Positions 1 through 64,000 of a stretch of 64,000 nucleotides of DNA are shown in pieces (positions within the stretch are counted from its first letter, which is position 1; each line of letters begins with the position of its first letter). The stretch spans positions 19,072,651 to 19,136,650 of the forward strand of contig CM120647.1 in assembly GCA_051362555.1 (NCBI GenBank). Direction: 5' to 3'. Origin of the DNA: Lingula anatina. Its lineage: Eukaryota; Animalia; Brachiopoda. Under the pieces are notes generated by a model. It ran no database searches. It had not been told where the DNA came from and saw only the letters and a program-made list of their open reading frames with translations. The position numbers were made by a program, and so were the translations under genes.

Positions 1-933
1 GTGCGTGTGTGGTAATTGGTCAATAGAGGAGATCTGCTCTATGGGGAAATGCGGGGATATGCGATGGCTACCCATCGACACCATCTAGTTCATTTTTTAT
101 CTTTATGGGTGAGATCCATTTCGTCTTCTAGTCTTTATTGAAACTACCGCCAACCTCAAACCTGTTTTCACTGCACAATTTTCTCCCATATTGATGGAAA
201 TTATTTACAAATGAATTTTAATTACCCCAATACACCAACTAACCTGTACAAATCATATGGGAGTCGCACTTCATTCTTACCCGGTAGGACGTCCATTCCT
301 GTTACACTGCGACTGACTTAACCACCCTCTGTTTATACGTTTTTCCTGTAATGGTAATCAAATGCAATCATAAGAAATCTTTTCTATCAAAAAATCAATG
401 AACTTTCAAGAATTTGAACCTGCAAACAAATATCAAACGTGCATCAGCTCCTAAAATGTTCCCTGTGATTTTATTTGTTGTAGGTTAACAGGCAACGTGT
501 TCCACTTCACCGGTGCAACTAAACAGAATACAGTGTCACCACTTTTTTCGCCTATTTTTGGGGGGTTTTCAGTAAAAAAAAATCACCAGACCTCTGAATC
601 CTTTGTTTCGTTGATGAATTGATGATGTTTTGTCTAATGATTACGTTCAACCGGATGAAGCAAGATTTTTTAAAATGCACATTCATAAAACCTAAAGATT
701 GTCTTTGTGATGAAAATAATTTCCACAAATGAAAATCAGTCTCAATAATCATTCTAGGCATTGCCGAACCAGTCGTTTTATTATAATCCAGACTTAGGTA
801 AATCATTGTAAAATACCTGTACCAGTACAAACCTTTAATTTCCGTTACAAATGTTTTGATCTCTTCAGGATACAGCTGTTTACACTACTTCAAAAGCCGC
901 TGCCTTGACTTAGTTGCACTGCTGTTGAAACCG

Positions 934-1006
934 TATAAATAACTCAAACTGTGGACGTATTTCAATCATTTCGAGACTGAGAGAGAAGTTATCAAGGATC
1001 ATTTAG
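934..1006 (+). promoter_or_regulatory. Putative TATA box, initiator and 5' non-coding exon of peptide gene copy A
   Basis: TATAAATA at 934 and TCAATCATT ~30 bp downstream, then AG|GTAAAA donor at 1007 and TTTTAG|AAG ATG acceptor at 1247. The same arrangement recurs upstream of all paralogs. Confidence 0.65.
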
Positions 1007-1250
1007 GTAAAAAAAAAATTGTGTCGGTGAAATCTTATTAAAATGCTGCATAGTATGTAAGGACGCCGATTGCCCTTTTGCACACTGAGTTTTAGAGAAC
1101 ACCGTATGAATTGTCAAGTCTTTATTGTCGGCGTGCCTCTGAAAGTTTAGTATAGCTGTTGACAGAAAAGATGTTAGCTCCTCTGTCCTCTGAAATTCCG
1201 TAATTTTTGTCTTCATGTCAAAATCATATTGTCATTTCACATTTTAGAAG

Positions 1251-1810
1251 ATGATTACTTTTGCCATTTTTGCGTTAGTTGCGTTGGGTCTGGCAGCTGT
1301 AATGCAGGAAGCTGAATCTGACTGCTGTGGCACCAAATCGAAAGGGTTCTGCCCAGACTGCACGTTGGTGGGTCTACTAGTACCGGGGAATTTCATCGGG
1401 AAGTGCATTCAAAACACATTGACAACACGTGTTGTATTAGGCGAACTTTGCATTACAGGAAAAAATAATACCGCACATTTTAGTTATAAATGTGCGACAA
1501 AGCTAGAAGTCCAATTTTATATTGTTTATTAGAATTTGATACGTACAGTAAATGGTGGTCAGAAAATCATTCTGTAGATACATGTTTGTGTGCGTGCCAG
1601 TTCGTTTGTATGCGTGTGCAGTGAAGGTGGGGGTGTGCCTAGGAGGGGGATAGAGCAGAGAGAAAGAGAGAGGGAGAGAGAGTAATTGATTTACGATTTC
1701 CATTCCAGGGAACCCCTTACTGTTCATATGGAAAATGTAACATATTTGGCTGCAAATGTGAACGTTAATGTAGAGCGGACTGCGGCTCGAAAATAGAGTA
1801 TGATGAAATA

Positions 1811-1860
<50 letters not shown>

Positions 1861-3752
1861 GACTAACAGATCCGCTGGCTAAATATGGCCGACCCACTTG
1901 AAGACGATGCCGCTAGTCTCCTGATGGTCTCCCCGCCTCCACACGCGCCGTCCCTGCAGGTCCAATTAATCATCGGAGCCGAGATTTTATCCGTTTAATG
2001 GAGCGACTGCATGTTGATACGGAGAGACCGTCAGGGGATTAAAGGGCTTGTTTTTAAGCGGGGTAGACCATATTTTGTTGGCGGATCACTTTAATCGCAT
2101 TCAGAACAGATGACTTGTAGACGAACTGACCTGCGGACTTAATATGGCCGACCCCACTAAAAAGCAAGCCGGTTAATCTCCTGATGGCCTCACCGCCTCC
2201 ACAAGAGCCATTTAATGGATAAAATCTCCGCTCTGGGGTTTAATTGCCAGGACCCGTTGCAAGAAGCTATCGCTAGTTCTCCCTCTCGTTATTGTGTCGT
2301 TGTTACCATAGATATTTAACGACTGGTCAGACCACTCGCTAACTCTAGAGTTTCATCGTACCCATGCGTAATGAATGAAAAAGAAAGGTTTCTTAGTTAC
2401 CGTTGTCTACCCTTTGTCTGTCTATACAATATGGCGGCTGCCTTTCTTGATAACCGTACAGCCAGACGGTAACGTAGACTACGACGTTTTTATTAGGGCT
2501 GAAATCTATTAGAATATGCACAATGATGCAATTGATGAAAGGTTGGCTGTGACAAATCAGGGTACATTAATGGTATAGCCTTCCAGTGACATGACATGAC
2601 CCGTAAGGTGCTGCTGCCAGTCGACCAAAATAAGCACAAAAATGCAGCAGGGGGGAGGGCATGTAAAACTGGCCTCAGGCAGTAAAATGTCACCTTGATA
2701 TGAAAAATAACACATCAAATTAAAAGTAGATGAACAAATTAATTTCTAAAATTTATTAAAAATTTTCAAATGATCCAAAATTGAAAAAATAAACTCATTT
2801 TTCTCTTATATGCAAATCTTCTCGCTTCAAACTTACTAAACAAGGAAGGCCGGAAGTGACGTATAACCTAAAATTACCTTTTCTGCTTGGCCGTATATAG
2901 ATGCTATAAATTGTTTGCTCTTGACGTCATACTCAAAGACTCGACGCGACTGTACCGCAGTAGCTCAGAAATAAAACGTACATGTAGGAATTGGTGTTTC
3001 TACTTTGGCCAACATTTCATCTAAAAGTTTAAGACTTGAAATGGCATTTTAATGATACGCCGCAACAATATATAAAGAGCGTGCTTATGTACATGTATTA
3101 AACTTTAAACGGGTGACATAAAGGTGAAATATTGGTGAGCTATGTTTACTTTGCTGCTTGTGTGAACTGCACATTACGTGCATGTTCTGCCTTATCATCT
3201 TGCCAATTTGAACATCAGTGATGTACGTCCAAAACTTCTATATACAAGAACGCTCGTGGTGGACGTATTTGTATCTTAAAGCTCTCCCTATCAATCATAC
3301 CATCACAGGGTCCTGTGATAATTTATACACGGGTATTTATCTTGCTTTTCTGTACAAGTTCTTTTTTGAAATAATAATAATGATAAATATATTAACAATC
3401 ATTATTATTATTATTATTATATTATTATTATTATTGAGAAGTAAATGATTGTGAAAAAATGAATTATAGTTTTAAAAATAATGACAAAGAATACATAAGA
3501 TCTTGGCTGAGCTGGTACAGTATATGGTAGAGAATACCTGAAAAGTAATATGTTCACACGAATTAAAGTAGATGTTTGCATTATTTGTTAAGAAAAATAG
3601 ACAGATATGGATGGGTCTTTGCGCATCGCGTGGTCTATTCCTGTACTTGCACGAACGGGAAAAGGGCCGCAAAGGATGTCATGTTTGACGACATGGACGT
3701 CAATGATGACAGCAAGATTGCCCCACAGGAGTTCGATCCTAATCTGCAATAG
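1251..3752 (+). pseudogene. Mytimycin-like Cys-rich peptide/EF-hand precursor, copy A (in-frame TAA in exon 2)
   Basis: Exons 1251-1367, 1709-1797, 3593-3752 with GT-AG junctions in the same phases as the paralogs. MITFAIFALVALGLAAVMQEAES-DCCGTKSKGFCPDCTL/GTPYCSYGKCNIFGCKCER*CRADCGSKIE/KIDRYGWVFAHRVVYSCTCTNGKRAAKDVMFDDMDVNDDSKIAPQEFDPNLQ. TAA at 1766-1768 where B, C and D have TCA. Confidence 0.85.
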
Positions 3753-3955
3753 TTCTAATGTTCGAAGATAAAAAGCGCAGCACTTTTTCAATCCTTAAAT
3801 GACATTTGGAAAAATCATTGGGAATCGATCTTTCACAAGAAATGAACTTTTGAAATCCGAAATTAGGATTTGAAATTATGTGAAACAATATTGCTGTTTA
3901 TATGAAATTCAGATAGCATTGCAAAAAGGTGTCGTTTTGTTTCATTTATTTATTA

Positions 3956-4003
<48 letters not shown>

Positions 4004-4403
4004 TACTTTTTTTGACAAATATGATCTCCATTTACTGCACAATTCTCTCTCGTGTTGATCAAAGAAATTTACAAGTTACTTTTATTTACATTGTTCAAAG
4101 CGTTGTAAAAACTGATCATCTACTGTCTAAACAGACTAACTACTGTCTAAACAGACTAAGACTAACTACTGTCTAAACAGACTAACTCTGCGGCTGTTAT
4201 ATATCAAGGTGTTTTGGTGTCTCTTGGGGACAAATTGTTCATGGTATGTTTTTCTTCATAGATGCTGGAATATGTCAGTGCGAAGATTATCAAACTTTGT
4301 AAACTTCAGATCAAATTTAGCAAAGTTAATGGAACTTTGTACTGAAATTGCCAACTGTTTCACACCTTCAAAACCAATTATGCCCCCATACAAGTATGCA
4401 TAA

Positions 4404-4670
4404 CAGGGGCGGATCTAGGATTAAGTGAAAGGGGATCCGCGGATGAGAAGCCGACCCTATTCCCCCTTGGCTTGGGGTTCGGGGCCTGCTGAAGGGCCCC
4501 GAAAAGTTTGGTAATTTGGAGGACGGACAGTACAGTTGGTCCGGTTTAGAACTATGATTCGGTTAGTCAAAATTCTAATTCCAAGAGGGGGCCATTGGTG
4601 TACTTTTTTTACAGAAATTGAAGGGGGAGCTGAGGACCCCCCTCACCCCACCCCTTTTAATCTGCCACTG
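4404..4670. mobile_element. Small hAT-like MITE (CAGGGGCGGATC...ATCTGCCACTG termini)
   Basis: Imperfect terminal inverted repeats. Related copies at ~20560-20760, ~22370-22471, 40491-40920 and 43014-43286. TSD not clean. Confidence 0.5.
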
Positions 4671-4679
4671 CATAATATT

Positions 4680-4760
4680 ACTTATTATATTATGTAGATT
4701 TAAGATTTTTGGTTGTGCATGTAAAGACGGCTACAGAAAAAGTTACGGCCCGATTGCTAC
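4680..4760 (+). pseudogene. Decayed exon-2 relic of a divergent mytimycin-like paralog
   Basis: Reads RFKIFGCACKDGYRKSYGPIAT, matching KCNIFGCACASSCREDCG with Cys codons changed to TTT/TAC. Followed by AC|GT and a CT-rich tract, as after the real exon 2. Confidence 0.7.
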
Positions 4761-5279
4761 GTTGGACAAACTCTTCTCCCCCTCTTTTTCTCGTTCTCTC
4801 TCTTTTTCCCTCTCTCCAAATTTAATGTTGTATATTTAAAAATAAAAAAAGAAAGAATAAAAAGGGTACATGGAGTCTGATGTTCTCAGCCGTGGTTATA
4901 CTCACAAGTGTCCGGGGACTAAACGCAGTCTTACTGATATCACCTTTCGCCCTCCTGAAATAAAATTATATAGAAATTATTTAAGATCGAAAATAAATAA
5001 AAGCTGAACGTTGGATAATAATGTACGAAGGGAGATAATTTCTCTTTAAAATTTCCCTAACCAACTTGCTCCAATGAACCACTTTCGCTTTCTTTGAACA
5101 ATGTTATTCCTTGTGGGTTGTTATTCCCTGTGGTTGGCAGGAGGCAATATCTTATTGCACGTGTTATAGAAGAACATCAAGGGCCACCGCGGATGATGAA
5201 GGCGGAGATATCGGTTCCGACCACAGTGATGTGTTCGAAATCTTTAATAAATGTGGATTAGTGTGAGCGGTGCTTGTAA

Positions 5280-8050
5280 AGGCCCGGTCACACCTACAGA
5301 ACGCACGAGGTACGCATGCATTGCGCATGAAAGTAAGCCAAATGCGCTGCTATGCGTCCAACTTCTGACATAATTTGCCAGAAAAGTGCGAGTTAATAGC
5401 AAATACATAGCGTTTTGTTGGCGTATTTTGCGTATAAAGGGCGCATGAAGAACGAATATAGAACAAACGTGTAAAAAAAATCCAACGTATGCACAACGGG
5501 TTTTTGGCGCAGGGAACGAACGACCCGTGCATTCAGCACGCACTGAGCGCAGAAATAGCGTTCCTCAGTCAGCAATGATCACGTGACTCGTTCTCTATAT
5601 ACACACACTGGACAAAAGAAGTGTCACCCCTACTGAGCCAATACTATGGGGGAGATAAATGACTGTGGAATGATATGCTCCTGGTATCATTTTATTAACA
5701 TCAAATTTCACAAAAAATCACAAAATGAGAACAAAATATACATTCTACCAAAATATGCAATTTCAAGTCCAAAATTAGTACTTAGTGGCATAGCCACGTG
5801 ACCTAATAATAGGTACCAGTCTACGAAGCAAGGATTCATATAATTGTCTGATGCGTTCGGGGCTTATGCTGGCCCAAGCATGAAACACTGAATATAACAG
5901 AGTTTCTCTGCTTGTTAGACGGGCATTTATCCAAAGTTTTGACATATCATTCCACACATTTTCTATTATGTTTTCAACCGGACTGAGGGCAAGCCACATC
6001 ACCCTGCGAATGTCCTGTTGGTCAAACCAATCATCAACTGCTCTGGTCCTGTGACAAGGAACATTGTCATCCTGGTGAACAAATGGATTATTCCTGTCAC
6101 CAAACATGTTAGTAATAGTTGGTAGCAAGCTTGACTCCAAAACATCGATATATTTCTAGTTATTCATGTTTTCATCAACCACTATCAATTCGCCCACGCC
6201 ATGGATGCTGATGCAGCCCCACTCCATGATGAATATGCTGCTCTGGGTTCGAAAATTAAGTACATGTGGTTTCGATGCTTTACCAGCAGTTCGCTAGCAT
6301 CGTACCCGTCTGCCATCAGAGGTAAGACCAAAGCGACAATCATCAGAAAACAATATGTAGGACCAATTGTCATGGACTGTCCAGTTCCAGATCTTGTTGT
6401 CCCTAGTTCACTCTACGTTGCCTGTTTTGTAACGCTAAAAGAGGTTTCAGTCTTGCTACCCTGCCGTACACTCTATGTAACCGACGCCTACCAATTATCA
6501 CAGACACATTTTTATGTGTGAAATTGTTCCACTGTGTTGTCAACTGACAAGCAGTGTCGAATTTTGACAACCTGGACATCAAAATCAGTCGTCGGTCTTT
6601 ACGGCCAGTAGTTTTTCTTGGACGACCCATCAGAGACAATTTGTCTCTTGATCCAGTGTTTCTATACTGAGACCAGACCCTCTGCACGGTTCTGACTAAA
6701 CAATTCAATTGTATCGATATACTGACATTGCTTATATTCCGCCTCTTCAGGTTAATAACTTGCACCTATAGCCGTTAGATAATTACCTGTATCTTGCCAT
6801 ATTGGAGGAAGACAGGAATAATATTTGCTGTACACGTACAAGTCCAACAATACAATTCCATGGTATAGCGGTTTTATACTCATTAGTCACATAATAAGTA
6901 GACCAGGCATTATAAGTACCCAAGATCTGCCTACTTTCATTACTCTGAGTTAGGGGGTGACACTTCTTTTGTCCAGTGTGTGTAAAAACTTCAGATAATG
7001 TAAAAAGCAACCAGTGAAATTTGTTTTCTTGGATACACATTTTATCGTTTTCTTCATTGGGAAGGTGATATTAAACAGCAAAATAATAAAGAGTAGCATA
7101 AACATGATATACACTGTCAATGTAATTGTTTTCCAATTCTAACCGACCATTGTTTTTAGATAATTTTGATAAAAGTCAAGCTATAAAAATACTGAAAATA
7201 AGACCGTCTAAAATAACAAATTTTATCCTGATTGTGACTTTAATTTCAGTAACATCACATGTACATAATGTACCGGTATTTAGCACCACTGTGTATCATT
7301 TAATGTCTTATTTAGTCTATGTTTAAATGATCATTTCAAAGGGAAGAAAGAGGTGGTCTTGCCATAGAACAGATCCGGCTTCAGATAATTTCTGTTTTTT
7401 CCCTTATGGTCTTGCTGCTGCCAATGACGATGCGGGTGTCCTCTAGATATCGGCCATTTCTCCACTCACCACGAGCAAACTCTTGATCCAGGTTCTCGGC
7501 AACGTCAAGCTGCTGGTTCTGTATTCGTGGATGCCGGATCCTACTAAGGTTGTGGAAGATTATGCATGCTATTACAATCTTTTTAATAGTCTTGGGCTTC
7601 TGCTGCATTGTCCTAAGTAAAACCTGGAAATGGTTCGCCAGAATGCTCCTGATGTCACAGACTTGGTGGAGTGCAAGTTCCATGACGTTATGAGAATGTT
7701 GGAGAACTGAAGTTTCGTATTCTAATCGCAGTCTGTCAAGATTTTCCATGCAGCGGTTATTCAACAAAAGTGGAAAAGTGATGCAGCTACATAGGACCCA
7801 TTTATCAACACACCATGAATACATGCTAGGCTCGGGACACGCATGCTCGGGACACACTAGGAACAGGACAGAGGCGCGCTACAATAACGTTGGCTGCGCT
7901 ATAAAGTCGTTCAACGTTCGTTCTGATTCGTTAGTGATTCGTTTAGCATCCGTTTATAGTTGCTGCATGTTCGCTACACATGCGTTGAAAGCATGCTGTA
8001 GGATTAATAGACTGACAAACTCATGCAAGGAAAGAAAATTCGAATAAAAA
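5280..8050 (-). mobile_element. PIF/Harbinger transposon remnant, apparently interrupted by a Tc1 element
   Basis: TAA|AGGCCCGGTCACACC terminus at 5280 with CpG-rich subterminal sequence. The minus-strand fragment at ~7380-7660 (ILANHFQVLLRTMQQKPKTIKKIVIACIIFHNL) resembles the Harbinger DDE transposase C-terminus. The second TIR was not found. Confidence 0.6.
5602..6982 (-). mobile_element. Tc1/mariner element with degraded DDE transposase
   Basis: TA|CACACACTGGACAAAAGAAGTGTCACCCC ... GGGGTGACACTTCTTTTGTCCAGTGTGTG|TA. Frameshifted fragments include an HTH-like region (GRPRKTTGRKDRRL) and HQDDNVPCHR...SPVENIIENVW. Confidence 0.92.
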
Positions 8051-9881
8051 ATAAAGAGATGGCACATTAAATAATATGGCTGGGATCGTAAATGACCCCA
8101 CTCGGTCACTTGAGGGTTAAATTTGTATGGAGTTAAAATTTGGTTTTGGGTATATATATATATATATTGTGGTTTTTACAAGTCTTAGAAAAATTTGGGT
8201 GTGGACACGTGGATTATTTCAAATGTAGTGTGGCATTTCTCTTTATTATTTAATGTATTCACTTTATTAATATTTATTTATCTGTTCGTTTCTTCATATC
8301 TATATATAATGTGCTCTAAGGTTTTTTTGTCAGTTATTTAAGTTTTTTTCACAGATTTGAACCATACATACGCACGTACAGTCACACAAGTTTTTGTAGA
8401 GACAATAAATCGTTTGAGCACAAATAAAGTGTCCTCTTTTTGTATCGAAGTGTCACCCGTCACAGTGCTTGTTCTTTAAAAAAAATTAAGCGCTGAATTC
8501 AACAGTATTATTTTATTTGATGAGTAACGCGGTAATTTATAGCAATTTCCATCCATCTATACAAAAGAAATCTAAACAACCAGATGTTATATGGAACTTA
8601 TTTTAAGAGATAAAGAGATATTAAGCCTATAAATTATAACATGGACAATGTCGGGAATGCATAACTCTTAAAATAGCTGTGTGTCAAACAAACTTGAATC
8701 AGTAATTTGATTGAAGTTCTGATATCTTAAAATGCGTAAAAGGGATACGACTGATGTTAAAATGCTATAAAAAAAACCGTTTACAACCCTAAAAACTAAA
8801 CCCCTGGATCTTCTTGGTAAAAAAGGATGTGAGCTACATGTAGGGGAAAACTCATGCTCACGACTCCATTGATTATTCAGCTGAACGCAACGGCAACTGT
8901 CTATGAAAGCCACTTGGTAGATCCCGTGATGACAGAGCTAGGTGCCTCTAAGATTTACATGTAGTGGGTCCATGGAAAATTAAAGCGGAGGGTATAATCT
9001 TGTAATAGACAATACTATGGGCCCTGGGGTCAAAGAGTTATTAGGTAATATAGCTCGGAACTGTCAACATATATGTATATATATGTACAAGCATCAGTAG
9101 ATTGAGCTCATTTCTTACATTAGGGACGAAAATCACACTTTTATAATTATAACTGTTTAAATTTAAAATAAAAAATGATGTAAATATGAACGCTGCACAG
9201 TGTGTACAGTTCTGACAGATTACTGGTAAAAATTTACCTGGCGAACGGTGGTTGTCCTATCTTTTTCCCTAACAAGCCGTTCCAAGAAAAATGTCGTACA
9301 ACTAGAAAATGGACTGAACAACAGAGGGTGCCACCAAATAAGAAAAACCAAATAAGTAGAAGAAAGCTTTATATTTATAATTGTCATGGTCGGGTGGTTG
9401 CTCTAAGAGACTAGTAAACGTGTGGTGTTAAAATCAAATTGAAGATGATGTTGACGTTTTGTGTGAAATGTGAACAATCCTGCTTTAGTAGAAAGCCAAC
9501 ACAACTTTCATAACTTTCAAGCAAAGTTTGCAACGTTTGACAACCTTCACATTCATATATCTACCCAGATAAAAATCAATTAAACTGACGGACTGAATGC
9601 CTAGACATATGAAGGTTTTTACTATGAAAGCGTCTCAGGCATCTGTTATTGACAACGCACATTACAATACTGGTACTTAAAACTTTTGACTCAGAAACTG
9701 CTTTGATCTGCTGTATACGGGAATGCAATGCAGAATGAATGGAGAATGGCGATGAATAATTGAACTGTATTCTTAGGGGGGAAAGTGTGAAAATCAAAAG
9801 TGACGATGAACTAATTATAAAAATTTGTGGTCCTCGTATATGATAAGACTGCATGGATCAAATGATACCCGCGCAATTAAT

Positions 9882-9925
<44 letters not shown>

Positions 9926-10821
9926 GCATTATCCAAGGCATATGGTCTTATACAGGTGCTCTTAAAAAGTTTATAAACTTATAGCTTTTCATTTGAAAAA
10001 CCTATTCCTAAAATAGATCCATTTCGTCTCCCAATTTTTGAGTGAAACTATCATCAATCTCAAATCTCCATTTACTGCATTATTTTCTCTCATGTTGATC
10101 AAAATTATTTACAAATGAATTTTATTTACAGTGTTCATCCCAATACACCAACTAATCGTAACCTGTACAAATAACATGGGAACCCGGCTTTCCATTCCAA
10201 GGCGAATGACTTGCCCACCCTCTGTTTGTACATGTTTTCTTGTAATGGTAATGAAACGCAATCTTTAGAAATCTTTTCTAGCCAAAAATCAATGAACTTT
10301 CAACCGGCGAACAAATATCAAATGTGCACCAACTCTTTATATAATGAAATGTTCCCTGTGATTTTATTTGTTGTGGGTTAATAGGCAACATATATTCCAC
10401 TTCACCGGCGAAATTAAACAGAATACAGTGTCACCGATTCTTTAAACCTAGCTTTGGGGGTTTACAGTAAAAAATTGTCACCAGACCTCTGTATCCTTAT
10501 TATGTCTACTGATTATGTTCAACCGGCTAAAGCTACATTTTTTTTTTAATGCGCATGCGTAAAACCTAAAGATTTAATGTCTTTCTGACGAAAATTATAT
10601 CCACAGACGAAAATCAGTCTCAAACATGCATTATCTTTCTACGCATTGCCGAACTAGTCTGTAAATGATAATTCAGACTTCGGTAAAATCATTGTGAAAT
10701 ACTTTTACCAGTACATAACTTTGATGTTCTTTCCACATGCTTTGATCTCTTCTGAATACAGGCGTGTACACTACTTCAAAAGCTGATGCCTTGACTGAGC
10801 TTGCACTGCTGTTGAAAACGG

Positions 10822-10894
10822 TATTAATAGTTCAAACTGTGGACATTTTTCAATCATTTCGAGACTGAGAGAGAAGTAATCAAGGATTACTCAG
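10822..10894 (+). promoter_or_regulatory. Putative TATA-like box and 5' non-coding exon of copy B
   Basis: TATTAATA at 10822, TCAATCATT at ~10850, CAG|GTAAAA donor at 10895 and TTTCAG|AAG ATG acceptor at 11122. Confidence 0.65.
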
Positions 10895-11125
10895 GTAAAA
10901 ATTCTGTCCAAGATATTTTCTTTAATTTCTACATAGTTTTTCACGATGCCGATTGCCTTTTTGCACTTTGGGTTTTAGAGAACACCATATAGTATGACAT
11001 CTCAAGTCTTTATGTCAGCGTGCATCTGAAAGTTTAGTATAGATGCTGACAGAAGAGATGTGAGCTCCACTGTCCTCTAAGATTCCTTTGTGTCAACTCC
11101 ATGTTGTCACTTCACATTTCAGAAG

Positions 11126-12923
11126 ATGGCTACCTTTGCCAATTTTGCGTTAGTTGTGTTGGTTCTGGCAGTTTTAATGCACCAAGCTGAATCCGACTGC
11201 TGCTTTACAAAGAAGAATACTTACTGTGCGGACTGCACTAAGGTGGGAAGCGCATTCAGAACATATTCAGAACACAAATTTGGTATGAGGCGAACTTTGC
11301 ATTACAGTGGAAAATGATATCATACATTTTGGTTATAAATGTATAACAAAGCTAGAACGCTATTTTTTATATTGTTCATTGAAATTCTATACGTAAATGG
11401 TCGTAAGCAAATCATTCTGTAAGGACGTGTGTGCCAGTGCGTTTGTATGCGTGTGCAGTGAAGGTGGGGTGTGCCTAGGAGGGGTATAGAGCAGAGAGAA
11501 AGAGATAGGGAGAGAGAGTAATTGATTTACGATTTCCATTCCAGGGAACCCCTTACTGTTCATATGGAAAATGTAACATATTTGGCTGCAAATGTGAACG
11601 TTCATGTAGAGCGGACTGCGGCATGACCATAACGTAAAATGAAATCTCTCTCTCTCTCTCTCTCTCTCCCTCTCTCTCTCTCTTGGAGATAGATAGTGCG
11701 CATTCAGACCAAATGAGAGATAAGCTCTCTCTATCTCGGAGCTGAGATTTAATCCGTTTCATGGCGCGTGTGTATGTAGAGACAGGAAGACCATCAGGGA
11801 ATTAAGGGGCTTTTGCAATTGTCGGCGGATCAGTTAGAGCGCATTCACAACAGATGATCTGCGGACTAAATGTGGCCGACCCCATTAAAATAAAGCCGCT
11901 TTATCTTCTGATGGCTCCACTCCCCCCACAAGAGCCATTAAATGGATTAAGGCTTCGTTCACATGCAATGTCTATTTTCTAAATTCTATTTTCTATTTTC
12001 GGTATGTCTTATGATCACGGTCTGTGCACTGAATATCCTGCGGCGTAATTACTGGCAGCGCGAGCCAGTTACTATAAGTTACTATAAGTAACTGGCTCGC
12101 GGTGCCAGTAATTACGCGGCGGGATATTCAGTGCACAGACCGTGATCATAAGATAGCGCGAATAGAAAATAGAATTTAGAAAATAGACATTGCATGTGAA
12201 CGAAGCCTAAATCTCTGTTTTGGAGTTTAATTGCTAGACTCCTGCAGGGATGGCGCGTGTAGAGGCGGGCAGACCGTCAGGGCACAGGTTGGCATTGATT
12301 ATAAGTGGGTTGAACATGTTTGATCCGCGGGTTAGTCGGCAGATAAAGTTGTTCTGAATGTGCTCTCGATTCTCAGGTCGCGGATCATCTGTTCTGAATA
12401 TATACGTACTATAAAGCGCTGCTGTATTCAGCACTGCTGAAATGTATGTTACTTTCTCTGCTTGGCCGTAAATAGATGCTAAGATGGATTGCGCGTGACG
12501 TCATACTCGAAGACTGGGCATGACCGTACCGCAGCCATTCAGAAATTAAACGTGGGGATTGGTGTTTTCTACTCTGGCCAACATTTCATAATGCATCGAG
12601 CAGTTTAAGGCGTGAAATGGTATTTTAAAGATACGCCGCAACAATATATTAAGAGTGTGCTTATGTATGTATTAAAGTTTAAAAGGGTGACATATAAGTG
12701 AACTATGTTTACTTTGCTGCTAGTGTGGTCTGCGCATTAGTTGCATGTTTTGCCATATCATCTGGCCAATTTGAAAAGCAGTGTTGTAAGCTTAAACCAT
12801 ATGTATCCAAAAGCACTCGTGGTGAACGTATTATATTTTAAAGCTCTCCCTATCAATCATATCTTCTATCAGGTGATTTTCAGGGGTATTTCTCTGGCTT
12901 TTCTGTACACGTCCCCTTTTTGC

Positions 12924-12954
<31 letters not shown>

Positions 12955-13279
12955 GTGATGAAATAAATGATAGTGATAAATAATGAATTACAATGTTAAA
13001 TATAATGATAAAGTAATGATAAAATATCGATATTAATAAGGTCATCGCTGATCTGGTATAAGGTAGAGAATGTCTAAAAAGTAATATACGAATTCAAATA
13101 GATGTTTGCATTATTTGCTTAGTAAATTAGTCAGCGGGTGGTTCATGTCGCGAAAGGAGAAGACTACCTGTACTTGCTCAAACGGGAAAAGGGCCGCCAA
13201 GGACGTAGGCTTTGACGACATGAACGCCAATAATGACGGCAAGATTGACCCCAAGGAGTTCGACCCTGATCTGCAATAG
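11126..13279 (+). CDS. Mytimycin-like secreted 12-Cys peptide precursor with C-terminal EF-hand, copy B (120 aa, intact)
   Basis: Exons 11126-11242, 11545-11633, 13123-13279. MATFANFALVVLVLAVLMHQAES-DCCFTKKNTYCADCTK/GTPYCSYGKCNIFGCKCERSCRADCGMTIT/KLVSGWFMSRKEKTTCTCSN-GKR-AAKDVGFDDMNANNDGKIDPKEFDPDLQ*. The signal + 12 Cys + EF-hand layout and the DCC..DCT..GTPY..NIFGC motif match mussel mytimycin as recalled. Confidence 0.9.
11951..12207. mobile_element. Almost fully palindromic Harbinger-type MITE in intron 2 of copy B
   Basis: TAA|GGCTTCGTTCACATGCAATG ... CATTGCATGTGAACGAAGCC|TAA with ~120-bp inverted arms. Absent at the homologous site in copy A. Confidence 0.85.
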
Positions 13280-13631
13280 CTCTGATATCGCGGATGAAAA
13301 GCTGAGCAATTTTTCCATCCTTAATTGACATTTGGAAAATCATTGGGAATCGATATTTCGCAACAAATTATCTTTCGAAATTCGTTTTATGAATTAGGAT
13401 TTGAAATTATGTGAAACAATATTGATGTTTATATGAAATTCAGATAGCATCGCAACAGGTGTCGTTGTTTCATTTATTCATTATTATTGTATACTGGTTT
13501 TGACACAAACGAGCTTTTTTGATCGGGAAACGATATGGGAACATCGGCGACTTTAATCTTCGCCAGGCTCCACCTCCCTTACAACAAAAATGTCCAAACG
13601 TGATCCATTTTCATCGACTGTTTGTCCACTT

Positions 13632-13670
<39 letters not shown>

Positions 13671-14151
13671 AAAAGCAAAAAAAAAAAAAAATGCAAAAGG
13701 AAATCAATCTATAAAGTACTCAAACTATTCCATGTTGAATTTAATCATATCTTTCAATTATCACAGAAGGAATGCTTTACGCGTATGCCCAAACAGCAGT
13801 ATATGACTGAATATTTACATTGGTTAAAATATTAAAAAAATAAAAATAGATAAATGAATAAACGCTCGGTTCCCTGTACTTCTCCAAGATACAGCTAGCG
13901 TAATGCTTAAATGAGCACCAATTATAAAACGGCGGAATGTTCCACAACGTCAGACAATCAATGTATGAGTTAAACCAAGAAGTTGTAGACTAGAACTTCC
14001 TGGTTAATAAAGAAACCAAACAGGTGTCCGACAGGCAATATATGTCCTACGACCAGAGAACGGCCAGATATGTCCGACATATCATATAATATTATTTAAT
14101 GTGGAATTTTATAACTTTTAAGGAGAATTTACAAGTTTGACGGGGGCGTCT

Positions 14152-14365
14152 CGATAGTCCGAAGGTTCATTGGTCCGAAGGTTCATTGGTCCGAAAATTC
14201 GTAAATTTTTCATCAGATTTTCAACAAAAAGGTTCATTGGTCCGAAGGTTCATTAGTCCGAAAATTAAAGGTCCATTGGTCCGAAGGTTCATTAGTCCGA
14301 AGGTTCGATAGTCCGAAGGTTCGATAGTCCGAAGGTTCATTAGTCCGAAGGTTCGATAGTCCGAA
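14152..14365 (+). repeat. 16-bp subterminal tandem repeats (GTCCGAAGGTTCATTG/GTCCGAAGGTTCGATA) of the MULE; inverted array at 22513-22677
   Basis: Directly visible arrays in opposite orientation at the two ends of the element. Confidence 0.9.
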
Positions 14366-17300
14366 ACATTTTAAGATGTTCTTCGATTTTAAGAATTATA
14401 ATTACAAACGGAATCTAAGGGTGCAATCCCAACGAAACTATCATTCTACGTAGATTGATCCAACTCCACCAGGATTCTCACTGTATGCAATCAGATTAGC
14501 AATCCTGGAGCTGCTAGGGGGTGATTAACTTTCGTGTGAACTCAGCTTCTAGAATCTTTATCATTTCGTTTTGAGTGCGACCGAAACGCACGTGAAAATT
14601 ATCCATATAGGTTGTATTGTTTCCGTGAACTACTCTTTACAATGTGGGGAAGTTTGGGGATATGCAATGGCTACCCTTTCCAACTCATGAACACCATACA
14701 TGTTTCACATGAAATATTGAATAAAGATTGGAACGCATAAAATGAGAGGACGCCTATAATGACATTTAATCGAATGGCCTGTGCTATTATTTTTGAATTG
14801 TATAAGAAACTGATAAAAGTGGTTTTACGCTCCATCAAGGCTACCTTTAAGCGCACACTGATTATTTTCAAAAGAAAAAAAACGGGTGTTGCAATAAAGT
14901 ACGAAATTTTTTGGATTGCGGGAGAATCCCGTTTTTCTAGAGACCGATTGCGGTTCACGTCCACCCTGTACTCATGAATATCAAGTCAACAGTTTCGTAA
15001 AAAATCAGTGATAATCGACTTTTCAAGACTGGATGAATAGGTCGGTTCAAGAAAGGCAACTCCACCCTCCAGCGACCAATAACCGTACCACCAGCGTGAG
15101 CGTGGCGGTAGACATGGGCTTAATCCCGACCCATCTCGTACGGCCTCTGCCAGTTCCGCGTCATGGGGGATACAATTAACCGTTACCGTTTCTTCACCTA
15201 GACTAAGCCAAATGAGTTGCAGGGGAAAATGCCCTAATATGTTATTTCTGATGTTATCATTGTGAGGAAACGTTTTCAGAGTTGATAGGGAAAGTAAGTA
15301 TTATTTTTGATTTAATTTATTTTTTTATCTACTGTTTTACATTTCTTTTTTTGTTCAGGAGTTACTGGGTGTATTTACCTTGATTATTTAATTTAAGCTC
15401 TTCGTATAATTATTTGTTTTCTCAATTTCTGTTATTATTTTATTTCTGCAACTGTCTTTATTCAGTTTTTAGTTCACCATAAAAAAGATCAATTAACTTC
15501 TACTCCCACCGTTTTGAATAGTGGTAAGCAGGTGTGCAATACAAAAATGTACTTGATATACCGCAGACACAAACCACATGTATGATATACTATGTATCTG
15601 TTATGGTGTAAGATAAATTAACATATATAAGTCACTGTGAGTTTGAAAAAAACTTTCTGGACATACAACAGCAGCCTGTCTGTTATGAAAAAAAAAGAAC
15701 ATGTTGGTTATACAGACATCTCGTCGATTACAGAACTATACAAACGTAATTTCTTTTAACATATTCTTACATTACAAAAAACTTAACAGTCGGTTAAAGC
15801 TCTGCTCTGATTTACGTCTCATGGTAACTTGTCGTCATAGAAAAATACTGTTACAACAGAGATATTAATCATATTGTGACGACACTGAAAATGAATATCC
15901 TTTCATTTTATGTGGCCTTATTACACTGTCCCCAGGAAAAAAGTTCATAATCCGTATTTCTTTATTAGGTTTCGCCTTTCAGATAAATGCGTTTAGTGAT
16001 AAGGTGCTGTTAGTACTGATTGTGATATTTAGTACGCATTATCAAACCTGAAATAATTCGGCAGAAGAGATAGATTTGGGAACGGTAGGCGCATTAGCTG
16101 TAGTTATATTAATCTATTTTTTATATACCAATATAAAGACTAAGATATCACTTCAACTAAAATTTCTAAAAAAAAGAACCGTTAGAGCATAATGGTCTTG
16201 ATTAGAACTAAACTATACCACACTGACTAAATATACTATACTACACTAACAAAACTTCTCTAAAACTGTACTAAAGTTACCCATGGTGCAAGCCTCTCGA
16301 AAACGAATCTGCTGAAATCAACAGTGGCGTGTTGAATTTGACATTAACACGCGCTGCTTAATGGCAAAAGCAGTAACATCGGCCTAGGTAATTCTTCACG
16401 ACGCGTTCCCAATGAAACTACCGTACTAGGCAGAATAGGTTCTGGTAGACAGATCGATCCAACTCGGCAGGATTTTCGATGAATGCAATCTGATTAACAC
16501 TACTCTTCTTGTTTCTAGCGTACGCGCATAATAAACAGCTTTTATGCATTGTACTGAGCGCAGGGATAAAGAGTTGATCTTTTCATCTATAGCATTCATC
16601 AAGAATCCCCGCCGAATTGAATCGATATACTTAATTAATACGCACCCTTAGACCGCATTCAGATTCACACACCGTACAAGCTGGGTCGACCCAATTCTGC
16701 CGGGGTTTCTCGCTATTTAAAGCACAACCATCTTGATCAGCTTAACTGTTTGACACCCCTCCCTAAGCAGCTGGGGGTAATTAACCGTGAGAGTATTAAG
16801 CTCTTTCCATTGATTGTACTTTAGCATGAATCTGCCGTAAAATTGAACCGACCCAGCTAGTGCGATGCGTTAATCTGAATGCGCCCCTATTTTCATCTTA
16901 TTGCATGGCTATTCAAAAGACATCGAAAGGCTAACTCCAGAGTATAATTCAATTTTGTCTTACAGGGTGTCCCAAATATGTATCTGTAGAATATCTTTTT
17001 ACAACCAAATGCATTTTACAACCGGTCTGTATCCACCCCAGAGACAGCCCCAACCTAAAAGCACCAAACTTAGGGCGCATTTCCATAGATTTTAGATCGA
17101 TCTATCCCCGTCTCACTAGATTACTGTCAGATAATCCGGCTTAAATGTCCGTCCCGCCTACTACAATCTGTAAGGCTATTTAGCGTGAACCCCCAAGGAG
17201 TTAGGTCGATCCAGTTGGATCGATCTAATCTCTGAGAATGGGGTCTTAGAGAGGGCCCATTCACATTCCTGATAACACATTAATCAATCCCCAAAGTTTA

Positions 17301-17684
17301 AGGGAGCATTCAGATTCATACACTTTACCAGCTGGATCGATCCAACTCTGCGGGGATTCTCGCTTAAATACAGCCATTGTTATAAACTTGATTGTCTGAC
17401 ATGCCCCTCTCGAGCAGTTAAGGGCTAATTACCTTTTGTATGTGCTCAAGAGGGGCGTGTCAGACAATTGAGCTGGTTACATTGACTACACTTTACCAAG
17501 AGTTGGATCGATCCAGTTGGTACGTTGTTTGCATCTCAATGCCCCTTCCTCCGTCCTCACTGGCCAGGGCGCACTATAGTTAATTACCCTCTCACAATTT
17601 TTAGTAGCCGGCTAAGCTGACAGTAATCTAGTGAGACTCCCCACCGGGATAGATCGATCTAAATGTGGGAATGGGGTCAAAGAC

Positions 17685-20061
17685 TCAAACAAAGTCAACA
17701 ATGCAGTGACAGACTGCATCCCAGTATTCTTCAACTGTACGCTGGCCGGCACGGTATTGGGCTTTAAGCCTCTCTAGACGAGTGTCCAACCTCCTCCATT
17801 TAAGTTTTCTTGGGGCTGGGGCATCTCCTCTTCTAGCTCCTGTTATGGCCCGCTCGGTTTGAGCCTGGAGGTCCTTCAAATGAGTTATAAATCTCCACAG
17901 GGAGGGATGACGCGTACCGATCGCGAAGTTCAAGGCTCTGTGGAAACCTTAACAGACAAAATATAAAAAAACATTTTATTAAAATAAGTAATAAATTAGG
18001 CATATTTACATATCATTGCAAATTGTTTTAAAGCTGTCCAAGTTACTAATTATGAAGTGCAATTACGATCCTCAAGAGTGTTACGTTAATCGCATTACGG
18101 TTTGGATAAAATGTATTATTAAAGATGCACTAACAAAATACTACATCAATTCTCTCTATCAAGCAATAATCTTTCAAGAATGGCCTTATGCCGTCTTCAG
18201 AATACCCGAAAAGACAATATTACTTGTCGTTTTTCGGGTATTGTGAACACAGCCTTACTCTCCACGTGGTTGTTTGTGCGGTTATCCATTCCCCTGTCAT
18301 AAACATTCCACATAGCAGGTGGGAAATTCCCGTTCATATAATTATTTTGGAAGTAATTAATGAAATTTGTCAATGCCGGGAATCGGGCAACAAGGGCTTG
18401 CGTACGCCTGCTGTTGGTGAGGAGGATCAGATTTTGCCTTACCACAGCTACTGGTAAGAAACCAATTGACATATACTTTCGTAGACATCTCCTCAATCTA
18501 CGATTGTTTCTGTAATCTTGTGAAAGGCCTAGTTCTTTGATCCTGCGCCAAAGTGATTGGCAGAAGTGAAAATAACACCCCTGAACCGTTGCTCTGGGAA
18601 GATCTGTCTCGACTGCAGTTAAGAGGGCTTGCTCAAAGTCACAGACTATGAGTTCTGGTCGCCATCGGTGCCCAGTGACTTGATGCACCTAAGATAAGAT
18701 AAGATTATAGAGACCAGTTAGTGATTAATTTACAAATTTAAAAAATCACATATAACGAAAATTGGATTGCTTTTTGGGGAAAATGTATGAAATTTCCAGG
18801 TTTCAATATAGTTGCTAAGATATAGTTGCTTAAGCTCTATTTTTGCTCTTTAAATGAGAAACAACAGATGAATAAAATTTCTTTAAATTCTGTTTTGATC
18901 CTTCAAAGGTTAAAAGTCTTCAGTTGGTCGGTAAGAAATCAAAAAGACCATGTGCAGGGTGGGTACATGTACGGTAAAACAATTTCTTCTGTTTTTGCTT
19001 CTAATCTATCTTCGTAAATGGCATTTACCTTCCTTCTTATCGCCTGCAGAACTTGGCGATAATGCCCAACAGTTCTCCCATCCATTAGACAAGCGGCCAA
19101 AAGGATGACTCTCCCTCTATGCTGCCCATGAACAGTCAGGCACTGGGTGTAAGGGGCAGGACAACTTTTAAATGTGGCGTCCATATACACCTGTCTGCAT
19201 GTCTGCAGAACCTCTATGTTGGCATCTGTGCCAAAGACAAGGACCCCCCATGCATTATCCTGATGGATTACGTTTTCCTCTCCTCGCCATGTCTCTGCCC
19301 AGGGACCTAATTGAATATATAATGAAACGAAATGATAATGTTTACACATACATATGTTACAAGGAGGGTGGCCAAAAAAGGAGACATTTTCTGTATTTTA
19401 ATCATGCGCCTCTAATATTGTAGTGCATTTTTACATTGCTACAGCTGTGAACTTTAAATGTGTTAGTTATGATTTTAATGGGATGTGCGGCAACATTGTT
19501 TTATTTCTGGGTTTGAATTGTTCAAACAGTTCCAAATGTAATCATGGATATGCTATATCGCAAAAATTTGAGGGGCCTTTTCATTATTTCCAATTAACAA
19601 ATGCTAGGCCTACCTTGAAGGATGACATCATTAACCTGCCTGGGAACAGCAGGCATATGGGCTGTGCGTGCTCGGTGGAGCGATGACCGCACATTATGAT
19701 ATTCAGGGACAGCTGCCTGGTCACCCCCACCTTGAGCATGTTGTCTTAGGACGGCGTCGTATGTCCGTTTTATGGGAAGGGTGACATCGTCTTCCACTGC
19801 ATTTTTCATCTCCTGGATGATTCCACACTGCTCTATCATCTCTCTGTCGTCGGCATGGTTGTGGGGAGACTCATCTATGATTCCGATTCTTCTCGCCCCA
19901 ACATCCACGTTAAAAAGATTCGTTTTTAACGTTGCCCGGCAAGTCTTTCGCCAGCACCGCCAATGAATGGAATTGGCAGTGACTTTATTTTTTTGATATT
20001 TATTTTGCCCATGAATTAGGACCATGCCACCACGACTTCCTTTTGTTACGTAAGTCGCCAT
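17685..20061 (-). CDS. MULE transposase (FLYWCH zinc finger + DDE), 4 exons, 472 aa
   Basis: Exons 20061-19614, 19306-19029, 18688-18259 and 17947-17685 join in frame via GT-AG introns with no stops. Motifs: WRCWRKTC..HNH, YMDATF, CDFEQAL, GCYFHFCQ, RTNNHVES. Confidence 0.92.
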
Positions 20062-21907
20062 ATTGAAAGTGGAATAAAATATTCGGCTACTTTCGACATC
20101 TATTCAAATTATTTTTAAACTTTCAAACATGGTCATTGTAGCAAATTGCCAGGTATTTTCAAATATATCTTCAGAATATACATGTTTATTATACCAAGAA
20201 AACGAGTAATAAAATGTCATCCCCGGTAATTCATCTATCTACGTAGTTTTTTTAAAGATTATTTTTGAAATTGCACGGAAATACGAATGACAACAGGTAA
20301 TTGAATGAAGGAAATCTTTTTCAAGGTATTTTGCAGCCCAGGTTCCATTTCTGATACTTAAAGGGTGGAGGAGAAAAGGCACAGACCCAACACATGGGAG
20401 ACATCTTCAATGATGCACAGGGACAGACAACACAATGGAGTGACATCGGGCACACCCAAACACAATCACCAATTTTAATTTGTTATTAACCGTAACATTA
20501 TATCATGTTCATTATGCTTTCTCTTAAACTAAAAGCCTCGGGTGCATTTGTCTTCCCAATGGCGGATCCTGAACATTTAAAGAGGGAGGGGGTGTCCGCG
20601 GATGCAAAGCTGACCCCCCCCCCCTCCCCCCGTTTGAATGGGATTCGACATTTTGGGTATTTAAGAGAGCGAACGGTGCCATTTGGTACGGTCAAGAGGG
20701 ACATATCAGTGTGGTTTCTTTTCAGAAACCGAAGGGGGCGGAGTCAGAACCCCCTCTAAACCCCCTTCTCCTTGCGAAGCCTGAACGTGCCCATGTACTA
20801 CGCGTATATCCCTTTTTAGGAAAATTCCTTGCAGAGGAAGGCAATGGCTGTGCAATATCATGCAAAAATGGGAGGATTTACATCCTCTGTATCCTCTATG
20901 ATTTTGTCTAAGCTTTTGAAAAATATCTAAAATCGTAAGTGTCTAGGCCGTACGTGGCATTTCATACTGGCATCTCGTAGATCTCGCAAGTGAGACGTGC
21001 GATTTTGGGGTCCGCCATATAGATAAACGTCCTAATAAAATATTCGTCCCGATATACACGTCTCAATAGATTTACGTCTCGTTAAATTTACGTGCCGATA
21101 GATCCACCAACAGATTCCTATAAACCTTTAGATCTTTAGAACCAGGTACCGCTAGATCCATATATCTGACATCGTAATGGGCCTGGCTAAAATGCCGATA
21201 TCAACTCGAGGTACAGGTATGGGGCTTTCGAGTAATAGTCTGACTGCTAGTACTGACCCACTTAATTAATGATTTAATTACAACCTGATATTTATTACCG
21301 TATAGGTATGGTAAGCTCTGAAAAGGCGCAAACTCCCTTAGAAAACAAATTTCACACGGGTAAACGGCATTTTTCCTGGACTGACTTTACCAGTCCATCA
21401 ATCCAAACTATCCAAGAGCACTTTTACAATTAGTTTGAGTTTCTTACGATGTCTTAAGATACTATGATAAGAATTCAAATTCTTCTAACCTACACATTAC
21501 TTAAATTATGTAAAAGTTATAGAATAATTGCATTTCCAAACAAACTATGTTGTTGTTCGCACAGCCCACTCCCCTACCCCCCCCCCCCCCAAAAAAAAAA
21601 AAAAAAAAAAAAAAAAAACAGCCGTTCCGCCAGCAGTATTGTATTACTCATAGGGATGAGGATGAATTAACTGGAGTGTAAACTTGGCATATAAACAAAA
21701 ATTACCAGCATTTACGAAAACAAACTTTTCCCTTACTAGGGCTTTAAACATAAAAATTGTATCAGAATACAGTAATATGCTCAAATATCCACAAATAGTA
21801 ATACATATTTAATTCCACCCCCTCTTCCCCAGCAATACCGAAGGTGCTGAAACGTTTATAATCTGAAATAGAAATGTGGCAACGCCATATCAACCCGGTG
21901 GGCCTAT

Positions 21908-21950
<43 letters not shown>

Positions 21951-22695
21951 TTAAACGTAAAATACAAGTGAGAAGGCAGTTTGAACATGTTGAAATATTC
22001 TAAAACAGTTAAACTTCTAATCTGATGAACAACATCAAAAATGCTGTCTTTGTAACAAATTCATTTAAACGAAGAAAAACGTACTATGCAAAAAGTAGAT
22101 ACACTCGTGACTCGTGAGAAAATTTCCATTTGATTTTACAAAATAAACCTTTGCAGTTAAATATCGTCAACTTCCAATCCCATGAAAAACATTAAGATTT
22201 GTTTTTTTTTTTTTTTTTTTTTTTGTAACTAATGTAATATGCTAGTATTGACGTTATTTTTGCCCGTGCAGACCTAACTTTTAAACCCTCTACCAGGGCG
22301 ACTGATAGATTTTTTACAGATATTCACAGATGTGTATCTAGATAACTAGGTGGTCATTTTGAGACACCAACAATTTTCGGGGCCCTTTAGCGGGCCCCAG
22401 ATCCTACGCCAAGGGGGGTGGGGGCTTTGCATCCGCGGACCCCCCTTCAAATAATCTTGGATCCGCCCCTGTACATGTAATTCACTATACTCTTATACAG
22501 CGGGCCTACATTCGGACTATCGAACCTTCGGACTATCGAACCTTCGGACTAATGAACCTTCGGACCAATGCACCTTCGGACTGTCGAACCTTCGGACCAA
22601 TGAACCTTCAATGCACATTCGGACCATTGAACCTTCGGACCAATGAACCTTCGGACTATTGAACCTTCGGACTATCGCTACGGCCCCAGTTTGAC

Positions 22696-24030
22696 AACCT
22701 TCACATTCATATCTCCACCCAGAAAAAAAATCAGTTAAACTTAGGACCGAATGCTTAGACATATGAGGGTTTTACTATGGAAGCGTCCCATACACCTGTT
22801 ACTGAAAACGCACATTAAAATACTGGTACTAACAACTTTGAATTCAGAAACTACTCTGATCTACGTATACTGGAATGCAATGCAGAATGAATGGAGAACC
22901 GTCATAAATAATTGAAATACATTTTTAGGGGGAAAAGTGTGAAAATTAAAAGTGACGATGAACTACTTACATGAAACCCACGCAATTAAGATAACGTCTC
23001 TCTCTCTCTCTCTCTCTCTCTCCAGCAGTATCCAAGACATATGGTCTCATACCGGCAGTCTTGGAAATTTATAAACATTTATCTTTCCATTTAAAGAACC
23101 TTTTCCTAAAATAGATCCATTTCGTCTTCCAATTTTCGGTTGAAACTAACGCCAGTCTCAAACTTCATTTCACTGCACAATTCTCTCTCATGTTGATGAA
23201 AATTATTTAAAAATGAATTTTATTTACCGCAATACACCAACTAATCCTAATCTGTACAAAACATAAGAGAGCCCGGACTTCCATTCCTGTTACACGGCGA
23301 CTTACTTACGCACACTCTGCTTATACGTTTTTCATGTTATGGTAATCAAACGCAATATTTAGAAATCTTTTCTAGCAAAATCAATGAGCTTTCAAGAATT
23401 TGAACATGCGAAGAAATATCAAAGGGCATCAGTTCCTTAAACGTTACCTGTGTTTTATTTGTTGTAGGTTACAACATATTCCACTTCAACGGTGCAACTA
23501 ATTACAGTATAAACAGAAGGCAGTGTCACCACGTTTTTGACCTAGCTTTGGGAATTTTCAGTAAACATTTGTCACCAGACCTCTGAATCCTGAATTGATT
23601 CATTGATGAATCGATGATGTTATGTCTAATGGTTACGTTCAACCAGATGAAGCTAGAATTTAAAATGCGAATGTGTAAAACCTAAAGAATTATTGTCTTT
23701 CTGATGAAAATAATTTCCACAAATGAAAATCTCAAACATACCTTATGTTTTTACACATCGCCGAACCTGTCGGTAAATGTTAATCCAGACTTGGGTATAA
23801 TTATTGTGTAATACATACCTGTACATATCATTGGTGTCCGTTTTACAATCTTTGATCTCTTCTGAATACAGGTGTGAATACTTCTTTAAAAGCCGATGCC
23901 TTGACAAATCTATAAATAGGTAAAACGTCGAACGTTTTTCAATCATATCTAGACAGAGAAGTAAACAAGGATCTTTCAGGTAAATATTGTGTCGAATATA
24001 TTTTCTTAAATTGCTGCATAGTGTTCCAAG
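22696..24030 (+). pseudogene. Promoter-only remnant (copy E) of the peptide gene
   Basis: Colinear with the upstream regions of A and B. It includes TATAAATA at 23911, a non-coding exon at ~23941-23979 and CAG|GTAAAT, but breaks off at ~24030 before the signal-peptide exon. Confidence 0.75.
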
Positions 24031-24486
24031 CCAGTTGAAAGTAATGAATCACCAAGTATAAAAACAATAACTTTTTTTCAGGTAGAACGAGGAATAAAAG
24101 GCCGCATTTACGAGTCAGTTTAGGGGGATGGGGGTGGGGCTTCACGGATCAAGCTGTGAACGTTTAAAATATTTCAGAAAATAAAAAGTGGGACCCTTGA
24201 TTTAGTTCGTTTTGGCTAATATGGGTTAAAACGAAGCTAAATAGGCATTCCATTTTAAAGGTACAAATGAGGATGTTCGTGCCATATTCATATTTAACGA
24301 ATTATCCTGGGATAAAACGACATTTATCTCCGATTTACCAACCTTTCCTATTCCTTTCCTGAAAATCACAAGAACTCTGTAACAATTTTGGAAAAAAACC
24401 CAAAGTTCAAACCCCGCTCAATGACTCGACTAACAGATATCGCTACTGTCGCGCCGTTACTCCCGCTATTTACAAACAGTGACAAG

Positions 24487-24502
24487 ATGGCTGACTATCG
24501 AG
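24487..24502 (+). other. Putative orphan first coding exon MADYR+G with CpG-rich promoter-like sequence (second copy 32124-32139)
   Basis: CAAGATGGCTGAC start context and G|GTAGG donor. The two copies differ only by synonymous changes. No downstream exons identified. Confidence 0.35.
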
Positions 24503-25180
24503 GTAGGACAGGGGACGGTGAATATGATTATTATTATTTTTTATTTTTTTTTTTTTTTGCGATATTGATTAAGGTCATTCATCTGGCATTTTTGATTTAA
24601 ATTTTTGTTAATTGTCCGCGACTAAATTCTTTGAGAAGCAATTCAAGAACTTAAAATGCGATTTAAATCCTACATATTGGGCGTTTAACATGATGTGACC
24701 TCATTCAGAACAGGGAACTTACAGCTCTATGTATCCCTTGGCTTTCAGATGGACCAGGTTGATATTGAAATTCATCACAGCATTTAAATGGCAGATATTT
24801 CCTACATCATTATTGAGCGAACCTCACAGTCGATGGCGTCTTAAATCCTACATAGTAGGCCCTTAACATGATGTGACCTCATTTAGAACAGGGGACTAAC
24901 AGCTCTATTTACCCCTAAGCTCCAGATGGAAAATGTTGATACTTAATTTCAGCACAACATTACAACTTCTTGGTTTAACTCATGCATGGATTGTCTGACT
25001 TTGTGGAACATTCCGCTGTTTGAAAATTGGTGCTTATTTTAGGATAACACTAGCTGTATCTTCGAGAAGTATAGGGAATCAAGCGTTTATTTCTTTATTC
25101 ATATATCTATTTTGTTATTTTGACCGATCTAAATGCCATATATTTTTTTTATTTATTCAGTCATGTACTACTCTTTAGGC

Positions 25181-25251
<71 letters not shown>

Positions 25252-25526
25252 TTAGAAACAAGATCGTTTGTGTCAAAAACCAGTATATAATAATAATGAA
25301 TAAATGAAACACAACGATACCTGTTGCGATGCTATCTGAATTTCATATAAACAGTATTCTGGTATCTGAATTTCACATAAAAAGCAATATTGTTTCACAT
25401 AACTTCAAATCCTTATTTCGAATTTCGTAAGTTAATTTGTTGCATAAGATCGATTCCCAATGATTTTCCAAATGCGAAATAAGGATGGAAATAGTGCTGC
25501 GGTTTTCATCCTCGTATATATCAGAG

Positions 25527-27833
25527 CTATTGCAGATCAGGATCGAACTCCTGGTGGTCAATCTTGCCGTCATCATTGGCGTCCATGTCGTCAAACACAA
25601 CATCCTTAGGGGCCCTTTTCCCATTCTTGCAAACACAGGCAACGATTTGTTTTTTCGTTGAATACCACCCAGTCGTCGACACTCTAAACAAATAATGCAA
25701 AGATCTTAATTTCTTGTGAACATATTATTTTTCAGATATTATGTACCAGAGATGTCAGCGATGACGTAATTATTAATATTGACTCTTTATTATTATTTTT
25801 AATATTGTAAATCATTATTTTCACAAACATTTATTTCATCGCCACTACTATTTTTATTGCAAAAAAAAAAATGAATGTGTTCAGAAAAGCCAGAAGAAAC
25901 TTGTTATTATGTAATAAAATTATCACAGGACCCTGCTGGAAGATGTAGAAAAGGTAACATACATATACAGTTTAAGCAGTGCCTCGGGGTGAATGTAGCA
26001 GAGATAGGTAACTAGCACATTCAAGAAAGATGATCCACGGACTGAGAGCACTTTCAGAACAAGTTTATCTGCGGACTAACCAGCGGATTGGATATATTTA
26101 ACCAACTTAAAAGCAATGCCTGATGACTCATGTGGAGGCCGTGAGACCATCAGGTGATTAAGCGGCTTGCTGTTTGATGGGTTCGGCCATATTTAGTCCA
26201 CGGATCAGTTAGTTTGCAGATCATTTGTTCTGAATACGCTCTAACTGATTCTCCGACCCCGCTCGAAAGTAATCCTCTTAATTCCCCGATGGTCTCTTCG
26301 GCTTTACGTGCACATTTAACGGATTAACTCTCGGCTTCGAAATAGAGAGGGCCTATGTATAATATGTTCTGAATGGATAATATCTATCTTCAAGAGAGAG
26401 AGGGGGTCCCATTCAGAATTAGGGACTTACTATGTTCAAATATGGCCGACCCACTTGAATACTTTCCCACGTGGTATCTATTCAATGTTTATTAGCGGGT
26501 TAGACGGCAAGCTTTGGCGTGGGTGGCCGTCGGACTAGTGAGTCCCTTATTCTGAACGGAGAGAGAGAGAGAGGGAGAGAGATTTCTTCTTACGGTTTGA
26601 TCTCGCTGCCGCAGTCCTTCCTACATGAACGTTCACATTTGCAGCCAAATATGTTACATTTTCCATATGAACAGTAAGGGGTTGCCTGCAATGTAAATCC
26701 GGAATTAATATCCCTCTCTCTCACTTTCTGTAATCATAAAATGCACGGACACACACACATACGTACACAATTGATTTCTGACGATCATTAACGCATCGAA
26801 TTTCAATAAACTCCATGAATATAATAGAAGATAAGAAAAGATGGCCGACAGCTGCAATCATCTGTAAGTGCTCTGTGAAACTATGCCCTAAAGCACAGTA
26901 ACCACTGCACAAAGATCTTTCTTATCCAGAGGTGTAAAATAGACATTTTTTTAAAATTAAAATTAAAGATACACAGAACAGATTTCCTAAAAGCTTTAGG
27001 TTAAAATTAAGAAACATGCAGAAAAAACTCCACTTAACCTGTGGACCGGGAAAATCTCGAACAAACAAACAAAGGAAGACAAGATGGAGGACTCTTACAA
27101 CATCCTTGGTGTTCAACCTGATGCAAGTACAGACGAAATAAGTGATGTCTTCACATCCAAAGTAAGCAAAATTACTGTACTTAATGATGGAAAACTACAA
27201 GCAGGCTCTGGTTGTTTCATTCCCCATAATGATAAAGCAATCTGTGCCAAAATGCAAAGAAACTACAGAAGAAGAGGGAGACTGTGACAAATGACACAAC
27301 ACAAAACATACCTGCTAGCTGATGAGAAATAATTGTCGCTTGAGAGCCTTACATCTATATATAATTGAAAGTTTGAAAAAAAAACACCCATCAATAGCAA
27401 TAGTCGTTTTATTCTGTGCTAGTTCCCTGTAATCATTCCATAATTTGCATATGTATTGGTATAGATTTGTATAGTTGTTATAAAGTTGTTATGATTAGAG
27501 TAGATAGCCTGTAAAAGTAACTTGTATGCATTGTAGTGCTCAATAAAGATTATTTAAAAATGGACTTAAAGCTTTATTGTAAATTCATACTAAAATGTAC
27601 GGTGTCATGTTCCCTATAATGCAAAGTCCGCCTGATACCAATCGTGTTGTGAGTGTGCTATGAATGCACTTAGAGAGGAATTATCCCGGTACTAGTAGAC
27701 TCACCTTTGTGCAGTCTGCGCAGATTTTCACAGTTGAATATTTAAATTTCGCGCCGCAGCAGTCGGATTCAGCTTGTTGTATTAAAGCTGCCAGACACAA
27801 CGCAACTAATGCAAAATTGGCAAAGAAAACCAT
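25527..27833 (-). CDS. Mytimycin-like secreted 12-Cys peptide precursor with C-terminal EF-hand, copy C (125 aa, intact)
   Basis: Exons 27833-27705, 26685-26594, 25683-25527. MVFFANFALVALCLAALIQQAES-DCCGAKFKYSTVKICADCTK/ATPYCSYGKCNIFGCKCERSCRKDCGSEIKP/VSTTGWYSTKKQIVACVCKN-GKR-APKDVVFDDMDANDDGKIDHQEFDPDLQ*. Canonical donors GTGAGT and GTAAGA. Putative non-coding exon ~28103-28060. Confidence 0.92.
27084..27161 (+). pseudogene. J-domain (DnaJ)-like first-exon fragment, antisense in intron 1 of copy C; deleted variant at 36850-36915 in copy D
   Basis: MEDSYNILGVQPDASTDEISDVFTSK followed by a GTAAGC donor resembles the J-domain start (YxILGV...AS..EI). No HPD exon follows. Confidence 0.55.
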
Positions 27834-28275
27834 CTTCTGAAATGTGAAGTGACAATGTGGAGCTGACACAAATGCAAAAGGAATCTTAGAAGACAGTAGA
27901 GCTCACATCCCTTCTGTCAGCAGCTAAACTAAACTTTCAGAGGCACGCTGACAGTAAAGACTTGAGATGTCATTCGGTGTTCTCGAAGTGCAAAAAGGCA
28001 ATCGACATCGTTGAAAACTAGGTAGCAGTTAAAGAAAATATCTTGGACAGAATTTTTACCTGAGTAATCCTTGATCACTTCTATGCCAGCCTCAAAAATA
28101 TTGAAAAACCTCCACAGTTTGAACGATTAATACCGTTTTCAAGTGCAGTGCAAGCTTCGTCAAGGTATCGGCTTTTAAAGTAGTGCACACGCCTGTAATC
28201 TGAAGAGATCAAAGCAGGTAGAACAGACATCAAAGTTATGTACTGGTAGAGGTATTTTACAATGATTTTACCTAA

Positions 28276-28795
28276 AGCCCCTATTTCACACAGACCACGA
28301 ATCCCACGAATGGCCATGAATTGACAAATTTCACGATTCGTGGTTGAATCGTAATCAGTTCGTGAAGTTCTTAACAGATTCGTATATAATCGTAGTCAGT
28401 TATTGCAATTCTTTATCAATCGGGAATTCGTGGCAAAAACTTTGAGCTGTTCAAAGTTTAGGCCACGAACTCCCGATTCCAAAAAATCGTAGTGAATTTC
28501 TGGACAATATTCGTGCGATTCCAACCGAATCCCACGAATATTCGTAACACTATCGCACCTGTATCGTAACTGAATCGTAGAGCGTGTCGAATTAGACCAG
28601 AAAATTGGCAAAATCTCACGATTCCAGCCGAATCCCACGAATATTCGTAACACTATCGTACCTGTATCGTAACTGAATCGTGAGCGTGTCGAATTAGACC
28701 AGAAAATTGGCAAAATCTCACGAATCTTCACGAATCCTGAAATTTGTCAATTCCTGGCGATTCGTGGGATTCGTGGTCTGTGTGAAATAGGGGCC
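28276..28795. mobile_element. Harbinger-type MITE inserted in the proximal promoter of copy C
   Basis: TIRs GCCCCTATTTCACACAGACCACGAATCCCACGAAT with TAA/TAC flanks and an internal ~103-bp direct repeat. The site is empty in copies A, B and D. Confidence 0.85.
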
Positions 28796-29196
28796 TACGT
28801 CTGAGTTATCATTTACCGATTGGTTCGGCAATGCGTAGAAAGATAATGCATGTTTGAGACTGATTTTCATCTGTGGAAGTAATTTTCGTCAGAAAGATAA
28901 TAAATCTTAAGGTTTTACGCATGCGCATTTTAAAATTCTAGCTTTTTCCGGTTAAACGTAATCATTAGACATAACATCATCTATTCATCAACGAATCAAA
29001 ATGATTCAGAGGTCTGTTGACAAATTTTTACTGTAAACCCCCAAAGTTAGGATTAAAAAAATAAATGACACTGTATACTGTTTAGTTACACAAGTGGAAT
29101 ATATATTGCCTGTTAACCTACAGCAAATAAAACCACAAGGAACATTTAAGGAGCTGATGCACATTTGAAATTTGATCGCGGGTTCGAATTATTGAT

Positions 29197-29233
<37 letters not shown>

Positions 29234-30329
29234 AGAAAAGATTTCTAAAGATTGCGTTTGATAACCATTACAGGAAAAACATATATAACAGAGGATGTGC
29301 GAGTCAGTCGCAGTGTAACAGGAATGGACGTCCTACCGGGTAAGAATGAAGTGCGGGCTCCCATATGATTTGTACAGATTAGCGTTAGTTGGTGTATTGG
29401 GGTTAACACTGAATATAAAATTCATTTGTAAATCATTTTGAAAGTTGTGTTGGCTTTCTACTAAAGATATATGTTCAAATTTCACTCAAAACGTCAACAT
29501 GACCATGACACTATTATGTATATAAACCTTTCTTTTGCTTATTTGGTGTTTCTTCTTTAATACCCCCCTCTGTTTCTCAATCCGTTTTCTAGTTGCACGA
29601 CTTTTTCTGGGAACTGGTTGTAAGGAAAAATATACTACTCTATGCAAGGTATTTTTTCCAGTAATCTGTCTAAATTTTACACGTTATGCGGCGTTGATAT
29701 TTACATTTTTTACTTAAATTTTGAAGAGTTATTATTATAAAAGTATGACATCCGTCGCTAATGTAAGAATTAAGATCAATCTATTGGTATATGCCTGTTG
29801 TCGGGTTCCAAGCTACCGGTATGAGACCATATGCCTTGGATACTGCTGGAGAGAGAGAGAGAGAGAGATATTATCTTAATTGCACGGGTTTCATTTGATA
29901 CAGTTAGTCCTATGATATACGAGAACGAATTAAGTTTTATAAGCACTTCATCGTAACATTTAATTTTCACACTTTTTATCCTTAAAATGTATATCAATTA
30001 TTCATCACGATTCTCCATTCATTCTGCATTACATTCCCGTATACAGTAGATCAAAGTAGTTTCTGAATCAAAAGTTGTTAACACCAGTATTGTAATGTGC
30101 TTTTTTCATAACAGACAGAGGAGACGCTTTCATAGTAAAACTCTCATATGTCTGTGTTTAATTGATTTTTTTTTTATCTAGGTAGATATATGAATGTGAA
30201 AGTTGTCAAACTTTGTAATTTTTGCTTGAAAATAATAAAAGTTATACAAGTTGTGTAGGCTTTCTACAAGTACTAAATCAGAATTGTTCACATTTCACAC
30301 AAAACATCAACATCTTCTTCAATTGGTCT

Positions 30330-31466
30330 TCAGGACCATGGAACTTCAAAGTCACACCTTGAAAATGCCAACATGTGAAAAATTAAATTTTCACAAAAAA
30401 CTGTTTAACTGCCAGAAAAATTTACCAAACAGACTGCATTGCCCACTGAAACTGTATTTTAGTCCCATGTTTCTTTCCTGTAAGTTTGAGAACAGTAAGT
30501 ACATGGTTTTCCTTAAATGGTCATCACGGGAGCAGTGCCCAAAATAGGGGTTTCTTCAAAGTTTGATGCAATATTACAAAATGTTTAACAGCATAATGAC
30601 CATCAATTTTTAATAATAAAATATTAATATTATGGATATTCAGATAATGTGACTAGAAATGGTTTTCAGGCCCATGGGACTCCAAAGTCACACCTTGAAA
30701 GTGCCAAAATGTAAACAAGACAGCACTGTTCTTTTTTCATTTTTAACCATTTTTAACATAAAACAAAATTTACAGTTTACAACCATTTTTTTATGATCAA
30801 CTAAGAAAATTGATGAGATGGGAAAATATCAATAGAACAGTGTTTAACATTTAAAAATGTCCAATTTCCTCCATTCTGAGATTCTGAACATAGTGAATGA
30901 TAGAATCTGACAAACTGCAATATGATATGAGCTTATTTCCATTATTGAAACTTTATTACACAATACACGATAACAAGTTTACCATCATTTTTACATAATC
31001 AACTAACAATGTTGTAAAGATGCAGGAAATGTCAAACAAACACTTTTACGTGTCTTATTAGTTTAATAATGAGACTGTTAACATGCCTAAGAATTGAATC
31101 TGAGGAAATGTGAAAAAACAGCATAACTTCTAAAATAATGGCCCGATTATGCTGATTTTCGAACTGAACATGCGTTGAAAGTAAGATTGAGTGAGTTTCA
31201 TGACAATTGGCTTATCGGTTTTCCTGGAAATGTGTTTACAGTGTTGCATATATGCAAAAAAAAGTGAAAAAACAGTATAACTTCTACAATAGTGGGCCGA
31301 TCATGCTGATTTTCGAACCTGACCTGCGTTTTATAAATAATCATCAGCTCTGTAAATAAAAAAAGCCAAAAAGTAAAATTGTCTTCCACTTATCGTGTTT
31401 ACGCTGAAAGTGCACGGCGACGGCGATGGCAATATGTACAGACACATCTGTGTCTGTATATAAAAA
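30330..31466 (-). mobile_element. Truncated copy of the Helentron-associated-like repeat seen at 57973-60789
   Basis: Reverse-complement match to the ACAGACACAGATGTGTCTGTACAT palindrome, the 161-bp unit and the downstream body. It lies between the C and D duplication blocks. Confidence 0.7.
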
Positions 31467-33730
31467 TAAAATCATCAAATCACAATTCCTAGTAAATAAA
31501 TCTTTATTGGTATCTTATTCAAAATGCGAGTCTGGCGAGTTGAAAGTAACGAATCACCGAGTGTAACAACAATGACTTCGTTTCAGGAAGAACGAGGAAT
31601 AAAAGACCGCATTTACGAGTCAGGGCAGGGGAATGGGGGGGGGGGGCTTCTCGGATCATACTGTGAACATGAAAAGTATTTCGGAAAATAAAAAGTGGCT
31701 TTTACGGGTATAGGCAACGCCCAGTGGGATCCTTGATTTAGCTCGTTTGTACTGGCTAATACGGGTTAAAACAAAACTCAACGCATTTAATCTTAAAGGT
31801 GCCAAGTTCATATTTAACGAATTATCCTGAGGTAATATTTGAGGTAAAATTTGGCTAATATGGGTTAAAACAAAGCTAAATAGGTATTTCATCTTAAAGG
31901 TACAAATGAGGATGTTCGTGCCATATTCATATTTAACGAATTATCCTGGGATAAAACGACATTTATCTCCGATTTACCAACCTTTCATATTCCTTTCCTG
32001 ACAATCGCCAGAACTCTAACAATTTTGGAAAAAAACCAAATTCCAAACCCGCTCAATGACTCGACTAACAGATGTCGCGAGACTCTCGCGTCGTGACTCT
32101 GGCTCTTTACAAACAGTGCCAAGATGGCTGACTACAGAGGTAGGGCAGGGGACGATGAATATGATTATTTTTTGTGATATTGATTAAGGCCATTCATCTG
32201 TTATTTTTGTTTAAAAAGTTTTAATTGTCCTCAAATAAATCCATCGAAAAGTAATTCATGAACTTAGAATGCGTTTTAAATCCGACATAATGGGCCTTTT
32301 ACATGATGTGACCTCATTTAGAACAGGGGACTAACAGCTCTATGTATCCTAAAGTCTAGATGGACCAGGTCGATAATGAAATTCATCACAACATTTAAAT
32401 GGCAGATTTTTCCTACATCACCTTGAGCGAACCTCACAGTCGATGACGTTTTGACATATAAACAATCATAAAGCCAGATTATTAATAGGCTTCTCCTGCT
32501 TGGTTTCTTTGCTTAACCAAGAAGTTCTACTCTACAACTTCTTGGTTTAACTCATGCATGGATTGTCTGACTTTGTGGAACAATCCACAGTTTGAAAATT
32601 GGTGCTTATTTTAGCATTACACAAGCTGTGTCGTGGAGAAGTACAGAGAATCAAGCCTTTATTCATTTATTCATTTATCTGTTTTTTTTTTTTAAATTTT
32701 ATTGACCAATCTAAATGTCATAATTTTTTTATTCAGTCATATACTTCTGTTTGGGCATACATGTATGCATAAAGCGCCCTTTCAGTGATAATTAATATTT
32801 TCCGCGTTTCGTGATGTAAAAGAAGGTACGTGGAGATTTTTGGGTGGATGACGTAATGAGGTCCAGTTATAAGTGGTAGTCCAATGCACGTCCAATGAAG
32901 ATTGGCGTGGGTGGTATAAAAGAGAGGATACAGGTAATAGTGGTCACTTTCTAGCCTGATTGGGGAAGGGTGGGATCATTTTTCCTAAAAAATATTACAT
33001 TAAATATTAATAAATTAGATCATGCCCAGTTTTTTTTTTTTTTCTCTTTTTTTTTCCCAGGAACTGTGTGGGTTTCACCTCTGTTTTTCCTTTGGGCTTG
33101 ATGAAAACTGTAATAGTATATATACATTAAGTTATAGTAGTTACAGTAAAAATGTAAATACAGTTTATTTGTTTAATAAATCATCGGCGTCGAGCAACAT
33201 CAGCGGGCTTTCGGCAAAATGTAATTTTGCGTTCGATCTAATTTTGAAGAAAATATAGTGTATTCTAGAAAGATATTATTAAAAGCAACAGGGAATAGTT
33301 TGGGTACTTTATATATTGATTTCCTATTGCTGTTGTTGAAGTGGACAAACTGTCGATGAAAATGGAACACGTTTGGACATTTTGTGGTAAGGGAGTTGGA
33401 ACCTGACGAAGATGAAGGTCGCCGATGTGCCCATATCGTTTACCGATCAAAAAAGCAAGAAACAAGCTTGTTTGTGTCAAAAACCAGTAATAATAATAAA
33501 TAAATAAATGAAACACAACGACACCGGTTGCGATGCTATCTGAATTTCATATAAACAGCATTCTGGTATCTGAATTTTATATAAACAACACTAATGTCTC
33601 ACATGATTTCAAATCCTAATTTTGAATTTCGAAAGTTAATTTCTTAAGAAAGATCGATTCCCAATGATTTTCCAAATGTCAAATAAGGATGGAAACAGTG
33701 CTGCGCTTTTCATCCTGGTACACTTCAGAG

Positions 33731-34043
33731 CTATTGCAGATCAGGATTGAACTCCTGGTGGTCAATCTTGCCGTCATCATTGGCGTCCATGTCGTCAAAC
33801 ACGACATCATTGGCGGCCCTTTTCCCGTTCTTGCAATGACAGGTAACGGTATATTTAAGCGTTGCGAACCATCCACTCTTTTTCACACTAAACAAATAAT
33901 AAAAAGATCTTAAATTCTTGTGAACATATTACTTTTCAGATATTCTGTACCAGCGATGTCAGCGATTACCTTTTATTAATATCGACTCTTTATCATTATT
34001 TTTAATATTTTAATTCATTATTTTTCGCAATTTATTTCATCAC

Positions 34044-34089
<46 letters not shown>

Positions 34090-37000
34090 GCAAAAAAAAA
34101 AAAAAAACGAATGTGTATAGAAAAGACAGAGAAATGCACGTGAATATGTGGTAAAATTATCATGCATACACTACGAGCGTTCTTGTATATAGATGGTTTG
34201 CTCGTACAACACTGCTTTTTAAATTGGCAAAAGTTGCACCTAATGCGCAGTTCACTCAAGCAGCAAGCAAACTTCAACAAATACACTCTCTACACATTGT
34301 TGCGGCGTATCTTAAAATACCATTTAAAGTCTTAGGAGACATTCAGAAAAGATTATCCGAATACTAACCGATCTGCCGAATAAATATTATGACCCACCCC
34401 TCTTCAAAAGCGCTGCCGCTGATACCCCTTCACACTGCCTCCACACGCGCCGTTAAAGCCTCTCTTACAACCCGTCGTGCGTGCTTAGAGATCGTGCGTC
34501 TTCGGAGTTCTCGTCAGACGTAGCGTTGTCGCAGGATGAAAATTAAATCGCAGCGGACGAAGTAGTAAGTACTTTATGAGTAGGTGTGTCGTGCTCTAAA
34601 CGTGGGGCCCGCAAGAGGTCTGTACGCCTTTTTTTGGCAGTAGGAAGAAGTAAGGAGCACGTACGATCTGTACTCGTGTCGCACACAGTGAGTGAGATAA
34701 TCATACGTGTATTGCAAGTGAAGCGTACGTTTTCAAAAACCGTACTTACGAAGTAAGAGAAACGTAAGAGAAACGTAATAAGCACGGAAGTGGAACGCAC
34801 GGATAATCAAAATAATATGAAAGGGAGCACCGAGTCTCTTCATCATTCACTGTTTTGGCTTCCAAAAAGGCACTTCCAAGAAGGATGCGCCATCGACTTC
34901 TACAGCTGCTAATGCTAGAGGAGGCCGAAGATCGTGACGCAATGCTGGCAGTGGTTGCTCGGGATCGCCTGCACTTTTATCGTGCTGGGCACGTGCGTCG
35001 TGTTAGTGTGACGCACTTCACAGGTATGGTAGTAGTACTCGCCACGCACTTTGGAAGTAAGATAAACGCACGGAAGAAGTGCGCTCACCCCCCTTTTTGT
35101 GAACACGTACATTGAAAGCAAGTAAAACTTACGAGTCTCTTGCGTGGTAAGTACGTCTTCGTGGTAAAATACCCCGTAATTTCTGCATGCTTTTCCTGCG
35201 TTACACGCACGCCTAGCGCACTTACTCAGTACTTTTGTCTTGCGTGCTACGAGCGTGCTCCAGGCGTTCTATTTGTCGCAGACAGGTCGTAGCGAAAAAC
35301 TGGCCGGCCAGTTTTCGGGCTGCGTGCTTTGCGTCGTGTTTGCGTCCACCAAAAATAGAACGCTCCACGTGTATCTTACTACTTGGCCAATTTTTTGCAC
35401 GCAAACCGCTCGTAGAAGCACGCACGACCGGTTGTAAGAGTAGCTTTAACGGATTAAATCTCGGCGCCAAGGTTTAATTGCTAGGCCCCTGCGGCGCACG
35501 TGGAGGCGGGGAGACCATCATGGAATTAGCGGCATTGCTTTTGATGAGGGATTGGCTATATTTAGTCGGCGGATCAGGTAGTAATCGAACCATGTATTCT
35601 GAATGGCCATGTAAACTGTTAGATGCATTAAGAGATGTTGACCAAATCCCTACGTTTTATTTCTGAACGACTGCGGTACAGTTGCGTCGAGTCTATGAGT
35701 ATGACGTTACACGCAATCCATCTTATTAGAATCTACTTACGGCCAAGCAGGAGAGGTAACATACATGTAAGCAGTGCCTCGGGGTGAATGTAGCAGAGAT
35801 AGGTAACTATAGCGCATTCAGAACAGATGATCCACGGACTGAGAGCACTTTCAGAACAAGTTTATCTGCGGACTAACCAGCAGATTGAATATATTCCACC
35901 AACTTAAAGGTAATGCCCTGATGGCTCATGTGGAGGCCGTGAGAACTTCAGGGAATTAGTCGGCTTGCTTTTTAATGGGGTTGGCCATATTTAGTCCGTG
36001 GATCAGTTATTTTGCAGACCATCTGTCTTGAATGCGCTCTAACTGATTCTCCTACCCCGCTTGAAAGCAATCCCCTTAATTCCCCGATGGTCTCCCCGTC
36101 TTTACATGCACACTGGTCATTTAATGGATTATCTCTCGGTTTCGAGATAGAGAGGGTCTATCTACCGGGAATCGTACATTCTGAATGGATACTATCTATC
36201 TTCAAGATAGAGAAGTTCCATTCAGAATAGGGGACTAACTAGGTTCAAATATGGCCGACCCACTTGAATACTTTCCCACGTGGTATCTATTCAGTGTTTA
36301 TTAGCGGGTTAGACGGCAAGCTTTGTCGAGGGTCGCCATATATGACCTTCGGACTAGTTAGTCCCTTATTCTGAATGGAGAGAGAGAGAGAGAGATTTCA
36401 TCTTACTCTGTGATCTCGCTGCCGCAGTCCTCTCTACATGAACTTGCGCATGCGCAGCCAAATATGTTACATTTTCCATACGAACAGTAAGGGGTTGACT
36501 GCAATGTAAATCGTGAATTAATAACCCGACAATGCATACTCATAAAAACACACGGGCACACACACAAGTACAAAATTAATTCCTGACGACCATTTACGTA
36601 TCGAATTTCAATAATCCATATAAGACAAGACAAGTTGGCCAACAGCTGCAATCATCTGTAAGTGCTCTGTGAAACTACGGTATGGCCTAAAACACCGTGA
36701 CCAAAAAGATATTTCTTATCCAAAGGTGTAAAATAGACATTTAAAGATACAAATAAAATATTCCCTACAAGTTTTAGGGTAAAATTAAGAAAAATGCAGA
36801 AAAAAACTCTGTGGACTCGGAAAATCTCAAACAAACAAAGGAAGACAAGATGAAGGACTATTACAACATCATTGGAGCAAGCACAGATGAAACAAGGGAT
36901 GCCTTCACATCCAAAGTAAGCAAAATTACTGCACTTAATGATGGGAAACTACAAACAGGCTTTGTAGCATATTTCACACTCATGAATCAAGCTACCAGAC

Positions 37001-38400
37001 AAAATATGACAAAGCAAGAGGATTGGATAATAAAGTCTCCTACAAAACTGATCAGTATTTTGGGCCAAATTTGGTAGCTGTACAGCGCAATTGTCAGTGT
37101 GCTATAGTCAGTATTAGCACAGTGAATCTAGTAAAAAGGTGGACTGAAGCCATTAAACAATACCACAAACCAGACACTGAAAACGAAGTAAATGGTGGCA
37201 GCGGGTACCAAATTGCACAGTTTAAAGCCCTTAGCTCAAGCAGGCTTCAGACCAGGTTATAGAACAACAAATCATATCTTTACTTTGAAATCACTAGTCA
37301 ACAGGTACGTATCTCAATCACAAAAAAAAAAAAAATATATATATATATATATTTACTGAAATTGCTTAAACTCGGAATCCGTGGCAATTTCTACCGTGTC
37401 ATAAAAAGCATGTATAGTAACACCAGATTAGGCATCTCGGTAGGTGTGGGTTATACTACCCATTTCTAACAACACTGGGAATTCGCCAGGGGGATAATCT
37501 TAGCCCCACTCTCTTTAATTTATACACGGATGACATCAAGGAGGCTTCCCATTCTTGTAACCAGTCCGATGCAATCAACGGACTGAATCATATCCTGTAT
37601 GCTGACGACCTTGTCCTATTATCTGCATCTAAAGATGGTCTACAAACCACCGGCACTACAAGCTTACTGTAAAAAGTGGAAACTAAACATAAACGAGAAT
37701 TATGATATTTAATGAAAAAAGGAAAATAGTAAGTGTCCCCGTTGTAATGGAATTGAAACGGAAACCCACTTTCTACTAAAATGTGAAGATCATAGTGACG
37801 GAAGAAGTAGACTCATGATACCTCCTGAAATGAAAACAGATCAGGAAAAAAAACAGTGGCTGCTCAGTCCAAAAAATAAATCCTGCTTGAGAGCCTTGCA
37901 TCTATATATAACTGAAAGTTTGAAAAAACGATCGATACACCATCAGTAGCAACAGTCGTTTTATTCTGTGCTACTTCCCTGTAATCATTCCATAACTTGC
38001 ACAAGCATATTTTGTATAGATTTGTATAGTTGTTATCAAGTTGTTATGATTAGAGTAGAGAGCTTGTAAAATGCAACTTGTACACATTTTAGTGCTCAAT
38101 AAAGATTAAATAAAAATGGACTTTAAGCTTTATTGCTTTATTTGTAACTAAAATGTACGGTATCGTTTTCCCTATAATACAAAGTTCGCCTGATACCTGA
38201 TACCATACATGTGTTGTGAATGTGCTATGAATGCACTTCCCGAATAAATACCCCGGTACTAGTAGACTCACCTTTGTGCAGTCTGCGCAGATATTCCCCC
38301 CCAAATATTTAAATTTCGCGCCGCAGCAGACGGATTCAGCTTGCTGTATTAAAGCTGCCAGACACAACGAAACCAACACAAAATTGGCAAAGGCAGTCAT
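33731..38400 (-). CDS. Mytimycin-like secreted 12-Cys peptide precursor with C-terminal EF-hand, copy D (125 aa, intact)
   Basis: Exons 38400-38272, 36498-36407, 33887-33731. MTAFANFVLVSLCLAALIQQAES-VCCGAKFKYLGGNICADCTK/STPYCSYGKCNIFGCACASSCREDCGSEITD/VKKSGWFATLKYTVTCHCKN-GKR-AANDVVFDDMDANDDGKIDHQEFNPDLQ*. TATAAATA at 38708-38701 and putative non-coding exon ~38679-38636. Confidence 0.92.
34457..35445. mobile_element. Non-autonomous TIR DNA transposon flanked by TTAA, in intron 2 of copy D (Harbinger- or Kolobok-like)
   Basis: TTAA|AGCCTCTCTTACAACCCGTCGTGCGTGCTT ... AAGCACGCACGACCGGTTGTAAGAGTAGCT|TTAA with a CpG-rich interior. The superfamily cannot be resolved by eye. Confidence 0.8.
37232..38110 (+). 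mobile_element. 5'-truncated, internally deleted non-LTR retrotransposon (LINE; RTE-X/CR1-like) in intron 1 of copy D
   Basis: RT motifs AQAGFRPGYRTTNHIFTL, GIRQGDNLSPTLFNLY and LYADDLVLLS, a C-terminal CPRCNGIETETHFLLKC, and AATAAA at the 3' end. Only the 3' tail survives in copy C (~27335-27560). Confidence 0.85.
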
Positions 38401-39649
38401 CTTCTGAAATGTGAAGTGACAACATGGAGTTGACACAAAGGCAAAAGGAATCTTAGAGGACAGTGGAGCTCACATCTCTTCTGTCAGCAGGTATACGTAA
38501 CCTTCAGTGGCACGATGACAGTAAAGACTTGAGATGTCATACGGTGTTCTGTAAAACCCAATGTGCAAAATGGCAATCGGCGAAATATAATACTATGCAG
38601 CAATTAAAAGAAAATGTCTTCGATAGAATATTTACCTGAGTTATCCTTGATCACTTCTCTCTCAGTCTTGAAATGATTGAAAAATATCCACAGTTTGAGC
38701 TATTTATACCGTTTCCAAGTACAGCGCAAGCTCAGTCAAGGCATCGGCTTTTGAAGCAGAGTAAACACCTGTATTCAGAAAAGATCAAAGCATGTAAAAC
38801 GGACATCAAAGTTATGTACTGGTACAGGTATTTCACAATGATTTTACCAAAATCTAAATCATCATTTTCCGACTGATTCAGCGATGCGCAGAAAGATAAT
38901 GTGTGTTCGAGACTGATTTTCATTGGTTGAAATTATTTTCACCAAAAAGACAATTTATCTTTAGGTTTTACACATGCGCATTTTAAAATCTAGCTTCATC
39001 TGCTTGAATGTAATCTTTAGACATAACACCATCAATTCATTAACGAATCAAATAATTCAGAGGTCTGGAGACAAAATTTTACTAAAGCTAGGTGAAAAAC
39101 GTGGTGGCACTGTACTCAGTATACTGTTTAGTTTCGCCGATGAAGTGGAATATGTTGCCTGTTAACCAACAACAAATTAAATCACAGGGACCATTTAAGG
39201 GGCTAATGCATATTTGATGTTTGTTCTCGGGTTCGAATTCTTGAAAGTTCCTTGAATTTTGCTAGAAAAGATTTCTAAAAATTGCGTTTGATTGTCACAA
39301 CAGAAAAAACGTACAAACAGAGGGTAGTTAAGTCAGTCGCAGTGTAACAGGAATGGACGTCCTACCGGGTAAGAATGAAGTGCGGGCTCCCATATGATTT
39401 GTACAGGTTAGGGTTAGTTGGTGTATTGGGGTTAACACTGTAAATAAAATTCATTTATAAATAATGTTGATCAACATGAGAGAGAATTGTGCAGTGAAAG
39501 GAGATTTGAAATTGACAATAGTTTCAGTCAAAAATTAAAAGACAAAATGGATATATTTTTAGGAATAGGTCTTTGAAGCGAGAAGCTATAAGTTTATAAA
39601 CTTTTCAAGACTACAGCTATGAGACCATCTGCCTTGGATATTGCTGGAG

Positions 39650-39697
<48 letters not shown>

Positions 39698-51600: not shown

Positions 51601-54600
51601 GGCTACACCAGGTATAGAAAGATATACAGTATGAATAAGAATATAAAGCCAAAGATATATTCTTTGAAGGCACTGTCACACCTGGCTTATAGAATGTGAC
51701 AAAGCCTTTAAAAAGTTGAAGAAAAATGTGATTTATCCAATGTATACAAAGTGTAACCTTATCATCATTTATGAGCCTCCCATCATAGGTGAACAGTCTA
51801 ATGTTCAAAAATTGTTAAAGGTTCTTGGTATTTACTAGTACATCACAAGTATTTCTTACACCTAATGATATACTCTTTCCATGTTGGCAGTTTTTGTAAA
51901 CATGTACAGGATTCTCACTGGAGCAACTTTTCCTGAAATGGGTCATACATATCCTCTGTTATCACAGTGTTACCACACTCTCAGGACAAGCCAAGTCTCA
52001 TAATTGCATTGGATTTAGTGAAAATTTTAAGTACCAGTAAGACTTGTGAGATTTTCTTTTCTTCTTTGCTTTAATATTAAAAAATGACCTTTATAACAAA
52101 TTTCAGTTCGTCAGGTCAAGCTGGCCTATGTTGATGTGGCCGCCAAACCCCCCAGGGAGGTCAGGAGGAGGCAGATGAAGTTTGGCACAGCGGGGCCCTC
52201 AAAGGGTCAGAATCACCTGGCCAAGCTGACCAGTCAGGGAGGAGTGCCAGAGAAACATGTAGTACCCACCCGTCACGTGAACACCTCCCCTGTACCCTTA
52301 GGGAGGCAACAGAAAGGTAGATGGCGCCATCTTGGGGGGAGGGGGGTGAACTTTCATGCCCACTGATAACGAGTTCTATTATTGGTGTGTTAGTCAAGAA
52401 ACATAGCATAAATCAAACACTTGACCAATCAGAGTAAAGGAAACATCTTCTGAATCAGTCAAAAAAAAAAAAAGGTCAAGAGTCTTAGGTTAATCTTGAC
52501 ACTTTTTTTTTAAGGCAAGTATTGTTTTTTTTTCCCTGTGTAAAGGCGAGTATGTCACTCAACACAATGCATGCTTACAGCTACTAATTTACCTTTGTGT
52601 CAGAAGTACCTTTGAAACAGGCACAGGTGCTGAACTATCCAATGCCCTGTTCCGTCTGGCATTTGGTGGCTATTCAAAACACTAGACCAGCATTCAGTAG
52701 GTCAGCATCTGTACCACATTTCATAGTCATATTTGGGAAGGTATATAGTTACACCATGCACATATTTGAGTGAATGGCAATAACTCTACAGACTACAATC
52801 TTTTCATTCATGTTAAATTTTTAATTTTAGAGATATTGTGTTTTCCAATCATAATTTCTTAAAAGTAGAGCATTCCTATTAAAGTCGTAATAACTCTTCA
52901 TTTTGGCCAAAAATTGGATTTTCCTGGAGTAAACGGCAATTTTCCCGTACTTACCAATGGTCAGCGACCCCATTCCTGCATTCAAAGTTAATCCAGGGTT
53001 TTTTTCCTAAACGTACGGTTTTTTGTTAAAATCTCTTAAGAGATTTTAACTGACGGAGCTCTCTCTGACATCGCATAGTCACTGTTGACCTACTTAAAAC
53101 CGCGGGAAAAGCAGACAACAACAACACTATATAAGATTCATGAGATATATTCGTCTTTTTGTTAAAAATACATTAATATCCACAATGTGTGCCGTTCTGG
53201 GCTTTTTGTTATCCGACGCACTGTACAAAAACTCGCAACTTACGTCTGCGTCCGCATTAATGCGTTTGGCGCCATATGTTATTTTGGTCTCGAATGAACG
53301 CGAGAATCCGCGTGACACCATTACGTCATTAGCAACGAATGCCTTGATGAAAGCTTCGAAAGCCCTATTGACAAGCACAGATTTTAGTTTTACTACAATA
53401 ACGGCCGTTTTAGTGGTAAAATACAATAGAATATATTTCCATGCGTTGTTTACAATGTATTTCATGCGGAATTTTGAATCTCAAAGGAAGAGTTATTATT
53501 GCTTTAAGTGGAAGCAACACAATTAAAACCAGGTTACTCTATACTTCTATTCTGTGCAGTAAAAACACCACAAATGCTGTATAGAAATATAATTTTTTGT
53601 GATTATGAAATTATTCATCTGAAATTTTTATAATTTTTGCCCATTAAAAGATTGAGTCATTACTGTAATTCTCATTTGTACGTGTGAAAAAAAAAAAGAA
53701 AAAATGTCAAATTTTTCCTACCATTCAGGTCATTCTGTTCATTTTTTTTTCCATCAAATATCACACAATGACAGGTCAAGATCAATTAATTGAATGTAGG
53801 TTTCAGACTTTGGATAAGCAAGGCAATGTTGAATTAACCACAGAATAGCAGGTGTAATTGGGTATTTAACAATTCTGTTTGTTCAGGCTTCTATCCCTGA
53901 AAAATTTTGTACACTTATTTACTTGAGCTGAGTTCTCCTTAATGTTAGATAATTTATTTAACAATTGCATATTCCTTGTTTTATGATAAAATTTGAATTA
54001 AGATGCCGATGCCTTCCAAGATTACATCAAACGTTGCAACATTTCTTTGGTCCATTTTATAATTGTTTGTGATTTGAACTGTGATATGTTTCCTTTGCTC
54101 TGATTGGCAAATTGTCCGATTTGTGATATGCAGGCTCTCTGACACTGTTTTAAAAGGCAAAAAACACTGCTTGCTGCAAAATGATGTTGATGTTGATGAT
54201 AAGTTGTAGAATTGTTAATTGCAGAAAATGCTAATTGAAAAAGCCCTCATTTTAGACAATGGTTAGTCAATATCACATATTTTACTTAATTTTTTGTTGA
54301 TTTTTTTAATAGTCCTAGTAAAGTGCTGTAAATAATGATCCATTGTTTCTAGATAATAAAGCACTGTAACAGTTGTGCAGTGTACAATCAAGTGTCTGCA
54401 TTACCGTATGCTACAACTGTATGGTGTTTGAGTAGATAATGTGTCACAATGCAGTGTAACAGTATATGTTATTGCAGTGTAGTTTTCCTTGTTTGCCGTT
54501 CATGATGGCACAGGATGGTCCTTTGTAATTAGTATTGATTTTTGTACACGAGTCTTCATAGTCTGCAGAAAGGTCAAATTGACACGAGTTTACCTGGTGT

Positions 54601-55178
54601 GTTTGGTTGATCTTGAAACAAGTTTTGTAATGTGGAATTTTGATATAATAAGATAGTAATAGGGTTTGTGTAACCACAGCATAATAGCACCTTGACTTAA
54701 GAAAAAAAAGTAATAATAGGACCTGGTGTCAGTGGTTATGAAAGATTCTTTTTTTGTTCAAAGAAGTCAGTGCAAAGGATATGAGTGCAGCTTTTGAACA
54801 ATTATTTGCTTGAGCCCAGTTCTGCAAAACAGCATATTTACCAAAAGCAGATTTAAATTCATTCTTGTTTTATTTGAAATTTGGATGCAGGTGTCTTCCA
54901 AGATAAATTAAAATTTTGCAACATTATTGTGGTCCATTATATAATTATTGTTCTGATATGATATCGGTATGTTTCCTTTACTCTGATTGGTCAGTCGTCT
55001 GATTTATGGTTTGTTTATTTTTTCTGTGAAAGGTCAAAATAATTAATTATGTCCATGATAAACAATAAGTTTAACAGACCTCAGATTCCAGGATGCCTGA
55101 TCGTATGTTATGCCAGTGTATATAATATGAGTTCTCAATGCTTACATTTTCTTTATGCATTTAATTATTTACTTTATT

Positions 55179-55217
<39 letters not shown>

Positions 55218-55300
55218 TTTTTCTTGTTCCAGTAGTTCGTCATGTTGCCCCAATGATGCAGAAAACACTCCGGTTTATGAAGAAGCTCTCCAAAAGGTAG
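46032..55300 (+). CDS. ELOA: Elongin A (transcription elongation factor B polypeptide 3), 11 coding exons, ~678 aa
   Basis: Exons 46032-46100, 46424-46605, 47197-48178, 48466-48571, 49235-49321, 49732-49785, 50371-50468, 50815-50916, 51533-51611, 52107-52316 and 55233-55300 are all phase-compatible. Motifs: TFIIS-N domain (LQSTGIGKTVNHLRKH), MSFEDFLNYD, TQVYSG, BC-box PTLYNACMKVL, GGVPYDIMKPVLERCSPTQL, ETWRELYL, KPPREVRRRQMKFGT, VAPMMQKTL. AATAAA at 55972. Confidence 0.96.
52883..53503. mobile_element. Kolobok-like non-autonomous element in the last ELOA intron
   Basis: TTAA|AGTCGTAATAACTCTTC ... GAAGAGTTATTATTGCT|TTAA. Confidence 0.7.
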
Positions 55301-57409
55301 CACTGCAGAAGCTTAAGCCCTCTGATGGTCTACGAATATGAAATTCTGCCAAGTTGACATGAGGAGAAATGATTAGGAACTTTTCTCCAGTCTTTGCATT
55401 TGGTGCACAAGACACAAGTTTTGGGGGAAGAAATTCAGACTGTGAGATAGAAGAGAGTTATCCAAGGTTCTTATGTGAAAAAAAAAAAAAAGGAAAGAAA
55501 AAGAAAAAAAGTGTGTTCTTGATACATTAGTGTTGTTCTGAACATCAAGATTTCAAACACTGTGAACATCTATGAAAGGCCTTATCTTGAACAACCTCAG
55601 TGATGCATATCTTTGGATCAGGTGGTGCAATCATCTGCTTTGCGTTTAATAGAAAACAATACGTACGTATTGAAGTTTAGGGAAATGTTGGGTACCTTTT
55701 CATGAAGGACGAAACATGGTTTCTTTTAGCAGCAAGGTATCTGTTTCAGATTCATTCTTGAATTTCTTGAAACCACGAAAGTTAATTTAGAAGGAGACAC
55801 ATTAAAGCCAGTTAGCAACAATATGTACTGGTATTTGTTGTACCAGTGATACGATAAAAACTGGTTTTGAATGTCCATTGCACATGGTTAAGAAAGCAGA
55901 GGTGTCCTGTGTTCCCACAATACATCACTTGTTGGTAGAGATCAAGGAACACTGAATAGGTAGTAAGTACCAATAAAAGGAATTTTGAAAAGTTTTTATG
56001 CTGTGAAAGGTGAAGAAAAAAAATTTGAAGATGTTAAAAATGGCAGCTGAAGTTGTGAATATTAGTTATGTGGTGGTGTAATTATATGTTAGAATTATAT
56101 GCCAAAATGTTTTGCGATGTTTTTTAATTATTATTATTACATGTAGGTATCTTGTACACTGTAGTAAAATGACCGAGAACTAAATGCGATGTTTTGAAAA
56201 CATGGATTTGGCGTCCATGCAACCCAGTTGCTGTTCTCCATCTAAAAATGCTTAATTTATTCCACAAATGAATCCTTAAAGGATGAAATACATTATCTCA
56301 ATTACATTTTAATTCATTCTGATGTACCGGATATTTGGGTCATGCTGTAAAGTATGATACAGGTACAATATTATTTATTGAACACAAAATCCAAATTTTT
56401 TTAAAGGCATATTATGTGAAAAATGAATAAGACGATTCGGCATGTATTTTACCCGAGAAATCCCTTTTGCTTACTCCAATCTAACGTAGACATATATTTC
56501 CAACATAGGAGGTGCGATGTTCCTCAGTTAGAGAGATGTATTTTATCTCCTCGGGGCAATTTTAAACTTAGTACAGTCATTATTGGTGGGTCATTAATTG
56601 GTAAAATGAGTATTATATATTACAATACAGTTGATATAGACACTTGTCAAAGCGCATGGTTTGGATTGTTTTAAAGTGCAATTAGGAGTATTTGTGACTG
56701 AAGTGCTTGTTAGGCCATTCGCTGACGTGAGGCGTTTCAGCTTCGGTTGGTTGGCTTATGAACAAGTTATCTTAAAAATTCTTCACAAATGCAGAAGTTG
56801 CCATTATTCAGGAGGAAAAGAAGTGATTAAAATTTCAACCAAAAATTCCCCCCCCCCCCCCAACCCGCTTACCTAATATTTTAAACGATTTTTATTGCCC
56901 TTGGAAGGATACTGTAGTCTTGGAATGTCTAGTTCAACATACGTTTAATATAGATACAAAACACTAATTTTACCTAAATTTTCTACATTGCCGTGGCGGA
57001 GGGTTACGCTGTTGACCTCTATCACATATCTGTGAACTGGGATTCTCTTTTAGTAAGACCAATTGTATTATGATAAATACAATTGGCAAAATGCTAATTA
57101 CTGTGCAATAACGCTATACCACAACGTTGAACCTATAGTGTTTATCATTGTTATTATTATTATTATTATTGGAAGGCCTTTCAACTCGAATAAAGCTGTT
57201 TTAAATCACTGTTTTGAAATGCTTCTTGTTTTGTTAGGTGTGTTTTCCTTTTCATCAGAAGTGATTTTTTTTTCGGAGGGTGGAGGTGCCCTTTGTGGTC
57301 ACGAAATCATCTTTCATCAGATAAAAAAAGCTCTGTTATCTGATATATTTTTAACCGTCTATATCATTTACAACTTATTCATGTATGAGCTAGAATTTGT
57401 ATGATGATA

Positions 57410-57414
<5 letters not shown>

Positions 57415-57456
<42 letters not shown>

Positions 57457-57466
57457 ACTAGTATCA

Positions 57467-57526
<60 letters not shown>
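57415..57526. repeat. (AT)n microsatellites; similar tracts at 25181-25246 and 63461-63521
   Basis: Directly visible. Confidence 0.95.
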
Positions 57527-57528
<2 letters not shown>

Positions 57529-57972
57529 ACTAGTATCAATGGTATCTCAAAGTGCTGAGACCATGTAACGTGGGCTTCACTTTAGTCGGCTCCCCGGTTT
57601 TAGCAGTCTAATCTGAGCCCCTATACGTAAGACTTTAATTTGTGAAACAGATCCCAGAAGTAAGGCAAAATGCTATTTCTAGGGCTTAAATCGATCTGAA
57701 CCGTAGGTTTGTACTTATTAATGATATTTTGAACCAGTAGACGGGCATTTCAGATCAGAACAACAATGGATTCCGAGAAACAAATTGGATCGACTTAGTC
57801 GCTGGCTAATCATTGCTCGGATTACTCTAGCGTAATTGGACGTACGTCCAAAGAAAATGCCTCTTATTTCATATATATGTATTTTTTATAAAACTGTGGA
57901 AGAACCAACATTATTATAATTATAATTATTATTATTATAACCATATATCAGTGTGCGCGAAGAGCGTCATGC

Positions 57973-58046
57973 TTTTTATGTACAGACACAGATGTGTCTG
58001 TACATATAGCCATCATCTGCGTCTGTCGTCGCCGTCGCCGTCGTCG

Positions 58047-58077
<31 letters not shown>

Positions 58078-60789
58078 GCACTTTTACCGATAACACGATA
58101 AGTGGAAAGCCATTTTGCCTTTTGATTTGAAACTTGCAGAACTGATGAATATTCATAATACGCAGGTCAAGTTCGAAAATCAGCATGATCGGGTCACTCT
58201 TAGGGAATTTATGCTGTTTTTTCACTTTTTTCAACATATATGCAGCACCGATAACACAATAAGTGGAAAACCATTTTACCCTTTGGCTTGAAACTTACAG
58301 AACTGATGAATATTCATAACATGCAGGTCAAGTTCGAAAATCGGCATGATTGGGCCATTTTTAGGGAATTTATGCTGTTTTTTCACTTTTTCAGCATATA
58401 TGCAGCACCGATAACACAGTAAGTGGAAAACCATTTTACCTTTTGGCTTGAAACTTACAGAACTGATGAAAATTCTTAATACGCAGGTCAAGTTCGAAAA
58501 TCAGCATGATTGGGCCATTTTTAGGGAATTTATGCTGTTTTTTCACTTTTTTCAGCATATATGCAGCACCGATAACACGATAAGTGGAAAACCATTTTAC
58601 CTTTTGGCTTGAAACTTACAGAACTGATGAATATTCATAATACGCAGGTCAAGTTCGAAAAACAGCATGATTGGGTCATTTTTAGGGAATTTATGCTGTT
58701 TTTTCACTTTTTTCAGCATATATGCAGCACCGATAACACGATAAGTGGAAAACCATTTTACCTTTTGGCTTGAAACTTACAGAACTGATGAATATTTATA
58801 ATACGCAGGTCAAGTTTGAAAATCAGCTTTATCGGGTCATTTTTATGGAAGTTATGCTATTTTTTAATTTTTTTAGCATAATGCAACACTGATACACGAT
58901 AAGTGAAAAACTGTTTTACCTTTTGGCTTGAAACTTACAGAACTGATGAATATTCATATTACATAGGCAAAGTTTGAAAATCAGCGTGATCGGACCAATT
59001 TTATGGAAGTTATGCTGTTTTTTTCACTTTTTTCAGCATGTATGCAATACCGCTAACGCATTTCAAGAAAAATCAATTGGCCAATTGTCTTGAAATTTAC
59101 AGGGGAGATCAGTCTTACTGAAATACAGATGGAGTTTGAAAATGGTTCAGTTTTGGTGAAGTTATGCCTTTTTTTGTATATAAGTGTTTTTTTTTTCCTT
59201 TGATTTAATTCTTAGGCATGTTAAGAATCTCCTCTGTGAACTAATTAAATATGTAAAGGTGTTCTTTTGACATTTTCTGCATCTTAACAATATTGTTAGT
59301 TGATTATATAAAAAAGATGGTTAACCTGTTATTGTGTATTATATAACAAAGTGTCAAAAATGGAAATAATAATAAACTCATATCTTTACAGTTTGTCAGA
59401 TTCAATCATTCACCATGTTCAGAATCTCAGAATGGAGCAAAATGGCAATTTAAAATTGTTCTATTGATATTTTTCCTATGACAGCAATTTTCTTAGTTGT
59501 TCATTTAAAAATGACAGTAAATTGATTATTTTGTTATATGAAAAAAAGATGTTGAAAATGGAAAGAAAATCAATTCAATACAGTTATCTTTTGTTTACAT
59601 TTTAGCATTTTGAAAGTGTGACTCTGAACTTCCATGGCCTTGAAGACATTTCCATGTCACATTTTCTGTAAATCCATGATACTTTTATTTTATTATTAAA
59701 AATTAATGGTCATTATATTATATTGCATAAAAGTTGAAGAAAACCCTAATTTTGGAAATGGCTGCCGGAATGACCATTAAGGAAAAACCATGTTACTTAT
59801 GATACTCAAACTTACTGAAAAGTTTCGTAAGACTGATGTGCAGTTTGTGTTGGAAAATCAGTGTGATTGTTTTCCGTTTTGGAAGCAATGTAGCTCTATA
59901 GAGTGCTATATGGGGCTACTGTGTATGGATGGTGGTAATTGCCCCTTGGGATAGTCACAAGCTAAATTCAGAGCTATAAAATCATTTGCCTAATTGATTT
60001 CCAAGTGCCCATTAAATAAGATTACATAAAACACACGCTGAGACTTCCCAGTAAAGTCCCATAGGTTAAGCTCTCTTAACTGTGTCACATAATTAGGAAT
60101 CTATGATAATTATGCAGGTAAATGTTGTTTAATATTGCAAATAAGTTAACAAAACAAAACAAAAAAATAGATGAATAACAGTGTCTTATTATCCTCAAAC
60201 ACATTGGGGTTATTCATATCATGTTATTACAGCAAGATTAAAAGTTTGAATAGTAGCTTTAATGGGATATTTTTGTGTTTTCTTTTTAATTTTTTTTTTC
60301 AAACACTGGCATTTTCAGCTCCCATCCACCTGAAGCTCTTCACATTTTCTGTATTTTCACATAAGCAGTTGCACTGGTTTTTATTTCTTTAAACATTATG
60401 TAATATTATTTTATGCACTGTCATCATTATTTAGATATTGGGATTTTCATTATGTGAATTTGGTCCTGAAACTGTAATCTTATTGCAGGGGTGGATTGAG
60501 GCCATCTTCTGGGTCTTTCAGATTTTAAAGTTCACATTGATGGGCATCTCTTTTTTCTGTTGGAAGACCATCAAAAATGTAGGATGGATCAACAAAGATA
60601 ATTTGGAATACTGTCAGAAAATATCTCTGGATCAGCTCCTGTTATTGACGATGTCACCTGTTGTGCATGATTAAATCTCAGCGTTGATTGACAGTGCTAT
60701 TGTAGGCATCAAAATTGACAAAATGAACCATTTTCTGCATTTTTATTTTGTGTTTTTGTCTGTACATTTGACAGCTTTGCTGCCTTGTT
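57973..60789 (+). mobile_element. Non-autonomous Helentron-associated (HINE/pearl-like) element
   Basis: T-run, 5' palindrome ATGTACAGACAC-A-GATGTGTCTGTACAT, (CGT/CGC)n microsatellite and tandem core. The 3' end has a sub-terminal repeat TGTCTGTACAT and a small hairpin GACAGCTTTGCTGCC before TTGTT. Confidence 0.7.
58087..59110 (+). repeat. ~161-bp tandem array (about 6 units) inside the element
   Basis: CCGATAACAC..AAGTGGAAA unit starts at ~58087, 58248, 58408, 58569, 58730 and 58890, diverging toward the 3' end. Confidence 0.92.
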
Positions 60790-61901
60790 CTCAGTTTTGA
60801 TGTCAACATATGGTATAAATGGTTTTATTACAGACAAATATCACCGAAATAGTGAAACGTTTTTGAAAAAATATGCATGTACACCAGGAATGTTAACTGT
60901 TTATCGTCAACAACTTTGGGTGATTTTCAAACGCTGATGTCCCTGTAAGAAACCGCATGGCAGGATTACATCTTCATACAATGAAATAAAACATCTGGAA
61001 ACAGAACTGCTCTTGAAAACTAATGGCAAAAAAACTTGTTCAATCACACCGGTTATTCTTGCTCAACTTGACGGAGTGGTTTCTATAAAAAATAGGTACC
61101 AATAATCACCAGGCAGCAAAACTGACATCTCAAATAGTATATTCTATCTGAGACTGAACTGCCGAAAACAAAATCTATGCAAGTCTCGTGAATCGTAACT
61201 CGTGCCATTCGACCCAAAAGCTACAGAAGAACGGCACAGAAGACAAGAAAACATGCCAATTAGGTTAACATTTACCACGGGTAATTGGAGAGCTGGCATG
61301 AATGTTCAATGTCAACGCCTAAATCTGGCGTGACTCGAGAGAAATTATCTAAACATTATTCCCACAAATTAGTTGTACTGTGGTTAGCAATGTCTTTGCG
61401 GTCTATTTTCTCATGTTCTGATCACTGGTTGTCACCTTGACCGATTTCATTTGCTAAACACTAGATAACCACTGTTTACGTGGTCGTCATATAACGCTAT
61501 GCGGAACATACTCGTGGTTGGGATTTTGTTGTTGCTTAAAAGGTTTTCATAAGGTCTCACGTGCGCGAGGGGTGGGTGTAGCACGTGGGTTTCAAAACGT
61601 TTAGACGTGCGATAACTTGAAAAATCTCTCAAAGGGTCACGAGGAAACCTGATGGCAAAAGCAATAACGTTGGGCTGTACCTGACCAGAGCGAATTAAGT
61701 GAGACTAAGTTAGCTGGACTGTTATTTTCCCGGTCTCAGAGCCCCGTTTCTGTGCTAGAACGTACCAATTAAGATGCCTTCAGAATAAAAAATATAATTA
61801 AAAAAGGCACTAAATCCAGTATGCTTCCCGCTAATATGAAAAACGTAAAAATATCCAGTATTGTAAACGTAGCATTAAATAATCTGTATGCCTGTATAGG
61901 C

Positions 61902-61953
<52 letters not shown>

Positions 61954-62876
61954 GGTTGCATGTTAAATGTTCCTGTCTGTCTTCCTGTATTACTTATGTC
62001 GTTGGTTTTTCCCCTTCTTGCTCTATTCTACGGTTCGTTTCGCCTCATGATATAACTACTACTAATTATGGGAATGCACACCACAAATGGAACCAAAACG
62101 TATATATTCATCAATTAAAGCGTAGCAAAATGATTGTTTGGGAAGTGCTACAAAGATGCTACATACAATATACCAAACTAGATGTATATCCAATTATTTG
62201 TGTGAAGTCAATTCTGTTTCTTGAAAGAAAAAAAGTATTTTATATTTCCAAATTCATTTCATTTTGACTATTACGAAACAGAAATCAAAATGGAAGTTAT
62301 TTATTTGCAAAATATGTTAACCCCTTAAATTAAAGAAAAATGCTCTGAAGTCGTGATTTTTTGTTACACAATCATCTTTAACTATTTCGACAGCTGAAAA
62401 AAAGATGGATGTTAAAATATATCCTATCCACGATTTTCCCACGAATCTGAATTTTCCACGAAAAATAAGCAGTTTATTTTTATTCTCACAAGTCATTGGC
62501 ACGGTTTATAGCATTCCTTATTGGCTTATTTAGTCCTAAATGACTGGCCATTACAGAAGAAAATATTGGAAATATTGACATCTGTTATCAAGAATTATAA
62601 CCATCATACAATATATCGTAAACCCAATACCTCGGATAGTGACTGATTTGATCGTTTTTAATGTCTAAATTGAGAAAGATAAGTAGATTAACAGGACACG
62701 TAGGCAAAAAATATGACTTTAGTACTTGGCAAATGCGGATAGTAGGTCTATACATTTCATTTATATAGAATTTTAAATTATATAACTGTGTTAACAAGGC
62801 CGTATGCTGCAGGTGGGGGGGGGGGGGTAAAGATTTTAAAGTGCAAGCCGCTTTCTTTCTCCATGTCAATCTGAAG

Positions 62877-62913
<37 letters not shown>

Positions 62914-63459
62914 TTATATATATATTTTTTTGCATTTGCATTTGCATACCAGTCAGCGTCCAAATGAGGAGTTCCATTCGAGGCCTTTAATAATTGCTCT
63001 CCTCGCCACCTCTCCAATTATTTTTCTCAGTCTACGGAATTGATTAAGTTAGACATAAATGAAGCAGCCTCAGCATCATTACGGGCTGCGAAAGTTTTGA
63101 AGTCTGCAGAGGTGAAAGCTCCGGTTTAAAGAATACACACCTGGACTTTACCCTCTCCGTTGTCGATTTCAGTAAGTGGAGTGGAAGGGTTCCAGGATGG
63201 TTGTTGAACAAATATGTGTAAAAATAAATAAATAAATAATAATAATAATAATAATGTTTATTGAGCACTAAAAGTGTACATGGCTTGACATCTGCTGGCT
63301 CACTTATCTATACGTAGAGTAGTATGCTGGTATATACGTGTATAAAATAAGTATAATAATAAATATCATTACATGACAAATAAATACCAATGAGCATGTC
63401 TTATATAATTGTTGCCTTACTTAATACAATGACAGAGTAAAAAAAAGAGCTTAAAAAAA

Positions 63460-63524
<65 letters not shown>

Positions 63525-64000
63525 TAACACAGAAAAGCAAACAACAAGTAACACAATAAGTATATATACCTGTATGAATGGAGAACTGACTCAAAAGAAT
63601 AACTACTATAGCTAGATGTAGTGAAGAGAGCAATTTACGTTGGAAGTAAATAAAAAATGATTGAATAACGAAAGAAAAAAAAGCTAAGTCAGCATGCCTT
63701 CACGTTTGTGCCACTCGCGTGTGACCCTGTCACGTGGATGTGCTACCGGCATCCTTGCTCGCCTAGCTGTTTACGGTTTCTGCGACAGTGCCTTTTCATT
63801 AAGAACAGAAAAAACGAATTAGGCCATTTTGCGTGATGCTTCCCAATTTTGATCAATGCATAATTCCTATAGTTTGTCGAAGTAACCGCAAAATTACTGC
63901 ACAATCTGAGACGTTCTTGCTGTAATTTGAGGGGATGTGTAAAGCGTAGAACGCAAGATTTGCGTATGTTCAACATGCATATAAATACTGAAACCACACT

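What the first reader, a model, noticed from the sequence alone, without database searches (positions are those of the whole stretch)
11195..13182. Two hypervariable loops on a fixed Cys scaffold, with an invariant Gly-Trp
Seen: loop 1 is GTKSKGF / FTKKNTY / GAKFKYSTVKI / GAKFKYLGGNI. Loop 2 is SKIEKIDRYGWVFAHRVVYS / MTITKLVSGWFMSRKEKTT / SEIKPVSTTGWYSTKKQIVA / SEITDVKKSGWFATLKYTVT. These coding stretches are harder to align than the neighbouring intron and 3' UTR, while GW and all Cys residues are kept. Inference: diversifying selection on target-contacting loops. Loop 2 may form a beta-hairpin with Trp at its tip for membrane or glycan contact.
Basis: partly seen in the sequence, partly recalled or inferred. 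Interest (0 to 1): 0.7.

Follow-up and report, generated by a model that had tools for sequence, protein, structure and literature searches.

The report
Brachiopod mytimycins with a fast-evolving hairpin
Four neighbouring gene copies in a lamp shell encode small cysteine-rich proteins built like the mussel antifungal peptide mytimycin; one surface loop, predicted to be a long hairpin, changes its amino acids about seven times faster than the silent rate, likely because it touches a changing microbial target.

Summary
The window carries four three-exon paralogues (A-D; the finding covers B). C and D equal database proteins labelled uncharacterised, Lingula anatina. Each encodes a signal peptide, a 12-Cys cationic peptide, NGKR and an acidic one-EF-hand tail. 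This is the layout and Cys order of type II mytimycin, with a Diedel-type core (Pfam above cut-off; the only fold match among 48,161 chains, but weak). The difference is a 20-21-residue C10-C11 loop (6-7 in the mussel peptides compared), predicted as a beta-hairpin with Gly-Trp in its turn. Loop 2 has omega about 7; this survives a free local rate, a multi-hit model, 12 gap placements, three topologies, both independent pairs and 149 null simulations. Loop 1 is fast but omega is 0.84 once its local rate is freed, so selection there is not shown, although reads reveal further loop types. GW is not family-wide. Copy A has a stop in this sequence only. Target and activity are untested. Diversifying loops on Cys scaffolds are common in invertebrate defence peptides; the new parts are mytimycin-type genes outside mussels, their link to Diedel, and the long selected hairpin.

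The parts
10873..10894 (+). Copy B: 3' end of a non-coding first exon (its start was not mapped)
   Evidence: Donor CAG|GT in 4 of 4 copies; loose read ends upstream of the ATG exon match it
11126..11242 (+). Copy B coding exon 1: predicted signal peptide (11126-11194), CC, loop 1, CxxC
11204..11224 (+). Loop 1 (C2-C3), FTKKNTY; fast-evolving, selection not shown
11545..11633 (+). Copy B coding exon 2: conserved mytimycin/Diedel core with the NIF loop, and the start of loop 2 (11623-11633)
   Evidence: Pfam Diedel 23.2 bits, cut-off 21.3
13123..13279 (+). Copy B coding exon 3: rest of loop 2, CxC, NGKR, acidic tail, stop
13123..13168 (+). Loop 2, exon-3 part: predicted beta-hairpin under positive selection; GW at 13136-13141
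13181..13192 (+). NGKR: inferred dibasic cleavage site and possible amidation signal
   Evidence: Kept in 4 of 4 copies; a dibasic site precedes the mytimycin tail; the amidation reading is from my own knowledge
13193..13276 (+). Acidic tail with one EF-hand-like loop (about 13223-13258), under purifying selection
   Evidence: Pfam EF-hand matches below cut-off; dN/dS 0.40, charge -5 to -8
1251..3752 (+). Paralogue A (exons 1251-1367, 1709-1797, 3593-3752); TAA at 1766-1768 in this sequence
   Evidence: stop not seen in 4 of 4 runs laid there
25527..27833 (-). Paralogue C (exons 27833-27705, 26685-26594, 25683-25527), equal to P0001
33731..38400 (-). Paralogue D (exons 38400-38272, 36498-36407, 33887-33731), equal to P0002
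   Evidence: D-type splice joins in RNA reads

Best explanation
These are four tandem paralogues of a 12-cysteine, mytimycin-type precursor, likely secreted host-defence peptides, whose long C10-C11 loop, predicted to be a beta-hairpin, evolves under positive selection, likely driven by changing microbial targets. Shown: gene structure, Cys array, spliced family transcripts, omega about 7 in loop 2, purifying selection on core and tail. Predicted: signal peptide, Diedel-like disulfide core, hairpin with GW in the turn. Inferred: the precursor is cut after AES and at KR, perhaps amidated; the acidic EF-hand tail masks or sorts the cationic peptide (+4 to +8) until release; the fixed core with its exposed Ile-Phe patch does the conserved job on the microbial surface, while the hairpin, and perhaps loop 1, sets which targets are bound or escapes microbial proteases and inhibitors; duplication and sequence exchange between copies build a small repertoire.
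For: The layout signal / 12 Cys / dibasic site / acidic EF-hand tail is that of mytimycin. Cys spacing 0,7 or 11,2,6,4,4,1,3,3,20-21,1 against 0,7,2,6,4,4,1,1,8,6,1 in Mytilus A1 and 0,6,2,6,4,4,1,3,5,7,1 in Modiolus Mphi_1, both counted by eye. Loop 2: omega 6.9, 2dlnL 51.5; free local rate p 0.0011; gap-free 9 codons omega 8.3; three topologies p 0.001-0.003; M2a vs M1a p 4e-8, with multi-hit changes p 0.0017; 12 of 12 gap placements p 0.001-0.034; pairs A-B omega 5.7 and C-D 4.1; 0 of 149 null simulations came near (max 7.5). The synonymous tree length 0.41-0.47 matches the non-coding one, 0.44. Model mean pLDDT 84 with the hairpin. Spliced family transcripts in X17 and X18. At least 10 further Lingula paralogues.
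Against: No activity, tissue, induction or target data. Only four DNA sequences, one with a stop. Synonymous difference by simple counting is also raised in the loops (0.455 vs 0.198; local dN/dS 1.37 for both loops, 0.63 for loop 1, 1.95 for loop 2), and third positions of loop 2 vary more than non-coding DNA (12 of 17). The copies have a mosaic history. Expression of copy B itself is not shown: depth over its exons 1 and 3 was below 1 in 4 of 4 runs, and most reads are under 95% alike. The only relative with a solved structure, Diedel, is a cytokine and integrin ligand. Mussel MgCRP-I peptides show the same evolutionary signature yet had no significant antimicrobial activity (abstract). In Mytilus mytimycins positive selection was sparse and weak.
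Confidence: 0.6

Rival explanations
1. Diedel-like host signalling ligands (cytokines). The core binds a host receptor and the loops diversify through receptor co-evolution or escape from pathogen decoys.
For: Pfam Diedel above cut-off for exon 2 of B and for P0001. Diedel is the best sequence hit in the PDB (E 8e-5) and the only fold match among 48,161 chains (Z 3.0, rmsd 2.9, 52 aligned). The Asn-Ile-Phe loop proposed as Diedel's interaction site is invariant here.
Against: The match covers only the small SD2 core; there is no sign of Diedel's ferredoxin-like subdomain, and no RGD in the four copies. The fold score is weak. The cationic peptide, dibasic site and acidic EF-hand tail fit mytimycin better. 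omega near 7 among close paralogues is more typical of direct conflict (my own knowledge).
Confidence: 0.15
2. A non-immune conflict molecule: gamete recognition, a deterrent against predators, parasites or fouling organisms, or a shell or mucus component.
For: Positive selection on a Cys scaffold does not name the partner. Three of four RNA runs show next to nothing over the exons, which suggests narrow expression. The core plus EF-hand layout also occurs in fungi, where a haemocyte role does not apply.
Against: The closest characterised family with this layout is antifungal and haemocyte-expressed. The tissue of the runs is not given, so no positive evidence points to another role.
Confidence: 0.13
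3. No adaptive diversification: the loops are old or foreign tracts left out while gene conversion homogenised the flanks, or local mutation and indel hot spots.
For: Intron 0 groups B with C and D (B-C 0.09) while intron 1/exon 2 groups A with B (93% over 218 nt). Loop 1 fits omega 0.84 with a fourfold local rate and has a 4-codon indel. Counted pS is raised in the loops.
Against: For loop 2 the model with omega 1 and a free local rate is rejected (p 0.001-0.034 over all alignments), and the fitted local synonymous rate is 1.0 on the best alignment (1.0-2.3 over the 12 placements). The core and tail next to the loop are no more divergent than non-coding DNA.
Confidence: 0.1

Closest known systems
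Mytimycins, type II array (Mytilida; PMC8004829)
   Same: Signal peptide, CC-C-C-C-C-C-C-C-C-C-C order with 12 Cys, the same spacing through C8, DCT-TP-C and CNIFGC core, dibasic site, acidic EF-hand tail, multicopy family with stop-bearing copies.
   Different: C10-C11 loop of 20-21 residues instead of 6-7; C9-C10 of 3 instead of 5-8; one EF-hand loop instead of a pair; strong clustered positive selection instead of 8 of 67 weakly supported sites; brachiopod host, whereas the paper suggests restriction to Mytilida; antifungal activity untested.
Diedel (Drosophila CG11501, PF13164, PDB 3ZZO/3ZZR; PMC3307722)
   Same: Disulfide-rich SD2-type core with the conserved Asn-Ile-Phe loop; secreted.
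   Different: No sign of the ferredoxin-like SD1 subdomain or an RGD; has a hairpin, a cleavage site and an EF-hand tail; Diedel acts as a cytokine and integrin ligand.
MgCRP-I of Mytilus (PMC4558851) and, from memory, conopeptides and defensins
   Same: Conserved pre/pro regions, invariant Cys, hypervariable mature residues, duplication plus positive selection.
   Different: Different Cys array (6 Cys in MgCRP-I). Here most of the mature peptide is conserved and variation is confined to two loops.

Membership tests
Mytimycin | Precursor: signal peptide + Cys-rich mature peptide + C-terminal extension | tested here: met
   the signal peptide is judged from sequence and a predicted N-terminal helix, no predictor was run
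Mytimycin | 10 backbone Cys in one of five arrays; type II has 12 | tested here: met
   12 of 12 in type II order in 4 of 4 copies against Table 1; spacing compared by eye; the last loops differ in length
Mytimycin | Central core under purifying selection | tested here: met
   Scaffold dN/dS 0.33
Mytimycin | Dibasic site followed by an anionic tail with an EF-hand | tested here: met
   GKR in 4 of 4, tail charge -5 to -8; EF-hand matches at E 6e-5 to 8e-3 but below Pfam cut-offs; single loop, degenerate in A
Mytimycin | Cationic mature peptide | tested here: met
   K+R minus D+E = +4, +6, +8, +4
Mytimycin | Antifungal activity; haemocyte expression and induction by fungi | not testable with these tools
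   No assay; tissue of the RNA runs not given
Mytimycin | Common descent with mussel mytimycins rather than with other core+EF-hand proteins | not tested
   No named mussel mytimycin came back; most hits were not looked up by name, and the tree had no labelled mussel rows
Diedel (PF13164) | Pfam model above gathering score | tested here: met
   B exon 2: 23.2, P0001: 22.6, cut-off 21.3; P0002 is below at 17.3; 4 of 12 Lingula proteins pass
Diedel (PF13164) | SD2 disulfide core fold | tested here: inconclusive
   Only match of 48,161 chains but Z 3.0; Foldseek rank 1 with E 2.8
Diedel (PF13164) | Ferredoxin-like SD1 subdomain | tested here: inconclusive
   The profile match covers positions 29-64 of 76 only; the model has no matching helix; coordinates could not be inspected
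Diedel (PF13164) | Cytokine or integrin-ligand activity | not testable with these tools
   No RGD in the four translations; activity known from the abstract

The most novel reading that the evidence does not exclude
Mytimycin and Diedel are two branches of one old, widespread family of secreted disulfide-core + EF-hand precursors found in animals and fungi. The brachiopod lineage has extended one loop into a long beta-hairpin that works like an antibody CDR: a rigid scaffold with a Gly-Trp anchor at the tip and freely evolving strands, giving a germline repertoire in which the hairpin decides which microbe is bound.
Probability: 0.25. Interest if true: 0.65.

Novelty: new variant of a known kind. 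Interest (0 to 1): 0.42.

Why it matters
It extends mytimycin-type genes beyond mussels and ties them to the Drosophila cytokine Diedel, whose crystal structure gives a first template for a family with no solved structure (per PMC8004829). It also gives a natural series of peptides with a near-identical core and very different hairpins, so the open question of what mytimycins bind and how specificity arises becomes testable by loop swaps. The evolutionary pattern itself, variable loops on a fixed Cys frame, is common in invertebrate defence peptides.

Tried and rejected
No whole genome was held, so copy number and alleles outside the window were seen only through proteins and reads. A fold from a 3-sequence alignment failed (pLDDT 39) and was discarded; the 105-sequence model was used. 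That alignment took 104 of the 109 core-bearing proteins (P0031, P0057, P0074, P0115 and P0144 left out as aberrant or repeated) plus P0152. Foldseek found nothing at E 0.001 or better. The Atlas gave no usable hit. No RNA holder was listed in the index. The three look-ups in earlier findings were empty. 'Copy A is a fixed pseudogene' is disfavoured: X1 and X4 hold A's loop 1 with no difference, yet all 5 contigs per run and all RNA reads at 1767 read a sense codon; paralogue reads are mixed in and contigs drop rare variants. 'GW is a family hallmark' was rejected (2 of 10 distant paralogues). Simple NG86 ratios with local dS were set aside as saturated. The tree on 46 columns puts 10 of 12 Lingula proteins in one clade at support 0.82; too weak to build on. 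No complex was predicted, as no partner is claimed. A viral fold search was not run. Not in print as far as searched: 'mytimycin-like' 0 papers; Diedel + mytimycin 0; brachiopod + mytimycin 2, of which the journal version shows no link in its passages. Gerdol et al. 2018 on Lingula immunity (doi 10.1016/j.dci.2017.12.021, seen only as a reference) is not held and may already describe these genes.

Full report
What is there. Six-frame searches find all eight loop strings. They belong to four paralogous genes with three coding exons and GT-AG introns: A + 1251-1367/1709-1797/3593-3752, B + 11126-11242/11545-11633/13123-13279, C - 27833-27705/26685-26594/25683-25527, D - 38400-38272/36498-36407/33887-33731. 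Spliced C and D equal P0001 and P0002, which the database labels uncharacterised proteins of Lingula anatina; the species is inferred from that. Each product has a hydrophobic leader, a 12-Cys peptide of net charge +4 to +8, NGKR, and an acidic tail (-5 to -8) with one EF-hand-like loop. Loop 1 lies between C2 and C3 (7 or 11 residues). Loop 2 lies between C10 and C11 (20-21 residues) and is split by a phase-2 intron. Copy A has TAA at 1766-1768. All 5 contigs laid there in each of X1 and X4, and all reads of X17 and X18, read a sense codon, although X1 and X4 hold A's loop 1 unchanged. The stop is therefore likely private to this sequence or an error.

Is the variation more than chance? Yes. 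Variable columns are 41 of 51 in loop 2 and 15 of 21 in loop 1 against 191 of 575 in flanking non-coding blocks (p 6.6e-11 and 6e-4). The non-coding tree length, 0.44, agrees with the synonymous tree length from codon models, 0.41-0.47, so the neutral yardstick is consistent.

Is it selection? For loop 2, yes as far as four sequences allow. My own GY94 likelihood model gives omega 6.9 against 0.57 elsewhere (2dlnL 51.5). With a free local rate, omega is 7.0 and the rate 0.99 (p 0.0011 against omega 1). The nine gap-free codons between GW and C11 give 8.3 (p 0.0047 with free rate). The other two topologies give p 0.003. Site models that choose no region give M2a over M1a at p 4e-8, and p 0.0017 when double and triple changes are allowed; 9 of the 14 sites with posterior above 0.9 in the single-hit fit are in loop 2 and 3 in loop 1. 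Twelve of 12 gap placements keep p between 0.001 and 0.034. The independent pairs A-B and C-D give omega 5.7 and 4.1. None of 149 null simulations with a window picked after the fact exceeded 2dlnL 7.5; these simulations check the shared-rate test only. For loop 1, omega is 3.4 with a shared rate but 0.84 with a local rate of 4.3 (p 0.77), and C-D alone gives p 0.41; indels or block replacement explain it as well. Against my reading: counted pS is also raised in the loops (0.455 vs 0.198), the signal peptide has pN/pS near 1.2, and the copies are mosaics (intron 0 groups B with C and D; intron 1/exon 2 groups A with B).

Reads. At 90% likeness, three of four RNA runs show next to nothing over the exons and X17 shows low depth. 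At 85%, X17 and X18 give 210 and 144 reads on A's first two exons, only 10 and 3 of them 99% alike, so they come from paralogues or distant alleles. They join exon 1 to exon 2 at the predicted sites, continue into D-type exon 3, and carry further loop-1 types that I translated by hand: YTDLYKF (27 and 8 reads), RPIQDQY and HPIQDQY (2 each), LVKEYKY and LVKEYNY (4 and 5), GTKKNTY and GTKKNTH (9 and 2); an X1 contig adds YEKGYRF. The low counts may include errors. The family is expressed and loop 1 is highly varied; expression of copy B itself is not shown.

Structure. With 105 homologues the model of P0001 reaches mean pLDDT 84: strands at 70-76 and 86-92 with GW (79-80) in the connecting turn, and a short hairpin in the 11-residue loop 1. 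Keeping G and W in all copies has probability 0.008 and 0.014 at the loop's omega but 0.42 and 0.52 at omega 1: GW is exempt from the fast change, not proven essential. Among 10 more distant Lingula paralogues, 2 keep GW, 3 have GFW or WG, and 5 have no Trp there.

Relatives. A profile search of 1.84 billion representatives gave 267 hits at E 0.001 or better, 150 listed. Of the 151 proteins then stored, 109 of at most 215 residues carry the core, 60 of these an EF-hand loop, and 13 fit a long-loop pattern: 11 Lingula, one unnamed, one spurious by eye. Named carriers of the core include lancelets, a mealybug, a springtail, a nematode, Daphnia and two fungi. Diedel is the best PDB sequence hit (E 8e-5) and the only structural match, a weak one (Z 3.0, rmsd 2.9, 52 residues).

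Comparison with what is known. PMC8004829 (I read parts 1-3 and 5 of 5, and parts 1 and 8 of 9 of its supplement) defines mytimycins as signal + Cys-rich peptide + dibasic site + anionic EF-hand tail, lists a 12-Cys type II array, reports a core under purifying selection with few, weak positive sites, and suggests restriction to Mytilida on the basis of bivalve searches. The Lingula genes meet every sequence feature I could test; their spacing through C9 matches the Modiolus and Perna type II peptides, and they differ in a 20-21-residue C10-C11 loop and a single EF-hand loop. PMC3307722 (passages) describes an exposed Ile-Phe patch on the conserved Asn-Ile-Phe loop of Diedel as a possible binding site; this loop is invariant here. 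PMC9116668 (abstract) shows Diedel as an integrin ligand. PMC4558851 (abstract) shows the same duplication-and-selection pattern in mussel peptides that lacked antimicrobial activity, a caution. Searches for 'mytimycin-like' and for Diedel with mytimycin found no paper. The 2018 survey of Lingula immunity could not be read and may lower the novelty.

Verdict. It works most likely like a mytimycin: a processed, secreted host-defence peptide with a fixed core and a selected hairpin (0.6). Rivals are a Diedel-like signal (0.15), a non-immune conflict role (0.13) and non-adaptive loop divergence (0.1, mainly relevant to loop 1). Membership in the mytimycins is met on sequence and untested on function and descent. 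New variant of a known kind; interest 0.42.

Noticed in passing
window 39500-44850 and 29400-30300: The region upstream of these genes (9.5-10.1 kb in copy B) is repeated about five times upstream of copy D and once upstream of C (families D2, D6-D8): an amplified promoter-side segment.
   Followed up: no
window +4702, -40449, -42982: Decayed exon-2-like relics of a more distant paralogue, in three copies (weak tblastn E 0.005-0.3).
   Followed up: no
window 1630-1847 vs 11466-11683; intron 0 of B, C, D: Patchy similarity between copies points to gene conversion or unequal exchange.
   Followed up: partly
window 11945-12213: A long inverted repeat in intron 2 of copy B with high read depth from elsewhere in the genome, MITE-like.
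   Followed up: no
window -18688 to -20103; -6155 to -6765; -7878: Open frames that look like MULE/FLYWCH, Tc1/mariner and Harbinger-type transposase pieces between the gene copies (labels recalled, not tested).
   Followed up: no
window 58056-59143: Tandem array of about 161-nt units, seven copies, with inverted copies near 30.6-31.4 kb.
   Followed up: no
P0156 vs P0002: Database isoforms of copy D differ at one residue at the exon 1/2 join (A or S); only one exon 2 is present for D in this window.
   Followed up: no
window +47183: A 344-codon low-complexity, charged open frame, probably an exon of an unrelated gene.
   Followed up: no
P0091, P0176, P0177 (fungi); P0020, P0162 (lancelets): The mytimycin/Diedel core with an EF-hand tail occurs in fungi and lancelets, so the layout is far older or more mobile than described.
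   Followed up: partly

Follow-up and report, generated by a model that had tools for sequence, protein, structure and literature searches.

In mussels, the mytimycin precursor runs from a 23-residue signal peptide through a peptide with 12 cysteines and a dibasic site to an anionic extension with an EF-hand, whose function is given as unknown, and the family is stated to be restricted to Mytilida (PMC8004829, accessible text). This precursor plan has been in print since 2011. Diedel of Drosophila, by contrast, acts as a cytokine and as an integrin ligand, using an RGD motif for integrins (PMC9116668, accessible text), and its conserved Ile-Phe loop has been proposed as a protein-interaction site (PMC3307722, accessible text). 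No link between mytimycin and Diedel was found in the openly accessible literature, nor was any paper on “mytimycin-like” proteins.

The window, the 64,000-nucleotide stretch of Lingula anatina DNA analysed here, is AT-rich animal DNA with transposon relics. A scan of its six frames for C-x-C-x-N-G-K-R returned four occurrences, compared with none in 20 shuffles. These belong to four gene copies, A to D (Table 1), with GT-AG introns in phases 0 and 2, each of which encodes a leader of 23 residues, a region of 66-71 residues with 12 cysteines (67, 66, 71 and 71 residues in A, B, C and D, respectively), NGKR, a tail of 28 residues and a stop. The scan and the gene models bear out the description given in a first-pass annotation of this DNA, namely that all four copies carry NGKR after the last Cys pair followed by a 28-residue tail with an EF-type loop. 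Its charges (mature parts of +6 in B, +8 in C and +4 in D; tails of −5 in B and −8 in C) equal the side-chain counts recomputed here, which additionally give −8 for the tail of D and +4/−6 for the mature part and tail of A. The spliced models of C and D are letter-identical to XP_013415003.1 and XP_013398938.1, respectively, both uncharacterised NCBI proteins of L. anatina. Copy A contains an in-frame TAA in exon 3 (1766-1768) and is likely a pseudogene. The signal cleavage site of copy B was placed from the alignment with relatives.

Table 1. Positions of the four gene copies and their processing sites in the window
Feature	Position	Strand	Remarks
Copy A	1248..3752	+	exons 1248-1367, 1709-1797, 3593-3752; NGKR 3654-3665
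Copy A C-x-C-x-N-G-K-R	3642-3665	+	
Copy B TATA-like element and non-coding first exon	10819..10894	+	donor at 10895; equivalent copy D intron spliced in RNA reads
Copy B first coding exon	11123..11242	+	ATG 11126; predicted 23-residue signal peptide, CC and CxxC
Copy B exon with Diedel/mytimycin Cys core	11545..11633	+	scores 23.2 bits with PF13164 (Pfam cut-off 21.3)
Copy B last coding exon	13123..13279	+	AG acceptor, phase 2, open to TAG; mature-peptide end, processing site, tail
Copy B C-x-C-x-N-G-K-R	13169..13192	+	last Cys pair, predicted amide donor Gly, KR convertase site
Copy B 28-residue acidic tail	13193..13276	+	charge −5
Copy B 12-residue EF-type loop	13223..13258	+	non-canonical, with Asn as first residue; homologue of EF2 in the two-EF paralogs
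Copy C, intact	25527..27836	-	exons 27836-27705, 26685-26594, 25683-25527; NGKR 25625-25614; canonical EF loop
Copy C C-x-C-x-N-G-K-R	25637-25614	-	
Copy D, intact	33731..38636	-	UTR exon ends 38636; exons 38403-38272, 36498-36407, 33887-33731; NGKR 33829-33818; canonical EF loop
Copy D C-x-C-x-N-G-K-R	33841-33818	-	

An additional Cys-rich exon near 12720-12800 was considered and rejected, as it is missing in C, its frame is closed in A, and reads splice exon 3 directly onto exon 4. Copies C and D lie ∼6 kb apart in the window; their identical database proteins are recorded on contigs of different length, which suggests further identical copies or another assembly. Three relics of the Cys-core exon, at 4702-4761 (+), 40449-40393 (-) and 42982-42932 (-), are nearest to the Lingula paralog P0004 (named “protein Diedel” at NCBI); they have lost cysteines, no other exons were found with them, and they are likely decayed further copies. 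Broken transposons lie between the copies at 17685-20061 (-), 5775-6765 (-) and 7381-7857 (-), comprising a MULE with FLYWCH, a Tc1/mariner element and a weak DDE_Tnp_4 match. A near-perfect inverted repeat of 270 bp in the last intron of copy B (11945-12213) and repeats at 16540-17727, the latter with heavy cross-mapped RNA depth, are probably MITE-like elements. Elsewhere, at 46394-48217 (+), an exon with a TFIIS helical bundle domain (E 1.5e-17) is followed by a long Lys/Ser/His-rich frame; these exons presumably belong to an Elongin A-like gene.

RNA evidence came from seven raw-read runs of the same species. The joint between the UTR exon and exon 2 of copy D (38636-38403) was spanned by 7, 1 and 8 reads, and that between exons 2 and 3 (38272-36498) by 30, 14 and 17 reads, in each case in three of four runs. 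At the exon 4 acceptor of D, loose read ends were present at 33886 (6 and 10 reads in two runs) and agreed in 24 of 29 letters with exon 3 at its 3′ end. Reads on D were mostly 95-99% alike and thus stem from an allele or paralog resembling D. No change is listed in the NGKR codons (33818-33829) of these D-like reads among the 40 of 82 rows shown, and in the same rows the EF loop is kept except for Lys-to-Gln at loop position 7. The last exon of copy B had an RNA bin depth of 0 in three runs and below 1 in the fourth, so that expression was seen for the D-like transcript and not for B itself. Loose ends at 36496 and 36421 reveal exon 3 spliced to differing exon-2 ends, indicating several more expressed paralogs outside the window.

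A profile search performed without the EF-hand columns gave 257 proteins at E ≤0.001, of which the best 150 were listed, and an alignment of 145 proteins was assembled from 6 named proteins and 139 of 148 new matches, with nine long or fragmentary rows left out. Within this alignment, Diedel is matched by 107 proteins and EF-hand_1 by 70 (E 0.01); among the matches listed, 146 have a recognisable core, 70 of them with an EF-like loop. Mussel protein P0095 was matched by the profile at E 2.5e-7 (1.84 billion proteins), and its mature part, compared by eye, equals mytimycin L1 in the accessible supplement of PMC8004829. P0095 falls into a cluster with a Mytilus trossulus protein that aligns with copy C and end to end with the Lingula paralog P0003; for the full-length mussel member P0155, the pairwise E is 3e-11 with C and 2e-14, end to end, with P0003. 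The Cys array of the window copies is that of mytimycin type II (CC plus 10 single cysteines, a 10-Cys backbone with optional pairs), and the first eight cysteines are spaced as in mytimycin clusters A/I/J/K. Ahead of the CC motif, a hydrophobic leader of ∼23 residues aligns with those of relatives, and the KR is followed by an anionic tail of −5 to −8, as are the dibasic site and extension of mytimycin. The architecture of the window copies is the known mytimycin precursor plan, which had been overlooked in the first-pass annotation.

The same core also matches Diedel. Against a gathering cut-off of 21.3 bits for PF13164, exon 3 of B scored 23.2, exon 3 of C 25.5 and whole C 22.6, whereas whole D scored 17.3 and fell below it. 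Diedel (3zzo/3zzr) was the only PDB sequence match, at E 0.01; when the full alignment was used as a profile against the PDB, calmodulins dominated the result. A structure predicted from the 145 sequences (pLDDT 83, pTM 0.55) had Diedel 3zzr, a fold made up of SD1 and a disulfide-rich SD2, as its sole structural match, a weak one (Z 3.5, rmsd 4.1, 54 residues aligned; Foldseek E 0.64). The conserved Ile-Phe loop of Diedel is present in the window core, and RGD is absent from all four models A to D. Among 20 clusters looked up, 8 carried organism names: Mytilus, Lingula (3), Branchiostoma, two basidiomycetes and one ascomycete. The basidiomycete and ascomycete relatives (P0016, P0041 and P0133) have a secreted Diedel/mytimycin core with an EF-hand-type tail, which is odd for an “antifungal” family and could reflect either an old origin or gene transfer. 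An atlas search returned EF-hand and unnamed clusters only (first match 0.91, mostly Mollusca), and an atlas search with the Cys domain gave no usable match. As judged by these comparisons, mytimycin and Diedel look with high confidence like one family, with EF-hand-bearing members also in brachiopods, amphioxus and fungi. A survey of Lingula immune genes (Dev Comp Immunol 2018) may mention the genes described here. The accessions of the window genes and the terms “Diedel” and “mytimycin” were absent from the accessible supplement of PMC13425148, which may use other gene identifiers, so that their absence is uninformative on a shell-matrix role.

The KR of NGKR is the sole KR/RR in each of the four precursors. 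With no Arg at P4, the site does not conform to the furin consensus. Mytimycin in its native form, isolated from mussels, has a mass of 6233.5 Da (PMC6628016, accessible text), consistent with removal of the EF-hand extension, and by homology with it the precursors are very likely cut at KR, in support of the convertase cleavage proposed earlier. Amidation at the Gly immediately ahead of KR, present in all four copies of the predicted secreted precursor, is a quite probable further step. The codons GGG AAA AGG are the same in all four copies, silent sites and the broken copy included. The site was indeed kept throughout, as the term “invariant” had implied, but this has little meaning in four young duplicates: the neutral chance of zero replacement is 0.02-0.29 for G-K-R and 0.33-0.7 for Gly alone, and the invariance of Gly is not significant. 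Among the listed relatives, 15 of 49 have Gly immediately before the basic site, compared with 30 of 196 at positions −2 to −5 (p 0.014, with rows that are not independent); the background Gly frequency in this comparison is 6.8%. In the accessible supplement of PMC8004829 (File S4), 9 of 31 Mytilida rows have Gly before the basic run. The accessible text of that paper is silent on amidation despite these amidation-compatible residues.

Taken together, the enrichment and the mytilid rows make amidation appear recurrent but optional across the family. In a tree of 22 chosen rows, copies C and D are sister to two-EF Lingula paralogs (support 99/97), and within this clade Gly before KR occurs only in the subclade of the window copies, being absent from all 10 other members. 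The Gly is therefore likely derived, and amidation appears dispensable for the family and not family-defining. Gains and losses of amidation sites are known for other peptides (PMC9004410, accessible text). The Gly could have replaced an Arg of an R-K-R-type site, GGG being one transition from AGG. An amidation site and an anionic propiece are in themselves ordinary.

Each copy has one EF loop, which scores below the Pfam cut-off (B, EF-hand_5 E 0.0084), whereas sister paralogs keep a mytimycin-like pair. Judged by a PROSITE-like EF pattern, only the loops of C and D are canonical; B starts with Asn instead of Asp, and the loop of A is degraded, with Gly6 changed to Ser. Of the canonical EF-hand features (Asp1, Asx3, Asx5, Gly6, hydrophobic 8, Glu12, flanking helices and a partner hand), no copy has the partner or a full exit helix; the entering helix is retained and the exit helix consists of only 6 residues, Pro included. 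The tails are identical to EF2 of the paralogs at 14-18 of 24 residues but to EF1 at only 7-9 of 24, with 18/24 and 8/24, respectively, for P0003. EF1 has been lost relative to the sister paralogs, and the far better fit to EF2 indicates that ∼54 residues including EF1 were likely deleted. The supposedly “lone” EF-hand module is thus likely the retained second loop of an ancestral pair. The dN/dS ratio was 0.28 for the tail and 0.29 for the core (small counts from pairs that are not independent), and tail pN was 0.078 compared with pS of 0.24. Constraint on the tail thus seems similar to that on the core, which speaks against mere decay; with the lowest neutral rate, however, it loses significance (p 0.15), and, as pS is high in the variable region too, misalignment may have affected these counts.

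On balance, we favour a reading in which these brachiopod members of the mytimycin/Diedel family are processed to cationic defence peptides of 66-71 residues with 12 cysteines, cut at K-R and amidated at Gly, with a tail that represents the second half of an EF pair. Cleavage of the signal peptide would follow Ala-Glu-Ser, six disulfides would form in the mature peptide, and a PC1/PC2-type cut at K-R would precede carboxypeptidase trimming and PAM-mediated amidation to yield an Asn-amide. With six disulfides, the average masses calculated for the amide, free-acid and Gly-extended forms are 7370.5, 7371.5 and 7428.5 Da for B, 7800.0, 7801.0 and 7858.1 Da for C, and 7631.7, 7632.7 and 7689.7 Da for D; the tails come to 3080-3190 Da, and the full-length pro-protein to 10-11 kDa. 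The released peptide may have antifungal or antimicrobial activity, and the 28-residue tail would assist folding or sorting on the secretory route. In the cationic copies the tail may also mask charge, though as a side effect and not as a Ca2+-operated switch. A role in host defence is somewhat favoured by the homology to mytimycin, the cationic charge, the tandem birth and death of copies and the hypervariable flanks around a conserved core. Given the relatives in fungi and the function of Diedel as a cytokine and integrin ligand, an antifungal role is not automatically transferable. It is conceivable, if improbable, that the mature peptide is itself a Diedel-like cytokine or receptor ligand and not a microbicide, with amidation suited to a signalling peptide; the Diedel core with its conserved Ile-Phe loop (PMC3307722) and the presence of the family in fungi are consistent with this, but the integrin motif described for Diedel (PMC9116668) is lacking, the genes resemble those of mytimycins in their tandem duplication, broken copy and relics as well as in cationic charge and hypervariable loops, and the EF tail ties the window genes to mytimycin and not to insect Diedel.

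As for the tail, the first-pass annotation had proposed a Ca2+-dependent safety catch, in which the acidic tail would keep the stored cationic peptide silent and the catch would be engaged or freed when Ca2+ is bound. The nearly complementary charges of B and C, the constraint on the tail and a loop that is canonical in C and D and largely kept in D-like reads would suit such a device, but D is +4/−8, and B and A are without some Ca2+-loop residues. At the family level the proposal found no support: 37 of the 70 EF-bearing relatives among the matches listed have no KR/RR in the linker, and in 67 of those listed the Cys domain has a median charge of 0 (41/67 at or below 0, with crude regex boundaries) that does not correlate with tail charge (rho −0.09, p 0.46). 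Because marine invertebrate body fluid contains ∼10 mM Ca2+, a released precursor would meet no fall in Ca2+; moreover, the affinity of an EF-hand peptide for Ca2+ is weak unless it has a partner. A safety catch is hence very unlikely; more probably, the tail has inherited a role in folding, sorting or self-pairing from the ancestral pair. Ca2+ can induce isolated EF-hand peptides to form dimers, and a single hand that homodimerises to rebuild the pair, thereby dimerising or condensing the precursor for granule sorting, would accord with a constrained tail that retains EF2 and its entering helix; the short, Pro-containing exit helix, the degraded loop of B and the persistence of paralogs P0004, P0007 and P0008, which have lost both loops, make this doubtful. 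Loop decay in two of the four copies and EF loss in several paralogs could instead mark the tail as a remnant in decay without any Ca2+-related role, and the Gly as a neutral change at a polybasic site, in line with its non-significant invariance. The excess of pS over pN in the tail, and an EF2 that is 18/24 identical to the sister paralogs beside a highly diverged mature region, render this view unlikely. It is less likely still that the EF module is a luminal Ca2+ sensor gating storage or release of the peptide, of which the Lingula clade would be a minimal form with one self-pairing EF-hand and a newly gained amidation site.

The main value of the finding lies in the mytimycin-Diedel link and in the series of two-, one- and no-hand paralogs. 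The Lingula cluster contradicts the restriction of mytimycin to Mytilida, and through the link to Diedel a solved structure becomes available as a template for the mytimycin core, whose own structure is still unsolved. The role of the mytimycin EF-hand extension is stated as unknown in the accessible text of PMC8004829; because one Lingula genome holds paralogs with two, one and no hands, with and without the amidation Gly, this role becomes testable with a 28-residue synthetic peptide.

Compared with the described systems, the window copies differ from Diedel (Drosophila CG11501), a cytokine or integrin ligand with 10 cysteines and an RGD (PMC9116668), in having 12 cysteines and no RGD, and in carrying an EF-hand propiece, which accessible descriptions of Diedel do not include. 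The uncharacterised Lingula paralogs LOC106165319 and LOC106165320 share the Cys spacing and a near-identical EF2 but lack the Gly (N-K-R-R-R) and have an acidic spacer and a pair of EF-hands, both scoring above Pfam cut-offs. With mytimycin, the window copies have in common the 23-residue signal, the type II spacing CC-x-C-x2-C-x6-C-x4-C-x4-C-x-C, the C-x-C before the basic site, an anionic extension with an EF-type loop, a non-coding exon 1 and a multi-copy arrangement with pseudogenes. Unlike mytimycin, they are spaced 3, 3, 20-21 and 1 after the eighth Cys, have a predicted G-K-R processing site with no furin-type P4 Arg, occur in a brachiopod, and end in a tail of 28 residues with one loop in place of ∼75 residues with two.
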